Virus record (IMG/VR): IMGVR_UViG_3300045988_160493 | DNA: 40,051 nucleotides | Reading direction: 5' to 3' (one strand) | Source of the DNA: a virus | Shown: positions 1-40,051 of the stretch, piece after piece | How positions within the stretch are numbered: the first letter of the stretch is position 1 | Layout of the letters: every line of letters starts with the position of its first letter | Notes under the pieces: generated by a model | Database searches by the model: none | What the model was told of the DNA's origin: nothing | Seen by the model: the letters and a program-made list of their open reading frames with translations, nothing else | Translations under genes and position numbers: made by a program

Positions 1-159
1 AAAAGCATTAAACTAAAAACAGTTTTAGAAAACGTTGAGAGAGTGAGAAAAAATTGTTTGCAAGATGGCAAAAATTTATTTTCCGTTGAAAATTCAAACT
101 TTTTAACGGATTTAGATATTGCGAAAATTATTTACAAATACGCCACAAGAAAGGCTTAA
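1..159 (+). CDS. 3' part of wrap-around small ORF (hypothetical protein)
   Basis: In-frame continuation of 39994 ORF; TAA at 157-159. Confidence 0.4.
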   Translation, partial: KSIKLKTVLENVERVRKNCLQDGKNLFSVENSNFLTDLDIAKIIYKYATRKA

Positions 160-162
160 AAA

Positions 163-405
163 ATGGAATTCAAAAAAAACGGCAAAGTCTTTAAAATTGA
201 TTTTAATGATAAAGATAACATTATTTTGATAAATGGAAAGGTTTTTAAAGTAGAATATAAAAGCGGCTTTTTCTTAAAATTTGAAAGAAAGCGCATTTTT
301 TCTTATGATTTTAGACTTTTAAAAGCGCAAATTATCGAGTCAATAAATACGGGCTTTTTAGACAGTTATTTTTTTAAAGTCTTTGAAAAAATGCTAAAAT
401 TTTAA
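163..405 (+). CDS. hypothetical early protein (80 aa)
   Basis: ORF track; AT-rich, K/F-rich; packed head-to-tail with neighbours. Confidence 0.4.
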   Translation: MEFKKNGKVFKIDFNDKDNIILINGKVFKVEYKSGFFLKFERKRIFSYDFRLLKAQIIESINTGFLDSYFFKVFEKMLKF

Positions 406-453
406 AACACAAACAAAAAAACAATAAACAATAAAAAATAGAAAGATTAAAAT

Positions 454-735
454 ATGAAAATAAAAGATGTTTTAAAAACCCGTTATTCAAAATTTGAAAA
501 ATCCGAAATTGAAAAACTTTGCGATTTTTATTTAAACAGATATTATACCAAAACTCCATTTTTGAAAAAAATAAAAGAAATGAGTTTCGAGGAAAAATTT
601 TTAACATTTGCAAATGATATTTTAAATCAAAAAAACGGTTCGTTTAAAATATCTGAATTTGAAAAGCGCGTTGCCTTTGCAAATGGCTTTAATTACGCGA
701 AAAATGGCAAATGCGATTTTTACGCAAAACTTTAA
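454..735 (+). CDS. hypothetical early protein (93 aa)
   Basis: ORF track; same strand and codon bias as neighbours. Confidence 0.4.
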   Translation: MKIKDVLKTRYSKFEKSEIEKLCDFYLNRYYTKTPFLKKIKEMSFEEKFLTFANDILNQKNGSFKISEFEKRVAFANGFNYAKNGKCDFYAKL

Positions 736-764
736 AACAATAAAGTACGGAAAGAAAAACAATT

Positions 765-941
765 ATGGAAAAAATTATACAAGAAATAAACAAAAACACG
801 GGCTTTAAAGAAAAAATGTTTAAAATTTACTTTTGGGCAATTTTTGAAAAATCCGCAAAAACGGCTTTTTACGACTATTTAAAAGCCGAATTTCCAAAAA
901 TCACAAAAAAAGCAAGCGGGGAAATTTTGTCGGAAATTTAA
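765..941 (+). CDS. hypothetical small protein (58 aa), below the 60-aa track cutoff
   Basis: ATG 765 preceded by aaagaaaaac; TAA 939-941; fills gap between 735 and 1091. Confidence 0.3.
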   Translation: MEKIIQEINKNTGFKEKMFKIYFWAIFEKSAKTAFYDYLKAEFPKITKKASGEILSEI

Positions 942-1090
942 TTTTTGCAACCTTTTTTGAAAGCAATGTTTTGGAAAAATTAAAAAAAGATGTTGCGGAA
1001 ACCGCAAAATTAAATCCTAGTTTTAAATTTCAAATTCGAGACAATTTAAACCGCATAATTTTTGAAAGTTAAAACACGGAAAAAAAGACT

Positions 1091-1342
1091 ATGGAAACAA
1101 TGGAAAAATTATTGATAAATTGCTTTTATGTTCGCAATAAGGCGGACGCAATAAAACTTTTAAATCTTGTAAAAAAGAGCTTTAAAATTTGCGAAAAGGA
1201 AACCTTTTTCAAAAAAAGCGCAACTGAAAAAAATCTCCATTTTGTAAAAATCACAACGGTTTTTGAAAAATACAAACATATTTATCAACAATATGAGGAA
1301 ATAAAAGATATTGTTAGACTTTCAAACATTCAAACCTTTTAA
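1091..1342 (+). CDS. hypothetical protein (83 aa)
   Basis: ORF track. Confidence 0.4.
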   Translation: METMEKLLINCFYVRNKADAIKLLNLVKKSFKICEKETFFKKSATEKNLHFVKITTVFEKYKHIYQQYEEIKDIVRLSNIQTF

Positions 1343-1346
1343 AACT

Positions 1347-1694
1347 ATGCAAACAATCTATAAAAAATATGATAAAACACTAAATGAAGAGCTTAAAAAC
1401 GTCTGCGCCATTGAAATTGAAAAGCACGGGCGGACATATTGCGTAAAATTTATGAATGTAAAGGCGGCGCGGTCTAACGGTCTTATATGGAGCGGAATTT
1501 TTAACTTTTGCTTAAAAGTCGCCTTGCCGAATGGAAGAGCGTCAACGCTGGAACGGGTGAAAAATTATTTAGAAACAAACGCTGAAAGCCTTTTTGCGGA
1601 ATTTGCGGCTGCGCTTGCGGAGGAAAAGGGCGGAAACGTTGAACGTCTGCGGATATTTAAGGCTAATTTTGAAACGGCAATTTTAAACGGGTAA
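1347..1694 (+). CDS. hypothetical protein (115 aa)
   Basis: Internal ATG at 1347 lies 5 nt after stop of preceding gene; track ORF 1311 start would overlap. Confidence 0.4.
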   Translation: MQTIYKKYDKTLNEELKNVCAIEIEKHGRTYCVKFMNVKAARSNGLIWSGIFNFCLKVALPNGRASTLERVKNYLETNAESLFAEFAAALAEEKGGNVERLRIFKANFETAILNG

Positions 1695-1719
1695 ACACAA
1701 ACACAAAGGATAAAAAACA

Positions 1720-1929
1720 ATGAATATCGAAAAAACAATAAAAAACATTAAACAATGCCGTCCGCGCGGTGATTTTGCACGCGAAACAAAAGTACGCCTT
1801 TTAAAAATTCTCACTGGTCTGGATGCGCAAAAGGCGTCCAATACCGACTTAAACACCATTCGCGGTATTTTTTATAAATTAGCACTTTACCCAGAATTTT
1901 TTATGCTAAAAGACAATTTTGAAAACTAA
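1720..1929 (+). CDS. hypothetical protein (69 aa)
   Basis: ORF track; aaggataaaaaacaATG context. Confidence 0.35.
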   Translation: MNIEKTIKNIKQCRPRGDFARETKVRLLKILTGLDAQKASNTDLNTIRGIFYKLALYPEFFMLKDNFEN

Positions 1930-1949
1930 ACTGGAAAGGAAATAAAACT

Positions 1950-2600
1950 ATGAAAAAAACAATATTCGACATTGAAACACGAGCGCAAGCAGATTTAGAC
2001 TTGCGGGAAAAATGGAATGAGGCTCTTGCCTCCGTCCCTGCAAACTACAAAGATGAAGCAAAGATACAAGCAAAGGCGCAAGAAATCTTTGATAATCTTG
2101 TAGAAAAAACCCCACTGTCGGCTTTAACAGGCGAAATTTGCGCAATCGGCTACACGGAAGCGGGAACAGGCAAAATAAACCTAATACACGGCAAGAGCGA
2201 AGCCGATATTTTAACGGAATTTTTCGGAGCAATATCGAGCTGCGGAGCTTTAAACAGCTATCTTATCGGTTTTAATTCTAAAAATTTCGATATTCCGTTT
2301 ATTCTTCAACGCGCTTGGAAGCTTGGTTTGAAAATCCCGAACGGAATTATGGAAACCGCAAGCATAGGCAGGCTTAGACTGTCGGCGATGAATATCGACC
2401 TTATGGAAAGCTTTAACTTTGGCGCAAAGGCTTTTGTAAGTTTGGATAAAGTTGCAAGGTTTTTAGGAGTTGGCAGAAAATCAGGCAACGGAGCGCAATT
2501 TTGGCAGCTTTACAATACGGACAAAGAAACTGCGCTTGCCTACTTGGCAAACGATGTTCAACTAACAGAAGCAATTTATAACAAAATGTATAATTTCTAA
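1950..2600 (+). CDS. DEDD-family 3'-5' exonuclease (DnaQ / PolB-exonuclease-like), stand-alone
   Basis: N-terminal FDIETRA (Exo I Asp-x-Glu), C-terminal YLANDVQLTEAIYNKM (Exo III Y-x3-D); aaggaaataaaactATG RBS. Confidence 0.6.
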   Translation: MKKTIFDIETRAQADLDLREKWNEALASVPANYKDEAKIQAKAQEIFDNLVEKTPLSALTGEICAIGYTEAGTGKINLIHGKSEADILTEFFGAISSCGALNSYLIGFNSKNFDIPFILQRAWKLGLKIPNGIMETASIGRLRLSAMNIDLMESFNFGAKAFVSLDKVARFLGVGRKSGNGAQFWQLYNTDKETALAYLANDVQLTEAIYNKMYNF

Positions 2601-2630
2601 AACTAAAACAAATACAGAAAGGAAAAAATT

Positions 2631-2924
2631 ATGAAAATTAGAAACATAAACGGCGTACAAAATCAATTTGAAATTAACACGGGCAACGCCTTATATATGC
2701 AATCTTACGAAAGTGTAGTTGCAAAAATCGAAAATGGCAAATTAACACTTGGCAACGACTGGGATTATTCGCAAACAACGATGAAACATCTTAACCAATG
2801 GATTAGAGACAACGCCGCCGATATTCGCAATTATGGTAGGGCGGCGCGGTCGAATACGGCTTATATTCGCAGAGCGTTAAAGCTGGGAGAAATTGAAATT
2901 AAAGACTTGGAAAGGGAATATTAA
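2631..2924 (+). CDS. hypothetical protein (97 aa)
   Basis: ORF track; aaaggaaaaaattATG. Confidence 0.4.
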   Translation: MKIRNINGVQNQFEINTGNALYMQSYESVVAKIENGKLTLGNDWDYSQTTMKHLNQWIRDNAADIRNYGRAARSNTAYIRRALKLGEIEIKDLEREY

Positions 2925-2926
2925 AA

Positions 2927-3088
2927 ATGGAAGAGAAAACAGAAAAGAAACGCTCCGGCAGACCAGCAACGGGTAAAATAGCGGTGAGATATTGCATTAC
3001 CTTGCCGCCAGAAGTTGCGGAAAAGTTGCCAAAGAAAGGCGCAAGCCGTAAAATACAAGCCATTTTAAGGCTTTTTTACAAAATTTAA
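2927..3088 (+). CDS. small basic protein (53 aa), possible DNA-binding (KRSGRPATGK motif)
   Basis: ATG 2927 two nt after previous stop; TAA 3086-3088; Arg/Lys-rich N-terminus. Confidence 0.3.
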   Translation: MEEKTEKKRSGRPATGKIAVRYCITLPPEVAEKLPKKGASRKIQAILRLFYKI

Positions 3089-3124
3089 CTCAAATAAAAA
3101 CACAAAACTAAAAATAGAAAAACA

Positions 3125-3439
3125 ATGAAAAAACAATATAATTTTATAGCATATGAACCAGACGGTTGGTACGAGTGGACAAAAACATTTACGCCTGAAA
3201 AAGACAAAGAATGCTTGTTTATGGAAATTATAGCGGATGAGCGAAAAGGCGAAGTTGTAAGCACATCTTATTATGTCGGACATAATACGGACACTGAATA
3301 TTTCGTATTTTCGGACGGCTCGAAAATCCATAAAAAAGACTTCTGGAACGCGGGCGATTTTAAAAAGGTAATATTATTTAATCCGCACGCACTGCCTGAA
3401 ACTTGCAATATATCGGAATTTAGGATTGTTAAAGACTAA
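3125..3439 (+). CDS. hypothetical protein (104 aa)
   Basis: ORF track. Confidence 0.4.
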   Translation: MKKQYNFIAYEPDGWYEWTKTFTPEKDKECLFMEIIADERKGEVVSTSYYVGHNTDTEYFVFSDGSKIHKKDFWNAGDFKKVILFNPHALPETCNISEFRIVKD

Positions 3440-3457
3440 ACGGAAAGGAAAACAATT

Positions 3458-3718
3458 ATGATAAAAAAGACAAATGAAGAATGGGCGGACATACTTGGAA
3501 GCGATTATTACAGTCTGGAAGCGGACGGCACAAAAACACTGCTTTTTGAGCTTTCGACCGAGGAAATAATCGAAGCAATCGATTTTTATCGGAAAATAAA
3601 AAGTGCCCAAACGACTATGTTTAACACGCCCGAAGAATATGATTATGAAATAAAGAAGTTGCAAGCCGAGCTTTATCGCAGACTTTGCAATAGCCAATTC
3701 AACCCCTTTGTATTTTAG
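3458..3718 (+). CDS. hypothetical protein (86 aa)
   Basis: ORF track; ggaaaggaaaacaattATG RBS. Confidence 0.4.
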   Translation: MIKKTNEEWADILGSDYYSLEADGTKTLLFELSTEEIIEAIDFYRKIKSAQTTMFNTPEEYDYEIKKLQAELYRRLCNSQFNPFVF

Positions 3719-3721
3719 GCT

Positions 3722-4141
3722 ATGAAATACGGAATAATCGCAATCTTGGCAATGGCTACAAACTCCCTATTCGGGGGAGTAGTAGCCGATACTCTTTACC
3801 TTGAAGCAAGAGGAGAGGGAGCGCAAGGCATACGAGCAGTGGCTACGGTGATTTACAACCGAGCAAACGCAAAAAATAAGAGTTTTGAGGCAATTTGCAA
3901 AGAACCAAAACAGTTTAGTTGCTGGAATGGCTCTAAATCACGAGTAATTACCCCTAAAAACGATTTAGACCGCAAAGCCTATAACTTGTGCATAAAAATC
4001 GAAGAAAGCCTTTTAAAAGGCAATTTTGAGCCTTTGGGCGATTGGACACATTATTATGCTTACAAGGTTTGTAATCCGAAGTGGGCGATAGGCGCAAAAA
4101 CTACAACCATAGGCAACCACAAATTTTTGAAAACAAAGTAA
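3722..4141 (+). CDS. SleB-family cell-wall hydrolase (Hydrolase_2) with N-terminal Gly/Ala-rich hydrophobic segment; candidate SAR-type endolysin
   Basis: DTLYLEARGEG...AVATVIYNRA core typical of SleB/cell wall hydrolase domain; N-terminus GIIAILAMATNSLFGGVVA weakly hydrophobic, G/A-rich. Confidence 0.65.
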   Translation: MKYGIIAILAMATNSLFGGVVADTLYLEARGEGAQGIRAVATVIYNRANAKNKSFEAICKEPKQFSCWNGSKSRVITPKNDLDRKAYNLCIKIEESLLKGNFEPLGDWTHYYAYKVCNPKWAIGAKTTTIGNHKFLKTK

Positions 4142-4158
4142 GAAAGGAACGCAAAAAA

Positions 4159-4920
4159 ATGGAAGAAACAAGCTATGTAAATATCCAAGATTGGATGCTT
4201 GAATTGGATTTATCATTGCCAGAAACGGTTATTTTAGCAGTAATTTACGGTTTTAGCCAAGACGGACGAAGCAAATTTAGCGGCTCTTTAAGCTATTTGC
4301 AAAAATGGACAAGGCTAAAAAGCAAGACAAGTGTAATGGCGGCATTAAAAACTTTGGTCGAAAAACAAATTATCAGTAAGCACGACAAAGAAATCAATGG
4401 CGTAAAATTATGTGATTATTCGTACAATGTAGGGGTATATCAAAAATTGATACAGGGTATACCAAAAATTGATACTCATAATATAGAAGATAAAAATATA
4501 GAAGAAAAAGAAAACTATATAAAAGAAAAAGAAGAGCAAAAACGCACCATAGAACAGCAGGCTATTGAAGTCTATAAGGCATACCCACGCCACGTTGGTA
4601 AGCCATTAGCCATTAGAGCTATTAAAACGGCTCTAAAATCGATTTCTTTTGAAGAATTGATTAAACGCACCAGAGACTACGCAGAAGCCGTTAAACGGTC
4701 TCACAAAGACTTGCAATACATTCCTATGCCATCTACTTGGTTTAACCAAGAACGCTACAACGACGACATCTCCGAGCAACTTCCCAGCAATCCATACGCC
4801 ACAGGCAGAGTTGAACGAGTAGAACCGATTAAGCCGAGAACAAAGGCGGAAATACTCCGAGATGAGCCACATCGAGCGCAGGAATTGGCAAACATTGATG
4901 ATGACGATTTTGCATTTTAA
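4159..4920 (+). CDS. replication initiator / replisome-organizer-like protein (N-terminal winged-helix, conserved C-terminal IPMPSTWFNQERYNDD region)
   Basis: ATG 4159 after agaaaggaac RBS (in frame with track ORF 4081); sequence resembles phage replisome organizer N-domain; internal iteron-like direct repeats 4441-4505; DnaC-like loader gene downstream at 9022. Confidence 0.55.
   Translation: MEETSYVNIQDWMLELDLSLPETVILAVIYGFSQDGRSKFSGSLSYLQKWTRLKSKTSVMAALKTLVEKQIISKHDKEINGVKLCDYSYNVGVYQKLIQGIPKIDTHNIEDKNIEEKENYIKEKEEQKRTIEQQAIEVYKAYPRHVGKPLAIRAIKTALKSISFEELIKRTRDYAEAVKRSHKDLQYIPMPSTWFNQERYNDDISEQLPSNPYATGRVERVEPIKPRTKAEILRDEPHRAQELANIDDDDFAF
4441..4505 (+). repeat. iteron-like direct repeats inside the initiator gene (candidate origin)
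   Basis: CAAAAATTGATAC x2 (4441-4453, 4463-4475) and ATATAGAAGA x2 (4481-4490, 4496-4505), then A-rich tract. Confidence 0.45.
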
Positions 4921-4938
4921 ATAAATTCAAAAAAATAG

Positions 4939-4996
4939 TTGACACAGAAAAATAAAACGCTAAATTCATTTGGCAGTTAAAAAAACAACCTACAAT
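4939..4996 (+). promoter_or_regulatory. tandem promoter-like elements in the gap after the replication-initiator gene
   Basis: TTGACA 4939-4944 / N16 / TAAATT, and TTGGCA 4970-4975 / N15 / TACAAT 4991-4996. Confidence 0.35.
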
Positions 4997-5025
4997 ATAG
5001 AAACAATAAAACCTACATAAAAACT

Positions 5026-5121
5026 ATGAATAACGAACAATACCTTAATATCAATCGCACGCAAGAATTGGAGTTTGACAAGCTTCTCAGCGTCATAAAC
5101 GGAAACGGAGGTAAGCAATGA
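5026..5121 (+). CDS. very small ORF (31 aa), ATGA-coupled to next gene
   Basis: ATG 5026, TGA 5119-5121 overlapping ATG 5118 of next gene. Confidence 0.25.
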   Translation: MNNEQYLNINRTQELEFDKLLSVINGNGGKQ

Positions 5122-5345
5122 GAACTTGCAGAGCTTGTAATGGAACGGGCGTCATTAGAGCTGGTTGGAACTATCCCGAACACACTTGTCCCGATTGCGG
5201 TGGGACTGGTGAGGAGCTTGAAGAGGGCATCGATTATTGGGTTTGTTCGCAATGCGGCGAAGAGTTTGACCACGAGCTTGAAGACGGAATTTGTGAAGCT
5301 TGTATAGAGGAAATGGAAGAGCAGAAAATCTCATTGAATGAATAA
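5118..5345 (+). CDS. small acidic zinc-finger protein with two DnaJ-like CxxCxGxG repeats
   Basis: CRACNGTG and CPDCGGTG motifs plus CSQCG...CEAC; C-terminal half strongly acidic. Confidence 0.5.
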   Translation: MRTCRACNGTGVIRAGWNYPEHTCPDCGGTGEELEEGIDYWVCSQCGEEFDHELEDGICEACIEEMEEQKISLNE

Positions 5346-5371
5346 CAACGAATTTATGAAAGGATAAAAAT

Positions 5372-6028
5372 ATGGATAACAATGAACCTAAAATGCGAGC
5401 AGAACAAATCCTCTTCGAGAGGCTTTTTGAAGTAAATGTTTCTTCTCACGTAGAAAAACGCAAAAACGGAAAAGAGGAACTCTCTTATCTTACTTGGGCG
5501 TGGGCGTGGGCAGAACTCCTAAAAATCGTACCAGACGCAAGCTATAAAATCAAAATGTTTGACGGAAAACCTTATGTCTATGATGAAATTCTTGGCTATA
5601 TGGTCTTCACTGAAATGACACTTCTGGGAATGACAAGGGAATGTTGGTTGCCAGTACTCAATGGCAATCTTAAACCTATGCTTTCCAAGCCTTATGAATA
5701 CGAAACAAAGTGGGGCAAAAACAAAGTGGAAAAGGCTACAATGTTTGATATTAACAGGGCGATTATGCGTTGCCTTACAAAAAACATTGCAATGTTTGGT
5801 CTTGGCTTAAAGCTTTATGCGGGCGAGGATTTGACAGAGAATACGACAGAAGTTGCTGACCCGACATTCACACAGGAGCAGGCAAGCAAGGCAATGGAAC
5901 GCTACGGAGAAGCCGTTATAGCCGCTTGTGAAGAAATGGGATACTCCGTACCAACGCAAATTCCACTTTCTCGCAAAAACGAATTCTTCGCGATTTGCAA
6001 GAAGTTTTCAGAACCAAAAGGAGAATAA
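5372..6028 (+). CDS. putative single-strand annealing protein (Sak/DUF1071-like, Rad52 superfamily)
   Basis: LSYLTWAWAWAELLKIVP motif reminiscent of DUF1071/Sak family; located immediately upstream of SSB as in phage recombination modules. Confidence 0.45.
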   Translation: MDNNEPKMRAEQILFERLFEVNVSSHVEKRKNGKEELSYLTWAWAWAELLKIVPDASYKIKMFDGKPYVYDEILGYMVFTEMTLLGMTRECWLPVLNGNLKPMLSKPYEYETKWGKNKVEKATMFDINRAIMRCLTKNIAMFGLGLKLYAGEDLTENTTEVADPTFTQEQASKAMERYGEAVIAACEEMGYSVPTQIPLSRKNEFFAICKKFSEPKGE

Positions 6029-6031
6029 GCA

Positions 6032-6208
6032 ATGAAAAAGATTAAGAAATGGATTATTCGCAAGCTCTTAAAGCGAGAAATCAAAGCACTTTACTCGGCA
6101 TTCGAGGATGTGGCGAATGAGGTTGCAAGGACACAACTCAAAACAGCAAGCAGGACGCGCCTAAACAAGGCGTTGTCTAAATGCAGAAAATGCTTTTACA
6201 AATTCTAA
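6032..6208 (+). CDS. small basic protein (58 aa)
   Basis: ATG 6032 four nt after Sak-like stop; TAA 6206-6208; Lys/Arg-rich with CRKC. Confidence 0.3.
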   Translation: MKKIKKWIIRKLLKREIKALYSAFEDVANEVARTQLKTASRTRLNKALSKCRKCFYKF

Positions 6209-6220
6209 ACAAGGAAGAGA

Positions 6221-6481
6221 ATGAGAGAACATTATAATGATTATAATATAGGAGCTTTTTCGTCTCTCTTAATACTTAAATCTTGGCTCGATGCCCATTC
6301 GGAGTTCTTCAAGCGCAACCGAGTGCCAGCAACGGATATATCTTCCATTGTATCGGTGATAATGAGCAATTTCCAAGAATTTATGCACGAGCAGGACGAA
6401 TTTGAGATTAAAGCAATTCAGAGTACAAAAAAAGGCAAGACCAAATTTCAATACATAAAAGAGCAAAAAGAAAGGAAATAA
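6221..6481 (+). CDS. hypothetical protein (86 aa)
   Basis: ORF track. Confidence 0.4.
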   Translation: MREHYNDYNIGAFSSLLILKSWLDAHSEFFKRNRVPATDISSIVSVIMSNFQEFMHEQDEFEIKAIQSTKKGKTKFQYIKEQKERK

Positions 6482-6486
6482 AAATT

Positions 6487-6915
6487 ATGAATTATAACAA
6501 AGTTATCATCGGTGGCAACATTTGCAGAGACGTAGTTCTCACGACAAACAAAAACGGAACGAGCATTGTACATTTTACGGTAGCCGTAAGCAAGAAATCT
6601 ATTAACAGCAAAGGCGAAGAATTTAAGGAAGTCTCATTCCTCGATTGCGAGGCGTTCTCCAAAGTAGCCGAGAAAATCAACAAATACTTCCACAAAGGTA
6701 TGCCCATTCTCGTAGAGGGCAGATTGCGCCAATCCTCTTGGGAAGATAAAGACGGAAATAAGAGAAGCAAAGTCATAATATCCGTAGAATACTTTAACTT
6801 CTGCGGTGGTAAGGATAGCAAGGATATTGACGACGAGCCGACAACAAAAGCTCCCGAAACTACAAAAGACGCTAAGTTTGCCGAAGATTTAGAAGAAGAG
6901 GACGTTCCATTTTGA
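6487..6915 (+). CDS. ssb: single-stranded DNA-binding protein
   Basis: OB-fold SSB signature over first ~105 aa (MNYNKVIIGGNICRD...ILVEGRLRQSSWEDKDGNKRSKVIISVE) and acidic C-terminal tail ending EEEDVPF. Confidence 0.85.
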   Translation: MNYNKVIIGGNICRDVVLTTNKNGTSIVHFTVAVSKKSINSKGEEFKEVSFLDCEAFSKVAEKINKYFHKGMPILVEGRLRQSSWEDKDGNKRSKVIISVEYFNFCGGKDSKDIDDEPTTKAPETTKDAKFAEDLEEEDVPF

Positions 6916-6939
6916 TTAGAAAAGAGAAAGGAAAAGACA

Positions 6940-7404
6940 ATGAATAAAGAAAATGAAGAATTAAAGCCCTGCCCGTTCTGCGGGGGCGAAGCGGAAATTT
7001 TCGGGCACACTGCGTCGTGGGGTGCGATATGTACAAAGTGCGGGAGTTGCAACAGGCAAGGAGGTAAAACCGAAGCCGAAGCAATAAAAAAATGGAACAA
7101 TCGAGCCGACTTGAACTATTCTGTTTTTCCGAATAGTTCAAAGCTTACCTACGCCGACGTTGAAAAAATGGTCAAGCCGTTGGAGTGGGAATTAGAATGT
7201 GAGAATGGCGATAGTGTAGCAAAGGTCGGCAAGGCTTTGTTTAGGATTTCTTACTGGGATTATGGGGAAATGTATATCGTTTTCTGCAATACTTTTTTAA
7301 TCAAAGGTGATATTTCCTTGCTTGACGAAGCTAAGCACACCGCGCGAAAATTTCTTGTTGACCTTGTCGCCGACGCACTCGGCGTGGAAAGGAGCGGGGA
7401 ATGA
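6940..7404 (+). CDS. Lar-family (restriction alleviation-like) zinc-ribbon domain fused to a ~90-aa C-terminal extension
   Basis: KPCPFCGGEAEI...CTKCGSC...EAEAIKKWNNR matches Lar_restr_allev pattern; near-identical N-terminus to gene at 9739. Confidence 0.6.
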   Translation: MNKENEELKPCPFCGGEAEIFGHTASWGAICTKCGSCNRQGGKTEAEAIKKWNNRADLNYSVFPNSSKLTYADVEKMVKPLEWELECENGDSVAKVGKALFRISYWDYGEMYIVFCNTFLIKGDISLLDEAKHTARKFLVDLVADALGVERSGE

Positions 7405-7679
7405 AATATAAATACAAATTCGATAAATGTTGCGGGCGCAAGCCGCGCGTTATCCTTTGGGACAGACAGCAAAGCGAATGCGGAATTTGGGACAACAACG
7501 CAGGCGTAAATGTTCAATGTAAAAAGTGTGGTGCGGAGCTTACGGTTCGCGGAGTAATCGAAACCGACGAAGAAATGCAAGGAATTATCGCACTTGCGGA
7601 AAAGGAGTGGAATGGCGGCAAAAAAACAATTCTACCATTTGAAATTACGGCAACATTTAAAGCAGGGACAAAGTTATGA
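7401..7679 (+). CDS. Lar-family-like zinc-ribbon protein (divergent paralog)
   Basis: CCG...C...CKKCG and C-terminal ALAEKEWNGG signature; ATGA overlap with upstream gene. Confidence 0.45.
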   Translation: MKYKYKFDKCCGRKPRVILWDRQQSECGIWDNNAGVNVQCKKCGAELTVRGVIETDEEMQGIIALAEKEWNGGKKTILPFEITATFKAGTKL

Positions 7680-8107
7680 GCGAAAATAGAATAAAATTTA
7701 AGTGTCCGATTTGCAATGAGTGGCACGAAATTGGGCAGAGGAAGTATTGTTGCTTGGCGAGATGTCATAAGATTGGTGCTGATAAGTTTCTGTTGTCAAG
7801 GCAAACTTTAGACGAATTACTTTTTACGCTCGATTTATTGGACATCGATAGGGCTTATTGTGATGATATTGTATGGGGTAAAAATCCTCACACTTTAGAA
7901 ACTAAATATATTTCGGCTCGAATGTTTGTTAGTGACGAGTTTATAACATTGTACAACATCGACATTGTGAATGATAAATATTTGGCGTACTTTTTGGACA
8001 ATGAGGGAGAATTGGATTGGGCAAATATCGGCAAGTTTAACACTCTTGCAGAAGCCAAAAAAGCTTGCCAAAAGCATTTTGACAATTTGAAGAAAGGCGA
8101 GAGATGA
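7676..8107 (+). CDS. zinc-finger protein (143 aa), unknown function
   Basis: CPICNEWHE...CCLARCH cysteine/histidine cluster; ATGA-coupled. Confidence 0.4.
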   Translation: MSENRIKFKCPICNEWHEIGQRKYCCLARCHKIGADKFLLSRQTLDELLFTLDLLDIDRAYCDDIVWGKNPHTLETKYISARMFVSDEFITLYNIDIVNDKYLAYFLDNEGELDWANIGKFNTLAEAKKACQKHFDNLKKGER

Positions 8108-8337
8108 GTAAATATGTTTTAATTCTATTAACCACATTGTTGTTCGGTTGCTTACCAGAAAAAAACGATGTTGTTGCAAACGTATACGGTGTTGAGGTTT
8201 ACGAAAGAACAATAACCAAAGATAATCATACATATTATATGTTTGTAATGAGAGGAGCTTTTAAAGGCGGTCTTGCCGTAGTTCATTCGGAAGCTTGCCA
8301 ATGCAAAAAGAGAAAACAGAAAGGAAATAATAAATGA
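8104..8337 (+). CDS. putative small lipoprotein (77 aa)
   Basis: MSKYVLILLTTLLFGC signal with lipobox-like LFGC; ATGA-coupled on both sides. Confidence 0.45.
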   Translation: MSKYVLILLTTLLFGCLPEKNDVVANVYGVEVYERTITKDNHTYYMFVMRGAFKGGLAVVHSEACQCKKRKQKGNNK

Positions 8338-8516
8338 GTTTTAAATTAGTTATTTTGGGAGTGGGAATTGTAATAGACATAGCTCTCAACTTATGGATAT
8401 TGAAACGATTAAAGGAAATCAACAAGGAGCAAACGTGCTTTTGGACAATCAATTTCGGCGACGGAGGATTGGTTGTCGGAGAGGCAGAAAAACAAGAAGA
8501 AGAGCAAGAAAAATGA
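8334..8516 (+). CDS. small single-pass membrane protein (60 aa)
   Basis: LVILGVGIVIDIALNLWIL hydrophobic helix, acidic tail. Confidence 0.4.
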   Translation: MSFKLVILGVGIVIDIALNLWILKRLKEINKEQTCFWTINFGDGGLVVGEAEKQEEEQEK

Positions 8517-8725
8517 AAAAAGCAATAATCACTTTGTACAAAATTTTCACCATAGCGATTTTATTCCCATATCTTATGCTATGGCTATTTATAGGCGTTC
8601 TCGCCTATTTATTCTTTGGATTGTATGAAATCTTATGCTGGTTCTACAACAAACTCAACCAAAACAAATTCGCCGATTGGCTCACAAGAGACATCGAAGA
8701 TTTAGAAAGGGATTTGTGGAAATGA
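8513..8725 (+). CDS. small two-helix membrane protein (70 aa)
   Basis: ATG 8513 overlaps stop of previous gene (ATGA); two hydrophobic segments IFTIAILFPYLMLWLFIGVLAYLFFGL. Confidence 0.45.
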   Translation: MKKAIITLYKIFTIAILFPYLMLWLFIGVLAYLFFGLYEILCWFYNKLNQNKFADWLTRDIEDLERDLWK

Positions 8726-8946
8726 GCAAAAACAAGAAATCCAAATCAAATGATAACTTTCCTCGCCACAAAGAGGTTCTCTGCGTCCAATGCGGAGTTC
8801 CTCTTTCCCAAGAGGACATAAAAAAAGGTTATCACCTTTGCGAATTTTGCCGACAAGATTATGGTAAAGACTATCACCAAAAATTCGCGAAACGCTACAA
8901 GGATATTGACCCAGATGACAACTTCGACTACGAATACCTACGCTAA
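8722..8946 (+). CDS. zinc-ribbon protein (74 aa)
   Basis: CVQCG...CEFC pairs; ATGA overlap with previous gene. Confidence 0.45.
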   Translation: MSKNKKSKSNDNFPRHKEVLCVQCGVPLSQEDIKKGYHLCEFCRQDYGKDYHQKFAKRYKDIDPDDNFDYEYLR

Positions 8947-9021
8947 AAATTTCCTAATTTTTTCTTTGACTTGTTGAAAACAAAACTATGAAATAATGTA
9001 AACATAAAAAACAAAAAAACT

Positions 9022-9723
9022 ATGGAAAAAACAATAAACAAAAAACTATGCGAATATTGCGGAAAGCCTCTATCGGACAACGCAATTTATTATGTTAATG
9101 GAATGGGATTTTGTAACCACACTTGCGAAAATCTCTACTTGGTCTATGAGCAACACAAGAATAAAATTGCCGACGTATTCTATTCCAATACTCTGCCCAA
9201 CTACCGCCACAATGACATTGAGCGGATTAAAAACCAACTCGTAAAGCCAGAAAGGGCGGACGCCATTCTTAATTGGACGCTTGGCTCTCGTGGATTGGCG
9301 ATTATGGGAAACACAGGGTGTGGCAAAACAAGACTGCTTACCGAGTTGCTCAAACGCCTTATAAAAGAGAATTTAGTGGGCATAGAAAGCTCGCTCGAAG
9401 TCTTTTACGCAGGAGAGCTTGAACGAGCCATAATGGAAAGCTTTAAGGTTTCTGCGCAGTACTCAAACCTAATGTACAAGCTTGAAAATTGCGATTTGCT
9501 TGTTATCGACGATTTTGGCAAGGAACGCTTTACAGAGAGATTTGAATTGAGCGTATTCCAGATTTTTGAAAAGAGAATGGCGAAATTAAAGCCTACGATT
9601 TTTACAACAAATTACAAGGGCGAAGAGTTTAAGGCAAGGTTTAGCGATACACAGAATTACGAGCCTTTGAGCAGGAGAATAAACGAAAGCTTTGACAGAA
9701 TAGTATTAACAAAAAAACAATAA
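9022..9723 (+). CDS. DnaC/IstB-like AAA+ ATPase (helicase loader) with N-terminal zinc ribbon
   Basis: Walker A GNTGCGKT, Walker B LLVIDDFG, N-terminal CEYCG...CNHTC. Confidence 0.75.
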   Translation: MEKTINKKLCEYCGKPLSDNAIYYVNGMGFCNHTCENLYLVYEQHKNKIADVFYSNTLPNYRHNDIERIKNQLVKPERADAILNWTLGSRGLAIMGNTGCGKTRLLTELLKRLIKENLVGIESSLEVFYAGELERAIMESFKVSAQYSNLMYKLENCDLLVIDDFGKERFTERFELSVFQIFEKRMAKLKPTIFTTNYKGEEFKARFSDTQNYEPLSRRINESFDRIVLTKKQ

Positions 9724-9738
9724 AGAAAGGCTAACAAA

Positions 9739-9939
9739 ATGAAAGACGAAAGAGTAAAACCTTGTCCGTTTTGTGGAGGGGAAGCGGAAATTATAAAAGC
9801 GCACCTTTTTTGCGGAGACATCTACATTTGCAGATGTGTAGATTGCGTGGCGCAGTCCGCTTTTTGTGGGACAAAAGAAGAGGCTGTTGCGGAATGGAAC
9901 AGGCGCGTTTGTGTCTCAACTCCTCAAAAAAACAGATAA
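9739..9939 (+). CDS. Lar-family restriction-alleviation-like zinc-ribbon protein
   Basis: KPCPFCGGEAEI...CRCVDC...EEAVAEWNRR. Confidence 0.65.
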   Translation: MKDERVKPCPFCGGEAEIIKAHLFCGDIYICRCVDCVAQSAFCGTKEEAVAEWNRRVCVSTPQKNR

Positions 9940-10153
9940 TACAGATAAAGCAAAATTGGTATTTCCTAATGGAGCAGTTATTGAAGAGGACATAAACAAT
10001 ACAGACGATGTGTCAAAAATTTCTTTTAATAGTGCGGCAAAAGCTTTGCGGAATTTGCCTTATGATGACAAAAAAATATATATCAATATGCTTTTAGATG
10101 CATTCTTTAAAGGGGAAAACGATGAAAGAGAAAGTAAAAATAAAAATATCTAA
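9866..10153 (+). CDS. hypothetical protein; start uncertain (track ATG overlaps preceding gene by 74 nt; a TTG at 9956 is an alternative)
   Basis: ORF track. Confidence 0.3.
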   Translation: MGQKKRLLRNGTGAFVSQLLKKTDNTDKAKLVFPNGAVIEEDINNTDDVSKISFNSAAKALRNLPYDDKKIYINMLLDAFFKGENDERESKNKNI

Positions 10154-10319
10154 AAAAACCATAGAAAAATTAAGGAATAAAATATTATCAGCATATCAAA
10201 TTCCAGAGGAGTTTTTATTCCCAAAATACCATTTCGGAGAAGCTTTTTCTTTGGAGGGTAAAGAATTAGATATTTTTGCCAAAAGTGTATATTTGAACAG
10301 CAGAAAGGATAAACAATGA
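10122..10319 (+). CDS. hypothetical protein (65 aa)
   Basis: ATG 10122 after ggggaaaacg; in frame with track ORF 10098. Confidence 0.35.
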   Translation: MKEKVKIKISKKTIEKLRNKILSAYQIPEEFLFPKYHFGEAFSLEGKELDIFAKSVYLNSRKDKQ

Positions 10320-10678
10320 GTGAAATAAAACTAAATCTAATGTGGACGAAAAGCTCCGACGGCTCTTATGAGCATTTGCAAAATATTCAGTGGGTGGATT
10401 TTTCTATCCAGTTGTCCAGCAAAGTACTCTTTGAAAAAGACAACTACATTGGAGTTTTTAATTCAGTAGAAGATGCAAAAGCCTTTGTAGAAACTATGTT
10501 GACAGAAATGGTCGAGGACTCCCTAAAAACAATCGACGCAAAGATTGTCCCATTTACAGATAACGAACTTGATTTTATCCGCAAACTCATATTGCAAAAT
10601 TGCAACGTTGGCATTGTAGATAGTCTACCCGCAAGCATACTTGATAAAAATAACAACGCATTAAAGGTTCAACAATGA
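10316..10678 (+). CDS. hypothetical protein (120 aa)
   Basis: ORF track; ATGA overlaps at both ends. Confidence 0.4.
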   Translation: MSEIKLNLMWTKSSDGSYEHLQNIQWVDFSIQLSSKVLFEKDNYIGVFNSVEDAKAFVETMLTEMVEDSLKTIDAKIVPFTDNELDFIRKLILQNCNVGIVDSLPASILDKNNNALKVQQ

Positions 10679-11148
10679 GAATTATTTTAGACATCAATCC
10701 ACCAAAGAACACAGGGCAATCTGGCAAACGCTTGGGTTGTCCAAGAGGTCGAGCAATGATGTTCGAGACCAAAGAAAGCAAAGACACAAAGGCAATGTTT
10801 TATGCGTTGCTTTACAACAAAAAGCCCCAAACCCCCTTTTCGTGCCCCTTAATCTTTAAACTGTACTACTTCTTTCCCTATAACAGTACAGTAAAGACCA
10901 GTTTGAAGAAAAAGCACGCTATTATCGCAAAAACAACAAAACCCGATTATGACAACATTCCAAAGCAAATTCAGGACGTTATGACAAAGCTCGGCTTTTG
11001 GACTGACGACGCAGTAATTTTTAATGGAGGTTGCGAAAAGTATTTTGCGGAGTTTGGGAAGATTATCATTGAAATTACGCCGACAATGGCAGATTATGAC
11101 TACTCAATGATTTTTGACGAAGAATTTTTAACAAAAGAACAACTATAA
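10675..11148 (+). CDS. rusA: RusA-family Holliday junction resolvase
   Basis: KPDYDNIPKQIQDVMTKLGFWTDDAVIFNG core typical of RusA endodeoxyribonuclease. Confidence 0.7.
   Translation: MRIILDINPPKNTGQSGKRLGCPRGRAMMFETKESKDTKAMFYALLYNKKPQTPFSCPLIFKLYYFFPYNSTVKTSLKKKHAIIAKTTKPDYDNIPKQIQDVMTKLGFWTDDAVIFNGGCEKYFAEFGKIIIEITPTMADYDYSMIFDEEFLTKEQL
11130..11148 (+). repeat. 19-bp direct repeat copy 1 (AACAAAAGAACAACTATAA) = last codons + stop of rusA
   Basis: Exact identity with 11999-12017. Confidence 0.8.
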
Positions 11149-11163
11149 AAAGGGAAACAATAA

Positions 11164-11799
11164 ATGAATGAAGAACTGGTACAAACAGCGATAAAGCTTC
11201 TGCGCGACAACGAGCCGCAAGACGGCAAAGGCTACGGATTGGCGTTTAGTGGCGGGAAAGATAGCATTGTAATTAAACAACTTGCTATTGAAGCGGGCGT
11301 CAAATTCAAGGCGTTTTATTCGCAAACGACTATCGACCCGCCCGAGCTTGTGAAATACATTCGCGAGCACCATAAGGACGTTGAGTGGCTAAGAAACGGC
11401 GGCTTTTTCTCGCTAATGATTAGCAAGGGTACGCCTCCAAACTTTCGCATGAGATATTGCTGCGCGGAATTAAAAGAACAATCGATAAAAGGTTATAGGG
11501 CGCGAATTATAGGCGTGAGAGCCTCCGAAAGCATACGCCGCGCGAAGCGATGGAGCGAACGAGTTGACGACTATTCCGCGTCCGACTGCGACTATATAAT
11601 ATGCCCGATTGTGAGATGGACAGACGCCGACGTCTGGGACTTCATACGGTCGCGTAAGTTGCCATATTGCGAGCTATACGACAAGGGCTTTAAGCGTTTG
11701 GGGTGCATCGCATGTCCCATGACAAGCGTAAAAAATATAAAACGCGAATTGGAGCTATATCCCCATTTGATAAAGCATATCAACAAGCATTTCGGTTAA
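11164..11799 (+). CDS. PAPS-reductase-family PP-loop ATP pyrophosphatase-like protein (DndC/CysH-like fold); likely accessory DNA/nucleotide modification enzyme
   Basis: PP-loop FSGGKDS near N-terminus, C-terminal GCIACP cysteine pair. Confidence 0.75.
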   Translation: MNEELVQTAIKLLRDNEPQDGKGYGLAFSGGKDSIVIKQLAIEAGVKFKAFYSQTTIDPPELVKYIREHHKDVEWLRNGGFFSLMISKGTPPNFRMRYCCAELKEQSIKGYRARIIGVRASESIRRAKRWSERVDDYSASDCDYIICPIVRWTDADVWDFIRSRKLPYCELYDKGFKRLGCIACPMTSVKNIKRELELYPHLIKHINKHFG

Positions 11800-12017
11800 T
11801 GTGGGAAAAGTGGCACGACAGAATAATGCCTGCCCGCGGGAAATTCCCCGAGCGCAAGCATTTTTCTTCGCGCTTTAAAAGTGGCGAGGAATGGTATCTC
11901 CACCACATTAACAGAGGACACCCAGAGAGACAGACGGACGAAACTTGTCAAATGGAACTAATGTTTACTGGCGCAGACGCCGAAATTTTCAACGACACAA
12001 CAAAAGAACAACTATAA
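11703..12017 (+). CDS. hypothetical ORF overlapping the PAPS-reductase 3' end by 97 nt in the -1 frame (track start is GTG). Could be a separate gene, a frameshift extension, or a remnant
   Basis: ORF track; C-terminal tail IFNDTTKEQL duplicates RusA tail IFDEEFLTKEQL. Confidence 0.3.
   Translation: MHRMSHDKRKKYKTRIGAISPFDKAYQQAFRLMWEKWHDRIMPARGKFPERKHFSSRFKSGEEWYLHHINRGHPERQTDETCQMELMFTGADAEIFNDTTKEQL
11999..12017 (+). repeat. 19-bp direct repeat copy 2 = last codons + stop of ORF 11703-12017
   Basis: Exact identity with 11130-11148. Confidence 0.8.
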
Positions 12018-12037
12018 CAAGAAAGAGAGTGTAGAAT

Positions 12038-12640
12038 ATGGATAAAACAAACAAAAATGCCTCTAAAACTAATCGTAAACCTAAAAAGGTAGAAACACCC
12101 ATAACGATAGCAAATTACCAAAAATTGGCTATGAGAACGTGCTTGCCTGCTTGCAAGTGTTGGGCGTATGCTTTTCCCGCTTTAATGTCGGAAATGTGTG
12201 AGTTTTTTGCAAAACATTATGGGCAATATGCAAAATCAGTCAGAGGAGATTTTGATGAAGATTTAGATTACGGATTTGAAAATTATTCTAAAATCCGCAA
12301 AGAAATTAAAAAAGAACTTGGCGATATTGCGTGGAGCTTAGCTCTTATTTGTAAAGTTGGCGGGTATAAATTTTGTAAAGAATTAGAGTTGGCAAAGAAA
12401 AAAGGTGAACTACACCTTGTAAAAATGTTTTTGGAGGATAACATACACGATACAGTGAACGCTATTACTTTTGGAGCAGAAGATAAAAAAAGGCGTACAA
12501 TGGAATTTTGTTTTCATATTTTTGCAAGCTATTGCCACTATTATCGATTTAAAGTCTCCGACGTCCTGCGAGACAATATCCGCAAGCTTGCGTCTCGCCA
12601 AAAACGTGGCGTAATTATGGGAAACGGCGATAATAGATAA
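12038..12640 (+). CDS. MazG-like nucleoside triphosphate pyrophosphohydrolase (putative)
   Basis: YQKLAMRT near N-terminus, EIKKELGDIAWSL (E-x2-E-L-x-D-like metal site), KLASRQKRG near C-terminus. Confidence 0.45.
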   Translation: MDKTNKNASKTNRKPKKVETPITIANYQKLAMRTCLPACKCWAYAFPALMSEMCEFFAKHYGQYAKSVRGDFDEDLDYGFENYSKIRKEIKKELGDIAWSLALICKVGGYKFCKELELAKKKGELHLVKMFLEDNIHDTVNAITFGAEDKKRRTMEFCFHIFASYCHYYRFKVSDVLRDNIRKLASRQKRGVIMGNGDNR

Positions 12641-12641
12641 T

Positions 12642-12920
12642 ATGGCTAAGAAATTTACTCCCAGAGGTATCATAACCCCTGTTCCCGTCAGATGTGAGCG
12701 TTGTGGCGGTCAAGCAATGTATCAAGAATGGATTGAGGCAAGCGACAACCTAATGCAACGTTTTGGCATAATCTTTTGCCAAGATTGCGAACTCAAAAGC
12801 CGACTTCACTCCGAACGCACGCCACGCGAAACAAAACAGGAGGCTCTCAACGATTGGAAAATCCTAAACAAAATCGAAAGAGAAGTTAAAAAAAATCTTG
12901 ACACAAAACCCTCAAAGTAA
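12642..12920 (+). CDS. Lar-family-like zinc-ribbon protein (divergent paralog)
   Basis: CERCGG...CQDC...KQEALNDWK signature. Confidence 0.45.
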   Translation: MAKKFTPRGIITPVPVRCERCGGQAMYQEWIEASDNLMQRFGIIFCQDCELKSRLHSERTPRETKQEALNDWKILNKIEREVKKNLDTKPSK

Positions 12921-12933
12921 TTCAACAAAGACA

Positions 12934-13335
12934 ATGAAAGACCTAATTATCAATCTCGAAGTCATAAGAATAACGGCAAAACAGCTCCATTATTCCGAAA
13001 GTGGCGAAGCATTCTACGCAAACCACTTGCTAATGGATAGAATTGCCGAGCATCTCTCAGACTTCGTTGATGAAATAATCGAAGCTTCCATTCTCGCCGA
13101 TACTGGCAACCCGCCTATATTGGCAGACCTCTATTCCGAGATAGCGTATAAAACTCCCAAAACACCCTCTAAAAGCGATTTGAAAGACTTAATCCTTACC
13201 ACGATATACCTTATCGACGATTTAGCCAAACAAGACCGCTTTCAAGGCGACTTCGATTTGCTTGGAAGAATATCCAACAATTTAAGAAGCTCGCTTGGGT
13301 TGCTCAATAGGGTACTCGCTGGTTCGGAAAGTTGA
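12934..13335 (+). CDS. hypothetical protein (133 aa), last gene of rightward arm
   Basis: Internal ATG 12934 follows stop of upstream gene; hairpin terminators follow. Confidence 0.4.
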   Translation: MKDLIINLEVIRITAKQLHYSESGEAFYANHLLMDRIAEHLSDFVDEIIEASILADTGNPPILADLYSEIAYKTPKTPSKSDLKDLILTTIYLIDDLAKQDRFQGDFDLLGRISNNLRSSLGLLNRVLAGSES

Positions 13336-13426
13336 ATTTTGTTCATTTGTTTCCCATTGTTTATTGTTCGTATCAGTTAAGGTTGTTCGCCAAGAGGTTT
13401 TTTGTTTTTTCCTCGTAGGCAACGTA

Positions 13427-13470
13427 AAAGGCTCTGGGTTTTAATTGTTTCCCCCAGAGCCTTTCCTTTT
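13427..13470. terminator. bidirectional intrinsic terminator hairpin at the convergence point of the two arms
   Basis: AAAGGCTCTGGG / CCCAGAGCCTTT 12-bp stem, 14-nt loop; T-rich tract TTTCCTTTTACTTT on + strand and TTTT on - strand; preceded by GAGG-T6GT6-CCTC small hairpin 13395-13415. Confidence 0.6.
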
Positions 13471-13500
13471 ACTTTCTACTACCTAACCTAAAATCTAAAA

Positions 13501-13518
13501 TTGTTCCACGTGGAACAA
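13501..13518 (-). terminator. perfect 18-bp palindrome TTGTTCCACGTGGAACAA; on the - strand followed by TTTTAGATTTT, so it acts as terminator of the leftward operon and/or a protein operator
   Basis: Seen directly; located 12 nt beyond stop of last - strand gene. Confidence 0.5.
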
Positions 13519-13529
13519 ATCCGTAAGCG

Positions 13530-13820
13530 TCATTTTTCAGCCTTTCCGAGAGGGCATTCCGACGGTCTGTATTTTGTTTGCACCACGCAATTTTGTGAGT
13601 GTGTGTGGTATTTAAGACAATTTGCGCAAAGCTTTTCGCGCGCTTCCTGTGCCTCATATTTGCGTTGACGCACACGCGGAAGATTGCAAATTATGGAAAA
13701 CGACAAGCCACCTATTGCGACAATCCAAAGGCGCAAATCGTCCTGCGTTATTGTCGCAGCCGTCGCCGCTCCGAAAGTTAAAACGTTGCCGCAAATATCG
13801 CCTATTTTACTAATTGTCAT
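13530..13820 (-). CDS. small membrane protein (96 aa) with Cys-rich C-terminus; lysis-cassette member
   Basis: Hydrophobic LWIVAIGGLSFSIICNL; C-terminal CANC...C...C. Confidence 0.4.
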   Translation of the reverse strand: MTISKIGDICGNVLTFGAATAATITQDDLRLWIVAIGGLSFSIICNLPRVRQRKYEAQEAREKLCANCLKYHTHSQNCVVQTKYRPSECPLGKAEK

Positions 13821-14044
13821 TGCCTCTCGATTTCCATTTCTAAATGATTTATAGTTTTAAGTGCGTCTCTGCACCACTCAGGAGCAGCAAGACGTGCTTG
13901 TTCAAAGTCCGTACGGTTTATAAGCCTTTCTGAATTATTAAGCTCGATATGCGCACAACCGCAAAAAAGGAAAGGAAGCAATAAGCTAATCATTCTCGCA
14001 GTCATTGCCCACTCCGTTATCAATGGCTTTATCAACTTTTGCAT
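13817..14044 (-). CDS. possible lipoprotein (o-spanin-like) overlapping the 3' end of the preceding membrane-protein gene in another frame
   Basis: Internal start would give MISLLLPFLFCGC (lipobox-like FCGC) followed by soluble domain with a Cys; the overlapped architecture resembles Rz/Rz1. Weak: few prolines. Confidence 0.25.
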   Translation of the reverse strand: MQKLIKPLITEWAMTARMISLLLPFLFCGCAHIELNNSERLINRTDFEQARLAAPEWCRDALKTINHLEMEIERQ

Positions 14045-14183
14045 CCTTTTCTTCCTTGCGCTTTAAGGCTTCGGCGCGTTTCGACTTTTCGGCTTCTTCA
14101 AAGGCAATCTTTATAATACTTTCAATGCTCGGAAAAGCTTTGAATATTGCCGTCAAAAGCGAAACTATCACCGAAACCCACAT
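13986..14183 (-). CDS. single-TM protein with highly charged C-terminal helix (holin / antiholin / i-spanin-like)
   Basis: WVSVIVSLLTAIFKAF TM then EEAEKSKRAEALKRKEEKDAK. Confidence 0.45.
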   Translation of the reverse strand: MWVSVIVSLLTAIFKAFPSIESIIKIAFEEAEKSKRAEALKRKEEKDAKVDKAIDNGVGNDCEND

Positions 14184-14190
14184 AATCCGT

Positions 14191-14385
14191 TTATTTCTGC
14201 GCTCCTACGTCTTGGACGGCATCGTCTCCGCCCTTAACCGCATTGTAAACGTCTTTACCCTTGCTTACAACTTCCTCAACGTTAGGCACTGTTTCTGCGT
14301 CTCCGTCAAAGATGTAGTAAATATTCGTTGCAAGACTTGCGACAAACATTGCGCAAGCCACTATGATTGATATTGTTTTCTTCAT
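14191..14385 (-). CDS. single-TM small protein with acidic periplasmic tail (holin-like)
   Basis: MKKTISIIVACAMFVASLATNIYYIF hydrophobic N-terminus. Confidence 0.45.
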   Translation of the reverse strand: MKKTISIIVACAMFVASLATNIYYIFDGDAETVPNVEEVVSKGKDVYNAVKGGDDAVQDVGAQK

Positions 14386-14396
14386 TATTTGCCTTT

Positions 14397-15107
14397 CTAT
14401 TTGTTCAAAGATTTTAGTTTCTGAGACTTGTAATACGTCATAAATATTTCGTTGCTATCCGCTTGGAAACTTTCCCAATTCGCTTTTATTGTCGGGTCTG
14501 TCTTGCGCTTCGCAAAAAATATTCTTTCTACCTTTTGGCAAGCATTAAAGAGTATTCCTGCGCTCTGCTCCGACTGCCTAATGATGTTTACGCAATCCAA
14601 GAATTTGCCGTCCAAAAACCCCTCGCTTACATAATTGAATATCTCTGCGTCTTTATTAACTTTGCCCAAGCCAAATATCTTGCTATCGCTCATCTTAATG
14701 CCCTCTACCTCAAAGCCTTTCGCCTTTAAAGAAGCATAAGCACTCGGATTGCCCGAAGCTCTCATATTCGTCGCGGCAAAGTCATTTATTACGGCGTCCA
14801 ACAAGCTTTCGGGCGCAAACTCCTTGCTAATAGCAACTCTCACTGTCCAAATATAGCGATTGTTCTTATCTTTTGCCCATTCCCTAAACTCCAACGGCTC
14901 TTCCTGCGCCCAATCCGCAATCGGCTTAACAACTTCAAGTGCCGAAGCCTGCTCCACTGTCGGCTTAAAGTTGTCGTTTTTCACTACGGCGTCAACGCCA
15001 TTCACAAAAGCTTCTTTCTGCTCTTCGGTAATCGCAAACGCCGAGCAAAAAACAAAGCTCAATGCCATTAAAAATATATTTCTTATCTTTCTCATATGTT
15101 TTCTCAC
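14397..15107 (-). CDS. exported protein (236 aa) with cleavable Sec signal peptide; function unknown, sits at head of lysis cassette
   Basis: MRKHMRKIRNIFLMALSFVFCSAFA/ITE signal peptide (AxA site); ATGA-coupled to upstream gene. Confidence 0.5.
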   Translation of the reverse strand: MRKHMRKIRNIFLMALSFVFCSAFAITEEQKEAFVNGVDAVVKNDNFKPTVEQASALEVVKPIADWAQEEPLEFREWAKDKNNRYIWTVRVAISKEFAPESLLDAVINDFAATNMRASGNPSAYASLKAKGFEVEGIKMSDSKIFGLGKVNKDAEIFNYVSEGFLDGKFLDCVNIIRQSEQSAGILFNACQKVERIFFAKRKTDPTIKANWESFQADSNEIFMTYYKSQKLKSLNK

Positions 15108-15424
15108 TTTCTATTTTTAGTTAAATACGCCTGTAATTCCAAAATCAAGTCTTTTAATTCCAATGTTCCATTTTTTACGTCTTGGAGCTTAAAACCGAAG
15201 TATGAAAATTCGTCAATCTTTCCCTTTTGGTACATCCGCCACGCTTCCCTGTTTGCGAGCCTAAATTCAAGCTCAGCTTTCCTTGCTGCCATTTCGGGCG
15301 TCAAATCTTCATTGTACTCTCCCGCCAAGTAGAAAGGCTCTTGAATGTCGAATATTGACGTTTCCTGTGCCTTAGCAAAAGGAGAAAGAATAAAAATCAA
15401 AGAAATAAAAACAATCTGCTTCAT
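15104..15424 (-). CDS. small exported helical protein (106 aa) with signal peptide
   Basis: MKQIVFISLIFILSPFAKA/QE signal peptide. Confidence 0.5.
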   Translation of the reverse strand: MKQIVFISLIFILSPFAKAQETSIFDIQEPFYLAGEYNEDLTPEMAARKAELEFRLANREAWRMYQKGKIDEFSYFGFKLQDVKNGTLELKDLILELQAYLTKNRK

Positions 15425-15425
15425 A

Positions 15426-16730
15426 TTAGTTTTCCTTTTGAATTGGTGTTATTGTTGCGGTGCGCCAAACTGCAAGCCCCGACGCCGTCTTTTCAATGCT
15501 AAGCGGGGAGCATTTCAAATAAATGTACTGGTTGCCCTGAGGCGCATTTTTGGCATTCTTGCCGAAAATTGATTGAATTGAAGTGCCTCCGACTGTCGTG
15601 CCTGTGAAATTCGGCTGAATGATTATGCCACCAATCGTCGGCGTTGAACTTCCTGTTATAGTCTGCGCGTGTTCGTAAATCGTTCTTGCATTGGTATTGT
15701 TATGGACATACTCAATCCACTCTCTGCCTTTGCCTGTTCCGTTTGCTTCGTTTTCAGGAGACGTGTAGAATATCTTTGCGTTCAAGTCTGTCGCGGGATT
15801 GCTTTCGTACTCTCCGCCCATCTGCGCTCCCCATTGTGTGGACACCCAGTAAATCAAGTTTCCACTTGCATCCAAGACCTTAAATTCTCCGTCAGTCCAA
15901 TCTGTATTTTTAGGTACGGAATACTCCGTTTCTTTCACTATGGACATATTGAAGTTTGCAATCCTATACGAACCTGTATCGCCTCCCATACAACCAACCG
16001 CAATCGGTTTGGATAAATCACTTCCAATTACAGTAAAATCAACAACTTCCTCAACCTTTGTCCACGTATCAAAATTAAACAGGCGTCTTGCAAAGTCTTT
16101 TATTACAACTCGATTGCTCGTAGTTAAACCATTTGTCCAAATCGTAATAGGATTAGTATCATCGGATATTTTCTTGGCGTAAAACGAAATTTTAATTTTA
16201 ACAGTTTGACCTCCATATTGTTTTAAATCAAAATAGTTTATCCGTAATGTCCCAGAAGTTGCTCCTACTGCGACTGTATAATAAGACGTATAATCGATTG
16301 CATATTCAATTCCAAGAGACGCCGCTTCGGTATCGTTTGTTAAATCTGCATTTGCAATGTACTTTGTGCCATATCCAGCTCCATCTACGGAAGTCCAAGC
16401 CCCACTTACCTTTCCGACACCAGTATATCCCCCTGAAACGGAAGCTCCCATATTCGGGTCTGAATTTACAAAAATTAAATCTTCAAATGTCTGCGTTTCT
16501 TCCGCATCAAATGCGTTTACGCTCGGCGTTGTGTTGATGTTTACCTGCCAGCCGTTAATTTGAAAATAGTCGGAAAGTTCAGGATTAGCATTGATTAGCT
16601 CCGTAGCTGTGGGAGCAACCAATACATCGGACTGATTGACCATAACCGTAGTATTCCCGCTCGGAGGCGTAAAACCAAAGCCAAGCAAAGAAGAAACTGC
16701 CATTAAATATATTATCATTTCTTTCTTCAT
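15426..16730 (-). CDS. large Gly/Thr/Asn-rich protein (434 aa from MKKEM start) with N-terminal hydrophobic signal/anchor; distal tail fibre, receptor-binding or exported protein
   Basis: ATG at 16730 overlaps stop of upstream gene (ATGA), so track start 16802 is probably too long; N-terminus MKKEMIIYLMAVSSLLGFGF. Confidence 0.45.
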   Translation of the reverse strand: MKKEMIIYLMAVSSLLGFGFTPPSGNTTVMVNQSDVLVAPTATELINANPELSDYFQINGWQVNINTTPSVNAFDAEETQTFEDLIFVNSDPNMGASVSGGYTGVGKVSGAWTSVDGAGYGTKYIANADLTNDTEAASLGIEYAIDYTSYYTVAVGATSGTLRINYFDLKQYGGQTVKIKISFYAKKISDDTNPITIWTNGLTTSNRVVIKDFARRLFNFDTWTKVEEVVDFTVIGSDLSKPIAVGCMGGDTGSYRIANFNMSIVKETEYSVPKNTDWTDGEFKVLDASGNLIYWVSTQWGAQMGGEYESNPATDLNAKIFYTSPENEANGTGKGREWIEYVHNNTNARTIYEHAQTITGSSTPTIGGIIIQPNFTGTTVGGTSIQSIFGKNAKNAPQGNQYIYLKCSPLSIEKTASGLAVWRTATITPIQKEN

Positions 16731-17068
16731 AATTCTTTTCCCTCTGATGATATTAAAAGTGCAGGATTGCTTTCTGTTCCGTCGATAGAAATTAAATGCC
16801 ATTTGCCAGTATCTACATTGATAATGTAAAACTGTTGCTCGTAATCAATTTGGTAGTTTGTTGTCTCAGACGCAGATGCAGGTGGAACAGGTAAAAAATC
16901 AACAACATAATCCCAATCAAGCGCAGTAGAAGTTGTATCGGGCGTAGAGGCAATATTCAAAACAGGATTATCTTCTCCGCTTATCCACACAGTGTAGTAA
17001 TTGTTGTCGTATACGTTTATCACTTGGAAAACGTAATTCGTAGTAATCCTGAAATTTACATTAGCCAT
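16727..17068 (-). CDS. small tail-fibre-associated protein (113 aa)
   Basis: ORF track; position between fibre genes. Confidence 0.35.
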   Translation of the reverse strand: MANVNFRITTNYVFQVINVYDNNYYTVWISGEDNPVLNIASTPDTTSTALDWDYVVDFLPVPPASASETTNYQIDYEQQFYIINVDTGKWHLISIDGTESNPALLISSEGKEL

Positions 17069-17071
17069 AAA

Positions 17072-17767
17072 TTACATTCCAATCAATCTTATAGTCGTGT
17101 ATCCAACATTCAAGTTTGGATACAAGATTGTTCCCGCTTTCATCGGGAAAATGAAGTACGAGAAGTCGTCTTTGCCAAAATTTTGGTCATAAGCGTAAGT
17201 GCCGTCGGGCGTCTGAATATTGAGTGTCCACTTTCCGTTTCTGTCGGAATAAATTTCAACCCAACAATCCTCAGCAAGTGTCAAAACATTTGTCGTATTC
17301 CACGTTGCTCTATCAATCCAAGTTGTGATTTTGCTCCAATCTGGGAATTTAGCGCAATTAGGATATGCTAACAAGTCTCTCCAAGTGTTGCTCTGTGTGG
17401 GTGTTGTTTCGTTGTTGTCTTGCAAAGAAATATAAAAGCTTTTCTGCGTCGAGCCGTCAGGCGGATAAACAACAATCGCCCCCATAGGATAGCTATTGTC
17501 GGGATTAAATTCGTTTGCATTTATTCCCAACTGAGAATTATACAAAACATTACTTAATACATTGAAAATGCCATTGAAATCCATTCCGCTCGGAGGTTTG
17601 CCTCCCGAACCCACTGGCGTCATTGTTATTTGCGGAAAGCCATAATTCCACGTCGCACCATTTTGTCTATTAGAAGTGTTCAGTGGTATATTATTAACCA
17701 ACGAGCTATTTAAATTTCCAAACGGAGCTAAAACATATTTCTTTACGATTTGAGATATTGAAGCCAT
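17072..17767 (-). CDS. tail fibre protein (231 aa)
   Basis: Position directly after gpI-like baseplate gene; N/T/G-rich composition typical of fibres. Confidence 0.45.
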   Translation of the reverse strand: MASISQIVKKYVLAPFGNLNSSLVNNIPLNTSNRQNGATWNYGFPQITMTPVGSGGKPPSGMDFNGIFNVLSNVLYNSQLGINANEFNPDNSYPMGAIVVYPPDGSTQKSFYISLQDNNETTPTQSNTWRDLLAYPNCAKFPDWSKITTWIDRATWNTTNVLTLAEDCWVEIYSDRNGKWTLNIQTPDGTYAYDQNFGKDDFSYFIFPMKAGTILYPNLNVGYTTIRLIGM

Positions 17768-17779
17768 ATTTGCCTTTCT

Positions 17780-18535
17780 TTATAAATTGTAAAACGTTCC
17801 TAAGCCAAGTTCTATTTGTTCTGGATTTAAAGAGTTGTCATTGTCGCCCCAAGTGCCAATTTCATTGCGCTCAAAGCCAAAAGTATTGTTGTTAATCAAG
17901 CTTACGCCGTAGTTCATTAAAACGCCCATAGGTCTCGGACTAAATACGTCATAAGTAATAATTGTCAGGTCTGTGTCGGTCGGCACAAATCCAAAAACAA
18001 TACTCATAGTCATATCGTAGTTGTCCTGAACGTAAACGTCTTGATTGGGAAATAGCTTGCTCAAAAATACATTTATATCGTTTACACTTCCATTCGAGTG
18101 CAACAAAAACAACTTGGCAAACAAACATCTCCTATACTTCTCGTCCGATAGCAATACTTTTGAGTGAATAACGTTGCTCGGAGGATTAGTCTCAATATTA
18201 AGTCTCGGAGTTGCCCCAGAAAGCCAAATTGAGTGCCAAGTATTTGTGTTTGGATTAAATAGCCTTAGTGTGCTTTCGCTGTCGATTATGTAATTCTGCG
18301 GAGATACTGACGGTCGTGGAGCACCTAATATCTTGCCCCAAACGTTCAACCCAAAAGCATTTGCCGTTCCAAGATTAAATACGTCTCGCTCCCAATCTTT
18401 AACAAAACTCGAAACGTTATTGTTGTAGAACGTTATCTCATTGGTCAAAATTTGATTAAGCCTATGCGCATTGGCGTATTGCCACAAAAAGCAATCGCCT
18501 GCCTCTAAACTGTAATCTATCGTTCCTATCTTCAT
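17780..18535 (-). CDS. baseplate/tail protein I-like (DUF2313/XkdU-like)
   Basis: Follows Baseplate_J gene as in Mu/P2/PBSX modules; size 251 aa. Confidence 0.45.
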   Translation of the reverse strand: MKIGTIDYSLEAGDCFLWQYANAHRLNQILTNEITFYNNNVSSFVKDWERDVFNLGTANAFGLNVWGKILGAPRPSVSPQNYIIDSESTLRLFNPNTNTWHSIWLSGATPRLNIETNPPSNVIHSKVLLSDEKYRRCLFAKLFLLHSNGSVNDINVFLSKLFPNQDVYVQDNYDMTMSIVFGFVPTDTDLTIITYDVFSPRPMGVLMNYGVSLINNNTFGFERNEIGTWGDNDNSLNPEQIELGLGTFYNL

Positions 18536-18543
18536 AACGCCCC

Positions 18544-20127
18544 TTACAATATGCCTACGTTTGCTTCTCCAAAGGTTGCTATCTCGTTAATATCTATCGG
18601 GATTTCCGCAGTAGAATAAGCATCTCCGCTGTCGGTTTTCTTTATCTCACAAGACTGAACATAAACGCCTAATTGCTGAGAAACTATGCTTGCAATGTCA
18701 AAAGAGGAAATGTCATATCCCACTTCGTTTTTGTTTGTCGTTTCAATATTTCCCGCAAACCAATCACTAATAACTTGCTGAACCGCTTTCGCTAAATTGT
18801 CGCCAGTAAAAGATATATTCTTAACAGTGATATTTGTTGAAATAGGAACAGGCTCAGCAGCGTTAAACGTCATTGTATAAACTCCCAAGCCATTCTGCAC
18901 GTTAATTTGCCTTACGTTGCTTGGATAAACCGAAGAAGCCACCATTCCACAACCGCCAGAACGCTTTTCTACAATAGCCTTTGCGACTTGATTTAGATAT
19001 TCGTTATTGTTGGTATCGCCAGAAATTACAATAAAAATGCTGTTTCTTGGGATAGCTTCACCAATCGGAATAATCGGGTCTTGCTCGTTTGTCTTTGTTT
19101 CGCCATATGGATTTTCATAAATATAAACACTTTGTGTTCCCTCCAATTCGTACAATGCGCTATAAAGTGAGCTTAAATAAGACGAGGCATATTTTCCTCT
19201 CTTGCGGTTAATTGAAACCCTATAAGAAGTGTCGCTTTCTTCTTCATAGCCCATAATACCCGCAGAAGCATTGTTTACGCTTTCCCAACCGTCAATTTGC
19301 TGTATCGTGCAATTTGTGAGAGTATTGGGAGGGCAAGAAATAGCTCCGCTATCAACGGCAATAAAATTCCCAAGTCCAACGCCTCTTCCCAGACTGTCGG
19401 CTTCAAGTCTTACTTCGCCCGACAAATAATATTGATTATCGCTTGTGTCAGCCGCCAATGTGCCGTCGGGAATTATAACAGTGCCTCCGTCAAGCATATC
19501 CCCAGAAAGCGATATAACGTTTGAGGTTTGCGTTTCTGCGCTAAGCGCGTCTGTATTTCCATAAGCCTGACCATCGTTGGCTGTAAGGGTAATTACGCCG
19601 TTATTTGCCACCGCAGAAACTGTCGAGTTGGTGTTTGCATTGATTGCGCTTGCAAGATTGCTTGCCGTAGCCGTCGCAGAACCTCCAATCGCCACATTAT
19701 CTTCGTCAGAGCCAAAAGTATATGTATCGTCGCCAATCGAAACAGTGTCTCCTGCTGTAAGATTGTTGTTTTCAAATGTGATTGTACCTGTCGCCGTTGT
19801 GGGAGGCAAGCCATACATATTTACATTTTGCACAAGAGTATGTGTTGCAGCCCTGCGTTCAACGCCAAAAAGCAATCCTATTGCATCAAGAAATACTCCG
19901 CTCGAAACGTCGGGATTTATTTGGTTGGCAATAAGCGCAATCGTACCCCTAAGAGTTTTACGCTCTTTGGTAAGAAGCTCCATAATGCGCCCTTGTGGAG
20001 TTCCCTCTTCCATTGACAAATTGTTGCCAAAAATAGTTTTCCATTCATTCTTTACTTCGTCAGAAATGGTGCTTGTATCGGCAACAATCACGCCTGTGTC
20101 TTTTATGAAATTATACAAATCGCTCAT
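18544..20127 (-). CDS. baseplate J-like protein (Mu gp47 / P2 gpJ / XkdT family)
   Basis: 527 aa, N-terminal region resembles Baseplate_J; synteny V-W-J-I. Confidence 0.65.
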   Translation of the reverse strand: MSDLYNFIKDTGVIVADTSTISDEVKNEWKTIFGNNLSMEEGTPQGRIMELLTKERKTLRGTIALIANQINPDVSSGVFLDAIGLLFGVERRAATHTLVQNVNMYGLPPTTATGTITFENNNLTAGDTVSIGDDTYTFGSDEDNVAIGGSATATASNLASAINANTNSTVSAVANNGVITLTANDGQAYGNTDALSAETQTSNVISLSGDMLDGGTVIIPDGTLAADTSDNQYYLSGEVRLEADSLGRGVGLGNFIAVDSGAISCPPNTLTNCTIQQIDGWESVNNASAGIMGYEEESDTSYRVSINRKRGKYASSYLSSLYSALYELEGTQSVYIYENPYGETKTNEQDPIIPIGEAIPRNSIFIVISGDTNNNEYLNQVAKAIVEKRSGGCGMVASSVYPSNVRQINVQNGLGVYTMTFNAAEPVPISTNITVKNISFTGDNLAKAVQQVISDWFAGNIETTNKNEVGYDISSFDIASIVSQQLGVYVQSCEIKKTDSGDAYSTAEIPIDINEIATFGEANVGIL

Positions 20128-20500
20128 TTAAAACTCCTACTCCGTCTGTTGTTAAAATCTCCGCCGTATAAGAAATCTTGCTTTCAGCTTCGTCGTACTC
20201 AAAGTCAATATTATTGATTGATATTACGTTCTGTGTGTTTTCTATCGCAATACTCAAATATGAAGCCCATAAATATAGTAGGCTTTTGTCGGAAAATATT
20301 GTCTGAAAATACGGAACTCCCTTATTGACATTATATTGCAACTCGCCAGTGTTTACCCTTACAACGTTTTTTAATACGTTCATTGTGGCGTCCAATCCGC
20401 TCGTCATACACAAATTGCCATTAGCGTCCAAGCATACATCATTTATGGTTGTTATGCCGTCCGCCGTTATCTCTTCGTTGACTGTTGCTATTGTGTCCAT
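20111..20500 (-). CDS. gp25/W-like small baseplate wedge protein (DUF2634-like)
   Basis: 129 aa, between gpV-like and J-like genes. Confidence 0.4.
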   Translation of the reverse strand: MDTIATVNEEITADGITTINDVCLDANGNLCMTSGLDATMNVLKNVVRVNTGELQYNVNKGVPYFQTIFSDKSLLYLWASYLSIAIENTQNVISINNIDFEYDEAESKISYTAEILTTDGVGVLNERFV

Positions 20501-20501
20501 T

Positions 20502-21218
20502 TTATTTTACTGGCTTGTCTGTGTTAGAGTTTCCACGTTGTACTCCGCTATGCAAATGGTTTACAAGGCTAATTCCGTCGGCTATGGCATCCCCGCTTAC
20601 AACCACATTACCATTAACTTGTATATTTGTATCGAAAGTCAAGCCATTTTTAGCAATGATATGTATTTTGCCATTCGCATTTATACATATTGCGCTTCCG
20701 CCGTCCGTTGATTGTATGCAAAGGCTATTTTCTTCGCCTTGAATAATTGTAAAACGCTTAACATTTGGCGTATTGTTGACAATGTCGGGAACAAAGCACC
20801 CATAAGGATATTTGCTTTCGCTAAAATTGCTATTCGCCGTCTGTGTTAAATCGTCTTGCTTCTTCCATTCGGAGGTGTCGTTGTCGGAAGCTTCAAGCCA
20901 CCCTGTGTCGCCCTTTTTTGGGAAAAATAACACACCCACGCCGTTTGCAAATGGCTGTCTTACCGTTGTCTTTACATTGGCATAATCAATTCTCTTGTAA
21001 GTGCCGTCATCGTTTCTCTCTGGCAATGTATGCTTTAAGGCAATCTTAACAATAACCTCGTTTGTTTCTGCGTTGTATGATTGGACTATTGCGGGTGTTC
21101 TGTGCTGAGAAAATATAGAATTTAGCGTAATCTTAAAATCCATAATATCTCCCGCCGAAGCACCATACATTGTGTTGGCGTTTTGGAGTGTTAAATCGTT
21201 TGGTGAGTTTTTAGCCAT
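20502..21218 (-). CDS. baseplate spike / assembly protein V-like
   Basis: C-terminal ISLVNHLHSGVQRGNSNT resembles gpV/Mu gp45 conserved H-x-H motif. Confidence 0.55.
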   Translation of the reverse strand: MAKNSPNDLTLQNANTMYGASAGDIMDFKITLNSIFSQHRTPAIVQSYNAETNEVIVKIALKHTLPERNDDGTYKRIDYANVKTTVRQPFANGVGVLFFPKKGDTGWLEASDNDTSEWKKQDDLTQTANSNFSESKYPYGCFVPDIVNNTPNVKRFTIIQGEENSLCIQSTDGGSAICINANGKIHIIAKNGLTFDTNIQVNGNVVVSGDAIADGISLVNHLHSGVQRGNSNTDKPVK

Positions 21219-22267
21219 TATTTTGCCCTCTGAACCTTTCTGCGTGCCACAACGTGATTGTAGAACGGCTGTCCTCTTAAATGCAAGTCATAGTCCACTT
21301 TTTGTACCCAATAAACAAAATCGTCAAACATTGGGAATATAAAGCTATTAAGCCTAAAACGTCTCATTGGCAACAAAACGGTTGTATCAAATAGCGTAGT
21401 AAAGTCCACGCCAGTTGGATTAGGCTTTGGAATGCCTATCATTGTTGGATTGGAACGCGCCGAAATCACTGGCAATGTAGATTTATCTTCGTCGCTTTCA
21501 AGGAAATCCATATCCGCTGAGCAAGGAAGTAAAATTAGCTTGTCCGACATCTGCACCGCCGACATTCTACCCCATTGGAATATGTCCTTTTTCATAAAAT
21601 TACCAAAAGTCGAATTGTAGGAAAATGTATCCCGATTAGTTAAAAGATATTCTTCTAAACGTTTAGGTTGAGAGCTTTGCCTTAATTTGTCGAAAAAGCT
21701 CGTATCTATGGCAGACTCCGCATAGCCTACAAATTGAGCTATATTTTTTATAAGTTCATAAGAATATTTGAAATCCGAAGCATATCCACTTGGAACATTT
21801 AAAATTGCATTTGTTAAAAAGAAATTTTCGACCGCTTGTATTGTAAACCACACATCTGGGCGACCAGTAGTCGGCAATGCCCATAAAATAGTTCCGCTAA
21901 AAAGCAATGGTATGTCGGAAGTCTCCTGCCCCTTTTTCTCATATCCCGCATACACTGTTATTGTTTTGGAGTTTTTTGGCGCAAATTCGGTCGTAGCAAC
22001 TTCATTGATTATTCTGTCCGATAAATTGCAAATGGAAACAGTCGCTTTCGGGTCTATGCCTCCATAATTGCGCGATAATTTTACCTTAATATCAACATCG
22101 TTTGATGTTTCATTTAACAATATATGCCCGCTTGCGGGAGAATAAAGAGTATTTGTTCCAGTTTTTTGAATTTGTTTTGAATTTGTGTCAAAAATTTCGA
22201 CAACAATACGCCTTGTCGGGAACTCGTCTCGATTGCCTATATTCTTAACGTTAATACTCGTCGCCAT
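21218..22267 (-). CDS. baseplate hub-like protein (Mu gp44 / P2 gpD position)
   Basis: 349 aa, synteny only. Confidence 0.35.
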   Translation of the reverse strand: MATSINVKNIGNRDEFPTRRIVVEIFDTNSKQIQKTGTNTLYSPASGHILLNETSNDVDIKVKLSRNYGGIDPKATVSICNLSDRIINEVATTEFAPKNSKTITVYAGYEKKGQETSDIPLLFSGTILWALPTTGRPDVWFTIQAVENFFLTNAILNVPSGYASDFKYSYELIKNIAQFVGYAESAIDTSFFDKLRQSSQPKRLEEYLLTNRDTFSYNSTFGNFMKKDIFQWGRMSAVQMSDKLILLPCSADMDFLESDEDKSTLPVISARSNPTMIGIPKPNPTGVDFTTLFDTTVLLPMRRFRLNSFIFPMFDDFVYWVQKVDYDLHLRGQPFYNHVVARRKVQRAK

Positions 22268-22596
22268 TATTGATTTTCCGCCTCTGTTATAGCCATTTCA
22301 GCCAATTCCGCATCGGTATAATAGACCAATGTTTGCGATTTGTTAAATTCTTTGTAATAGGGATATTCCCCATTTATGCACTTAAATTGAAAATTCCCAC
22401 CATTCGTTCTCCATTTAGGCAACAAATTTACATTGGGCGCAACCTTTAATCCGTGGATTATGTACTCGCCGTTCATCTCTATATCCATAAGCGTAAAACC
22501 GCCAAAAGTGAAGATATGGAACAAATAAGAGTTCCTTTCGTCGCTAAATTGAACGTCTTGGTTTGGATTGCTTTCTCTAACATTTAAAGTTTCCAT
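22267..22596 (-). CDS. small tail/baseplate protein (109 aa)
   Basis: Synteny; ATGA coupling. Confidence 0.35.
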   Translation of the reverse strand: METLNVRESNPNQDVQFSDERNSYLFHIFTFGGFTLMDIEMNGEYIIHGLKVAPNVNLLPKWRTNGGNFQFKCINGEYPYYKEFNKSQTLVYYTDAELAEMAITEAENQ

Positions 22597-23264
22597 TAGT
22601 TCTTGCTTTCATCTTCTGCGTTTTTAACAATGTTTGCCAAAGGATATTCCGCTTGGATTTCTCTAAGCTGAATGTCGTATATCATTCTGTCAAACGTGTT
22701 TGGCTCTTCGGTGTGTGAAAATTGCTGAACCACCATATTGTGATAAACATTTGCCCTCGAAACAACAACAAGCAACCACTTTTCCTTGTTCATTCGGTTT
22801 AGTTGCTTGTCCACGCTCTGGTAAAACATTTTCGGCAAAACAAGCTTCATATTCATAACAATCGGCAACACAATAGAGTGGTCGGCAATGAAGTTCTGTT
22901 GAGACTTGTAAATGTCCGAAGCGTCTTTTGCGTTTGTATTTTTGCCAATGTTTGTTTCAAGCGGGTGTTCAAAAATCCTTGTCGGCTGAGAAATGGTAAT
23001 AGACATAGGCTCGGTTTCCAAAAGCCAGCTCAATGCTTGATTTAATTGAGAGGCAACCCCGCTACCAAAAGAACCTCCCGCCAAAACCTCTTCGACGGAA
23101 CTAAAAGCACCGCCAAGAATTTGATTTGTATCAATTCCAACAGCTCCAAGCAAAGAATTTGGCTCCTTGTAGCCTATTTCTTTGTAAATTGCTAAGTTTT
23201 TCTGGCTGAAAATCAAGCCAGAAGCTGTCTTTAAAAGTTGAATTACATTTTGCGCGTTAATCAT
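22596..23264 (-). CDS. tail protein following tape measure (222 aa; DNA-circularisation/XkdP position)
   Basis: Synteny only. Confidence 0.35.
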   Translation of the reverse strand: MINAQNVIQLLKTASGLIFSQKNLAIYKEIGYKEPNSLLGAVGIDTNQILGGAFSSVEEVLAGGSFGSGVASQLNQALSWLLETEPMSITISQPTRIFEHPLETNIGKNTNAKDASDIYKSQQNFIADHSIVLPIVMNMKLVLPKMFYQSVDKQLNRMNKEKWLLVVVSRANVYHNMVVQQFSHTEEPNTFDRMIYDIQLREIQAEYPLANIVKNAEDESKN

Positions 23265-23265
23265 A

Positions 23266-24903
23266 TCAAACCGTCATTTCCAGATTTATATTTGCATCGC
23301 TTCCGTTGTCCGAAAAATATCCTCCGTAATTGTTATTGGTGGCATAATAATTATTTGTTGTGGTTATTATATCTCCATTTTGCGACACAGGAATTGGATA
23401 TGAAAATATACCTCCGGGCATATAAAAATGTTTTCGATTTGGAGCTTGAATATACGGATTACTTTCGGGATTGGGCGCAACTTTTTTATCGCCATTAAAA
23501 AAGTCTTCAAACCACTTAACAATTTTACCAACACCACTTGCAATCTCTTCAACTTTTTTTTGAATAGTATTTTCTACATCATACATACTTTTCAATGTTT
23601 CAGAGTCAGTTTCTTCCCACTTAGATACCGCCGCGTCTAAATCAATCTCACTAAGAGAGCCTTTGCGCATAAAGTTTTTAACGCCCTGAGAAAATCCTAA
23701 CGCATTAAACATTGCTTCTCGCTCTTCTTCGTCCATCCCTTGCGCTCGTTGCCATACAGAACGCAAAATATCTTTCGATTTTGAGTGCGCTCCAATGCCA
23801 CTAATGCCAAAAGTACCCAATGTTTGAACCAAAGAAGTATCTCCATAGCGCATTGAGCCTATACCAGCACTTAGTTGGGATAATAACTGTATTGCTTCAC
23901 CCTTTTCCCCACCATAACCGTACAATTCCTTGTCAAGTCCAACTGCATATTTTGGCTCAGTTCCAGTACCAAGATAAGACAAAGCATTTTTTACTCGGCT
24001 ATGAACTCTTCCTTTTGTGAAATCCCAAGTGCCTTTTGCAAGCATACCTGCGCCCAAAATTCCTGCTCCCCACGCACCTGCAAGCATTGCTCCTCTTGAC
24101 AATCCGAAGAAAGACGCAATTTTGCGTATGTTAGAAGCTCTTGCAGCCAAAGAAGCATTTTCAAGCCTTGTTCTTTCTTTTTCGTCCGCTAAACGCTTTC
24201 TTTCCTCTTCTCTTGCTTCTTTGGCTTTTCTTTGAATGGCTATTCTCTTTCCTCTTTCTCTCCCCTTTTTCTTGGTTATTCTTTTGGTTTCAACCCATTC
24301 TCGTCCTGCTTCTAAACGTTTTTCTTTCGCTGCAAGCCCATATTCCCTTCGCCAAGCCTTGAAATCATTTAATTTCTCCCTTGCGGCATTTTTTCTCGCC
24401 CTTGCTTCGGCTTGGTCTTTTTTTTCTTGTTCTTTTTCTAACGCCTTCTGTCTTCTTTCAGCTTCTTTTGCCGCTTCTTTTTCTTTTTTGGCGTTTATTG
24501 TGTTTAGCTTCGTCTGTATGCCTACGATTTTTTCGTTTATTTTCGCAAGCTCAACTCTTTTTCGCTGATAATCGACTGTGTTTTTGCTTAATTCTGAGAT
24601 TGCCTTTTCCAATCTCTCTCTCCTTTTCAACGCATTAACAAGCTGTTCTTCCAAAGGAACTGTTTTACGAAGCGTTCTTTCCTCTATTTTCGAGGCTTCT
24701 TGGGCAAGCTTATGGCGTAGCTTGTTCGCGTCGGTCAAATTCTTGATAGAATTATTCCTGTGCCGTTCTAATGTTTTATGGGCGGCAATAGACTTATTGA
24801 CAGAATTTACAACGGCTTTGCCAATATTATCTATTGTCTTTTCGAGCTTCTTCGCCCCGCTCTCACCAAATAAAACTATAAAATTGTCTAAAACCGTAGG
24901 CAT
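23266..24903 (-). CDS. tail tape measure protein
   Basis: 545 aa; long K/E/R/A-rich coiled-coil N-terminal half, Gly-rich hydrophobic segment (GAMLAGAWGAGILGAGMLAKG), downstream of frameshifted chaperone. Confidence 0.75.
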   Translation of the reverse strand: MPTVLDNFIVLFGESGAKKLEKTIDNIGKAVVNSVNKSIAAHKTLERHRNNSIKNLTDANKLRHKLAQEASKIEERTLRKTVPLEEQLVNALKRRERLEKAISELSKNTVDYQRKRVELAKINEKIVGIQTKLNTINAKKEKEAAKEAERRQKALEKEQEKKDQAEARARKNAAREKLNDFKAWRREYGLAAKEKRLEAGREWVETKRITKKKGRERGKRIAIQRKAKEAREEERKRLADEKERTRLENASLAARASNIRKIASFFGLSRGAMLAGAWGAGILGAGMLAKGTWDFTKGRVHSRVKNALSYLGTGTEPKYAVGLDKELYGYGGEKGEAIQLLSQLSAGIGSMRYGDTSLVQTLGTFGISGIGAHSKSKDILRSVWQRAQGMDEEEREAMFNALGFSQGVKNFMRKGSLSEIDLDAAVSKWEETDSETLKSMYDVENTIQKKVEEIASGVGKIVKWFEDFFNGDKKVAPNPESNPYIQAPNRKHFYMPGGIFSYPIPVSQNGDIITTTNNYYATNNNYGGYFSDNGSDANINLEMTV

Positions 24904-24906
24904 AGT

Positions 24907-25245
24907 CTATCTTCTATTCTTTTTTGCGTAATACTCTTGTGCTTTGTATCTGTTGTATTCGGGAATTGTTATCGCCTCACAGATTATGAAGAGGTCTTTA
25001 AGGGAATAGTATTCCTCTATTTCCCTTAAACTTGCTCTTCCGCTGGCGATGACTGCTCCAATGAGTTCATCAACGTTGTGATAACGTTCCTTAGGACTAA
25101 ATCCACTATGTCCCTCGTGTAATCTTGGAGCTTCCCACTCGAAAAAAAACCAGTAGTGAGGTCGATAACCTCCTTTTCCAGCTCGAAACACGCCATTGCC
25201 GATACATTCTGGCGTATGAGTTCGTCGTTGTCCAACTTCACCCAC
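24907..25245 (-). CDS. -1 frame extension producing chaperone GT-like fusion (reached by programmed frameshift at 25143-25149)
   Basis: Open -1 frame from the slippery run to 24907; no convincing independent start/RBS. Confidence 0.55.
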   Translation of the reverse strand: MGEVGQRRTHTPECIGNGVFRAGKGGYRPHYWFFFEWEAPRLHEGHSGFSPKERYHNVDELIGAVIASGRASLREIEEYYSLKDLFIICEAITIPEYNRYKAQEYYAKKNRR

Positions 25246-25538
25246 GTTCCATTTATATCAACCTCAACATATTTCATTAGCAACCTGAACATATCCTCGT
25301 TTTCCTTGTATTCTCCAACCTTTGGGATAAGGTTTAGTGGATATGTCATACAAATACGCCTATTGTCAAATACGTCCATTTGACTTACCCTGTATCTCTT
25401 GGCATTAAGCTCTATCAGCTTATACTTTTGAGCTTCCATAGGTGGAACTTCTTTGATTTTAAACGTCTTGTTCTCGATTTTGATTTCTTTTTCTTGTCGC
25501 ATAATAAAAAGATTGTTGAGGTTGAGTATAAATGTCAA
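25026..25538 (-). CDS. tail assembly chaperone (gpG analogue); start uncertain (TTG 25538 or ATG 25502)
   Basis: Between tube and tape-measure genes; overlapping -1 frame ORF downstream with T8 slippery run. Confidence 0.6.
   Translation of the reverse strand: MTFILNLNNLFIMRQEKEIKIENKTFKIKEVPPMEAQKYKLIELNAKRYRVSQMDVFDNRRICMTYPLNLIPKVGEYKENEDMFRLLMKYVEVDINGTWVKLDNDELIRQNVSAMACFELEKEVIDLTTGFFSSGKLQDYTRDIVDLVLRNVITTLMNSLEQSSPAEEQV
25143..25149 (-). other. slippery heptamer T TTT TTT (X XXY YYZ) for -1 programmed ribosomal frameshift
   Basis: + strand gaaaaaaaac at 25141-25150; in the chaperone frame reads GGT TTT TTT TCG, -1 frame reads TGG TTT TTT TTC. Confidence 0.55.
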
Positions 25539-25560
25539 TTAAAACGTGTAAAAAGCCGCA

Positions 25561-25992
25561 TTAAGCGACTTTCGACACGCCTTGGAACGTATAAGTCCTT
25601 GTAGCAAAGCTACCGTCGGCATTTGCCGTATTGTCCATAGGAGCTTCTGTCATTTTGAAGTCTCCATAAATGGACTTAGAGCCATTCACTTCTTGTTTGT
25701 AGATTTGAACGCTGTCGATATTCGGCGTCAAGGACTGCGGTCTCGCATAAGAAGCCATAGCCTTTAAGTTGCGGTCATCTTCCGAGTTCGGAATAACCGA
25801 AATTCTCAAAGTTATGACATTCGGCGTACTCCAAGAAATCTGGTGGCAATTCAAACCAACAGAAACATTTGCAATCGTCGAGTTGTCAACTTCCCAAAAC
25901 GTTCCGTCGGCAGGAGCTTGCGTCAATGTTATTCCTTGCGGAAACAACAAGTCAATTAACGTTATCTTTGTTCCTATTGCGGTAATATCCAT
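25561..25992 (-). CDS. tail tube protein (143 aa)
   Basis: Size and position between sheath and chaperone. Confidence 0.5.
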   Translation of the reverse strand: MDITAIGTKITLIDLLFPQGITLTQAPADGTFWEVDNSTIANVSVGLNCHQISWSTPNVITLRISVIPNSEDDRNLKAMASYARPQSLTPNIDSVQIYKQEVNGSKSIYGDFKMTEAPMDNTANADGSFATRTYTFQGVSKVA

Positions 25993-26010
25993 ATTCCAAT
26001 TCTCCTTTTT

Positions 26011-27552
26011 TTATTGTGCAGTTGTTAAAGCAATGTGTGTACCCTCTACCTTGCGGATTTGGTCAGCCGCTCCGTAGATAAGCAAGAATGAGAAGAACTT
26101 TTCGCCAGTCTGTGCGTCGGTCTCAATCGTAGAATTAAACCAGAAGCCATTTTGCTGAATAGCCTGCCAAGCCATATCGTCGCCAGTCTGCGCCTCAATA
26201 AACGCCTTTTCGCTCGGAGTAATGGTCTTGTTGCGAATAATTACGCCGTTGCTAATGCCCTGCGACCAAACGTCGTTCAAGTTTGCTTCAATCTTTCCCT
26301 TACCGTCCGCATTTGCGGGTATGCTGTCATTGAGCAAAAACAAATTGAGCGTATTAACGATAACGCTGTTTTTCAGCCAAATTGCATTGAAAGCAATCGT
26401 CATATCAGCAAACTGACCCAAGCACTTGCCTCTCTGGAAGAAAGCAATCAATTTGCCCGCAGTCTGAGTTGCGCCATAATAGTTAACTTTCAAAGCGTCA
26501 AGAGCGTCCGAAACAGCCCCTGTTGAAACTGTCGGAGTGTCGCCAGTAAACTTCTGAAACATAAAGTTTACGCTCGCGTCGGATTTCTGGAAGTCAACGC
26601 ACGCTCCAATAGCCATAGGCTGGTAAACCTGCAATTCGCTAAGATTGTCATAAACCAAAGCGCAATCGTAGTCTTTAAGAGCGTTAGCGTATGTAGCCGC
26701 AATGTTCTGCGTCTTTACCAATATCATATAAATGTACTGGCTGTTTGCATTTGTATTCCATTCGGCAACCGCCTCAATGTCGGTCAAGTCAAGCTCTTCT
26801 ATAAACGCGAATGTGTAGCAGTTGTCGCTGGCGTCCATTACGCGCTCAACTTCCTGAGCAATGCTATTTGCGCCAGAGTTGCCGTCGGAAAGGATTGCAT
26901 AATCAATGCTCCAACCCAAGACGCTTGCCAATGTACCCTCGCAAGCTTGGAAAGAGCCATAACCAGTGGGAAGCGTCAAAACAAACCTGTATCCATTGCC
27001 CTCAACGTTTTCATAGCTTACAGTCGCCGCCGAGAACGGAGTTGCTTCGCCAACTTGGATTGTTCTAATTGCTTTCTGCAAGGCAGTAGCAACATCAGCA
27101 AGAGAAGAAGCAGCGGTAATTTCGCTTGCAAGAGCTGTGAGGTTATCGCCCGCAACCGAACCACTCTGCAAACCCAAAGACGGGTCAACATAGCTTACAG
27201 TCAAGGATAAATCGCTTGCTGCCGCCTGTATCGCCGTAAGCGAAAACGTATTAAAGCCGCTCAAAATGGAAGCCCCAACTGCGCTTGTGGTGTAGCGTGC
27301 AAAAGAAATCAATTTAGGCTGTTTGTTCCTCTTGGAGATAAACTTGAAATACTTATTTGCATAAGCATATTCATCTGAACTCTGACCGAAGTACAACCCA
27401 ACGTTCTTTGCGCTTGTAAACTCCAAAACTTTGCCCATAGGTGCAAGAGCGTTTGTCGTGAACCAGCGACCCATTGTAGATTTGAAAAATACTTCCGGTG
27501 AGCCACCCGCCAAAGAAAGTATCTTAACATATTTGCTAATCGGTATTGCCAT
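26011..27552 (-). CDS. tail sheath protein (putative, DUF3383-like)
   Basis: 513 aa, immediately upstream of tube gene, contractile-tail module synteny. Confidence 0.55.
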   Translation of the reverse strand: MAIPISKYVKILSLAGGSPEVFFKSTMGRWFTTNALAPMGKVLEFTSAKNVGLYFGQSSDEYAYANKYFKFISKRNKQPKLISFARYTTSAVGASILSGFNTFSLTAIQAAASDLSLTVSYVDPSLGLQSGSVAGDNLTALASEITAASSLADVATALQKAIRTIQVGEATPFSAATVSYENVEGNGYRFVLTLPTGYGSFQACEGTLASVLGWSIDYAILSDGNSGANSIAQEVERVMDASDNCYTFAFIEELDLTDIEAVAEWNTNANSQYIYMILVKTQNIAATYANALKDYDCALVYDNLSELQVYQPMAIGACVDFQKSDASVNFMFQKFTGDTPTVSTGAVSDALDALKVNYYGATQTAGKLIAFFQRGKCLGQFADMTIAFNAIWLKNSVIVNTLNLFLLNDSIPANADGKGKIEANLNDVWSQGISNGVIIRNKTITPSEKAFIEAQTGDDMAWQAIQQNGFWFNSTIETDAQTGEKFFSFLLIYGAADQIRKVEGTHIALTTAQ

Positions 27553-27553
27553 A

Positions 27554-28183
27554 TTATATGTCCTTATTTGTTGTTGTTAATGCGTGAATTGTTGTTGAAA
27601 ATTTGCTTATAAGCTCATCTTTATTCTCTGCCTTAATGAAGTCTGAATATTTCCCAATAAGCTTTTCCCTAACGACCAAAGTTATCGTGAAATTAACAAA
27701 CCTTGTATAAACATCTTCGTCCGTCGAAGCTACCGCATCTCTGATTAAAGACGTATCTAAAATCCCATATCCAAGATTGCTTAACGCTTTTACCCCAAAA
27801 TCGCTCAAAAACCACGCTCTAAGCGATTGTGCGACGTCAATAGGGGAAACATACCCCAAAAGAGATTGCTCGCTTTCTGAGGCATTTAAAAGCGTTTTAG
27901 GGTCTTTGAAGAAATGTATGTCGATATGGATTTTTCGATAGTAGCTGATTTCCGATGTGCCGTTTTTATAATTTTCTTCATTCGGCTTGTACTTCGTCGA
28001 TACCCAACCGTACTTTTCGCCCTCAAAATAGTTCATTAAAATTGTAGGAGACGGCAACTCTTGAAAGCTTGGTTGTGCAAACTGTAAAACTGATGCGCCC
28101 CAATCATCATAGCCATAATCTTCGCAGAACTGGCGTATCAATCCTCCAATTTCGCTATAAATTATCTGTTCGGAAGTTATCAT
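27554..28183 (-). CDS. neck / tail-completion protein (209 aa)
   Basis: Synteny only. Confidence 0.3.
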   Translation of the reverse strand: MITSEQIIYSEIGGLIRQFCEDYGYDDWGASVLQFAQPSFQELPSPTILMNYFEGEKYGWVSTKYKPNEENYKNGTSEISYYRKIHIDIHFFKDPKTLLNASESEQSLLGYVSPIDVAQSLRAWFLSDFGVKALSNLGYGILDTSLIRDAVASTDEDVYTRFVNFTITLVVREKLIGKYSDFIKAENKDELISKFSTTIHALTTTNKDI

Positions 28184-28545
28184 CTCGTCTTATTCCCCAC
28201 TACTATTAGCTCATTCCACCCATTGTAAGTGTGCCAAGCCGTATTGCCTATCGATTTCCACTGTTTGCCGTCAAATTCAAAAATATCCGAAGAAAGTTGC
28301 CCCTCCAACGCCACTGCGCTTGTGGGAACAAACACGCGTCTATGCTCTTCTTGCATATTCAGCCCCAATTCTTGATAAACCCTTGTGGAGATTGGCTGAA
28401 CCGAAGCGTTTGATATTGTTATCGGGTCTGCATACGTCGGAACTTTCACGCCATTGCTCGCAATAGTGTTTCCTAAAAACTTCTTATAGACAACACTCTT
28501 CGGGGGTATTGTCTTTAAAGCCTTTAATAGCAAATTCCCTAACAT
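28180..28545 (-). CDS. neck / tail terminator-like protein (121 aa)
   Basis: Synteny only. Confidence 0.3.
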   Translation of the reverse strand: MLGNLLLKALKTIPPKSVVYKKFLGNTIASNGVKVPTYADPITISNASVQPISTRVYQELGLNMQEEHRRVFVPTSAVALEGQLSSDIFEFDGKQWKSIGNTAWHTYNGWNELIVVGNKTR

Positions 28546-28546
28546 C

Positions 28547-29095
28547 TTATTTTCTCTTCCTCTTCACTTGGTAGGCAACATTGTCATACATCGAGCCAGT
28601 CTCCAACAACGGCTTTCTGCGCCTAATGCCCTTTTTGCGCCTAATCTGCAACGTCGTCTTTGTAAGAGGCTGTCTTTCCTTGTTCGGCTCAATTATGCTT
28701 TTGCGTATCTTCGACACAACAAACTTTCCTACGTTGTCCATTCCCTCTTTTAATTCCGCAGAAGAACCGCCCTGCAACGCCTTGTTGTAGGCGTCCTTTA
28801 ATTTCTTGGCTATCTGCGCCTTTGCGCCCTCAATCGCAGGTCTAATGAATGGTCTTGCGGGAACGTCCTTATTAGGTATCCAAGAACCCTCGCCAGTGGT
28901 AAATCCAAATTCCTGTAAAAACGCTTTTGTAGCGTCTTTTTCGTTGTTCCAACCCACATTAAGCTCCAATTTGCTCAATGCGTCCAGTACCCTCTTAATC
29001 TTTTGCACGCGAGGCTTATACGAACTCTGCACTCGAAAATCGACTGTGCCTGTCGTCCTATTATATCCTCCTACAACTGTGCCGTACTGTGCCAC
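28547..29095 (-). CDS. head-tail joining / virion morphogenesis protein
   Basis: C-terminal KPLLETGSMYDNV resembles the PLL-x-TG-x-L motif of phage morphogenesis/neck proteins. Confidence 0.4.
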   Translation of the reverse strand: MAQYGTVVGGYNRTTGTVDFRVQSSYKPRVQKIKRVLDALSKLELNVGWNNEKDATKAFLQEFGFTTGEGSWIPNKDVPARPFIRPAIEGAKAQIAKKLKDAYNKALQGGSSAELKEGMDNVGKFVVSKIRKSIIEPNKERQPLTKTTLQIRRKKGIRRRKPLLETGSMYDNVAYQVKRKRK

Positions 29096-29097
29096 TG

Positions 29098-29574
29098 CTA
29101 TTTAGTCCAGAAAAATCTGTTGAATGTTCCCCCAACGTATCTCACTGTCGGGATATGCGCCATAAGCAAAGCATACAACATTTTGCCGTATTCCGTCGAG
29201 TTTAGCCAACTCTGGTAAAGCGAAGTTATTGTCGGCATCGCCAATTCAACTTGTACTTCGCCAACTTTCGCCTTTTGAGATAGCCCAACAGCCGCCGATA
29301 CCCCGCCAACAAGCGGAGAACCACTCTCGCCTTGCATATATGTCCAAATTGTAAGCAAGTGAGCAATCATCATCATTAACGCCTGCTCCCTACAATCAGG
29401 TTTTAAACAGCAACAATTAAGATTTGAAACATAGCAGTAGGCAAGATTTATAAACCGAGTTATAACCGCATCGGTATAAGGAGGATTGCCAAATTCTGGA
29501 TATGCCTCCCTAAATTCTTCTACTGTTATCTCTATCGGATTTTCTCTCGCCATACTGCCTGTTCCAATTCTCAA
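29098..29574 (-). CDS. head-tail adaptor-like protein (DUF4054-like); probable start at internal ATG 29553
   Basis: ENPIEITVEEFREAYPEF N-terminus; downstream of capsid gene. Confidence 0.35.
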   Translation of the reverse strand: MRIGTGSMARENPIEITVEEFREAYPEFGNPPYTDAVITRFINLAYCYVSNLNCCCLKPDCREQALMMMIAHLLTIWTYMQGESGSPLVGGVSAAVGLSQKAKVGEVQVELAMPTITSLYQSWLNSTEYGKMLYALLMAHIPTVRYVGGTFNRFFWTK

Positions 29575-30051
29575 TTATTTACTCTTCTTTGAACCCTTTT
29601 TCGCGCCTTTGGTCTTTTTAACGCTCTTTACAGAAATCTCAACTTCGTCGTTCTCTTCCTGTTCCTGCGTCTCAACCAAAATCTCGCCATTCTTGTTGGC
29701 AACTTTTACGTCTTTGCCAACGTCGGCGATTGTGCGCTGAGCGGACTTGTCCTTTTCCTGCATATCTTCAATTACGGCGTCTTGATTTGTTTTCAAACCA
29801 ACTACCGAAATCCAGCAGCCCTTTTCAAAGGCTACGAAAGCAGGATTTTTCCTCAAAACTTCCAACTCCTCGTCGGAAACCAGAGTGCCAAAACCGCTCG
29901 GAACAACAATGCCGTCCCAAACATTAGCTCCTCCACCTATTTTAATCTTCCGCACTACGGTCTTGTTCCCAAGCGCGTCGGTTTCATAGGTCTCAAAGTT
30001 AACACTTTGGGACAGCGTTGATACAATCTTATGTGTTTTCTGCTTAGCCAT
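29575..30051 (-). CDS. structural protein with Lys-rich C-terminal tail (158 aa)
   Basis: KSVKKTKGAKKGSKKSK tail; directly downstream of capsid gene. Confidence 0.3.
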   Translation of the reverse strand: MAKQKTHKIVSTLSQSVNFETYETDALGNKTVVRKIKIGGGANVWDGIVVPSGFGTLVSDEELEVLRKNPAFVAFEKGCWISVVGLKTNQDAVIEDMQEKDKSAQRTIADVGKDVKVANKNGEILVETQEQEENDEVEISVKSVKKTKGAKKGSKKSK

Positions 30052-30088
30052 ATTATGTCGCCTTTATGTTAAGTTTTATATCGATTGT

Positions 30089-31201
30089 TTATGCGCCTAC
30101 CTTGCGAACTACGCCAATGCCGTATCCAACAAACGCACCAGCCGTAGCATTCGAGTAGGTTTCCTTAAAGTATGTGTCGCGGCGTTCAAAGCCAACCAAG
30201 AACATTCTCTGCTGAACAAACTGGTCAACATTCTTTTCGCCGTCAACTTCTTCCGCGACAACGTACACAACATTCTGACCGCCCAACGCGCCGTCAAACT
30301 GCGGAACGTAATGGATTTCGCCTTTCGGATATGCGCCCTTGAACCAAGCTTCAACCGAGCCAGCAAAGCCATTTGCGCCATACTGCGGAACAGCAGTCAT
30401 CGACTGAGAAGCCGCCATTGGGAGAATGAGCTTAAATGCGTCGGTGCTTGCGTCAAAGTTGCCATTGAGCTTCAATTCAAGCTCGCGAACCATACCGCGA
30501 ATGTCGTTGACGATTTCAATGTAAGTCTTGTCTTTGAGCATTGTCGAGCCAGACGCGCCAACAGACAATGTGCCGTAAGCGGGAAGTCTCGGGTCATTCA
30601 GCAAGCCGTAGTTAGCCTTGTTGCCGTAATTGAAACCGTTGAACGCAACCAAATTCCTCTGGATTTCCAAAGCATTGGTCGTTGCAACCATTTTCTTTTC
30701 CTTTGCGTCAAGCCTCATACGAGCAACCTGAGCTGCTTCCAAAGTGCCAACCGAAACAGTTGAGAGGAAGCGCACAACAGAACGCTTGTTGAAGTTGACA
30801 TTGAAGTTGCTGTTTTCACCGTTGACATAGTCGCCATACAACGCTACGTCGCCGAGAGTTTCAACTTCGGGAACAACTACTTCTTCGTCTTCCCAAGAGC
30901 CAGCATTTACAACGCCCATAATCTCGTCAGCCTTGCGACCAGCATAAATGGTCTTGATGACTTTCGGAGACCACCACTGCAAAAGCTGAACAGGAGTGCC
31001 AACTGAGGGAACAGTCGCCATTTCAGCGGCGTCAAAGCCATAAGACGAGGCGTTGCGGATAATTTCATTCTTTGCAACGTCTGAGAAGCCCAAGCCAGCC
31101 GCCGAGAATACTCCAACGTCCGCTTCGTCGTATGTAGCCTTGTAAAGGTCAGCTTTTACGCCTGCCCCGATACGAGATTTTTCTTCTAAATTACATTTCA
31201 T
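30089..31201 (-). CDS. major capsid protein (DUF2184-like family)
   Basis: 370 aa; downstream of DUF2213-like scaffold gene, the conserved DUF2213-DUF2184 pairing; position after portal. Confidence 0.6.
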   Translation of the reverse strand: MKCNLEEKSRIGAGVKADLYKATYDEADVGVFSAAGLGFSDVAKNEIIRNASSYGFDAAEMATVPSVGTPVQLLQWWSPKVIKTIYAGRKADEIMGVVNAGSWEDEEVVVPEVETLGDVALYGDYVNGENSNFNVNFNKRSVVRFLSTVSVGTLEAAQVARMRLDAKEKKMVATTNALEIQRNLVAFNGFNYGNKANYGLLNDPRLPAYGTLSVGASGSTMLKDKTYIEIVNDIRGMVRELELKLNGNFDASTDAFKLILPMAASQSMTAVPQYGANGFAGSVEAWFKGAYPKGEIHYVPQFDGALGGQNVVYVVAEEVDGEKNVDQFVQQRMFLVGFERRDTYFKETYSNATAGAFVGYGIGVVRKVGA

Positions 31202-31223
31202 CTTTCTTGCCTTTCTTTAAAAC

Positions 31224-32027
31224 TTAAACTTGCGGGATAAAGCCAATCTTTACAACCGAACCAGCAGTACCGCCAACTACAACTTGGCAACCCTTAATCT
31301 GTGTCTGACCAGAGCTTGCTGTGCCAGCGGAAAGAACGCCAGTTGCATTCGTGAAGAATACGCCGTCGCCAACGTTAGCGTCGTTTGCCAAAGCCACGAA
31401 AATGTAGCCAGACTTAGCCATTGCGCCAGAAACGCCGTCGGGAACGTTGAGTGTCGGGACAAGACCGTTGTAAATCGCCTGATTGTGCGGATTTACAAAT
31501 ATGCCCAAGAACGCTCCTGTTCCGCCCATAACAGCCGAAGAGCCGTCAGCGTCAAGCGTAAACGCTCTGCCGATTGTAGCATTTGTACCCGCGATTGCGT
31601 CAACGCCACCAGACATATCAGTGATTGTTATATTTTCGCTGTCGGTAGAAAGCGTATAGCCATTGCCAACAACGCCCGTCTGTCTCGCTGTCAAAGCGAC
31701 CACTGCGGAAGAAGCCACTCCCGAAAAGAACGGGGAAGTCGCGTTAATCGCCGTCGCCAAGTTTGCAGCAGTACCGCCCGCATTTGCGCCAATTTCTACT
31801 TCATAGGGAGTAGCAGGAGTGCCACTTACAAATGTATAGTCAACACCGTTTACCACAACCTTTTCTGCCGCCGTCGGCTGGTTATCTATTTCAATAGAAC
31901 CAGTAGCCGCAACAGCCGCCGAACCATTAGAACCCTTTACAACATAAGCAACAGCCGATTTGAGAGCATCGTTAACCCAAGTCCCAATCGTGCCGATTGC
32001 CTGTTTGATATTTACCTGTGTTTGCAT
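31224..32027 (-). CDS. Ala/Gly/Thr-rich structural protein (267 aa), possible head decoration
   Basis: Position between scaffold and capsid genes; low-complexity A/G/T/V composition. Confidence 0.35.
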   Translation of the reverse strand: MQTQVNIKQAIGTIGTWVNDALKSAVAYVVKGSNGSAAVAATGSIEIDNQPTAAEKVVVNGVDYTFVSGTPATPYEVEIGANAGGTAANLATAINATSPFFSGVASSAVVALTARQTGVVGNGYTLSTDSENITITDMSGGVDAIAGTNATIGRAFTLDADGSSAVMGGTGAFLGIFVNPHNQAIYNGLVPTLNVPDGVSGAMAKSGYIFVALANDANVGDGVFFTNATGVLSAGTASSGQTQIKGCQVVVGGTAGSVVKIGFIPQV

Positions 32028-32048
32028 TTTGATTTTCCTTTTGTTGAA

Positions 32049-33443
32049 TTATTTAGAAAATATTTTGTTTAGCCTGCTCTTTACTTCGTCTTCCAAATTT
32101 ACCGCCTTATGCTGTTCATTTGCGTCCAAAGTAAATACAACTTTATGAGCGGACTTCGCCGAGATGAAACCATTGATTGTGGCAACTGCATTGCCGTTAG
32201 TTTCAAGGTTGAGCTTCTTGCAAGCTTCTTCCGCCATTTGCTCTACGCTTTCCATAGAGTCATAGGTGAATTTGCCGCAATGAGGGAAAACCTTAGAAGC
32301 AAAGTCGTCCATAGCACGAATGGTCTTGATTGCCTCTTCTTTCGCCTGCTTGCGAATTTCGTCGGCGTCCATACCGCAACCGTCTTTGGTTTCTTCTTCC
32401 TTTACTTCTTCTTTCTTTTCCTCTTTTACCTCTTCCTTTTTCTCTTCCTTGTCGTCCGCTTCCGATTTTTCAGAACCATTGTAGGCAATTTCTTCTGCCT
32501 TGCCAATGATTGTGCGGATAATTTCGTCGTCAAGGTCTTTGCTTTTGAGGATACCGCCAATCTGGTCAATCAGCTTGCGCTTATCAACCTTTTCGTCCTC
32601 CACCTTTTTGGTGGTGAAGCCAGTCTTGCTGTCTTTATCCTTTTTGACAACAATCTTGTCTTCTGTATCCTTTTTCTTCTCTTCTTCGGCGTCGCCCTTT
32701 TCAGACGCTTTGGATTTTTCCTCTTCGTCTTTTTTAGGTTCTTCGTCTTCGGAACGAGTATATTTGTTTGCGTCTATCCATTCTTTGTGTTCAGGGAATT
32801 TTGCGTAAAGCTTTTCCGCAGAAACAAATTCGTCAGACGTCTTTTTTTCGACCTCTTTCTGTTCTTTGTCTTTCTCCATTATAACTTCCTTTTCTTTGTT
32901 GTTAATGTCAAATTCAACACTATCAAAAGTGTTTGCTTCGCGAAAATCATAAACCCTCATTTCAGAACCCATACGACCATTCTTCACAAGTGCCAAATGG
33001 TTTCCGCGCAAATTCCTCTGAATAAAGTCATACCTTTGACCATTAAAAACGCCTCTGCTTCTCTCATAAACAGATTTGTAGCCAAGCGAAAGCTCTTTTA
33101 CGCCATTCAAAATTTTGTTCTTCATTGCTTCCGACCAAATCTTCAAATCGCCAAAAAGCTTGCCAGCCTTGTACTTAACGTTCATAAGCACGCCATTTGC
33201 GGGTCTCCTATCATAAGGAGTGCCTCCCTTGCCCAACATTTCGTGGTCAATAATAAAGGGAACGCCATTAAATGTTTCGGCGGCTTTTTCCAACTCTTCG
33301 GCTGGTCTATAAACAGGATAAAGCTTGCCCTCTTCCAAGTCGGGATACCCAATCATTTTCCCGCTATACATATAGACACCCTCTGCCGATAGCGGATTAT
33401 CCCTAATCAATTCATACGAATTGGAGTCAACTTCTTTTGCCAT
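32049..33443 (-). CDS. DUF2213-like prohead scaffold/core protein with long K/E-rich acidic-basic central region
   Basis: N-terminal SGKMIGYPDLEEGKLYPVYRPAEELEKAAETFNGVPFIIDHE; central ~150 aa of KEEKKEE repeats. Confidence 0.5.
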   Translation of the reverse strand: MAKEVDSNSYELIRDNPLSAEGVYMYSGKMIGYPDLEEGKLYPVYRPAEELEKAAETFNGVPFIIDHEMLGKGGTPYDRRPANGVLMNVKYKAGKLFGDLKIWSEAMKNKILNGVKELSLGYKSVYERSRGVFNGQRYDFIQRNLRGNHLALVKNGRMGSEMRVYDFREANTFDSVEFDINNKEKEVIMEKDKEQKEVEKKTSDEFVSAEKLYAKFPEHKEWIDANKYTRSEDEEPKKDEEEKSKASEKGDAEEEKKKDTEDKIVVKKDKDSKTGFTTKKVEDEKVDKRKLIDQIGGILKSKDLDDEIIRTIIGKAEEIAYNGSEKSEADDKEEKKEEVKEEKKEEVKEEETKDGCGMDADEIRKQAKEEAIKTIRAMDDFASKVFPHCGKFTYDSMESVEQMAEEACKKLNLETNGNAVATINGFISAKSAHKVVFTLDANEQHKAVNLEDEVKSRLNKIFSK

Positions 33444-33631
33444 TATTTGCCCATAAATATATGTCGCAACTTCCCCTCTCTATTTTCACACCAAAAATTT
33501 TTATAAATGCTTGTCAACATTTTTTTTAAAATTATTTATTTTTTTGTGAAAGGTTGGGGAAGCCTCCCCACCACTCGGTGGGGAAGCCCAACTTCTGGTG
33601 TGCGACATTCACCAAAGCTGTTTTAATCTGA

Positions 33632-35314
33632 TTATTCATTTGTATTCTCTTTATTCTCCTCTTCAACCAATAGGTCAGCCTTTGTCTTTCCCCTTATCGG
33701 ATTGTTTGTCGCTTTTGGCATTGGTCTGCCCATATTGTCTTTTTCCACAGAGAACAATTTTTCTTCGTCATCAGAAAGTTCAGGCGGTTCAGGGTCAAGC
33801 GCATTAAAGCCACTGTTGGGGTCGCCAATCAATCTAATGCGCTCTTCCTTGCGGTCAGTAATCTTTGCGGAAGTTCTCATTACAGAGGTTCTTGCGTCGA
33901 TTTCCCTAACCTTAGCCTTTGTCAACTCGTCGGGAGTGTCAATCGGATTAAATTCCACAATAATATTCTTTACTTTGCCAAATTCCGATTTTGTCATAAG
34001 CATATTATGGAATTTGATTATTTGCAAGTAGTCGTTCGACTGAATTGATTTCAAGTGTTGCTTGTAGTCGTTAAGCTCAAATGAGCCAGAAGAATTTAAA
34101 CCCTTAATTGCCAGTTTAAATAGCTTTTCTGCGGGAATTTTTGCGATAGCGCAAATTCTCTGCATACAAGCATTGATAACTTCCTCCAAGCCAGTAAGGG
34201 AAGTGTCCATTTGTGAGACTTCCGAGCCGATTTGTTTTACCCAAATGCCATAATTGCTATGCAATTCCGCCGTAGCGTCCAAAAGAGCGTTAACTTCTTG
34301 CGGATTTGCCATATAATTGCTCATTTCAGCGTCCGCAACGTAGCTTCTCTTCGTCAAAAGCAACAGCATAGCCTCATTCAACGCCTTTTCATAAGCATAA
34401 ACCGCTTCATAGATTTGCTGAACCAATGAAACACCGCCAAAGAAGTATGTAGGCTTTAAAAAGTCCGCCACATTTGAATGTATGAGCTTTATTACCCAGC
34501 TTCTGTGTATTCTTTTGTAGCCTTGCTTTCCTGTTGGGAATGAATACCAAGTCGGCTCGTAATAATGCTTGCTTGTTGGGTCTGTAAGGCTTTCTTGGTC
34601 GAAATCATAGGTAATCCAATATGGGTCAACCACTGTCAAACCTGTATAACTGTCTCTATCAATGTCATTTATGTCAAATTCCTTTTCCATATCAACTTCT
34701 TTGTTGAATGTAGGAATGACCAATGCCCACCCAAATTGAGCTTTGTTAACAAATGCTTTTACGCAAACGTCCTTTATGCCGTATTTGTCTTGGCTTCGCT
34801 CTACAAATTCTTCCAATTCGCCAACTTTTGCCTTTTTGCTCCCATTTGGATACATAATTTTATATCCAGAAGCCATAGCATCTATCGCAGGCATCGTGCA
34901 GGCATTGTCAACAATCGCATTTTGCCTTATGATTGCGCAATTTTGATAGCCAATGAAGATTTGCTTGTACTTTGATATGATTTCGTAAGACAAATCAGGC
35001 TTAAAAGCAGTTGCGGCATACTCGCACTCGGCGGCGTCCATTGAATAGCTTTCAATTTTGCCGTCTGGCATAACTCGAAAACCCTTAAAATTCTCGATTG
35101 TGCGCTGAATTATCTCTTTTGACCTTGTTGCCACGCTAAATTTCGGCTTTTTAACAACGTCGGCGATGTCTTTTATCATTTTAGACCACGCCAAAGCCTT
35201 AATTTCCCGCTTGGACAACTTTTCTTTCGCAAAATTCATTGCGTTATCTGAAATCTTCTGCGTCTTTACGGTTTTTTGCCTCTTTACGCTCTTTTCAATC
35301 TTTTCGCTTCCCAC
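33632..35314 (-). CDS. portal protein (putative; track start is GTG)
   Basis: 560 aa directly downstream of large terminase; aaagggg RBS before start. Confidence 0.55.
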   Translation of the reverse strand: MGSEKIEKSVKRQKTVKTQKISDNAMNFAKEKLSKREIKALAWSKMIKDIADVVKKPKFSVATRSKEIIQRTIENFKGFRVMPDGKIESYSMDAAECEYAATAFKPDLSYEIISKYKQIFIGYQNCAIIRQNAIVDNACTMPAIDAMASGYKIMYPNGSKKAKVGELEEFVERSQDKYGIKDVCVKAFVNKAQFGWALVIPTFNKEVDMEKEFDINDIDRDSYTGLTVVDPYWITYDFDQESLTDPTSKHYYEPTWYSFPTGKQGYKRIHRSWVIKLIHSNVADFLKPTYFFGGVSLVQQIYEAVYAYEKALNEAMLLLLTKRSYVADAEMSNYMANPQEVNALLDATAELHSNYGIWVKQIGSEVSQMDTSLTGLEEVINACMQRICAIAKIPAEKLFKLAIKGLNSSGSFELNDYKQHLKSIQSNDYLQIIKFHNMLMTKSEFGKVKNIIVEFNPIDTPDELTKAKVREIDARTSVMRTSAKITDRKEERIRLIGDPNSGFNALDPEPPELSDDEEKLFSVEKDNMGRPMPKATNNPIRGKTKADLLVEEENKENTNE

Positions 35315-35412
35315 GTCTGCCCCTTTGTTAGGTTAATGTTTAAAAAAATTAAGAATTTTCCCTCTTTTTTTAACGAAAAAGCCGTTTTTTTTGAAAAATC
35401 AAGCAATTTTTA

Positions 35413-38346
35413 TCAAAACATTCCTTTTTTTCCAAAAGCAATTTCTCCTGCTTGTGTCATCATATCGCATATATCGTCGTGTTTATGACTGCCGTCTCCG
35501 CACAATAATACCATTTCCGCAATGATTTCTTTGCTTCTTGGGTCGTTTTTATCGTTTGGCAACAGCACATTTCCCGCCTCCAAGTAAGGAAATAGCGAAT
35601 TGTTCCACTTTGTCATCTTGTCAAAGCCCTTATCTTTCACTGGAATGACCGAAACTCCGCCCTCTCGCCTCATTCTTTGTATCAATTCCATACCAGAAGC
35701 CTTATCTTCAATGTAAAATACGTTTGCAGGCAAGCCTCTCACGCCCCCACTCCACCTATTCTTAAAGGCAAAGAACTCTTTGAGCAAATCTACCGCTTCA
35801 ATCTTCTTGTGCAATAAATCTATAAGCCTTAAATCGTTCTTTTCGGTTATTGCCCACAATCCCACCGCCGTATAGTCATTCCATTCATTAGTTTTAAATG
35901 CGGTATCGGCAGTGAAGAACACTTTTTTGTACCTAACAGTGTCCAAAGGATTGTAAAACTTAAACCATTCCTCCTTTACAAGCTCGCCGCCCAAAACAAC
36001 AGGCGATTGTTGCATTTGAGCCGCAAAAATGTATGGAGATTGCTTTTTTTCTTTGAGCAAGACTTCTGTTGGGGATTTCCATTCCCAGTTGCTTTTTGGC
36101 GGATTTACATCTTCATTAAGCGCAGGAACGCGAATAATCTTCCAATCGTCGGCTTCATTCGCTTCAATATAGCCTACCAAGTCGTCAACAGCAAGCCTTT
36201 GCATAATTAGCACAATAGGCGTCTTTGAGGGATTGTTTAAACGCTTTTTAATGACCGCTTGGTAGTTATCCTCTACTTTCTTTTTCTCCGCTTCCGAATT
36301 AAAGAATTTAGCATTGAGAGGGTCGTCGATAATAAAAGCTCCTCCGAACCTATCACCGATTTTTCCACAATTATGCACAAAAACTCTTGACATTCCAACA
36401 AACAAGTTATTGACTGTTCTTAAAGTTAAACAATAACTGGGTTTATTATGAATATCATAGATAGCAAATATGTTCCTATTCCTCAATTTAAAGGATATTT
36501 CGTTTCCAGAGACGGAAGCGTTTATTCTTCTAAAACAAGAAAAGAGCTTCGCCCTTATCTTTCGCGTAAAGGCTACAAATGCGTTGACCTTTGCGTTTGT
36601 GGGAAAAGAGTTAAAACTCGTATCCACCAACTGGTTGCTTGGACATTTCTTGGAGCGCAACCTACTGGAATGGTAGTTAGACATCTTGACGGAAATGCAC
36701 TCAACAATTCTGTATCCAATCTTGCCTATGGAACACAATCCGATAATGAGCAAGATAGCATAAGACATTATGGACACCACGCCAGATACCACAAAATTAC
36801 GCCAGAACAAGCCAAAGAAATTGCGCAGGACAGACGCCCCTATAAACAGATTGCTAAGGATTATGGTCTTAATTTTCGATATGTAGCCGACATTAAGGCT
36901 GGAATTTATTGGGGTCGTATTACTGAGGGTCTCAGATTTCAAAGAAGCCGTAGTGTCGCGTGGAACAAAACGCAATTTTCTCCTAAGGATACTAAGTTTA
37001 TCTGCGACAAAAATAATTCTCGAAAAGATATAATAGAACGGTTTGGCATAAGCAAATCCGTTATTTCTCGCATCAGAAAGCAGAACAGAGTTGACGCTTA
37101 ATTCGTCGGCTCTTTTCTCGCCCTCCGTAGTGTGAAATATATGGTCGTTGGTGGCGTCTAAAACCTCGCCGTCCTCAAAGATTATGCGCTTGTATTGGGA
37201 AATGTCATTCTTGACGTAGCGTTCAATCTCTTCAAAGGAAATCTTCTCGCCGTCAAATGTCATTATTTTAACTTTCTTCTTTCCCTCTACAATGTCGCCA
37301 ATCTTTTCAACGCCATTTTCCGTCCACACAGGAGTATCTTTATCGAAACAGCCAAAACCTGTCATAGCACCCCCCATTGGAGAAGCCCTATAAGTGCCTT
37401 TCTCTTTCGTCTCCCACAATGCCTTTGCTTCGGTATTGCTGTTCATTTGAACGCCAAAGAGCTTTTGATAAAATGGGTGTCGAATTATATTCAAAATGTC
37501 GTCCGACATCTTGTTTGTTATGCGCTCTTCATAGCAAGTATAGATAAAATTGCAAGTGGAGTCTATCCCAAAGCACCACGAAATCCACATAATCATTAGA
37601 ATACTGTTGTGGGTAGGCTTTAATCTATTGCCAACGCAATAAACGCCGCCCTCAACTTGGATACAATTCCCAATTTTGCCAAAATCGCCACGCTCAACGC
37701 TTTCAAAGAAAATTTCTTTTTTATGGGCTTTTAAATCTCTTCTCTGCCTTGCAACATCATTGCTTATTTCTGGCAATAAGTATCTGTCGCGATAGAAACC
37801 TTTTTCAAGCATTTCTTTTGTCTCAATCGTCCTCTCTTTGCGCAAATGCCTATCATAAACAACCCATTCGTGATTTTCGTGGCAATAGATTTCGTCTCCG
37901 TCGGAAAATCTTACCTTGCAATTCGCAGGAGCTTTCTCGCTAACTGCCAGAACCTTAACAAATTTCCCGCTTGGACTTAACACATAATCCCCAACGACTA
38001 TTTCAGCGTGCGTTATCCAACCCCTCTTTGTAAGCACAGGTGTTTCGTCCGCTATAAGCTTCCCCCAGCGCGGAGGTATGCTAATAGCTAAATTCTTCCT
38101 TTCTGGATTGCCGTAAACAAATTCTTCCAAAGACTTTATGATTTCTTTGTGAAACCAGCAAGTGCGAAAGTAATCCTTGTATATCGCGCGATAAAAGAAT
38201 TGAATGTAAAACTCAAAATCGCTCTTTAACAACGCAGACGTGTAAGGCAACATCTCATCGCTAAGGTATTTGTCAAAATCAATGGTGTTGTTCTCCCCAT
38301 ACAACCCATTCCCATAATTAACCCTTGCTTTACTTTCCATACCCAA
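35413..38346 (-). CDS. terL: terminase large subunit precursor (977 aa) interrupted by two inteins
   Basis: Extein carries Walker A PPRWGK(S), Walker B-like AFIIDDP, coupling motif FAAQMQQSP, nuclease-domain acidic residues FFTADTAF, YIEDKASG, HDDICD; two Hint-domain insertions. Confidence 0.85.
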   Translation of the reverse strand: MGMESKARVNYGNGLYGENNTIDFDKYLSDEMLPYTSALLKSDFEFYIQFFYRAIYKDYFRTCWFHKEIIKSLEEFVYGNPERKNLAISIPPRWGKLIADETPVLTKRGWITHAEIVVGDYVLSPSGKFVKVLAVSEKAPANCKVRFSDGDEIYCHENHEWVVYDRHLRKERTIETKEMLEKGFYRDRYLLPEISNDVARQRRDLKAHKKEIFFESVERGDFGKIGNCIQVEGGVYCVGNRLKPTHNSILMIMWISWCFGIDSTCNFIYTCYEERITNKMSDDILNIIRHPFYQKLFGVQMNSNTEAKALWETKEKGTYRASPMGGAMTGFGCFDKDTPVWTENGVEKIGDIVEGKKKVKIMTFDGEKISFEEIERYVKNDISQYKRIIFEDGEVLDATNDHIFHTTEGEKRADELSVNSVLLSDARNNGFAYAKPFYYIFSRIIFVADKLSILRRKLRFVPRDTTASLKSETLSNTTPINSSLNVGYISKIKTIILSNLFIGASVLRNFFGLFWRNFVVSGVVSIMSYAILLIIGLCSIGKIGYRIVECISVKMSNYHSSRLRSKKCPSNQLVDTSFNSFPTNAKVNAFVAFTRKIRAKLFSCFRRINASVSGNEISFKLRNRNIFAIYDIHNKPSYCLTLRTVNNLFVGMSRVFVHNCGKIGDRFGGAFIIDDPLNAKFFNSEAEKKKVEDNYQAVIKKRLNNPSKTPIVLIMQRLAVDDLVGYIEANEADDWKIIRVPALNEDVNPPKSNWEWKSPTEVLLKEKKQSPYIFAAQMQQSPVVLGGELVKEEWFKFYNPLDTVRYKKVFFTADTAFKTNEWNDYTAVGLWAITEKNDLRLIDLLHKKIEAVDLLKEFFAFKNRWSGGVRGLPANVFYIEDKASGMELIQRMRREGGVSVIPVKDKGFDKMTKWNNSLFPYLEAGNVLLPNDKNDPRSKEIIAEMVLLCGDGSHKHDDICDMMTQAGEIAFGKKGMF
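36370..37350 (-). mobile_element. intein 2 (about 327 aa, TerL residues 333-659), canonical class 1, with its central region antisense to an HNH gene
   Basis: Block A CFDKDTPVWTENGVEKIGDIVEG, block B VLDATNDHIFHTTEGEKRADEL, block F/G IFAIYDIHN...FVGMSRVFVHN followed by +1 Cys (CGKIGDRF). Confidence 0.7.
36448..37101 (+). CDS. HNH homing endonuclease (NUMOD4 + HNH_3 type), on the strand opposite to terL, nested inside intein 2
   Basis: PQFKGYFVSRDGSVYS (NUMOD4-like), HQLVAWTFLG...VRHLDGNALNNSVSNLAYGTQSDN (HNH), C-terminal helix-turn-helix-like ISKSVISRIRK. Confidence 0.8.
   Translation: MNIIDSKYVPIPQFKGYFVSRDGSVYSSKTRKELRPYLSRKGYKCVDLCVCGKRVKTRIHQLVAWTFLGAQPTGMVVRHLDGNALNNSVSNLAYGTQSDNEQDSIRHYGHHARYHKITPEQAKEIAQDRRPYKQIAKDYGLNFRYVADIKAGIYWGRITEGLRFQRSRSVAWNKTQFSPKDTKFICDKNNSRKDIIERFGISKSVISRIRKQNRVDA
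37606..38058 (-). mobile_element. mini-intein 1 (about 151 aa, TerL residues ~97-247) inserted in the Walker A P-loop; class-3-like (no N-terminal Cys/Ser)
   Basis: Block A LIADETPVLTKRGW...VVGDYV, block B DEIYCHENHEW (Trp at B:12), block F GNCIQVEGG (Cys at F:4), block G KPTHN then +1 Ser. Confidence 0.6.
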
Positions 38347-38385
38347 ACTGTACTATACTGTACTATTCCATTAAAGATTGTTTTG

Positions 38386-39075
38386 CTATTCTTCGGTATC
38401 TATTCGCCGTGGAGTTTCTTCCACCACTTCCCCCTCGACTACTTCCTCTTCCTTGCGCCTTACGTCCTCAATAGCTCTCCCAAAGCTTTCTCGCAATTCC
38501 TTTAATTGCTCCATATTCAATGAGTGCTTGTGGTCAACAGTACCGCTGTGGTTCACCACAACGTTCTTTCCGTATTCTTCCTTGTTCAACCTCTCCAACA
38601 CCCATTTGCTATTGTCTATGTCCTTGCCCTCGATGACGCTCTTTGCCACATTCTCCGTAGCCCTCGCCACCAATTCTTCTCTCCACAAATTTATCCTCTC
38701 CCTCAGCAATGTGTACTTCTTGCACAACTTCTGGAATTTCCCCATAAGTATCCCCGCATAAGCGCATATCGCCTTGTCCCCCATTCTCAGCTTCGCACCA
38801 TACTGTATCTTCAAAAACAGCGGAACAGTCAAATACACATAATAAACACTATTCGACCTCTCTATCTCCACTATATCCTCGCTTATCTCCCTGAATACTT
38901 CCTTGTCTTCCTCCTCCAAGCTCTTAAAATCATTATTGCTCCTAAGGCGGTTATTATATTCGTCTATCCCTACTCTCAAATCCCGACATACCCTATCGCT
39001 CTTGCCGTAATCTATCAGTCGAGGATTTCCCCCAACTCCAATCTTTTCATTATCTTTGTCGCCCTTTTCTCCCAT
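38386..39075 (-). CDS. putative terminase small subunit (229 aa), first gene of leftward operon
   Basis: Position immediately upstream of terL; charged helical protein; aaaggaaa RBS. Confidence 0.35.
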   Translation of the reverse strand: MGEKGDKDNEKIGVGGNPRLIDYGKSDRVCRDLRVGIDEYNNRLRSNNDFKSLEEEDKEVFREISEDIVEIERSNSVYYVYLTVPLFLKIQYGAKLRMGDKAICAYAGILMGKFQKLCKKYTLLRERINLWREELVARATENVAKSVIEGKDIDNSKWVLERLNKEEYGKNVVVNHSGTVDHKHSLNMEQLKELRESFGRAIEDVRRKEEEVVEGEVVEETPRRIDTEE

Positions 39076-39306
39076 AAGTTTCCTTTCTTTCTCTCACTAC
39101 AACCACACCCACACCACCATTGTCAAGCCTTTTCTATCCCCTCTCCCCATAAATCCACCAAAAATCTCCATAACTCCCTCTCCCACAACACCTTATCCCC
39201 ACTCCCCCTCGCCTCCCTCACAAAAACACCATAATAGTACAGTACACACAGTGAATTTTATTTCCCTCTACACCAATCACTTCCGTAAAAACACACAACT
39301 TTGTTC

Positions 39307-39334
39307 TTGACACCACAAATTTTTTTTCTATAAT
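39307..39334 (+). promoter_or_regulatory. near-consensus sigma70-type promoter TTGACA-N16-TATAAT firing rightward
   Basis: TTGACA at 39307-39312, TATAAT at 39329-39334; followed by three stem-loops (39337-39357, 39359-39386, 39416-39434). Confidence 0.55.
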
Positions 39335-39738
39335 AACCACCGTCAGCAAAACGGTGGTGCAGTAGCTTCAACAAGAAGCTCACTGCTTGCCACAAGTTTT
39401 GGTAGGTGTGTTTAGTCAAAGCTCTCAGCTTTGATACTTTCTAACAACACACTACCACGCCTTAAATGAAAAACATAATTCTACCAACCCAACAACTCTC
39501 ACCTACCTCCCCCACACAGCACACCACCTCTTGCTTCCTTGCTCCCAACCACTCAACTCTACTATTCTGTTCTACACCAAAACAACCACTCAAATCATAA
39601 GTACGCACGCAAGCAACTTGCTAATCTCTACAAACTGCTTAGTATCAACTACTTCCGAAAAATTTTTATATATGCGAAGTACACATACCCCGCCCCCTCC
39701 TGCTTGCCGTTTACTGCAAAAAGCTATGGGGGGGGTAC

Positions 39739-39756
39739 TGTTCTACGTGGAACAAT
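39739..39756 (+). promoter_or_regulatory. second copy of the CACGTG-centred palindrome (TGTTCTACGTGGAACAAT), preceded by a G8 tract and a GC-rich hairpin
   Basis: Matches 13501-13518 at 16/17 positions. Confidence 0.4.
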
Positions 39757-39993
39757 TAAATTAAATATAAAGTGTGAGAAAGAGGCAAAGTATGTTGTTT
39801 TTGGCAATGCTATAATAAATAGAATTTATATAAACAATGAATTGAAAGGCGGTTGCAATAGATAAGCGCAAGGCAATAAGTCAAGCATAAAGTGAATAAA
39901 AAAAATATGCAAAAAATTCAAAAAATACGATTTTTTTCTTGCAATGTTGGAAAGAATATGCGAAGATATAAGCATAATCAAGAAAGGTAAGAT

Positions 39994-40051
39994 ATGAAAA
40001 GCATTAAACTAAAAACAGTTTTAGAAAACGTTGAGAGAGTGAGAAAAAATT
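39994..40051 (+). CDS. 5' part of a small ORF that continues across the window junction to position 159 (54 aa total)
   Basis: ATG at 39994 preceded by aaaggtaag RBS-like purine stretch; reading frame continues in phase into positions 1-159 because the last 55 nt equal the first 55 nt. Confidence 0.4.
   Translation, partial: MKSIKLKTVLENVERVRKN
39997..40051. repeat. 55-bp terminal overlap identical to positions 1-55 (circular-assembly / linearisation overlap rather than a biological repeat)
   Basis: Exact identity seen directly. Confidence 0.9.

Follow-up and report, generated by a model that had tools for sequence, protein, structure and literature searches.

Between the Holliday-junction resolvase gene rusA and a MazG-like pyrophosphatase gene, the 40,051-nt viral sequence analysed here (IMG/VR record IMGVR_UViG_3300045988_160493; hereafter the window) contains a PAPS-reductase-like gene bracketed by two copies of a 19-bp sequence. 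The features of this junction, followed by the recombination genes located elsewhere in the window, are:

10675-11148, + strand: rusA, Holliday-junction resolvase, 157 aa (Pfam RusA, E=2.6e-18, residues 24-135)
11130-11148, + strand: repeat copy 1, exact match; original rusA 3' end, T K E Q L stop
11149-11998, + strand: insert, 850 bp of putatively foreign DNA, made up of a 15-nt leader and the PAPS-reductase-like gene, which lacks a stop of its own
11149-11163, + strand: insert leader, AAAGGGAAACAATAA, followed by ATG; Shine-Dalgarno-like start context, which probably came with the insert
11164-11799, + strand: PAPS-reductase-like N-terminal ORF, 211 aa; PAPS_reduct domain complete, PP-loop motif SGGKDS
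11766-11768, + strand: run of T with one T missing, from three-frame translation and homologue codons
11799-12017, + strand: C-terminal part of the PAPS reductase in the -1 frame, a 72-aa ORF
11999-12017, + strand: repeat copy 2, exact match; putative duplicated rusA tail
12018-12037, + strand: rusA-MazG spacer, CAAGAAAGAGAGTGTAGAAT, the same as in empty-site relatives
12038-12640, + strand: MazG-like pyrophosphatase gene, 200 aa; right neighbour of the insertion site
1950-2600: exonuclease
5372-6028: Sak, a single-strand-annealing protein (E=1e-46)
6487-6915: SSB

The rusA gene is intact and extends past the RusA domain into a lineage-specific C-terminal tail ending in MADYDYSMIFDEEFLTKEQL and a stop. 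RusA proteins of equal length (157 aa) with the same tail were found in P0121, L166 and L167, and the tail has diverged to FFTKEIL plus stop in L168 and L169. Alignment of the RusA family for an ancient TKEQL motif was uninformative among distant homologues, and it was the 157-aa RusA sequences found in L167, L168 and L169 that decided the question of the tail. The MazG-like gene matches Pfam MazG with E=2.5e-4 and 21.7 bits, slightly under the curated cutoff of 22.0 bits, and PHROG 229 with E=2.5e-12; its homologues P0150-P0157 adjoin rusA. In many genes of this region, the final K/Q/N/T codons run into the A-rich start context of the following gene, and a variable cassette is also present downstream of the DnaC-like gene (9022-9723).

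The 19-mer, AACAAAAGAACAACTATAA, read directly from the letters, occurs on the + strand at 11130-11148 and 11999-12017, exactly as the first-pass annotation had reported. The copies start 869 nt apart, and their length of exactly 19 nt is set by mismatches on the left (T vs C) and on the right (A vs C). Copy 1 is formed by the final 6 codons and stop of rusA, and copy 2 by the final 6 codons and stop of the frame ending at 12017. No third copy was detected in the 40-kb window with up to 3 mismatches allowed, and shuffled sequences yielded a mean of 0.04 matches at this tolerance, with two or more matches in 0 of 100 shuffles, in agreement with the earlier statement that the pair is far beyond chance in 40 kb. 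Upstream of the repeats, GACGAAGAATTTTT and GACGCCGAAATTTT match at 11 of 14 positions, and the similarity of the two copies reaches p ~0.013 over 30 nt and is not significant over 60 nt. In terms of DNA, the protein-level likeness of the two C-termini proposed before (IFDEEFL vs IFNDT) is marginal.

A repeat of this kind might reflect chance or composition, as a recurring A-rich gene end, or an assembly artefact. The 19-mer is indeed A-rich, like the start contexts over which many local genes end in K/Q/N/T codons, and it does turn up by chance in very large databases. This explanation is hardly credible given the ~0.04 matches expected per 40 kb even with 3 mismatches, the base-for-base agreement of the flanks in empty-site relatives, and the concurrence of the five assemblies fetched from the 23 contigs that carry the gene product. 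The occupied arrangement is 100% identical across positions 9000-13500 in these five contigs (L004-L008), and the product they share with the other contigs of the 23, P0002, is identical. Because the five come from different runs and assemblers and agree, the arrangement is not an assembly artefact, the outcome that the first-pass annotation had listed as a possible refutation. The 19-nt repeat is shorter than usual assembly k-mers.

In seven related metagenomic contigs (L009, L010, L011, L046, L167, L168 and L169), the insert is absent and rusA is followed by the MazG-like gene. The empty site in L009, L010, L011, L046 and L167 consists of the left flank of copy 1, one 19-mer and the right flank of copy 2; in L009, L010, L011 and L046, the sequence to the left of the single 19-mer is identical to that preceding copy 1. 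In the most distant relatives, L168 and L169, the site is also empty, the equivalent of the 19-mer has diverged (TKEIL) and the spacer is longer. In L009, L010, L011, L046 and L167, both flanks are colinear with the window, at 79-97% identity; the empty-site relatives differ from the window by 3-23% in the flanks, and the occupied state was found only in contigs 100% identical to the window. The first-pass annotation had expected relatives without the cassette to show rusA directly followed by the MazG-like gene, and the five contigs with a single 19-mer do so; their empty sites also fit its view that the segment between the repeats is a cassette inserted or exchanged at the rusA tail.

An eighth contig, L166, contains a different cassette of 328 bp at the rusA/MazG junction, with CAAGAAAG (8 bp) on both sides. 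This duplication is a different sequence, located 19 nt further right than the 19-mer and equal to the first 8 nt of the spacer. The two cassettes share no ends, and their duplications are unequal in length and position. The rusA/MazG junction is a hot spot, a site of recurrent insertion, as the unrelated 328-bp cassette of L166 and its 8-bp duplication show.

Occupied and empty junctions such as these are exactly the leftovers of repeat-mediated deletion, and the cassette could instead be ancestral, the empty relatives having lost it precisely when the 19-bp repeats recombined or slipped. Loss of DNA between short direct repeats has been documented for phages in work cited in PMC5630979, this phage encodes a single-strand-annealing protein, and Pope et al. 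give the same ambiguity for mycobacteriophage LRRHood (PMC3029335). We consider an ancestral cassette rather unlikely, given that the empty site is shared by at least five backgrounds that diverged separately, including L168 and L169 with their TKEIL variant and longer spacer, and that the occupied state is limited to one clonal sequence. Moreover, L166 has an independent insertion at the same junction, the GC content of the insert is foreign, and the repeats would still need an initial insertion that copied the rusA tail. Some of the empty sites may have arisen by precise deletion between the repeats, with which the occupied and empty sequences alone are compatible.

The insert has a GC content of 0.475, compared with 0.387 +/- 0.024 for the other 850-nt windows of the early block (maximum 0.448); owing to the repeat, its register is ambiguous by up to 19 nt. 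Its own DNA comprises 15 nt upstream of the gene and none downstream. Start contexts in the style of the leader, AAAGGnnAAACAAnATG, are also present at 9725-9741, 10304-10318 and 10663-10677. According to the ORF list and Pfam, a single PAPS-reductase gene fills the insert, which contains no transposase, integrase or homing endonuclease gene, and no transposase or other recombinase was found within or beside it.

Direct repeats around an insert that is missing in relatives, at a site used repeatedly, would also be produced by a small transposon-like or integron-like mobile element, the 19-bp repeat then being its target-site duplication or attachment site. Besides the lack of a transposase, integrase or homing endonuclease in an insert filled by one gene, neither terminal inverted repeats nor an attC-like palindrome was found, and 19 bp exceeds typical target duplications. 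No other copy of the cassette or the 19-mer was detected beyond the junction in the window, IMG/VR or the metagenome and genome collections, and the two cassettes of the junction have no common ends. A mobile element is thus very improbable, and the transposon or integron reading was rejected for want of inverted ends and a recombinase. The resemblance to a transposon target-site duplication is that recipient sequence is directly duplicated on either side of the insert; the differences are the absence of a transposase and of inverted ends, the 19-bp length and the single occurrence.

Scans for terminators and for promoters of the sigma-70 type gave scores at or below shuffle expectation, and neither end of the insert yielded a candidate. 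There is no space in the insert for a promoter or terminator of its own, and none is detectable. Morons were described in lambdoid phages (Juhala et al. 2000; reviewed in 'The moron comes of age', PMC3594210). As in the morons of Juhala and Hendrix, one extra gene of deviant GC content lies between genes that are adjacent in relatives (seven here); unlike them, the insert lacks its own promoter and terminator, is situated inside a co-oriented early operon and carries a gene split by a frameshift. It is therefore a moron only in the loose sense, with two of the three classical features present. The earlier label of moron-like is retained for the extra gene and its GC content and dropped for the independent transcription signals; a classical moron with its own promoter and terminator is unsupported.

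The N-terminal ORF of the inserted gene matches Pfam PF01507 (E=1.4e-26, profile positions 4-173 of 175) and PHROG 424 (E=2e-36), a family that PHROGs classifies under 'moron, auxiliary metabolic gene and host takeover'. At the T-run, the window reads TAT CCC CAT TT- GAT where homologues read TAT CCG CAT TTT GAA, and the missing T is the frameshift that splits the gene. This 1-nt deletion is common to every contig with this PAPS-reductase gene. The homologous C-terminal frame begins at about 11763, earlier than the 72-aa ORF, whose ATG overlaps the upstream stop (TAATG, 11797-11801) and which gene callers list in L004-L008. Residues 10-90 of ORF2 align with residues 193-273 of P0001 at 72% identity (E=4e-42); what the first-pass annotation had taken for a separate gene, ORF 11703 (11703-12017), is in fact the frameshifted C-terminal part of the PAPS-reductase gene. 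A programmed -1 frameshift at 11758-11770 was considered and is unlikely, as the stretch lacks a slippery heptamer of the form X XXY YYZ and the difference from homologues is simply the one missing T. The frameshift-corrected 284-aa sequence contains no ECGLH motif, the C-terminal catalytic cysteine motif that we take to be the mark of a true CysH (assimilatory PAPS reductase). Of the features of CysH, the PAPS_reduct domain is present, and ECGLH and an intact single polypeptide are not.

Homologues of the PAPS-reductase-like protein, the best of which has 74% protein identity, are found in five different gene neighbourhoods, none directly downstream of rusA. Given the empty site of the relatives, the deviant GC content and these five other contexts, the gene is most probably an accessory acquisition with precise joints, as proposed in the first-pass annotation. 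No donor emerged from the closest homologues (P0001, P0003, P0005, P0007 and P0011), whose flanks and 3' ends all differ, or from IMG/VR, where PAPS-reductase relatives reach at most 43% identity.

Homologues of the gene end in ...CQMELMFTG plus a short variable tail and never in TKEQL (0/119). Since none has this ending and rusA carries the tail natively throughout this clade, copy 2 most probably represents a duplicated rusA tail that now gives the inserted gene its last codons and stop, in line with the duplication claimed earlier. TKEQL is the native rusA tail, borrowed by the PAPS-reductase gene and not the reverse.

The possibility that the 19-mer is a conserved boundary or linker among phages, and that homologous exchange brought in the gene from a donor already carrying it at the PAPS-reductase end, has some points in its favour. 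The DnaC-like gene ends in a related tail, TTTGAC...TTAACAAAAAAACAATAA, which shares 23 of 30 positions with the rusA tail, the two being in a common register relative to the stop; it is the best non-self match to the rusA tail in the window, with a score reached by 0 of 200 shuffles. The cassette downstream of the DnaC-like gene is variable too, there is the marginal added similarity upstream of copy 2, and recombination at boundary sequences is an established proposal (PMC3029335; PMC3945230). Against such a linker, IMG/VR gave 0 exact matches to the 19-mer, and scans of metagenome and genome collections gave 68 loci, of which only L046 is related, with the 19-mer at its rusA end, the rest being chance matches of an A-rich word. 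In addition, the tail is found in none of the 119 PAPS-reductase homologues, the cassette of L166 used another sequence, of 8 bp and 19 nt to the right, and 19 bp is below the minimal efficient pairing segment of 23-27 bp reported for Red-beta. The 19-mer is, on this evidence, probably not a widespread linker, and the exchange is unlikely. The earlier suggestion to look for TKEQL boundaries elsewhere was answered in two ways: the rusA end is the sole boundary at which the exact 19-mer was found, and a diverged form ends the DnaC-like gene.

These searches extended to other parts of the region. Megablast of the region against GenBank phages gave no match, and for the portal protein the identity to any cultured phage does not exceed 34%, which left no annotated relative for comparison. 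In IMG/VR, no relatives of the MazG-like gene were found, and the rusA relatives (L001-L003) are too distant, with another rusA tail and other neighbours.

Taken together, the comparisons favour, with a probability of about 0.75, the recombination of a foreign 850-bp piece into the rusA/MazG junction in a recent ancestor, with duplication of 19 bp of recipient sequence. The incoming piece would have comprised the PAPS-reductase-like gene and its own 15-nt translation leader, without the native 3' end. The left joint would lie directly past the rusA stop and the right joint 19 nt upstream, within the rusA tail; with the joints offset in this way, the insert would be flanked at either end by the same 19 bp of the recipient. 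In the resulting sequence, rusA is intact, the MazG-like gene retains its native 39 nt upstream, and the incoming gene runs into the duplicated rusA tail and ends in ...TKEQL-stop. We infer that co-replicating phage genomes formed the joints through short-homology recombination, illegitimate recombination or template switching, and that the joints were free to fall at different positions, selection having retained the product in which both neighbours function. The exonuclease, Sak, SSB and RusA of the phage make such events plausible, the role of Sak being one that we infer. The inserted gene would be co-transcribed with its neighbours and would not form a self-contained transcription unit; its split by the 1-nt deletion would have followed insertion, and the cassette could now be lost precisely by way of the two 19-bp copies.

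Microhomology between donor and recipient, instead of pure duplication, could account for some of the 19 nt, given a best homologue of 74% protein identity. The 11/14 similarity upstream of the repeats and the 23/30 match of the DnaC-like tail hint that a short shared sequence may have guided the event. The occupied contigs are all clonal, perhaps from one cohort, and leave the time and frequency of the event unconstrained.

This type of insertion is already known, with LRRHood as a precedent of the same anatomy: its genes 43-46 form a 1.35-kb insert between 29-bp direct repeats, of which Cali has a single copy (Pope et al. 2011, PMC3029335). Both cases have extra DNA that is missing in close relatives and surrounded by exact short direct repeats, no transposase, one copy in relatives that forms the very 3' end of the upstream gene, and an ambiguity between insertion and deletion. 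The characteristics of the LRRHood type are all present here, with exact repeats (19/19), colinear single-copy relatives, and neither mobile genes nor inverted ends. The junction differs from LRRHood in the length of the repeat (19 vs 29 bp), in an insert of one gene instead of four, in that copy 2 gives the inserted gene its C-terminus and stop, and in the second, unrelated cassette with its 8-bp duplication, which points to repeated use of the junction.

The junction offers a case, resolved to the base pair in uncultivated phages, in which an accessory gene would have entered an operon with the neighbours undisturbed, and in which the occupied, empty and alternatively occupied states were all seen. 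It suggests that a short recipient duplication can supply the stop and C-terminus of a newcomer and keep intact what lies upstream of the following gene. It leaves current views of phage mosaicism as they are, and it is a clean but ordinary illustration, not a discovery. The nin region of lambdoid phages contains variable small early genes around a rusA/rap-type resolvase. Here too (compare a remark in PMC5630979), small variable early genes lie beside a Holliday-junction resolvase, and close relatives differ by whole-gene indels; the difference is that they have no sequence relationship to the nin genes of lambda.

A broader and doubtful extension is that the site upstream of the MazG-like gene is a dedicated, reused landing site at which newcomers inherit the tail of the gene on their left, rusA included. 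In that scheme, rusA would have arrived in the same way, copying the tail of the DnaC-like loader, and the tails would succeed one another as FDRIVLTKKQ, then FDEEFLTKEQL, then IFNDTTKEQL at the end of the inserted PAPS-reductase gene. If this were true, tail and spacer would be a reusable adaptor for recombination and translation coupling, driven by the Sak annealing system, and a recombinase-independent analogue of an integron attachment site.

For annotators, a "PAPS reductase/cysH auxiliary metabolic gene" at this locus calls for caution, as it is frameshifted, and probably recently acquired and chimeric at its C-terminus. The gene shares the PAPS_reduct domain and the SGGKDS PP-loop with phage cysH genes (PHROG 424; Clostridium phage LPCPA58 cysH and Bacteroides phages BF8P1 and BF10P1) and differs from them in having no ECGLH, two ORFs, a chimeric C-terminus and a function that is predicted; identity to annotated phage proteins is 37-44%.

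The 19-mer AACAAAAGAACAACTATAA occurs twice on the + strand of the window, at 11130-11148 (copy 1) and 11999-12017 (copy 2), as the first-pass annotation had stated, and no third site was found in the window when up to three mismatches were allowed. Shuffled sequences gave a mean of 0.04 matches, far below the observed count, and never reached two. The repeat is exactly 19 nt long, with flanking mismatches on the left (T/C) and on the right (A/C), and its copies are spaced 869 nt apart. Copy 2 forms the 3' end of a reading frame with a stop at 12017, and the 850 bp between the copies (11149-11998) separate rusA from a MazG-like gene (12038-12640). The features at this junction are as follows.

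10675-11148, + strand: rusA, encoding a 157-aa RusA resolvase (Pfam E=2.6e-18), with copy 1 as its 3' end
From the ATG at 11164: 211-aa ORF in which the PAPS_reduct domain is complete (E=1.4e-26; PHROG 424)
11797-11799: stop of this upstream frame
In-frame ATG overlapping the upstream stop (TAATG): 72-aa ORF listed by gene callers, the downstream part of the PAPS-reductase gene

The 19-mer had no match in IMG/VR and 68 matches in very large metagenome and genome collections, where a single contig (L046) was related and the rest were chance matches; these counts argue against a widespread linker.

Relatives in which rusA is followed directly by the MazG-like gene, as anticipated for phages lacking the cassette, were found at L009, L010, L011, L046, L167, L168 and L169. 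Three ENA contigs (L009, L010 and L011) encode a RusA 98% identical to that of the window (P0121), and their junction reads ...GACGAAGAATTTTT-AACAAAAGAACAACTATAA-CAAGAAAGAGAGTGTAGAATATGGCT... before the MazG-like gene, with a single 19-mer joining the left flank of copy 1 to the right flank of copy 2. The same structure is present in L046, recovered by the 19-mer scan of metagenome contigs. Among the contigs reached through homologues of the MazG-like protein, L167 (40.7 kb) carries rusA with the TKEQL tail, a single 19-mer and then MazG, and L168 and L169 carry a diverged rusA tail (FFTKEIL at the stop) and a longer spacer before MazG. In their flanks the relatives are between about 97% and about 77% identical to the window, and the occupied contigs fetched (L004-L008) are all 100% identical to it across 9000-13500. 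Precise loss of the cassette could occur between the two 19-bp copies, and phages are documented to undergo deletion at short direct repeats (PMC5630979), so that some empty sites might be secondary; this explanation is less economical, being disfavoured by the distribution of occupied and empty states. The MazG-like gene is itself mosaic when compared with L009 (1806-2429): its first ~300 nt are 79.6% identical, about 12347-12541 cannot be aligned, and its last 100 nt together with the next gene are 96.6% identical.

For an insertion between rusA and the MazG-like gene, four lines of evidence bear on which gene arrived. Throughout the clade, even in its deeply diverged members, the tail ...IFDEEFLTKEQL is native to rusA. 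A rusA-type tail is present in none of 119 PAPS-reductase homologues, whose conserved core ends ...CQMELMFTG, with a short and variable acidic tail after it. The GC content of the insert (0.475) is the highest of the 850-nt stretches in the early gene block (other stretches: mean 0.387, sd 0.024, maximum 0.448), and the homologues occupy five different neighbourhoods, none directly after rusA. Together, these data show the PAPS-reductase gene to be the newcomer and copy 2 to be a duplicated piece of rusA, from which the newcomer now has its last six codons and stop. The proposal of an accessory cassette duplicating the rusA tail is supported by the empty sites, the rusA-native tail and the deviant GC.

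The reading frame ending in copy 2, previously taken as a gene of its own ("ORF 11703"), is in fact the C-terminal part of a frameshifted PAPS-reductase gene. It matches the closest full-length homologue, P0001, over residues 10-90 (193-273 in P0001), with 72% identity (E=4e-42). Because of this alignment, and because homologues have TAT CCG CAT TTT GAA (YPHFE/D) in place of the window's TAT CCC CAT TT- GAT, the gene is seen to be split by the loss of one T in the T-run at about 11766-11768, within the region 11758-11801. The identical 211-aa product is encoded on 23 contigs, all sharing the break, and the homologue search found no unbroken near-identical copy, so the frameshift is real and fixed in this phage lineage. 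The split gene may be a pseudogene, or it may yield a functional protein in two pieces.

A second cassette occupies the same junction in L166, whose MazG-like protein is 96% identical to that of the window. There (1247-1613), rusA and the 19-mer are followed by CAAGAAAG, a 99-aa ORF with no match in Pfam or PHROG, CAAGAAAG again, the remaining part of the normal spacer and finally MazG. This 328-bp insertion is unrelated to that of the window and is bracketed by the 8-bp direct repeat, which duplicates the first spacer bases, 19 nt right of the window's right joint. It is an independent event, and the rusA/MazG junction is thus used repeatedly, though at no single fixed sequence.

A transposon or integron-type cassette was rejected: no terminal inverted repeats and, by ORF list and Pfam, no recombinase gene were found in the insert, and no second copy exists in the window, IMG/VR or the metagenome and genome collections. 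The term "moron-like" holds in part. An extra gene of deviant GC does lie between genes adjacent in relatives, but the classical definition includes a promoter and terminator (PMC3594210), and the insert lacks these, since its own DNA outside the gene amounts to 15 nt upstream (AAAGGGAAACAATAA, between the rusA stop and the ATG) and nothing on the downstream side, and scans for sigma-70-type promoters and for terminators stayed at or below shuffle expectation.

The recipient shows two joints 19 nt apart, with both neighbouring genes and the upstream context of MazG kept. The joints may have arisen between phage genomes during replication, through short-homology or illegitimate recombination or through template switching. 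The recipient arms on the left and right could derive from different molecules, so the two joints need not have coincided. Selection would then have kept products in which rusA has its own stop, the incoming ORF a stop and MazG its leader. Besides RusA, the window encodes the following recombination proteins.

1950-2600: exonuclease (PolB-type 3'-5' exonuclease domain protein)
5372-6028: Sak-family single-strand-annealing protein (E=1e-46)
6487-6915: SSB

Rad52-like annealing proteins are known drivers of phage mosaicism where homology is short or diverged, and the minimal efficient pairing segment of Red-beta is 23-27 bp (PMC3945230). It is plausible that Sak-type recombination proteins took part in making the insertion.

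Some hints of guided recombination remain in the gene tails. Upstream of copy 2, extra similarity to the rusA tail is weak (11/14; p about 0.013 at 30 nt, non-significant at 60 nt). A second likeness involves one further gene.

9022-9723: DnaC/IstB-like loader gene, ending FDRIVLTKKQ at the stop

Over its last 30 nt, 23/30 positions agree with the rusA tail, aligned in register up to the stop (9691-9723 vs 11113-11148); this is the best non-self match in the window, reached by 0/200 shuffles. Within the loader family this tail is the native one, distant relatives included (L003 ends FFDRVVFTRKER at the stop); in distant relatives rusA is located elsewhere, with a short and unrelated tail. A variable cassette also lies 3' of the loader gene, as window 9738-10303 is missing in L046 and L166. 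The likeness may reflect a shared peptide motif or a tail duplication in the past; it would be compatible with, though no proof of, an earlier insertion of this type by which rusA took over the tail of the loader gene. The 9738-10303 segment (566 bp), a second whole-gene indel between genes, has a Lar-like 66-aa ORF, small overlapping ORFs of 95 aa and 73 aa, and similar start contexts at its edges (AGAAAGGCTAACAAAATG and AGAAAGGATAAACAATG).

The closest published case is mycobacteriophage LRRHood, where a 1.35-kb segment lies between 29-bp direct repeats; related phages have the repeat once, at the very 3' end of a gene, and the authors weigh the two explanations weighed here (PMC3029335). 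The insertion in the window is of the same kind, with three additional features: its cargo gene is frameshifted, the C-terminus is chimeric, and a relative holds an alternative cassette at this junction. In phage genomics such a phenomenon is ordinary, and this one is well explained; the initial observation was confirmed, and its interpretation is supported with the corrections described. The phage is uncultivated, and no close cultured relative was found.

Three ORFs resemble the Lar restriction-alleviation domain: 6940-7404 above the Pfam cutoff (E=4e-14), 12642-12920 below it (E=5e-5), and 9739-9939 flagged solely by precomputed annotation in L005. The 977-aa ORF at 35413-38346 (- strand) is unusually large for a terminase, its match to Terminase_6C (terminase nuclease domain) being limited to residues 813-966. 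The GC content of positions 1-1000 is very low (0.25 vs 0.40 for the whole window).

Follow-up and report, generated by a model that had tools for sequence, protein, structure and literature searches.

In the gene for the large terminase subunit (terL) of the virus studied here, an I-HmuI-like HNH homing-endonuclease gene (HEG) lies between the two splicing lobes of a class-1 intein, on the strand opposite to terL. The nested layout was confirmed to be real and under selection. We consider it quite probable that the whole is a mobile class-1 terL intein, with the separate, antisense and codon-in-register HNH gene as its predicted homing nuclease. Positions refer to the window, which is the entire stretch of DNA analysed (40,051 nucleotides of IMG/VR record IMGVR_UViG_3300045988_160493), and the features of the locus are collected in Table 1.

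Table 1. Features of the terL locus, with window positions and strands
Feature	Position	Strand	Remarks
terL (terminase large subunit) precursor ORF	35413..38346	-	977 codons from TTG, two inteins inside
C-extein, first 36 nt	36334..36369	-	1-2 differences among all intein-bearing alleles, HEG-bearing or mini
Intein 2, class 1, 327 aa	36370..37350	-	terL residues 333-659
Hint C-lobe of intein 2 (residues about 286-327: FKLRNRNIFAIYDIHNKPSYCLTLRTVNNLFVGMSRVFVHN)	36370..36495	-	AF2 10-residue block means, pLDDT 70-89
TTGACA, candidate -35 of the HNH gene	36387..36392	+	antisense to block-G codons Met-Ser-Arg
Homing-endonuclease gene, I-HmuI-like, 217 aa	36448..37101	+	between the intein 2 splicing lobes, antisense to terL
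Dual-function overlap A	36448..36495	.	HNH codons 1-16 against first strand of intein C-lobe
Linker, intein 2 residues about 93-285	36496..37074	-	antisense translation of the HNH gene
Dual-function overlap B	37075..37101	.	last 8 HNH codons and stop against N-lobe residues 84-92 (LSVNSVLLS)
Hint N-lobe of intein 2 (intein residues 1-92)	37075..37350	-	AF2 10-residue block means, pLDDT 76-91
Intein 1, mini-intein, 151 aa	37606..38058	-	inside the Walker-A P-loop (GK/S)

The likely start of terL is the ATG at position 38340, preferred because MESK opens the close homologues. Once both inteins are taken out, TerL has 499 aa; a spliced product of about this size had been predicted in the first-pass annotation, which is right only if intein 1, of class-3 type and located in the P-loop, is also removed. 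The spliced sequence matches annotated TerL proteins (E about 1e-68) and Terminase_6C, the AF2 model of the precursor matches solved TerL structures, and intein-less homologues are found in L001 (492 aa) and P0087.

The canonical intein that the same annotation had read in the 977-aa ORF was upheld on rereading of the ORF, Cys1, block B, the terminal VHN and Cys+1. Intein 2 begins with CFDKDTPVWTENG, whose first residue is Cys1, carries block B as ATNDHIFHT and ends in RVFVHN (His-Asn), followed by Cys+1. It is inserted at TGFG / CGKIG, upstream of the Walker-B motif IIDDP. The comparison with intein-less homologues that had been suggested showed an exact insertion, with 327 codons missing in L001, P0087 and P0090 (GFG/AG against GFG/[intein]/CG, site TGFG/AGK); the empty allele reads GGTGCTATGACGGGTTTTGGAGCGGGCAAGATTGGAAGCAAATTTGGTGGTGGA. 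The Hint blocks are present as claimed: TIGR01445 (intein_Nterm) scored 41.7 bits, above its cut-off of 24.5, and TIGR01443 was marginal on the C-lobe (13.0 bits against 15.6). Intein 2 also matches DnaE inteins of the PDB in sequence (E 1.5e-5), the precursor model matches solved inteins (Npu DnaE, the Ssp DnaB and RecA mini-inteins, and gp41-1), and both lobes reach block-mean pLDDT values of 70-91 in AF2. By sequence, insertion and predicted fold, intein 2 is a class-1 intein. Its splicing is predicted indirectly: terL is an essential gene, the cultured phage BUCT618 is viable, and the window allele recurs on several contigs.

Intein 1 presents the class-3 hallmarks given in PMC2807308, namely Leu1, a block B Trp (HEW), a block F Cys (GNCIQ), a Thr-His-Asn end and Ser+1. 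The class-3 DnaB intein 6BS8 matches the AF2 precursor model with a TM of 0.79-0.80, the aligned model region not being stated. Intein 1 is missing in P0085 and P0088/89, and in P0090 it occurs with an in-frame LAGLIDADG domain.

The HNH gene comprises a putative NUMOD4-type N-terminus, an HNH_3 catalytic core and a C-terminal HTH, the last also matched in the profile search. The complete HNH/NUMOD4 gene first proposed is borne out for its core, HNH_3 scoring 41.5 bits against a cut-off of 24.8 (E 1e-10), whereas NUMOD4, with 22.9 bits, stays slightly below its cut-off of 23.4 (E 1e-4); the alignment with the I-HmuI N-terminus spans this putative NUMOD4 region. Residues 12-106 align with I-HmuI (1U3E) at E 1.6e-11, and R78, H79, N87, N91, N100 and D103 are unchanged across 9 homologues. 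Read in reverse complement, the ATG start codon gives a His codon found without exception in the HEG-bearing inteins compared (..H..SYC); at this position the mini-intein alleles of close relatives encode Pro or Asp, and those of P0014 and P0015 encode His. The stop codon TAA is the reverse complement of TTA for intein Leu84. Two assignments of the first-pass annotation had to be corrected at these edges. The first 8 HNH codons are antisense to IFAIYDIH, as it stated, but this is the beta-strand right before block F, and block F proper is SYCLTL..NNLFV. The HNH stop was placed against the end of block B, but it is antisense to Leu84 (RADEL), about 10 residues past that block, in the last N-lobe strands. 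At the nested loci the available gene calls give terL alone, with no nuclease gene, and so does the GenBank entry for BUCT618.

The same nesting was found in at least 12 diverged loci, including that of the cultured Escherichia coli phage BUCT618. In IMG/VR, every close homologue of the HNH gene (L018-L025) is nested alike at the same TerL site; besides BUCT618, nested genes are also present in L031, which has two within one TerL, in L032, and in the MAG contigs L038, L039, L040 and L044. The terL ORF is continuous in all complete nested relatives, and the full length of the intein, linker included, is matched by about 30 clusters (50% identity). The host range covers an uncultured myovirus-like phage, the E. 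coli phage BUCT618 and contigs that were binned with MAGs of Clostridia and Bacteroidales. Two TerL insertion sites, a and b, have separate HNH lineages. Between the window and the other lineages, exteins are 32-38% identical and HNH proteins 38-52% identical; slow evolution, rather than transfer, may explain part of this higher HNH conservation.

Three states of the intein 2 site were found within one phage species, whose exteins are for the most part 90-100% identical in nucleotide sequence: an empty site (P0087 and P0090), a mini-intein (P0086 and P0088/89) and the HEG-bearing intein (P0085 and the window allele, equal to P0084 and found on 15 contigs). Most of the linker (about 36525..37075) is missing from the mini-intein alleles, and the HEG is partially deleted in P0015. 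The Hint N-lobe has 83-98% nucleotide identity to the population alleles, and its protein is almost identical between mini-intein and HEG-bearing alleles. The segment 36367..36546, which includes the C-lobe, has 58-82% nucleotide identity to the same-species mini-intein alleles and 90-100% to the HEG-bearing P0085. Since HEG-bearing and mini alleles differ over the whole C-lobe, a simple series of gain followed by in situ deletion is excluded here. The C-extein flank of about 33 nt co-segregates with intein presence, its first 33 nt differing at 17 positions from the same-species empty-site allele, and the flank listed in Table 1 probably belongs to the nuclease recognition site or to a co-conversion tract. 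A divergence patch private to the window lies at 36247..36366. Taken from these sequences, the presence/absence polymorphism and the co-segregating flank are indirect indications that the intein/HEG unit is mobile.

In the mechanism that we favour, the HNH protein would be made in trans off an antisense transcript, possibly via a weak promoter within the block-G codons, and would nick or cut intein-less terL alleles beside TGFG/AGK during co-infection. By recombinational repair, the cut allele would acquire the intein together with the endonuclease gene and about 30-130 nt of flanking sequence. The Hint lobes would fold around the junk linker of ~190 residues and splice it out, which would restore TerL function, and loss of the endonuclease gene would give rise to mini-intein alleles. 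The hydrophobic 190-residue linker might impede folding.

A possible but rather unlikely alternative is that the HNH gene behaves as a selfish element in its own right, homing into HEG-less mini-intein alleles and not into intein-less terL, its target being in intein DNA and the intein a mere safe harbour where its insertion does no harm. Mini-intein and HEG-bearing alleles do coexist in the same species, and the divergence of the C-lobe and its upstream region described above, against exteins of mostly 90-100% identity, looks like an imported cassette that includes the HNH 5' flank; the preprints cited below also favour free-standing endonuclease genes that secondarily invaded inteins. On the other hand, the extein flank too tracks the presence of the intein and is of identical type in mini and HEG-bearing alleles, and the HNH lineages at TerL sites a and b are distinct, which would be expected of a specificity that follows the terL site. 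Homing into mini-inteins and homing of the intein itself are mutually compatible. The alternative can be carried on, tentatively and with considerable doubt, to a three-tier selfish nesting in which the intein is parasitised by an autonomous HNH gene and itself parasitises terL. The HNH gene's own promoter would then sit in the reverse complement of block G, its targets would be mini-intein alleles, and the in-register antisense position would be the sole geometry in which synonymous codon choice alone keeps the host frame open.

Regarding expression, the block-G TTGACA may serve as a promoter element of the HNH gene, as suggested by its counterparts. At the equivalent position, eight of the nine other nested upstream regions have TTGAC(T/G) or TTGATT followed after 17 nt by a TAT-initial -10-like hexamer, which is TATTAT or TATGAT in five and the weaker TATGGT or TATTTG in three. 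In the window the TTGACA has moved 2 nt relative to the codons but is kept, and no convincing -10 or Shine-Dalgarno sequence was seen downstream of it; the mini-intein alleles (GISG, GNSG) do not have the motif. A generic promoter scan returned no + strand match in the HNH upstream region, and the HNH gene has no AAGGA-type Shine-Dalgarno sequence, which is present in 20 of 31 other genes. The lack of a Shine-Dalgarno sequence and of an acceptable -10 in the window speaks against expression.

The same lack would suit an HNH gene that is a relic, unexpressed or inactive within an immobile intein, where the openness of terL is the sole live selection; the mini-inteins and the partial deletion in P0015 show that HEGs do decay. 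A relic is nonetheless very improbable, given that the ORFs are intact, the catalytic residues are invariant in all nine aligned lineages, and presence/absence polymorphism and signatures of flank co-conversion are seen. Stops would be expected to build up fast in an unexpressed antisense ORF, and the excess of HNH-synonymous changes is clear even between 93%-identical alleles. Between the window and P0085, changes in the HNH frame are 30 synonymous and 14 nonsynonymous, and in the linker frame the 44 changed codons comprise 6 synonymous and 38 nonsynonymous. The substitution rate in the HNH frame decreases from position 3 to position 1 to position 2. The HNH frame is under purifying selection at the protein level, and the single constraint on the terL frame over the HNH gene is the absence of stop codons. 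The dual selection put forward earlier is supported in this form by the codon comparison across relatives.

The HNH gene has 0 TTA, CTA or TCA codons, the reverse complements of the stop codons, and for this reason the terL frame is stop-free over 218 codons, as first noticed; the four other alternative frames over the gene have 8-21 stops. This openness had been called unexpected in AT-rich DNA, a weak argument for the window alone: GC is about 0.40, the three codons together make up 2.6% per codon genome-wide, and their absence from the HNH gene is no more than mildly improbable (P about 0.006-0.013). Four of 37 other genes, which encode the head protease, a head protein, the major head protein and the tail sheath, also stay open antisense and in register for 217 codons or more. 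These figures would be in line with an open terL frame that is a by-product of genome codon usage with no specific selection, but the excess over chance became decisive when related loci were added. All nested HNH genes counted have none of the three codons, with P from 1e-2 to 5e-9 each under the local expectation, some in lineages of far less favourable codon usage, and a combined P of about 2e-27 over six independent lineages. Each of six non-nested HNH homologues, in contrast, has 6-24 such codons. Moreover, at every nested locus it is the in-register frame that is open, and it runs without a break into both Hint lobes. A chance origin is refuted at the family level and is hardly credible for the locus.

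The linker has a basic composition rich in S, I, L, N and F, and includes a single hydrophobic stretch resembling a TM segment. It gave no Pfam or NCBIfam match and its AF2 pLDDT is below 50 for the most part, in agreement with the first impression that it does not resemble a folded domain. Between lineages, amino acid identity is 0.17-0.36 for the linker and 0.33-0.52 for the HNH protein; the linker appears to be held open yet not conserved as a protein. A real in-frame linker domain facing a spurious + strand ORF, removal at the RNA level as a group I intron, and a split intein have the open frame itself in their favour and nothing more, and are extremely improbable, as the linker frame varies least at the third codon position, the + strand ORF matches HNH_3 and I-HmuI, no Rfam intron match was found at E up to 1, the strong selection to keep the frame open points to ribosomes translating across the segment, and terL is one continuous 977-codon ORF which, having no stops, is not broken up like the genes of Dassa 2009 (PMC2677866).

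The architecture had been taken as undescribed, but antisense-endonuclease inteins are already known. The available text of bioRxiv 10.1101/2025.01.02.630785 refers to antisense LAGLIDADG ORFs in the Ssp DnaX and Cau SpoVR inteins (Gorbalenya 1998, Gogarten 2002) and reports actinophage inteins, including TerL, with antisense LAGLIDADG or VSR-like ORFs. It distinguishes four non-canonical intein types, with HNH entered as in-frame only, and its antisense type, an antisense ORF between the splicing blocks with an unbroken frame, describes the terL intein. Both sets share the opposite-strand endonuclease between splicing blocks, the open intein/extein frame, an in-frame translation without recognisable fold, a sporadic distribution suggesting ongoing transfer, and a proposed origin from an intein invaded by a free-standing endonuclease gene. 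The terL intein differs from its antisense examples in nuclease type, being I-HmuI-like NUMOD4/HNH_3/HTH where they are LAGLIDADG or VSR-like, and in its hosts, which are non-actinobacterial phages where the preprint's own examples are actinophages. Within the same text, neither a mechanism of in-register TTA/CTA/TCA avoidance nor a within-species allele series was found.

A dnaX intein of cyanobacteria in which the LAGLIDADG endonuclease is encoded out of frame (bioRxiv 10.64898/2026.09.14.751524) resembles the terL intein in its overlapping frames, purifying selection on the endonuclease frame with a relaxed intein frame, empty, mini and full alleles side by side, and a proposed secondary invasion of a mini-intein. 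It differs in its LAGLIDADG nuclease, cellular host gene and +2 frame relation. The fractured genes and split inteins of Dassa et al. also have a free-standing-type endonuclease gene at the endonuclease insertion point of the intein, and the same evolutionary route is proposed; there, however, the host gene is in two ORFs with presumed trans-splicing and the nucleases are GIY-YIG and Vsr-like, whereas terL has a continuous frame, expected cis-splicing and an HNH nuclease. I-HmuI and related phage HNH homing endonucleases share family and domain order with the terL-intein HNH, and in rV5-like coliphages terL is also targeted, with an HNH gene on its own strand interrupting it. Such genes are carried in introns or stand free, lie on the same strand, split the host gene and contain 6-24 in-register antisense stops. 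The ShiLan-type HNH in a phage methylase (PMC11855218) is likewise a hidden HNH gene in an open host ORF, but it is out-of-frame on the same strand and has no intein splicing domain, while the terL HNH gene lies between canonical Hint lobes. Our literature search found no antisense HNH version in inteins, nor a family so broad outside actinophages.

Novelty is thus confined to the nuclease family (HNH/NUMOD4) and the range of hosts. HNH joins the short list of nuclease families placed antisense within inteins, and the arrangement is no actinophage curiosity but a sizeable family in terminase genes. It also represents an annotation blind spot for nested nuclease genes. The avoidance of three codons is a simple, checkable rule for two genes on opposite strands of the same DNA, and the natural allele series within one phage species is unusually complete. 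If the three-tier reading were true, the conversion of free-standing endonuclease genes into intein domains would follow a general rule. The cultured pair of E. coli and BUCT618 offers a direct system for the study of splicing, antisense expression and homing.

The long minus-strand ORF encodes the terminase large subunit (TerL). Without its two inserts it yields a 499-aa protein that matches the annotated TerL of cultured phages (E about 1e-68) and the Terminase_6C nuclease domain, and when the precursor is modelled with AlphaFold, the result matches the solved TerL structures of D6E, T4 gp17 and HK97. Since TerL is uninterrupted (492 aa) in the related locus L001, 69% identical, and the second insert is absent from P0087 and P0090, two alleles near-identical to that of the window, both insertion points are fixed to the residue, as the first-pass annotation had hoped of a comparison with intein-less homologues. 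Although the ORF is listed from a TTG at 38346, the MESK beginning of homologues makes the ATG at 38340 the more probable start.

The second insert carries the sequence marks of a class-1 intein: Cys1, block B (ATNDH), a His-Asn end and Cys+1. It passed the NCBIfam intein N-terminal model (41.7 bits, cut-off 24.5) and matches DnaE inteins of the PDB in sequence, in agreement with the canonical intein first read there. The intein by itself had 0 matches in a word-indexed protein search. Among cultured phages, Megablast with terL found nothing, and tblastn with the intein matched only the N-lobe of unrelated inteins. A single-sequence AF2 model of the intein was uninformative (pLDDT 44), and an alignment-based model of the entire precursor was used in its place. 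Intein 1 is polymorphic in its own right, separately from intein 2: among near-identical phages it is absent from P0085 and P0088/89, and in P0090 it bears an in-frame LAGLIDADG domain.

Coordinates of the features discussed (window unless a locus is named)
Feature	Locus	Coordinates	Strand	Remarks
terL ORF	window	35413..38346	-	977 codons
Intein 1	window	37606..38058	-	151 aa; Walker-A P-loop (GK/S); class-3 hallmarks: Leu1, Trp/Cys/Thr triplet, Ser+1
Intein 2	window	36370..37350	-	TerL residues 333-659
HNH ORF	window	36448..37101	+	217 codons, inside terL ORF
Intein 2, C-terminal part	window	36367..36546		compared between HEG-bearing and mini-intein alleles
Private C-extein patch	window	36247..36366	-	about 120 nt
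Antisense ORF opposite head gene	window	31230..32072	+	280 aa; in-register
Antisense ORF opposite head gene	window	32109..33392	+	427 aa; in-register
Antisense-open run, major head gene	window	30089..31201
Antisense-open run, tail sheath gene	window	26011..27552
Low-GC end	window	39750..40051		GC 0.27
BUCT618 terL	L027 (OM735461.1)	20..2389	-
BUCT618 HNH gene	L027 (OM735461.1)	1001..1672	+	223 aa, inside terL
TerL with three inteins (P0005)	L031	1501..6081		1526 aa
HNH gene in adjacent intein	L031	3310..4032		antisense, in-register
HNH gene in adjacent intein	L031	4372..5106		antisense, in-register

Between the Hint lobes of intein 2, the opposite strand holds what is, by its homology, a complete endonuclease of the I-HmuI type. 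The predicted protein matches HNH_3 (1e-10) and I-HmuI itself (PDB 1U3E, E 1.6e-11) and has a C-terminal helix-turn-helix. The earlier call of a complete HNH enzyme is thus borne out; among the profile searches proposed with it, the intein N-terminal and HNH_3 models matched, the short intein C-terminal model was marginal and NUMOD4 fell slightly below threshold. The terL and HNH ORFs are antisense and exactly codon-in-register, so that a stop in the terL frame can arise solely through a TTA, CTA or TCA codon of the HNH gene. There are 0 such codons in the window gene, and the remaining four alternative frames across the same stretch hold 8-21 stops each. Reverse-complemented, the HNH start is a His codon in the strand preceding block F, and the stop is Leu84, within the final strands of the N-lobe. 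About 16 codons are thus doubly functional at the 5′ end, and 9 at the 3′ end; the first placement of these ends, opposite block F and the end of block B, was only approximate. An assembly inversion is rejected because one isolate genome and at least 12 independent assemblies all show this orientation. A cos-cleavage HNH associated with the terminase is likewise rejected, since the gene is of the I-HmuI type and is dispensable, being missing from near-identical phages.

The arrangement recurs. Close HNH homologues in IMG/VR (L018-L025, 43-52% identity) are all nested likewise, antisense and in-register, in TerL inteins at the window's site (TGFG/C...HN/CG), with the terL frame open in each. 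The cultured E. coli phage BUCT618 also has a nested HNH gene, antisense and in-register, in a TerL intein with an open terL frame; its insertion site lies about 10 residues further on, right before the Walker-B IIIDDP. This phage was reached through the HNH protein search only. Its GenBank entry gives 'terminase large subunit' and leaves the HNH gene unannotated, and a literature search on it found nothing. Gene calls for the metagenomic contigs examined list terL alone and omit the nested gene. Two further metagenomic TerL genes are nested likewise, one of which, in L031, has adjacent inteins at both sites. Besides an in-frame LAGLIDADG intein in the P-loop, this L031 TerL thus carries a pair of inteins separated by about 10 residues, and each of the pair holds an antisense HNH gene of its own. 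Nesting was also seen on contigs binned with Clostridia, Bacillota and Bacteroidales MAGs, and an exhaustive search of 1.84 billion representatives gave 83 matches, with about 30 clusters at 50% identity aligning over the whole intein, linker included. The rV5-like coliphages (phage rV5, L037; Escherichia phage 19-1-2, L036) have met the same invasion differently: their terL is broken up by a homologous HNH gene that lies on the terL strand, and it is annotated either as a join of three pieces or as pieces on their own.

For the window alone, the open terL frame is only mildly beyond chance. TTA, CTA and TCA make up 2.6% of codons across the phage's genes, which puts the probability of none in 217 codons at about 0.006; when the actual Leu and Ser content is taken into account, it is 0.013. 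In-register antisense-open runs equally long lie over 4 of 37 other window genes (head maturation protease, major head protein, tail sheath and a poorly annotated head gene) and set the background rate for the nested HNH gene. The two antisense ORFs opposite head gene had no family match when scanned, and the long antisense ORFs over structural genes look like a by-product of TTA/CTA/TCA avoidance there. The comparison of loci is decisive: when codon usage is taken locus by locus, a complete lack of forbidden codons has a probability of 1e-2 to 5e-9 in single lineages and of about 2e-27 for six independent lineages combined, while six control homologues, free-standing or on the host gene's strand, have 6-24 each. 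Chance is therefore rejected, and the surprise first expressed at the open frame is justified by the six lineages rather than by the weak single-locus statistics.

The two strands are conserved differently. Between lineages, the HNH translations are 33-52% identical and the linker translations 17-36%, and HNH-frame substitutions rank third > first > second codon position. Between the window and P0085, a 93%-identical allele, 44 codons differ and 0 stops arise; the changes are 30 synonymous and 14 nonsynonymous in the HNH frame versus 6 and 38 in the terL frame. The linker is basic, rich in S/I/L/N/F and includes a single TM-like hydrophobic stretch; it had no match in Pfam or NCBIfam, and its pLDDT in the alignment-based model is mostly <50, against 70-91 for the Hint lobes (10-residue block means). 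The HNH gene and the Hint lobes are therefore maintained as proteins and the linker as an open frame only. This codon-level comparison confirms the dual selection suggested earlier, with stops avoided by codon choice, and a linker unlike a folded domain; a functional in-frame linker domain was considered and rejected.

In other lineages the exteins are 32-38%, the Hint lobes 26-50% and the HNH proteins 38-52% identical to those of the window. Variation within one phage species is more telling for mobility: there the exteins are mostly 90-100% identical in nucleotides and the intein states differ. The window allele, identical to P0084, was seen on 15 contigs; P0085 has the HEG-bearing intein 2 without intein 1; P0086 and P0088/89 have a 148-aa mini-intein at the same site, as does P0001, from a roughly 80%-identical phage; and P0087 and P0090 have an empty site, which in P0087 lies around GGTTTTGGAGCGGGCAAGATTGGAAGCAAATTTGGTGGTGGA. 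A linker stub retained in P0015 suggests decay by deletion. Empty and intein-bearing alleles differ at 17 of the first 33 nt of the C-extein and at 2 of 24 positions on the N-extein side, and the C-extein flank is near-identical between mini and HEG-bearing alleles. Directly downstream of intein 2, the private window patch is about 78% identical to four alleles that otherwise share 95-100%, suggesting that it was co-converted from a less closely related donor. Such flank differences and patch are the footprints that would be expected of target-site differences and co-conversion. HEG-bearing and mini alleles are only 58-82% identical over the intein's C-terminal part, which rules out a simple in-situ deletion of one into the other; in the mini-intein allele L029, a search for HNH remnants opposite the intein found none other than those imposed by the shared intein codons, which fits gain as well as clean loss.

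An AAGGA-type Shine-Dalgarno sequence, present in 20 of 31 other genes, is absent at the HNH gene, and a generic promoter/terminator scan found no plus-strand promoter upstream of it. Eight of nine other nested upstream regions share a motif about 55 nt before the ATG, in the reverse complement of block G/F codons: TTGAC(T/G) or TTGATT, a 17-nt gap and a -10-like hexamer that begins with TAT. Five of them have TATTAT or TATGAT as this hexamer, and three have the weaker TATGGT or TATTTG. The window keeps TTGACA though shifted 2 nt against the codons (Met-Ser-Arg instead of Ser-Gln), and its -10 is poor; mini-intein alleles lack the motif. This candidate promoter is a lead rather than a finding. 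Separately, GC falls and the GC and AT skews reverse at the window end, which may be a genome terminus or origin-like region, as an identical TerL lies on a 40,123-nt contig.

Nesting, frame-specific selection, stop avoidance, recurrence and polymorphism with flank signatures are directly supported, and we propose the following cycle. The HNH protein would be made by antisense expression and would nick or cleave intein-less terL during co-infection; repair would copy the intein and the HNH gene into the cut allele, and cis-splicing would excise the intein, junk linker included. In one credible variant, to which we give roughly one part in four of our belief, the nuclease targets mini-intein alleles and so parasitises the intein itself. 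The relic, chance, spurious-ORF, intron and split-intein readings are unlikely or rejected, and an Rfam scan found nothing relevant.

The architecture was first thought undescribed, which does not hold: a 2025 preprint on actinophage inteins, TerL included, reports antisense LAGLIDADG and VSR-like ORFs inside them and an out-of-frame EndoVII-like ORF, and cites Gorbalenya 1998 and Gogarten 2002 for antisense LAGLIDADG (Ssp DnaX, Cau SpoVR) (bioRxiv 10.1101/2025.01.02.630785). Frame-specific selection analysis has been applied to the dnaX case in a 2026 preprint (bioRxiv 10.64898/2026.09.14.751524), and a related fractured-gene arrangement is known (Dassa 2009, PMC2677866). In these sources HNH occurs only as an in-frame intein domain or a free-standing gene, and full-text literature searches found no antisense-HNH intein. 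The present loci differ from the described cases in nuclease family, broad non-actinophage range, explicit codon rule and complete allele series. The original observation and interpretation thus stand overall, without the novelty claim and the single-locus statistics. A specialist is unlikely to be astonished by the nested HNH-intein architecture. The family of nested loci, the cultured BUCT618 and the allele series make two questions directly testable: how free-standing endonuclease genes turn into intein domains, and whether they parasitise inteins.

Follow-up and report, generated by a model that had tools for sequence, protein, structure and literature searches.

Our analysis indicates that a segment of the large terminase subunit (TerL) of a gut phage is very probably a class 3 self-splicing mini-intein, placed in the Walker A loop; this reading draws on signature residues and a structure model. 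That the segment, at 37606..38058, is an insertion and more than a chance resemblance is directly observed, and we infer that it splices and that it does so by the class 3 route. The window, meaning the whole stretch of DNA analysed, comprises 40,051 nucleotides (IMG/VR virus record IMGVR_UViG_3300045988_160493), and the phage is of human gut metagenome origin with about 40% G+C.

The insertion in the terminase gene

The TerL precursor is encoded on the minus strand at 35413..38346 and has 977 residues counted from the first TTG, with two inteins inside; the database entry (P0001) begins 2 codons downstream, and its residue numbers equal the TerL numbers used here minus 2. Neighbouring genes encode a TerS-like protein (38386..39075) and a portal protein (33632..35314). 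The ORF matches NCBIfam TIGR01630 'phage terminase large subunit' (E = 1e-14) and Pfam Terminase_6C, while an allele lacking the insertion studied here (intein 1) matches PHROG 38 'terminase large subunit' (E = 3e-83) and yields a structure model that resembles the large terminases of PhiV-1, T4 (gp17), D6E and HK97. Pfam and PDB sequence searches with the in-silico spliced TerL recovered no ATPase domain, and the Walker A assignment therefore rests on the model of the intein-less allele and on conservation of the motif, in which R93, G95, K96 and S248 are invariant in the TerL alignment (A1).

Intein 1 (minus strand, 37606..38058) runs from Leu1 to Asn151 and occupies TerL residues 97-247, between Lys96 and Ser248 of the Walker A motif PPRWGK/S. 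The precursor reads ...ISIPPRWGK/LIADETPVLT...CHENHEW...GNCIQVEGGVYCVGNRLKPTHN/SILMIMW, the slashes marking the junctions. The N-extein ends in PPRWGK (TerL 91-96; minus strand, 38059..38076), as placed from alignment A1 and the model of the intein-less allele P0007, with Lys96 as the -1 residue. Codons read against the sequence put Leu1 at 38056-38058 and Ser+1, which opens the C-extein and serves as the Ser of Walker A, at 37603..37605 (both minus strand). Three TerL alleles with 94-95% identity (P0002, P0006 and P0007) read PPRWGK/SILMIMW and are without intein 1; a precise in-frame 453 bp is missing, an exact indel in the comparison with L001 (P0007). At the DNA level, the empty site is GGGGGAAG/AGTATT and the occupied site GGGGGAAG(CTT...AAC)AGTATT. 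Removal of this in-frame insertion, absent from close homologues, restores the host motif, as for an intein. In the P0007 model the GKS loop links a strand (84-88) to a helix (95-109), and the insertion falls at that junction.

Class 3 hallmarks and fold

Class 3 inteins, as defined by Tori et al. 2010 (PMC2807308), have no Cys, Ser or Thr at position 1, carry a WCT triplet (Trp B:12, Cys F:4 and Thr G:5) and have Ser or Thr, rarely Cys, at +1; their block F Cys must act as the first nucleophile, and splicing passes through two branched intermediates in turn. Intein 1 has Leu1, at a boundary fixed by the empty site, together with the full triplet and Ser+1; it also has the block B His63 and the His150-Asn151/Ser+1 ending of inteins in general. 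The Leu at position 1 departs from class 1, in which a Cys or Ser (rarely Thr) at this position initiates the N-S/N-O acyl shift. Blocks A and B form the N-terminal splicing region (intein residues 1-85; minus strand, 37804..38058), modelled with a pLDDT above 90. Within it the block B motif C-H-E-N-H-E-W (37864..37884, minus strand), aligned to DAQHQW of the solved intein 6bs8, supplies His60 (B:7), His63 (B:10; codon 37870-37872) and Trp65 (B:12; codon 37864-37866). Blocks F and G form the C-terminal splicing region (residues 118-151; minus strand, 37606..37707), aligned to RCVEVDN...PTHN of 6bs8 and 6rix, with Cys132 (F:4) encoded at 37663-37665 and Thr149-His150-Asn151 at 37606-37614 (minus strand). 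In 6bs8 the counterparts of Trp65, Cys132 and Thr149 are Trp67, Cys118 and Thr137.

These positions are close to invariant among relatives. His B:10 and Trp B:12 are each kept in 242 of 243 sequences and His B:7 in 223 of 243, while Cys F:4, Thr G:5 and the terminal His and Asn are each present in 220 of 220; the +1 residue in the same 220 is Ser (213), Thr (5), Cys (1) or Ala (1). All 77 relatives compared at position 1 carry L, Q, A, E or N there, with no case of C, S or T. Intein 1 has His at B:7, a position taken by Asp or Ser in the class 3 inteins that have been characterised, and none of the studied class 3 inteins that we came across has Leu at position 1. A WCT triplet alone is insufficient to prove activity, because a class 1 intein into which it was grafted failed to splice (PMC7664689).

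The fold and the nearest solved sequences point the same way. A phmmer search of PDB sequences with intein 1 returned 6bs8 (E = 8e-8), 6rix (3e-7) and 6riy (1e-6), the natural class 3 inteins (three entries) with solved structures, pairing HEW with HQW, NCIQVEG with RCVEVDN and PTHN with PTHN; their class is given in PMC6195587 and PMC7664689. The AF2 model of intein 1 (pLDDT 87.9, pTM 0.83) has a HINT fold. Its best nine Foldseek chains are class 3 DnaB inteins (6riy, 6bs8, 6rix; E = 5e-9 to 3e-8) and the phage gp41-1 intein, and all 33 matches at E <= 1e-3 are inteins or other HINT autoprocessing domains (Hedgehog, BIL). Scanned alone, the 151 residues matched no Pfam or NCBIfam intein model; curated intein HMMs miss the clade of intein 1. 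The class assignment depends on homology and signature residues. The first-pass annotation had placed an insertion of about 151 residues between PPRWGK and Ser at 37606-38058, and its coordinates prove exact. It had also described Hint blocks that begin with Leu and have no N-terminal Cys or Ser, which agrees with the HINT model and its class 3 DnaB matches, and a W/C/T signature, which survives proper alignment; the comparison with known class 3 inteins that it had proposed finds 6bs8, 6rix and 6riy in register.

The lack of an N-terminal nucleophile is shared with class 2 (KlbA-type) inteins, and intein 1 may instead be of that kind, with a direct attack of the +1 nucleophile on the N-terminal junction and no first step by the block F Cys. 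Class 2, however, is marked by the lack of both a position 1 nucleophile and a WCT triplet, and here the triplet is present and invariant in relatives. Ser occupies +1, and among solved proteins the nearest relatives belong to class 3. Mja KlbA is the one class 2 intein studied experimentally, and it and four orthologues start with Ala1 (PMC2807308). In the mycobacteriophage Bethlehem DnaB intein (MP-Be DnaB), the substitution C320A abolishes splicing as well as N-terminal cleavage. We regard a class 2-like route as very unlikely.

The missing endonuclease and the second intein

Between blocks B and F, intein 1 has no endonuclease domain, as in a mini-intein, and Pfam detected no LAGLIDADG match in the 151 residues. 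In its place is a 32-residue linker (intein residues 86-117; minus strand, 37708..37803), the sole stretch of low pLDDT within the AF2 model. In alignment A1 the linker pairs with the edges of the LAGLIDADG domain, of about 187 residues, in P0008, P0009 and P0010 (RYLLP with RYRFQLP, and ARQRRDLKA with IRQRLELLAG), and an intein with an intact LAGLIDADG domain occupies the identical site in P0008-P0020. The linker is therefore probably the decayed remnant of a homing endonuclease, a reading to which alignment, substitution rates and pLDDT all contribute. Relative to L002, dN/dS is 0.62 for the linker and 0.11 for the C-terminal blocks. For the N-terminal blocks and the exteins dS is saturated and raw difference counts replace omega; the N-terminal region differs from L002 by 15.5 non-synonymous and 41.5 synonymous changes in 85 codons (dN = 0.08). 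This comparison shows that purifying selection acts on the splicing blocks and is relaxed in the linker.

Decay of the endonuclease, and the second large insertion in the same TerL, might also be expected if intein 1 were a dead remnant, the allele being a pseudogene or the phage a defective one packaged by a helper. The selection pattern argues otherwise, since it spares the linker and not the splicing blocks, and the catalytic positions are all intact. The frame is open throughout the 977 codons, and the exact precursor sequence is present on 23 contigs from human gut metagenomes, most of them near genome length (18 of 20-50 kb). A P-loop insertion unable to splice would kill the phage; because TerL is needed for packaging, a precursor in circulation counts in favour of splicing. 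A dead remnant thus has only a slim chance of being correct, and an active class 3 mini-intein is the better reading.

Two further alternatives fare worse. If the segment were native terminase sequence, or a lineage-specific non-intein domain kept in the mature enzyme, the silence of the Pfam and NCBIfam intein models on the 151 residues and the matches of three TerL PHROG families to the segment would follow; those families, however, themselves have intein-bearing members, the HINT fold comes with intein termini, and the segment would split the P-loop between its Lys and Ser. The near-identical alleles that lack it and have GKS restored make this extremely unlikely, and they uphold the view of the first-pass annotation that the segment is an insertion. 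The chance that intein 1 is of class 1 with a misplaced N-terminal boundary is negligible, for although Thr6 and Thr10 lie close to the N-terminus, the empty-site alleles fix the Lys/Leu boundary to the nucleotide, block A lines up with Ala1 of 6bs8, and position 1 in 77 relatives is one of L, Q, A, E and N.

The second intein of TerL (intein 2; minus strand, 36370..37350) is of class 1 type, with 327 residues running from Cys1, the class 1 feature at this position, to His-Asn/Cys+1, and it lies upstream of the Walker B motif. It matches NCBIfam intein_Nterm (E = 1e-10). Alleles P0005 and P0008 lack it, and P0003, P0004, P0006 and P0007 have a mini form whose structural matches are class 1 inteins. 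Within it, and antisense to it, is an HNH/NUMOD4/HTH homing-endonuclease ORF (plus strand, 36448..37101) that matches Pfam HNH_3 (E = 1e-10) and PHROG 59 'HNH endonuclease' (E = 4e-45). It shares its codon boundaries with TerL on the opposite strand, triplet for triplet, and none of its 217 codons is TTA, CTA or TCA. The antisense HNH gene is the less ordinary trait of this TerL gene. The first-pass annotation had called it unusual for two mechanistic classes to meet in one terminase gene with an antisense endonuclease gene paired to one of them. The ORF is indeed within intein 2, but antisense homing endonucleases within phage TerL inteins are already on record (bioRxiv 10.1101/2025.01.02.630785), and the rarity of two classes in one protein was overstated: DnaB of Mycobacterium smegmatis holds both a class 3 mini-intein in its P-loop and a class 1 intein that has an endonuclease (PMC6195587), and thus resembles the TerL studied here. 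TerL should be annotated as a precursor with two inteins and about 499 mature residues.

Relatives, proposed route and significance

An exhaustive HMMER search found 1768 representative clusters (50% identity) that match the intein 1 family, among them TerL proteins of cultured Bacteroides, Gordonia and Mycobacterium phages; a word-index search with the intein alone gave only 5 truncated fragments, and the family becomes visible by the exhaustive search. Most copies have about 330-340 residues, and intein 1, with 151, is small for the family. The best matches in both sequence and fold are M. smegmatis DnaB intein 1 (DnaBi1; 6bs8) and the M. chimaera DnaB-1 intein (6rix, 6riy). Like intein 1, each is a mini-intein in which a linker replaces the endonuclease, lies in a Walker A loop and has a Ser+1 that is at once the Ser of the P-loop; the alignment matches His B:10, Trp B:12, Cys F:4, Thr G:5 and His-Asn one-to-one. 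Intein 1 is, however, only about 25% identical to them, resides in a phage terminase and not in a bacterial helicase, and has Leu1 and His at B:7 where they have Ala and Asp.

That class 3 inteins occur in the P-loops of phage TerL and DnaB, as the first-pass annotation had stated, is borne out by examples of both. Class 3 TerL inteins of actinobacteriophages have been described (Kelley et al. 2016, PMC5050341; Gosselin et al. 2025, bioRxiv 10.1101/2025.01.02.630785), and they share with intein 1 the host protein and the 'classic' site between P-loop Lys and Ser/Thr. In Gordonia phage Zipp, TerL (gp2) reads GK/LVAHDTP...HPRHEW...GRCVEVD...PTHN/S and has Leu1 and His B:7 like intein 1; over intein residues 1-96 the two share 43% identity. 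Most actinophage copies, unlike intein 1, are full-length and include a LAGLIDADG domain; class 3 inteins in the 2025 actinobacteriophage survey go down to 225 residues, against 151 here (bioRxiv 10.1101/2025.01.02.630785), and our phage comes from a human gut metagenome and is not an actinobacteriophage. TerL of the gut Bacteroidales phage B124-14 (CCE45972.1), GK/ELSDSTLVPTP...CHGKHEW...GNCIQVEGGVYLVGETFVPTHN/S, shares with intein 1 the site, the triplet and block F GNCIQVEGGVY, and differs in having a full-length LAGLIDADG-containing intein, Glu at position 1 and a single intein in TerL; its annotation is silent on the intein. The experimental class 3 prototype, MP-Be DnaB, resembles intein 1 in its non-nucleophilic residue 1, WCT triplet, Ser/Thr at +1 and phage ATPase-type host, and differs, by its published description, in Pro1, Ser B:7, Thr+1, a length of 341 residues and a helicase host (PMC2807308).

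Modelled on the published class 3 pathway, the precursor would be made with a split P-loop and be ATPase-inactive. Cys132, helped by His63, Trp65 and Thr149, would attack the Lys96-Leu97 bond, acting first because Leu at position 1 is no nucleophile, and the N-extein would move onto Cys132 as a thioester branch. Ser+1 would then take over the N-extein by transesterification, Asn151 would cyclise and free the intein, and an O-to-N acyl shift would rebuild the GKS P-loop of the packaging ATPase. The LAGLIDADG endonuclease was presumably lost through internal deletions, which would leave intein 1 unable to home by itself; in the phage population the mini-intein is found beside endonuclease-bearing copies and empty sites.

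The clade of intein 1 is large, consists mainly of metagenomic phage sequences and is uncurated, and its block B H-x-x-H-x-W is nearly invariant. Cys47 of intein 1 aligns with the redox-trap Cys48 of DnaBi1, but a redox-trap Cys as a general feature was dropped, Cys47 being kept in only 48 of 243 relatives. We think it unlikely that position 1 with its bulky Leu (or Gln), together with H-x-x-H-x-W and the His that it puts at B:7, marks a mechanistic sub-variant that differs in the activation of the N-terminal junction or, separately, that the P-loop intein is a conditional switch of the packaging ATPase, for example a redox-sensitive one. If the latter were true, the intein would time the packaging ATPase (e.g., via Cys47 and Cys132, as in DnaBi1) and be more than a selfish passenger.

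Class 3 inteins in the P-loops of phage TerL and helicases have a record going back to 2010, with hundreds catalogued in actinobacteriophages. Intein 1 is a further case of a described kind from a very large family; as an intein it is ordinary, and its value is practical and illustrative. Its size makes it a candidate compact scaffold for engineering via the internal nucleophile, and it exposes an annotation gap, Pfam and NCBIfam passing over it and cultured B124-14 carrying an unannotated relative. The population presents the stages of the homing cycle (empty, endonuclease-bearing and mini) for two inteins in one gene. With 1768 clusters, the family is very large outside Actinobacteria, which favours the proposal that phages are a reservoir of class 3 inteins.

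The terminase gene and the insertion in its P-loop

The ORF at 35413..38346 (minus strand; 977 aa counted from the first TTG) encodes the large terminase subunit, TerL. It matches NCBIfam TIGR01630 'phage terminase large subunit' (E = 1e-14) and Pfam Terminase_6C, and it lies between a TerS-like gene upstream and a portal gene downstream. P0007, a natural allele without the first of the two TerL inteins (intein 1), matches PHROG 38 'terminase large subunit' (E = 3e-83), and its AlphaFold2 model (pLDDT 84) matches the large terminases of PhiV-1, T4 gp17, D6E and HK97. Translation of 37500..38160 reads ...NLAISIPPRWGK/LIADETPVLTKRGW...IYCHENHEWVVYD...GKIGNCIQVEGGVYCVGNRLKPTHN/SILMIMWISW..., in which slashes mark the ends of intein 1. 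This element occupies 37606..38058 (minus strand; TerL residues 97-247, 151 aa), the same coordinates as in the first-pass annotation, and the codons for Leu1, Trp65, Cys132, Thr149-His150-Asn151 and Ser+1 were confirmed in the raw sequence.

Near-identical alleles were obtained by a search with the whole TerL and compared in an alignment (A1) of the window protein with its relatives P0002-P0010. Exactly these 151 residues are absent from P0002, P0006 and P0007 (94-95% identical), which read PPRWGK/SILMIMW. The same mini-intein is found in P0003, P0004 and P0005. In P0008 (94% identical overall), P0009 and P0010 the element is longer, at 337-339 aa, and a LAGLIDADG domain (LGAWLGDGT ... LLAGLIDTDG) replaces the 32-aa linker of the window. 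In DNA, contig L001, which lacks intein 1, reads GGGGGAAG/AGTATTCTAATG; in the window, GGGGGAAG is followed by CTTATAGCG...CACAAC and then by AGTATTCTAATG. The two differ by exactly 453 bp in frame, so the segment does not align as native terminase in near relatives, an outcome that would have refuted the first-pass annotation; it is an insertion, as first annotated. A cluster of five synonymous changes between the window and L001 lies 21-29 nt upstream of the insertion point (38080..38088, minus strand; GCT ATT AGC versus GCA ATC TCT, Ala-Ile-Ser either way), the 60 nt upstream being otherwise identical. This cluster may be the edge of a co-conversion tract or variation in an endonuclease target site.

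Kelley et al. (PMC5050341) call the position of this insertion, after the P-loop Lys and before the Ser/Thr, the 'classic' site for P-loop inteins. A1 shows no variation at P92, R93, G95, K96 or S248, and K95 of P0007 is invariant over 82 diverse TerLs. In the P0007 model, G94-K95-S96 lie between strand 84-88 and helix 95-109, a predicted geometry that is that of a classic P-loop, and the invariant D343-D344, at the end of modelled strand 338-343, fits a Walker B motif.

Class 3 assignment and evidence for function

By definition (PMC2807308), class 3 inteins begin with a residue that is not a nucleophile, have Trp at B:12, Cys at F:4 and Thr at G:5, and are followed by Ser or Thr at +1; intein 1 has all five features. 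When its 151 aa were compared with all PDB sequences by phmmer, the first matches were 6bs8 (E = 8e-8), the class 3 DnaBi1 intein of M. smegmatis (PMC6195587), and 6rix (E = 3e-7) and 6riy (E = 1e-6), the class 3 MchDnaB1 intein (PMC7664689), followed by the gp41-1 intein and its engineered variant with the Trp/Cys/Thr signature. The alignments place HEW over HQW, NCIQVEG over RCVEVDN and PTHN over PTHN. Trp65, Cys132 and Thr149 are thus in register with the class 3 DnaB inteins, with Leu1 in the Ala1 column, which bears out the signature originally proposed. An AF2 model of intein 1 with six flanking residues per side (pLDDT 87.9, pTM 0.83) has low confidence only in the linker; when it is compared with the PDB by Foldseek, these class 3 DnaB inteins again take the first six places (E = 5e-9 to 3e-8), ahead of gp41-1, Prp8 and other HINT domains. 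Judged from sequence and predicted fold, intein 1 is an intein of class 3 type.

The class 3 literature (PMC2807308, PMC6195587, PMC7664689) suggests a splicing route. Cys132 would attack the Lys96-Leu97 bond to form a thioester branch, the N-extein would pass to Ser+1 by transesterification, cyclisation of Asn151 would release intein 1, and an O-to-N shift would restore GKS. Cys47 (37918..37920, minus strand) aligns with Cys48 of DnaBi1, which forms with the block F Cys a disulfide that blocks splicing (PMC6195587). Any redox trap here would be lineage-specific, because a Cys at position 47 is kept in only 48 of 243 relatives. In block B (37873..37881, minus strand), B:7 is His (H-x-x-H-x-W) in 223 of 243 clade members, Gordonia phage Zipp included; in characterised class 3 inteins it is Asp (M. 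smegmatis DnaBi1; PMC6195587) or Ser (MP-Be DnaB; PMC2807308).

Selection was measured between the window and an 86%-identical allele (L002). The N-terminal splicing blocks differ by 15.5 non-synonymous and 41.5 synonymous changes over 85 codons (dN 0.08, dS saturated); omega is 0.11 in the C-terminal blocks and 0.62 in the linker (dN 0.86). The splicing domain is therefore kept by selection, and what is left of the endonuclease is decaying. A precursor protein identical to this one was found on 23 contigs, 18 of them of 20-50 kb and one labelled human gut metagenome. If its only TerL carried a P-loop insertion that could not be spliced out, a phage would not be expected to persist; selection and persistence of the precursor both suggest that intein 1 still works.

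The second intein and its antisense endonuclease

Intein 2 (36370..37350, minus strand; 327 aa) is of class 1 type, with Cys1...His-Asn/Cys+1. The less ordinary feature of the TerL gene is an ORF within it but antisense, at 36448..37101 on the plus strand, which encodes an HNH_3/NUMOD4/HTH homing endonuclease and whose codons coincide with the TerL codon triplets on the opposite strand. The TerL frame stays open because none of the 217 codons of this ORF is TTA, CTA or TCA (chance ~0.007-0.014 given genome codon usage). P0002, P0009 and P0010 also have a long intein 2 with the antisense region; P0003, P0004, P0006 and P0007 have a mini form without it (A1). Inteins with antisense LAGLIDADG or VSR-like endonucleases are already known from a 2025 actinophage survey, in which HNH endonucleases appear as in-frame domains only (bioRxiv 10.1101/2025.01.02.630785).

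Alleles with intein 2 read GFG-intein-CGKIGDRFGGA, Cys+1 being at 36367..36369 in the window, and P0005 and P0008, which lack it, read GFG/AGKIGSKFGGG (A1). Ala in place of the Cys+1 that the intein requires, and the differing extein residues nearby, look like co-conversion or site adaptation rather than simple precise deletion. P0010 (1456 aa) has, beside the other two, an apparent third intein (CFVGETLIS...GILVSN/C) at the conserved KHDD(x)CD motif of its C-terminal nuclease domain (A1).

Distribution and precedents

Of the relatives found with the whole TerL, 77 have an intein inserted at GK/, and it begins with L in 47, Q in 14, A in 11, E in 3 and N in 2. All 77 have His B:10, Trp B:12 and Cys F:4; Thr G:5 is seen in 76, and the other one has an alignment gap there. 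An exhaustive HMMER search with the 151 aa against 1.84 billion cluster representatives gave 1768 matches at E <= 1e-3 and 429 at E <= 1e-10. Among all fetched proteins, 242 of 243 have Trp B:12, and 220 of 220 have each of Cys F:4, Thr G:5, His and Asn; the +1 residue is Ser (213/220) or Thr (5/220). In 117 cases the alignment extends to position 1, and GK comes directly before it in 115 of them. Most copies are of ~335 aa with a LAGLIDADG domain, and minis of 131-170 aa are recurrent. The 401 matching records from cultured phages include many mycobacteriophage TerLs, that of Bacteroides phage B124-14 (GK/ELSD...HGKHEW...GNCIQVEGG...PTHN/S) and that of Zipp, which has Leu1 like intein 1 (GK/LVAHDTP...HPRHEW...GRCVEVD...PTHN/S). 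The B124-14 protein (L003, HE608841.1, CDS B124-14_043, 834 aa) is annotated 'putative phage terminase large subunit' with no mention of an intein; the class 3-type intein that it has at GK/S is full-length and includes a LAGLIDADG domain. In RefSeq, the label 'exonuclease' is given to several TerLs of Gordonia and Mycobacterium phages that have a class 3-type P-loop intein.

The first-pass annotation regarded two intein classes in one protein as unusual. There is a precedent in M. smegmatis DnaB, where a class 3 mini-intein in the P-loop is paired with a class 1 intein that bears an endonuclease, exactly as here (PMC6195587). Phage terminases and helicases with class 3 inteins in their P-loops have been known since 2010 (PMC2807308), such inteins of mycobacteriophages were catalogued in 2016 (PMC5050341), and the 2025 survey of actinobacteriophages counted 287 of class 3 (bioRxiv 10.1101/2025.01.02.630785). 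Given these records and the DnaB arrangement, the identification of intein 1 is correct but its kind is already known. Its differences are modest: a gut-phage context, Leu1, the His at B:7 that it shares with most of its clade, and its small size.

Follow-up and report, generated by a model that had tools for sequence, protein, structure and literature searches.

In an uncultured gut phage, the gap that separates the packaging genes from the early genes (918 nt, positions 39076-39993) carries very little G on much of its + strand, which raises the question of what such a one-sided composition in non-coding DNA might be for. We analyzed the gap within the window, by which we mean the whole 40,051-nt stretch of DNA. 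The window is a circular assembly with its first 55 nt repeated as its last 55 nt, and the rightward gene that starts at 39994 therefore runs on at position 1. On the other side, terS (phrog_4102/1482) starts at 39075 on the - strand. We conclude that the gap is a composite non-coding control region common to a clade of uncultured gut myoviruses, and that it is a mosaic of conserved signals, not one G-quadruplex element. From terS onward the order is a late-promoter-like TTGACA box, the G-free block 1, a conserved upstream element, a consensus sigma-70 promoter, a predicted structured RNA of ~100 nt, the G-poor block 2, a conserved element termed E2, lineage-specific repeats and an AT-rich early promoter region. 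The features are as follows.

39076-39119, - strand: terS 5' leader, with a Shine-Dalgarno AGAAAGG (complement of + 39082-39088) read from the sequence
39120-39133, - strand: conserved box AAAAGGCTTGACAA, with a -35-like TTGACA (39127 to 39122) after an A-tract
39128-39225, + strand: core of block 1, G-free and 40% C, with C-runs alternating with A/T-runs
39226-39306, + strand: conserved element upstream of the promoter, including ATAGTACAGT (39234-39243) and AACTTCCGTAAAAA
39307-39334, + strand: predicted sigma-70 promoter, TTGACA-16 nt-TATAAT, a 12/12 consensus match
39339-39447, + strand: structured RNA of ~100 nt, a predicted fold without known family
39441-39687, + strand: block 2, a CA/CT-rich, G-poor tract downstream of the structured RNA
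39478-39486, - strand: candidate leftward extended -10 TGGTAGAAT, a consensus match from a relaxed promoter scan
39655-39735, no strand: E2, a conserved element of ~80 nt where the GC skew changes sign, made up of AAAAATTTTTATATATGCGAAGT (39658-39680), the C-tract CCCCGCCCCC (39688-39697), AAAAAGCTAT (39718-39727) and G8 (39728-39735)
39739-39754, no strand: palindrome TGTTCTACGTGGAACA, directly after E2
39755-39993, + strand: AT-rich region before the early operon, with a candidate extended -10 TGCTATAAT (39808-39816) and a putative promoter role
39670-39679 and 39956-39965, + strand: repeated ATATGCGAAG boxes, with a variant at 39905

Gene content and base composition

The sequence-only reading had described the gap as gene-free and the reading frames within it as compositional artefacts, and both claims were borne out. 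The gap holds no conserved ORF; its internal ORFs (84, 53, 48 and 44 aa) are short and of low complexity, have no counterpart in the relatives L009, L017 and L010, and are not preceded by GAAAGG. Ribosome-binding sites in this phage recurrently show (A)GAAAGG, with AAAGG found upstream of 23 of the 55 start codons. Coding potential was rejected as the main explanation. The Rfam 15 covariance models gave no match at the gathering threshold anywhere in the window, where a permissive search returned a single sub-threshold match (glmS, 12.9 bits against a threshold of 37), and a tRNA/tmRNA search of the window found none.

The first 265 nt of the gap (39076-39340) contain 11 G, or 4.2%, compared to 18.7% for the genome (binomial P ~1e-12). 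Block 1, taken with the upstream element (39128-39306, + strand), has 3.9% G and 40% C, and most of its few G's lie within that element or the TTGACA box; block 2 has 6.9% G and 34% C (P ~1e-7 for G-poverty). The longest G-free run of the window (83 nt, 39128-39210) lies here, the second-longest, elsewhere, being 61 nt. The other intergenic gaps of the window have 12-27% G and none has the composition of this one. Stretches with at least 35% C and at most 8% G occur on the + strand only, from 38292 to 39621, the mirror-image composition is found nowhere in the window, and only one tract in 1.7 Mb of unrelated viral contigs is comparable. The + strand had been described as nearly G-free for about 600 nt. 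The skew is indeed far beyond chance, but the G-poor zone consists of two blocks split by an island of ~130 nt (39307-39440) with normal G content, and the last ~290 nt (39700-39993) are not G-poor but C-poor and A-rich, with a skew of +0.35.

In the gap, neither the A and T frequencies nor the total GC (44%) depart from normal, and C alone takes the place of G. The skew is a strand-orientation constraint, with the C of nearly all G:C pairs placed on the + strand. Skew of the same sign extends leftward into terS (38386-39075, - strand), whose coding-strand GC skew of 0.49 is the highest among 49 genes and is still 0.40 at third codon positions. A sense-strand bias of G over C is seen genome-wide, and the tract is the extreme of the same bias. 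Phage genomes are known for pyrimidine (dC-rich) clusters on the template strand and for purine loading of the mRNA-synonymous strand, as described by Szybalski. The tract is similar in that the strand with its dC-rich clusters is the template of the neighboring late operon and its boundary falls where the direction of transcription switches. It differs in that one base is almost wholly excluded from 100-350 nt of non-coding DNA, which is not a statistical bias of genes.

A composition of this kind could be a neutral by-product of mutation bias, such as transcription- or replication-associated deamination in an unconstrained spacer. In sign the skew agrees with the sense-strand bias of the leftward genes next to it, and it fades with distance into terS and terL. 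Deamination would, however, enrich T on the C-depleted strand, and the AT skew is ~0; the - strand of the tract has 40% G, twice the genome value; the other non-coding gaps are ordinary; the boundaries of the tract are sharp and coincide with conserved motifs; and the tract persists in lineages of only 44-51% portal identity. We regard this reading as highly improbable, and mutational drift was rejected as the main explanation on these grounds.

Conservation in relatives and the discrete signals

Conservation of the skew in related phages had been put forward as a sign of function. A comparable tract lies beside terS in every relative with this terS family, and a tract of composition equivalent to block 1 adjoins terS in L009, L017, L010, L016, L213, L215, L218, L219 and L220. 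The tract is present in lineages with only 44-51% portal identity and absent from the more distant portal relatives L221-L229 (31-37%). Its sequence cannot be aligned from one clade to another, and what is conserved is its composition and strandedness only. The skew is therefore kept where the sequence no longer aligns, and by that yardstick the tract would be functional. The N-terminus of TerS is likewise hypervariable between lineages, and in L213 a skew of 0.4-0.5 runs all through terS. L001-L007 and L205 (99.8-100% identical to the window in the region) and L212 (97%) are too close to be informative on substitution patterns.

Searches beyond this clade returned little. Blastn of the region against the INPHARED phages gave no match, tblastn-style scans of IMG/VR and GTDB genomes with TerS found none, and the closest cultured phages are PB1-like, with 33% portal identity. 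The only genome match was a 46-kb contig, probably phage, binned to a Saccharibacteria MAG. Exact 15-16-nt patterns did recur in IMG/VR (66 loci for CTTGCCACAAGTTTT and more than 120 for TGTTCTACGTGGAACA), and all were rejected as chance matches by blastn against the window. Literature searches yielded nothing specific on cos sites with G-homopolymers or on G-poor tracts in phages.

At the terS side, a TTGACA preceded by an A-run is found upstream of terS in most lineages compared (TTTACA in the L016/L206-type), at about 45-75 nt from the gene in most lineages and ~205 nt in L016, with flanks that cannot be aligned. The box AAAAGGCTTGACAA is probably the late promoter of the terS operon. No canonical -10 was found downstream of it, only a TA-initial hexamer 17-22 nt further on, and a search of the small early proteins against Pfam and NCBIfam gave no late activator or sigma-like regulator.

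The element at 39226-39306 is nearly invariant across the window, L212, L205, L009 and L017, and its ATAGTACAGT motif is over-represented (6 matches with at most 1 mismatch, against 1.1 expected), with tandem sites at 38347-38366. The promoter that follows is also a 12/12 match at the homologous position in L009 and L017. The RNA at 39339-39447 is predicted to fold through a long-range helix, (C/U)AAAAC-GGUGG paired with CCAC-AAGUUUU(G/A), around a variable hairpin, and ends in a hairpin AAAGC/GCUUU without a U-tail; its MFE is -39 kcal/mol (z = -4.4 against shuffles). RNAalifold placed 20 pairs, 4 of them with compensatory changes, on an alignment of only 4 sequences from 3 lineages. The RNA has no Rfam match, its covariance model matches only the window, L212, L009 and L017, and a 26-nt pattern taken from it gave no matches. 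Target prediction against all translation-initiation regions gave nothing above the shuffled background. The sequence-only reading had suggested a structured RNA as one function of the skewed stretch. One is indeed predicted, in the G-normal island behind the consensus promoter; the skewed tracts themselves, in contrast, are the least structured RNA in the genome. Block 2 was found only in lineages with the promoter and the RNA, and between the window and L009/L017 its composition is kept and its sequence is not.

That reading had also pointed to candidate G-quadruplex and i-motif formers, and such structures on the - and + strands, respectively, could act as a structural switch or a regulator landing pad. 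The - strand does carry G3-5 runs, with GGGAGT/GGGGAT-type motifs in the core of block 1. Three relatives (L009, L017 and L010) each have one or two canonical four-run motifs near terS, above composition-matched shuffles (P 0.004-0.04), and C-runs in block 1 are modestly enriched when summed over lineages (73 observed, 53 expected). The proposal was not supported in the window, where neither strand holds a canonical motif (four runs of at least 3, loops of 1-7 nt) and the sole long-loop candidate is matched by 33% of composition-matched shuffles. Runs of C3 or more are as frequent as composition predicts in block 1 (9 against 8.6) and fewer in block 2 (5 against 8.0), and this too was rejected as the main explanation. 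Four runs take ~25 nt, not the total exclusion of G over 200-600 nt, and the excess in relatives falls at non-homologous positions, the motif positions not being conserved. We consider a G-quadruplex or i-motif function very unlikely.

Proposed transcription across the tract

The reading that we favor, tentatively, is that the skew acts on RNA as a direction-specific Rho filter, which we regard as possible and somewhat short of an even chance. The rightward (+) RNA of the tract would be C-rich, G-poor and essentially free of structure, like a Rho loading (rut) site. In block 2, Rho would release the RNA from the consensus promoter, which would be abundant and has no U-tailed terminator, short of E2 and the early operon; in block 1 it would release any antisense transcript leaving terS rightward. 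The leftward, terS-sense RNA is C-poor and would therefore offer neither Rho loading nor GC hairpin terminators, so that it would read through into the late operon. The scheme presupposes production of these RNAs, a host equipped with Rho and termination at these sites, and the roles of the TTGACA box and E2 are likewise inferred.

Rut sites have been described by C>G bubbles of at least ~80 nt with a (YC)N9-13 chain of at least 4, together with high %C, %CA, %CT and %YC and low %G and %GG (Nadiras et al. 2018, PMC6144790). The + strand of the tract has C>G bubbles of 262 nt (38999-39260) and 271 nt (39409-39679), the second and third longest in the genome, and the three longest are all on the + strand within 38530-39679. 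The excess of C over G is 36% in block 1 and 27% in block 2, compared to a genome maximum of 19%; the YC content of block 1 is 28%, and the longest (YC)N9-13 chain is 9 in block 1 and 6 in block 2. The + RNA folds at -0.017 kcal/mol per nt in block 1 and -0.056 in block 2, whereas the genome mean is -0.18 +/- 0.05. If this lack of structure is selected, the + RNA would be the relevant molecule. Since the 83 nt without G include spacers that differ between relatives, the constraint is more likely on a single strand or a strand-tracking process; a duplex-binding array or bent DNA is less likely because either orientation of a G:C pair would be tolerated. Block 2 directly follows the 12/12 promoter and an RNA whose last hairpin has no U-tail. 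Rut sites have no sequence consensus, and conservation of the tract by composition alone is as expected for them.

Several observations count against the Rho filter. No credible + strand promoter was found to the left of block 1, the best being a 9/12 match at 38903 inside terS, and the rightward RNA of block 1, which is the universal part of the feature, is hypothetical for that reason. The texture of block 1 is unlike that of block 2, with enriched CC, AA and TT runs, and together with the C-run excess of the relatives it hints at a motif- or structure-based role. The tract (200-350 nt) is also longer than a rut site needs. That the tract accompanies a single terS family, and that terS is itself skewed, would fit a packaging role, discussed below, equally well. 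Compared with rut sites such as rutA/rutB of lambda tR1, the tract is alike in specifying a C-rich, G-poor, unstructured, YC-dimer-rich RNA of at least 80 nt that is defined by composition, and block 2 has no conserved ORF, is apparently untranslated and lies downstream of a strong predicted promoter. It differs in being far more extreme and longer (4-7% G over 180-330 nt, when classical rut sites have ~14% G), in being a fixed genome landmark that adjoins terS, and in the lack of a promoter upstream of block 1 in the Rho-sensitive direction. Placed right after a strong predicted promoter and ahead of what would be a zone of Rho-type termination, the structured RNA recalls the processive-antitermination RNA elements HK022 put and lambda nut. 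The analogy is purely positional, as the RNA has no sequence or structural similarity to them (no Rfam match) and occurs in one subclade only.

Alternatively, the functional molecule could be the leftward RNA, G-rich and C-poor, or its R-loop, a reading that we hold to be unlikely. A promoter lying right of the tract and directed leftward (TGGTAGAAT, 39486-39478, or one near E2) would yield a transcript rich in G-clusters on a C-rich template. This would either persist as an R-loop and prime replication, in the manner of ColE1, the T4 ori and the mtDNA CSB, or give the late operon a long leader that is proof against Rho. Consistent with such a promoter, a TAGAAT-type -10 on the - strand is conserved just past the 3' end of the structured RNA: L009 retains TGGTAGAAT, and both L009 and L017 have GTGTAGAAT variants amid otherwise unconserved sequence. 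It remains a weak consensus match with no -35. A transcript from TGGTAGAAT would run antisense along the full length of the structured RNA and continue through block 1 in the direction of terS. The - strand of block 1 is 40% G with G3-5 clusters; the - RNA of block 2 is ordinary in folding energy (-0.19 kcal/mol per nt). The structured + RNA would then be a cis-antisense regulator in the window's subclade, by analogy with ColE1 RNA I, whose arrangement the strong, constitutive predicted promoter and the ~100-nt stem-loop RNA resemble. The antisense module is, however, absent from most lineages that keep the tract.

Replication signals bear on the same reading. The skew changes sign and the cumulative GC skew reaches its minimum at E2 and the divergent junction, both of which are confounded by gene orientation. 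Of the further marks of a theta-type origin, iterons and an AT-rich unwinding element, there are counterparts in part: E2 is flanked by AT-rich DNA and by lineage-specific, iteron-like repeats in relatives, with a single palindrome in the window, and the genome has a DnaD-like initiator gene (4081-4920) and a DnaC-like loader gene; no RNase H site or primer signal was recognisable. Set beside ColE1 RNA I/RNA II and the R-loop origins T4 ori(uvsY) and mtDNA CSB II, the gap shares a strong predicted promoter and, behind it, a stem-loop RNA of ~100 nt, potentially the antisense partner of a longer transcript that is G-rich and runs over a C-rich template. It differs in the weakness of the leftward promoter match and in the absence of the antisense module from most tract-bearing lineages.

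E2, a possible packaging role and the right-hand part of the gap

E2 is present once per genome, with identical layout, at the 10 loci tested, including the distant L213 and L219, and a copy in L220 was seen by eye. Lineages differ in its homopolymer, which is G8 in some and, read on the same strand, C5-8 in others; the orientation of the flanking GCTAT is constant, and this suggests a duplex-DNA signal. The sequence-only reading had named a packaging or origin region among the possible functions of the stretch, and E2 is a candidate cos/pac or origin signal. Its layout is kept in all lineages, and a conserved cis element near terS is what would be looked for in a cos or pac site.

The gap could be a packaging-initiation region like lambda cosN-cosB-Nu1, in which E2 would be recognised or cleaved by the terminase (as cos or pac). 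TerS/TerL would then assemble, and translocation start, on the skewed tract between E2 and terS together with the skewed terS itself. We think this rather unlikely, with an appreciable chance nonetheless. It would fit the occurrence of the tract in every lineage with this terS family and its absence from L221-L229, E2 being the most widely conserved element and apparently a duplex signal, the shared variability of the tract and the TerS N-terminus, and a terS that is skewed even at synonymous sites. On the other hand, no TerS site is known to require depletion of G from one strand, and to our knowledge known cosB and pac sites show no one-strand base exclusion. Recognition of a duplex leaves the strict strandedness unexplained, and G-runs have no significant ~10.5-nt phasing; no period rose above shuffles, except marginally in L016.

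The ends of contigs also bear on packaging. About 10 of the ~17 contigs examined have an end in E2 itself or no more than 430 nt to the right of it: L006 at 39699, L016 in the C-run, L219 55 nt past the C-run, L013 and L012 11 and 75 nt past the palindrome, and L007 and L005 at 39798 and 39858. These ends are scattered and do not coincide, which counts against a packaging terminus, and several assemblies are circular with k-mer overlaps (55 nt in the window, 113 nt in L003). The zone to the right of E2 is fragile in assembly because it is AT-rich, repeat-bearing and strain-variable. A further likeness, by analogy, is to herpesvirus pac1, which has a T-rich core between G-tracts (PMC13595911). 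As a conserved cis element, E2 shares with lambda cosN-cosB-Nu1 and pac1 an A/T run set between G:C homopolymers and a position a few hundred nt ahead of the small terminase gene, from which a protein-free spacer separates it. It differs in having no defined TerS-binding repeats.

A broader proposal, which we consider quite unlikely, joins these parts: lying between E2, as a genome-end or origin signal, and the terminase genes, the tract would be a conserved, composition-encoded, strand-specific device, either a Rho 'transcriptional diode' or an R-loop-forming initiation zone. As the latter, its G-rich leftward RNA could prime replication or mark the start of packaging, and the consensus-promoter RNA would be a ColE1 RNA I-like antisense governor in the window's subclade. 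In either form the cis element would be defined purely by which strand carries C, with no sequence consensus.

Should the Rho filter hold, base composition alone would suffice for the phage to keep transcription through its main control region one-way, and the tract would be a portable, sequence-free insulator. As a marker of terS and the late promoter, and probably of the genome end, it would also aid the annotation of uncultured phages. Were the tract simply an extreme rut site, it would be an instructive, ordinary case of Rho-based insulation. Three parts of the gap further lend themselves to testing: a new candidate small RNA of the phage, preceded by a perfect consensus promoter; a conserved ~80-nt G:C-homopolymer element that may be the cos/pac or origin of an uncharacterised group of gut myoviruses; and the repeated, operator-like ATAGTACAGT motif.

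The sequence directly after E2 varies with lineage. The palindrome TGTTCTACGTGGAACA is common to the window and the distant L010 lineage, 4-6 GTAGTACAG repeats take its position in L009 and L017, and other lineage-specific repeats do so in L215, L218 and L216.

Composition of the gap beside terS

The phage is a ~40 kb, myovirus-like, complete circular assembly; the ends of the window (1-55 and 39997-40051) are an identical 55-nt k-mer overlap, so that the circle is ~39,996 bp. The same genome was assembled repeatedly from human gut samples (23 contigs), and its nearest cultured relatives, PB1-like phages, reach no more than 33% portal identity. The gap at 39076-39993 lies between a leftward structural operon (tail sheath, major head, protease, portal, TerL, TerS) and a rightward early/replication operon (DnaD-like initiator, DnaC-like loader, SSB, Sak, RusA and others), whose first gene starts at 39994, runs on through position 1 and stops at 157. 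By its GC range the genome is a strong compositional mosaic: the early operon opens at 23-30% (1-1500), and the head genes reach 48-51% (30000-32000).

We found no conserved genes in the gap, in agreement with the sequence-only reading that had called it gene-free and its ORFs apparently compositional; the ORFs are not kept in relatives and lack a ribosome-binding motif, and coding was ruled out. The + strand holds 11 G in 265 nt at 39076-39340 (P about 1e-12) and 17 G in 247 nt at 39441-39687 (P about 1e-7), including a G-free run of 83 nt at 39128-39210. The claimed G-depletion was therefore real and well outside chance expectation, but the single near-G-free stretch of ~600 nt was not, since an island of ~130 nt with ordinary G content splits it into two blocks. 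The final 290 nt of the gap are A-rich and C-poor, with the skew reversed in sign. At the other end the skew extends into terS; none of the 49 genes has a higher coding-strand GC skew (0.49), and each of its three codon positions shows it.

The gap is ordinary in its A, T and total GC content, with only G swapped for C; the constraint is on which strand holds the C of each G:C pair. No other intergenic gap of the genome has such composition. Sequence windows with C of at least 35% and G of at most 8% are confined to 38292-39621 on the + strand, and the mirror composition occurs nowhere in the genome. The background for comparison was 1.7 Mb of unrelated viral sequence, from contigs that had been fetched incidentally; only one 180-nt tract there reached comparable criteria. 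This sole case, an intergenic tract with 33% G and 4% C (IMG/VR contig L132, 8481-8660), has a genomic context unlike that of the window.

Anatomy of the gap and its conservation

Features of the gap, left to right (window coordinates)
38386-39075, - strand: terS, last gene before the gap
Directly before terS, - strand: terS leader with the usual phage ribosome-binding motif (A)GAAAGG
39120-39133, - strand: conserved box AAAAGGCTTGACAA, a -35-like TTGACA with an A-tract upstream, lacking a canonical -10
39128-39225, + strand: block 1 core, G-free, C-runs alternating with A/T-runs
39226-39306, + strand: 80-nt conserved element including ATAGTACAGT
39307-39334, + strand: perfect promoter TTGACA-16-TATAAT
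39339-39447, + strand: putative structured RNA, ~100 nt, MFE -39 kcal/mol, z = -4.4
39486-39478, - strand: candidate leftward extended -10 TGGTAGAAT
39441-39687, + strand: block 2, G-poor, CA/CT-rich
39655-39735: E2, a conserved element with AAAAATTTTTATATATGCGAAGT, CCCCGCCCCC, AAAAAGCTAT and G8 in that order
39739-39754: palindrome TGTTCTACGTGGAACA
AT-rich region before the first early gene: extended -10 TGCTATAAT at 39808-39816, plus repeated ATATGCGAAG boxes

Judged by sequence, the promoter at 39307-39334 is a textbook sigma-70 site, and the AAAAGGCTTGACAA box is probably an activator-dependent late promoter. The putative structured RNA shows compensatory changes in 4 of 20 consensus pairs (four sequences), and its last hairpin has no U-tail. 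It had no match in Rfam, belongs to no described family and is a new candidate phage small RNA.

The ATAGTACAGT motif has six matches at up to one mismatch (1.1 expected), with sites at 38347-38366 (-), 39234-39243 (+), 39556-39565 (-) and 10860-10892. The spacer between terS and terL consists of two exact copies in tandem, immediately ahead of the TTG start of TerL, and another exact copy precedes the consensus promoter; the motif is probably bound by some phage DNA-binding protein. Block 1 of the relative L009 contains ACTGTACTATACTGTACTATT. Genome-wide, the motif for ribosome binding, sited 8-12 nt before start codons, is (A)GAAAGG(A) and not GGAGG; a 16S rRNA tail CCUUUCU would be its complement, which may hint at the host.

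Relatives were gathered through TerS and portal homologues. TerS identity to the window was 95% (L212), 81% (L009/L008), 77% (L017/L018), 52% (L218), 51% (L016), 49% (L206/L216 and L215) and 48% (L010-L015); portal identity was 51% (L213/L219) and 44% (L220). Every relative collected has a gene-free gap upstream of terS, roughly 500-1,250 nt long where both flanks are present. In the tract adjoining terS (100-450 nt), one base (C when the terS-sense strand is read) stands at only 2-7% and its partner at 29-46%. The skew thus passed the check in related phages that had been proposed, although the tract sequence is not alignable from clade to clade. Portal relatives at a greater distance (31-37% identity) without this terS family also lack the tract. 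The TTGACA box is a conserved island in most lineages and E2 is found in all, whereas the promoter, structured RNA and block 2 occur together only in the window/L212/L009/L017 subclade, outside which a covariance model found no copy of the RNA. In L220 the tract runs without a break for ~330 nt, with the TTGACA box at one end and E2 at the other. The feature is real, rare, composition-based and conserved across the clade, within a mosaic of conserved signals; the earlier suggestion of a likely function is supported.

The sole GTDB genome match for the portal was L213 (JAFWIF010000003.1, 46.1 kb), a contig in the bin of a sheep-ileum MAG labelled 'Candidatus Saccharibacteria'. Its terS-tract-E2 order is that of the window, and given this layout it is probably a whole phage genome.

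A proposed direction-specific filter for Rho

Neutral drift or mutation bias is hardly credible as the source of the tract: AT skew is ~0, - strand G rather than T is doubled, the boundaries are sharp and the genome's other spacers are ordinary. The G-quadruplex and i-motif formers proposed from the sequence fared poorly. Neither strand of the window has a canonical motif, the single long-loop G-quadruplex candidate was matched by 33% of shuffles, and C-run counts are as composition predicts, so that quadruplex potential is not supported as the conserved property. Relatives show a modest C-run/motif excess in block 1 only, and we consider such structures very unlikely. A curvature/phasing test of the tract gave nothing significant.

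The total exclusion of one base from one strand, even at positions that vary freely among relatives, is not what recognition of duplex DNA would readily produce; a product that is single-stranded, or a process that tracks one strand, fits better. A rival reading sees here a G-rich leader transcribed leftward, or an R-loop origin, for which the structured RNA would be an antisense partner like ColE1 RNA I; we regard it as unlikely. Nowhere in the genome is folding weaker than in the + strand RNA of block 1 (-0.017 kcal/mol per nt) and block 2 (-0.056), the genome value being -0.18 +/- 0.05, and the - strand RNA of block 2 is average.

The best-supported reading, which we hold tentatively, is that the tract is a direction-specific Rho filter. 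Published compositional criteria for Rho loading (PMC6144790) ask for a C>G bubble of at least 80 nt and a (YC)N9-13 chain of at least 4, with %C and %YC high and %G and %GG low. The blocks surpass them, with C minus G of 36% (block 1) and 27% (block 2) against a genome maximum of 19%, and (YC)N9-13 chains of 9 and 6. Rightward RNA over the tracts would be an idealised rut site. Since no intrinsic terminator follows the promoter at 39307-39334, its strong rightward RNA would be expected to be released in block 2, ahead of E2 and the early operon, and antisense rightward transcription leaving terS would be released in block 1. The C-poor leftward RNA could neither load Rho nor make GC hairpins, and so would read through to the late operon. 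Block 2 and the promoter are present together and absent together, which backs the Rho filter. Block 1 is the universal part of the feature, and its rightward transcript is hypothetical.

Of known systems, a rut site or C>G bubble comes closest to how the tract would work, and Szybalski's dC-clusters on template strands are the wider pattern of which it is an extreme local instance. Its composition is that of a rut site, but it is not classed as one, because what defines the class is a function, Rho-dependent release. What is new is an extreme, position-fixed, composition-only element, together with the candidate small RNA.

E2, contig ends and the TerL ORF

The terminal homopolymer of E2 differs among lineages, being either G8 or C5-8 when the same strand is read, with the adjoining GCTAT constant in orientation. 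This swap argues that E2 would be read as duplex DNA and that the C-tract/G8 hairpin of the window is probably not the conserved feature. Directly right of E2, lineages differ in their repeats, with four to six copies of GTAGTACAG (L009/L017), two of GTTAGnCnnGnCTAAC, three of CATGCGTA or the palindrome, followed by AT-rich DNA. In the L010 lineage, ~100 nt of pure A/T (G+C at most 12%; locus coordinates 3400-3500) between E2 and the early promoter is a candidate for an extreme DNA-unwinding element.

About 10 of ~17 contigs examined, independent assemblies from several lineages, end within E2 or up to 430 nt to its right (L006 at 39699, L007 at 39798, L005 at 39858, the window at 39996 and L003 at 167 in window coordinates; also L016 inside the C-run, L012/L013 and L219). 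The cluster may mark true genome termini or a terminal repeat, and it is of note for a rival reading in which E2 would be cos/pac in a zone of packaging initiation resembling cosB; we hold that reading to be unlikely. The ends are scattered rather than coincident, and fragile assembly would account for them well enough, since the DNA there is rich in A/T, bears repeats and varies between strains. The likeness of E2 to cos/pac is confined to its location and to an A/T run between homopolymers (compare herpesvirus pac1, PMC13595911).

The TerL ORF (35413-38346, -) encodes 977 aa, compared to 493-499 aa in L010/L016, and appears to carry two intein-like insertions (roughly aa 97-250 and aa 335-670), the second with a weak Hint match at aa 325-428. 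A 217-aa NUMOD4/HNH_3 homing endonuclease (36448-37101, +) lies on the opposite strand within the second insertion, and the TerL frame is unbroken across it. TerL is 646 aa in L009 and 986 aa, with LAGLIDADG_3, in L017.

Follow-up and report, generated by a model that had tools for sequence, protein, structure and literature searches.

The gap between the terminase and early genes of the window (the whole 40,051-nt stretch of DNA that was analysed) is best read as a single-copy gene for a putative structured RNA of about 95–120 nt, the founding case of what would be a new family limited to one small clade of uncultured human-gut phages. This is the best reading because promoter and structure are conserved together, paired positions change in a compensatory manner, folding favours the plus strand and no conserved open reading frame (ORF) is present, and we consider it likely that a real, transcribed and selected structured RNA is encoded here. 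An earlier note on this DNA had proposed a small RNA or a structured leader; its core, a transcribed structured RNA, is supported, but sequence alone cannot separate the two. For that choice we lean, with somewhat less than even confidence, towards a stand-alone non-coding RNA whose transcription would be ended by Rho.

Genomic setting, relatives and promoter

Bases 1–55 of the window repeat positions 39997–40051, and the window is thus a circularly closed assembly with a unit genome of about 39,996 bp. TerS proteins identical to that of the window are encoded on 24 contigs of about 40 kb each. On the plus strand, a block of early and replication genes extends from the ATG at 39994 round to 13335 and encodes, among others, a DnaD-like initiator, a DnaC-like loader, Sak and RusA; its first gene (53 aa) crosses the circle junction. 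The promoter and hairpins sit in the 918-nt divergent gap (39076–39993) between terS on the minus strand and the early gene at 39994 on the plus strand. The features discussed below are as follows.

33632–35314, minus strand: portal gene, a late gene.
35413–38346, minus strand: terL, a late gene.
38386–39075, minus strand: terS, a late gene (PHROG terminase small subunit).
39226–39306, strand unspecified: conserved block upstream of the promoter, including TAGTACAG at 39235–39242 and a 17-nt direct-repeat copy at 39274–39290.
39307–39334, plus strand: sigma-70 consensus promoter TTGACA-N16-TATAAT, the sole 12/12 match in the genome.
39336–39358, strand unspecified: hairpin 1, the 8-bp inverted repeat ACCACCGT-N7-ACGGTGGT, lying across the predicted start.
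39347–39401, plus strand: SL-A, a 55-nt rod, which is the lowest-energy structure in each of the three lineages when folding begins at the predicted start.
39359–39386: hairpin 2, an interrupted 11-bp stem with C39381 bulged, forming the tip of SL-A.
39402–39415, plus strand: 14-nt linker containing AGGUGUGU at 39404–39411, invariant in 5/5 sequences.
39416–39434, plus strand: SL-B (hairpin 3), a perfect 8-bp stem UCAAAGCU/AGCUUUGA.
39441–39645, plus strand: C-rich, G-poor untranslated tract (C 37%, G 6%), poorly conserved.
39478–39486, minus strand: TGGTAGAAT, an extended −10-like motif and possible, speculative antisense promoter facing the RNA gene.
39646–39735, strand unspecified: distal module boundary, with the second copy of the 17-nt repeat, the block AAAAATTTTTATATATGCGAAG, a C-run and a G8-run.

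Relatives were sought by a TerS protein search, which gave six clusters, and their contigs were compared. The element is present in L020 (TerS 95% identical), in L009 and L008 (81%) and in L017 (77%), as well as in L021, one further close relative found by DNA pattern in JGI metagenomes. The sister clade L010–L016 (TerS 48–51% identical) lacks the whole module, and a covariance model finds no copy there. This model (R1), built from five sequences, scores 87–132 bits on those five and finds no second copy in the window, leaving one copy per genome.

The earlier note had singled out TTGACA (39307–39312) and TATAAT (39329–39334), separated by a 16-nt spacer, as the best sigma70-like promoter in the window. 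Whole-window scans bear this out, the runners-up being three 11/12 sites; from base composition, about 0.05 perfect matches per genome would be expected by chance on both strands. Both hexamers and the 16-nt spacing are invariant in the window, L020, L021, L009 and L017, whereas the sequence of the spacer varies. The block immediately upstream is the best-conserved stretch of the gap (85–90% identity to L009 and L017, 99–100% to L020 and L021), and its conservation suggests that it is probably a protein-binding or regulatory region. The TAGTACAG motif that it contains occurs four times in the window against 0.41 expected: two copies lie 10 bp apart between terS and terL (38348–38365, minus strand), one at 39235–39242 (plus) and one at 10861 (minus). 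L009 (around 2230–2300), L017 and L021 carry 2–5 tandem copies to the right of the G-run. These repeats may be sites for TerS, a regulator or an initiator protein.

No real or conserved gene follows the promoter until the ATG at 39994, about 652 nt past the predicted transcription start. To this extent the earlier statement that no ORF follows for about 550 nt is right, but mechanical ORFs do occur on both strands, as expected of such G-poor sequence. None of the gap ORFs on either strand has a ribosome-binding site or is conserved in the relatives. We rejected a coding reading on these grounds: the plus-strand ORF at 39466–39600, the minus-strand ORFs and the genes called in L006 and L017 lack homology between lineages, and a GUG-initiated ORF after AAGGUG in L009 and L017 has no counterpart in the window, which has GUC in place of the start codon.

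The left flank of the gap holds a further promoter-like element. A TTGACA on the terS strand (39122–39127, minus), about 47 nt ahead of the terS ATG, is kept in the window clade, its L010 counterpart being ATTGTCAA. No −10 element is recognisable after it; a late promoter that depends on an activator may use it as its −35. The neighbouring terL has two intein-like insertions relative to the intein-less 499-aa TerL of L010, the first after the Walker-A GK motif and the second after TGFG, with the end ...VFVHN/C. The second is about 220 aa longer than its L017 counterpart; an HNH_3/NUMOD4 endonuclease ORF (36448–37101, plus) occupies the opposite strand of the extra part, and the terL frame stays open across it.

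The predicted RNA fold and its covariation

Sigma-70 promoters initiate about 7 nt past the −10 hexamer, and on this standard spacing transcription should start at about C39341 or G39342, within hairpin 1. The three hairpins lie where the earlier note had placed them and all of its coordinates are correct, but its drawing of hairpin 1 as an RNA hairpin is not supported. The arms CCACCG and CGGTGG (39337–39342 and 39352–39357) grow to the 8-bp repeat ACCACCGT/ACGGTGGT, and with a start at 39341/39342 the 5′ arm (39337–39342) would fall outside the RNA. This arm is thus probably untranscribed, and the 3′ arm pairs downstream to form the base of a rod; pairing of hairpin 1 and of the SL-A base are mutually exclusive. 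The inverted repeat is unique in the window, with 0.00 expected by chance, and no lineage shows a change in either arm; L009 has one extra loop nucleotide. Hairpin 1 may be an operator, have another DNA-level role or form only in other transcripts; a further candidate role for its palindrome is that of 3′ hairpin in an antisense RNA. We discarded the idea that it is one of several operator sites, as it is present in a single copy in the genome.

The segment 39335–39460 (126 nt) folds at −50.2 kcal/mol, compared with −28.3 ± 3.6 kcal/mol for shuffled sequences (z = −6.0; 0/200 shuffles as good). When folding begins at the predicted start, z is −4.3 in the window, −2.5 in L009 and −3.2 in L017, and the SL-A fold is obtained every time; RNAalifold and single-sequence folding of these three agree on it. 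The first paired base lies about 6 nt past the predicted +1. SL-A has a lower stem, CAAAAC/GUUUUG (39347–52/39396–401), and a middle stem, GUGGU/GCCAC (39354–58/39389–93), which contains an invariant U·G pair. Its lower 11 bp and internal loops are invariant, save for a basal C-G to U-A change in L009, and the tip varies freely. The DNA arms of hairpin 3, TCAAAGCT and AGCTTTGA (39416–39434), are followed by TACTTTCT. SL-B is prolonged in the window lineage by an outer stem (39401–39411/39447–39456); in L009 and L017 it reads UGAAAGC/GCUUUCA, with a C-G to G-C swap and loops of 12–14 nt. On these predictions the RNA is more likely to consist of the SL-A rod, the AGGUGUGU linker and SL-B than to contain hairpin 1 as first drawn.

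The covariance check with relatives that the earlier note had called for finds that hairpins 2 and 3 keep their pairing through compensatory changes. At the base of the rod, C-G is replaced by U-A in the L009 lower stem (alignment columns 53/107, or 14/68 in a second alignment). At the tip, L009 and L017 differ by G-C to A-U and by a U·U mismatch that becomes G-C, and in the window lineage the SL-A tip is wholly replaced yet still paired. All substitutions between L009 and L017 fall in a loop, are compensated, repair a mismatch or affect the outermost tip pair. In a MAFFT alignment, 90.5% of cells were paired, against 31–45% with slid partners, and four pairs had changed on both sides; this undercounts the pairing, because MAFFT misregisters the 3′ arms of L009 and L017.

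The covariation rests on about 4–5 events in three independent lineages, which is consistent but thin. Events are few because only three such lineages exist, and the large invariant stems give no test of pairing. These same limits are what speak for a reading in which the promoter alone is meaningful and the hairpins arose by chance or hitch-hiked, being conserved because the relatives are close. We find this scarcely credible. Identity to L009 and L017 is 100% in the promoter hexamers and 69–74% in the structured segment and drops to 48–54% in the adjoining spacer, while the element keeps its stems by double changes. The element is also a G-rich island (24% G) in G-depleted surroundings of 2.7–7% G, and fold z values lie between −2.5 and −6 in all lineages.

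Strand asymmetry bears on a different alternative, in which an antisense partner is made. A minus-strand promoter at TGGTAGAAT (39486–39478), just past SL-B, would produce a countertranscript over the hairpins, hairpin 1 would be its 3′ hairpin, and the convergent switch would time the late operon or control the plus RNA, as in RNA I/RNA II or P22 sar. Such an arrangement would explain the conserved 5′ arm of hairpin 1 outside the plus RNA. A TAGAAT −10-like motif is found on the terS-sense strand past SL-B in each lineage, the AATTCTAC motif stands out as conserved in a spacer that has few such islands, and the minus strand folds significantly in the window and L017. Nonetheless, we judge a sense/antisense pair very improbable. 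The scan scored TAGAAT with an upstream hexamer on the terS-sense strand at 9/12 in L009 and L017 but left the window copy, which lacks a −35, unflagged, and the position of the motif differs among lineages. The minus-strand sequence after hairpin 1, UAUUAUAG or AAUUAUAC, is a poor U-tract. The plus-strand fold is more stable than the minus in every lineage, by 5–7 kcal/mol, with a minus-strand z of only −1.0 in L009; in L020, an A-to-G change gives a G·U pair in the outer stem that forms on the plus strand only.

The downstream tract, the C/G runs and possible DNA-level roles

Past SL-B, the C/G ratio reaches 10–16 in 78-nt windows at 39441–39521. The composition of the tract is alike in L009 (G 7%) and L017 (G 3.6%) even though only 48–54% of positions are identical, and as RNA the tract (39441–39645) looks like a Rho loading site. 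G depletion also spans the untranscribed left flank and terS, so the rut-like tract is no adaptation to the RNA. The wider region at about 38300–39690 (1.3 kb; terS and the left part of the gap) has a GC skew of −0.4 to −0.9, with 2.7–7% G in its non-coding parts; other late genes have skews of −0.1 to −0.2.

Scans for terminator-like sites found no intrinsic terminator after SL-B in any lineage, the tail being UACUUUCU in the window and AGAACUUCC or AGAACAUC in relatives. The usual hallmark of an Hfq-type small RNA, a promoter combined with a U-tailed Rho-independent terminator, is therefore represented in all lineages by the promoter and not by the terminator. Further on, the C-run (39688–39697) and the G8-run (39728–39735) form a GC-rich hairpin, next to a palindrome at 39739–39754. 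The earlier note had suggested that a hairpin here, near 39700, could terminate a transcript of about 420 nt. We rejected it as an intrinsic terminator: it is followed by no U-tract, is no better than shuffled sequences in L009 and L017 and does not form in L010, where the second run is C.

The module lies between two direct repeats of 17 nt (family D7), at 39274–39290 and 39646–39662, whose sequences co-vary within each lineage. The clade without the RNA also has the conserved block and the runs, with a TATAAT 17 nt ahead of the C-run and C, not G, in the second run. Mosaicism among the lineages is seen to the right of the G-run: the window shares its palindrome with L010, whereas L009, L017 and L021 have TAGTACAG repeats. 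This near-identical palindrome of 16–18 bp, TTGTTCCACGTGGAACAA/TGTTCTACGTGGAACA, occurs at both ends of the early block (13501–13518 and 39739–39754), is kept in the distant L010 clade (around 2608–2625) and could have a role as an operator, in termination or in replication. Between the C10-like and G8 runs lies a conserved AAAAAGCTA. The C-run is precisely where two independent contigs, L016 and L007, stop; this could be a cohesive-end site or a mere homopolymer assembly break.

These surroundings give some weight to a DNA-level role in a region for packaging or replication, bounded by terS and the C/G runs. On this view, hairpin 1 would serve as an operator, the stems would act as single-strand initiation or terminase-binding structures, or transcription from the promoter at 39307 (P39307) would activate or prime an origin, as ColE1 RNA II does. 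The cumulative GC-skew minimum lies at about 39700, at the C/G runs and about 360 nt past the start, beside the G8 run and a region of 25–29% GC. Iteron-like TAGTACAG copies are found right of the G-run in three relatives and once upstream of the promoter, the hairpin 1 palindrome spans the start with both arms invariant, and both the contig ends at the C-run and the persistence of block and runs in the RNA-less clade fit such a role. We nevertheless regard it as quite unlikely. A perfectly conserved consensus promoter abutting the structure favours an RNA product, and wobble pairs favour a plus-strand RNA. The extra nucleotide in the palindrome spacer of L009 would be unusual for a dimer operator, and the palindrome has no other copy in the genome. 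A C-rich, G-poor plus RNA disfavours stable R-loops until the G8 run is reached, and the sister clade replicates and packages without the module.

The likeness to ColE1 RNA II/RNA I extends to a promoter a few hundred nucleotides ahead of a putative origin (the skew minimum), 5′ stem-loops, a possible antisense promoter in or just past the 5′ domain and a distal G-run. The two systems differ in that the origin here is putative and the phage encodes DnaD-like and DnaC-like initiators of its own; moreover, the stretch of RNA that separates the hairpins from the G-run has little G, and the antisense promoter and its terminator are weak.

Under the stand-alone reading that we favour, host sigma-70 polymerase would start at about 39341/39342, at the only perfect promoter in the genome. 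The RNA would fold into the SL-A rod (39347–39401), the AGGUGUGU linker and SL-B (39416–39434), and the polymerase would then enter the 200-nt C-rich tract, where Rho, assuming that the host has it, would stop the transcript. Exonucleases would presumably trim it back to SL-B. The module would thereby be an accessory, moron-like, constitutively made RNA gene, a reading suggested by its absence from the sister clade, its bounding repeats and the promoter-like sites that the early genes have of their own. Two features sit uneasily with this model: it leaves the invariant 5′ arm of hairpin 1 unexplained, and the promoter faces the early genes, which would fit a leader equally well.

Stand-alone RNA or leader, and comparison with known RNAs

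The main competitor is a put-like leader acting in cis. P39307 would be a major early promoter, and the nascent two-stem-loop RNA would stay on the polymerase, allowing passage through about 650 nt of untranslated sequence prone to Rho action, and through the C/G hairpin, as far as the early operon at 39994. Much about the layout is consistent with this: the strongest promoter of the genome faces the early genes with no intrinsic terminator between them in any lineage, structure with two stem-loop domains begins about 6 nt after the start, and the tract that follows is otherwise an ideal Rho substrate. The promoter scan of the window also finds no good −35/−10 promoter near the first early gene. 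Relatives, however, are differently equipped. Promoter-like sites lie within about 60–90 nt of the first early gene in L009 and L017 (10/12) and in the RNA-less L010 clade (10/12 with TG in L010), and a distal promoter is thus unneeded for early expression. The module is tied to the terS side of the mosaic junction at the G-run and not to the early genes, and if the C/G runs are a cos site, the promoter would face a DNA end until circularisation. We therefore prefer the stand-alone RNA, since early expression evidently needs no module, and hold the put-like leader to be possible but doubtful. The window itself has a perfect extended −10 without a −35, TGcTATAAT (39808–39816, plus), about 180 nt ahead of the first early gene; for the window lineage it is a candidate proximal promoter of the early genes.

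Put RNA suppresses intrinsic and Rho-dependent terminators through the zinc-binding domain of the RNA polymerase beta′ subunit. The putL site lies just downstream of PL and comprises two stem-loops in about 70 nt (PMC9378689). Both HK022 put and the present element are phage-encoded and have a strong sigma-70 promoter facing early genes directly upstream of the RNA (transcription being predicted here), two irregular stem-loops a few nucleotides after +1 and termination-prone sequence beyond. They differ in size and number, about 95 nt plus a 14-nt linker in one copy here against about 70 nt in two copies for put, and in that the early genes of our relatives have proximal promoters of their own; antitermination is only predicted here. 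Covariance model R1 finds nothing put-like in HK022, including its early region, the best hit (8.3 bits, E = 3) lying elsewhere in that genome. Rfam likewise gives no put match in the HK022 stretch between IS903 and gene O, which we take to be the place of PL/PR and the put sites. As HK022 itself yields no match, Rfam appears to be without a put model, and an Rfam negative for put is probably uninformative.

RNA-based antiterminators known by 2021 comprised only put, EAR and conAn2 (PMC8191782). Should the element act in the manner of put, as a processive antiterminator RNA that needs no protein, in what is a non-lambdoid phage of a gut bacterium, it would be a new class unrelated to these three; we think such a role unlikely. 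Like our element on the leader reading, the conAn2 regions of Gram-positive conjugative elements are intergenic, belong to a mobile element, act in cis against termination and contain a GC-rich segment and stem-loops; they span 260–600 bp and require the ConAn1 protein to act at a distance (PMC8191782). In this comparison by description, no ConAn1-like gene is evident beside our element.

Other short phage RNAs offer looser parallels. The element, a member of neither the put nor the lambda 6S/StxS family, shares with lambda 6S RNA and StxS the nature of a short, promoter-proximal non-coding phage RNA. Both of these arise from a strong constitutive promoter (pR′ for lambda 6S RNA; Stx phages for StxS) at which transcription soon stops, and the product can act in trans. 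They end at the intrinsic terminator tR′, in the Q circuit upstream of late genes; our element is followed by no such terminator, its promoter points towards early genes, and no protein resembling Q was recognised. P4 CI RNA and the c4 RNA of P1 and P7 are structured 5′-leader RNAs made from a constitutive promoter, and c4 is in Rfam; in P4, CI RNA is coupled to premature, partly Rho-dependent termination ahead of replication genes. The element departs from them in having no Rfam c4 match and no conserved complementarity between linker and downstream sequence, and no temperate or plasmid sign was seen.

Rfam 15 at gathering thresholds gave no match in the whole window, and at E ≤ 10 the sole match in 39000–40051 was a spurious minus-strand glmS (12.9 bits against a threshold of 37). 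Neither blastn of the gap against INPHARED phages nor blastn of the element against PLSDB plasmids returned a match, and the IMG/VR copy searched held no TerS relative and no match for three DNA patterns. GTDB genomes contained no TerS relative and hence no prophage or host; two RNA-pattern matches there were dismissed as chance occurrences within coding sequence. Large catalogues of candidate phage RNAs exist (PMC10690425, IMG/VR-based; PMC8040213). Judged from its sequence, the element very probably encodes a transcribed, structured RNA belonging to a family that is new with respect to the databases covered here and restricted to a few gut phages.

Several further identities were tried and set aside. 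A boxA/boxB (nut-like) site was suggested by CGCUCU in the hairpin 2 loop of L017 (CGCUCA in L009) and is absent from the window lineage. Likeness to a tracrRNA or CRISPR repeat (GUUUU...CAAAAC) is accompanied by no cas gene and no repeat array, and a riboswitch or attenuator leader would lack both a terminator and an adjoining ORF, the next gene being about 650 nt away.

Since no conserved target came to light, the RNA would most likely act through a bound protein and not through base-pairing. The phage contains no complement of AGGUGUGU elsewhere, nor one of CUUGCCACAAGUUUU, and duplexes between linker and spacer were matched by shuffled sequences in 27% of cases for the window and 77% for L009; only L017 stands out. 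If the RNA is real, the single best host-type promoter of the phage serves a non-coding RNA and not a protein, which suggests early, abundant action in takeover, anti-defence or control of the phage's own transcription. The non-coding content of gut phages, so far poorly charted, would gain a new RNA family, and the locus would provide a simple test case for how a transcript that lacks a terminator ends, or is protected, in strongly Rho-prone sequence.

One minor observation bears on the type of host. A small ORF with a lipobox (LFCGC) at 13817–14044 (minus) adjoins a small membrane-type ORF at 13530–13820. The two look like a spanin/holin pair, which hints at a diderm (Gram-negative-type) host.
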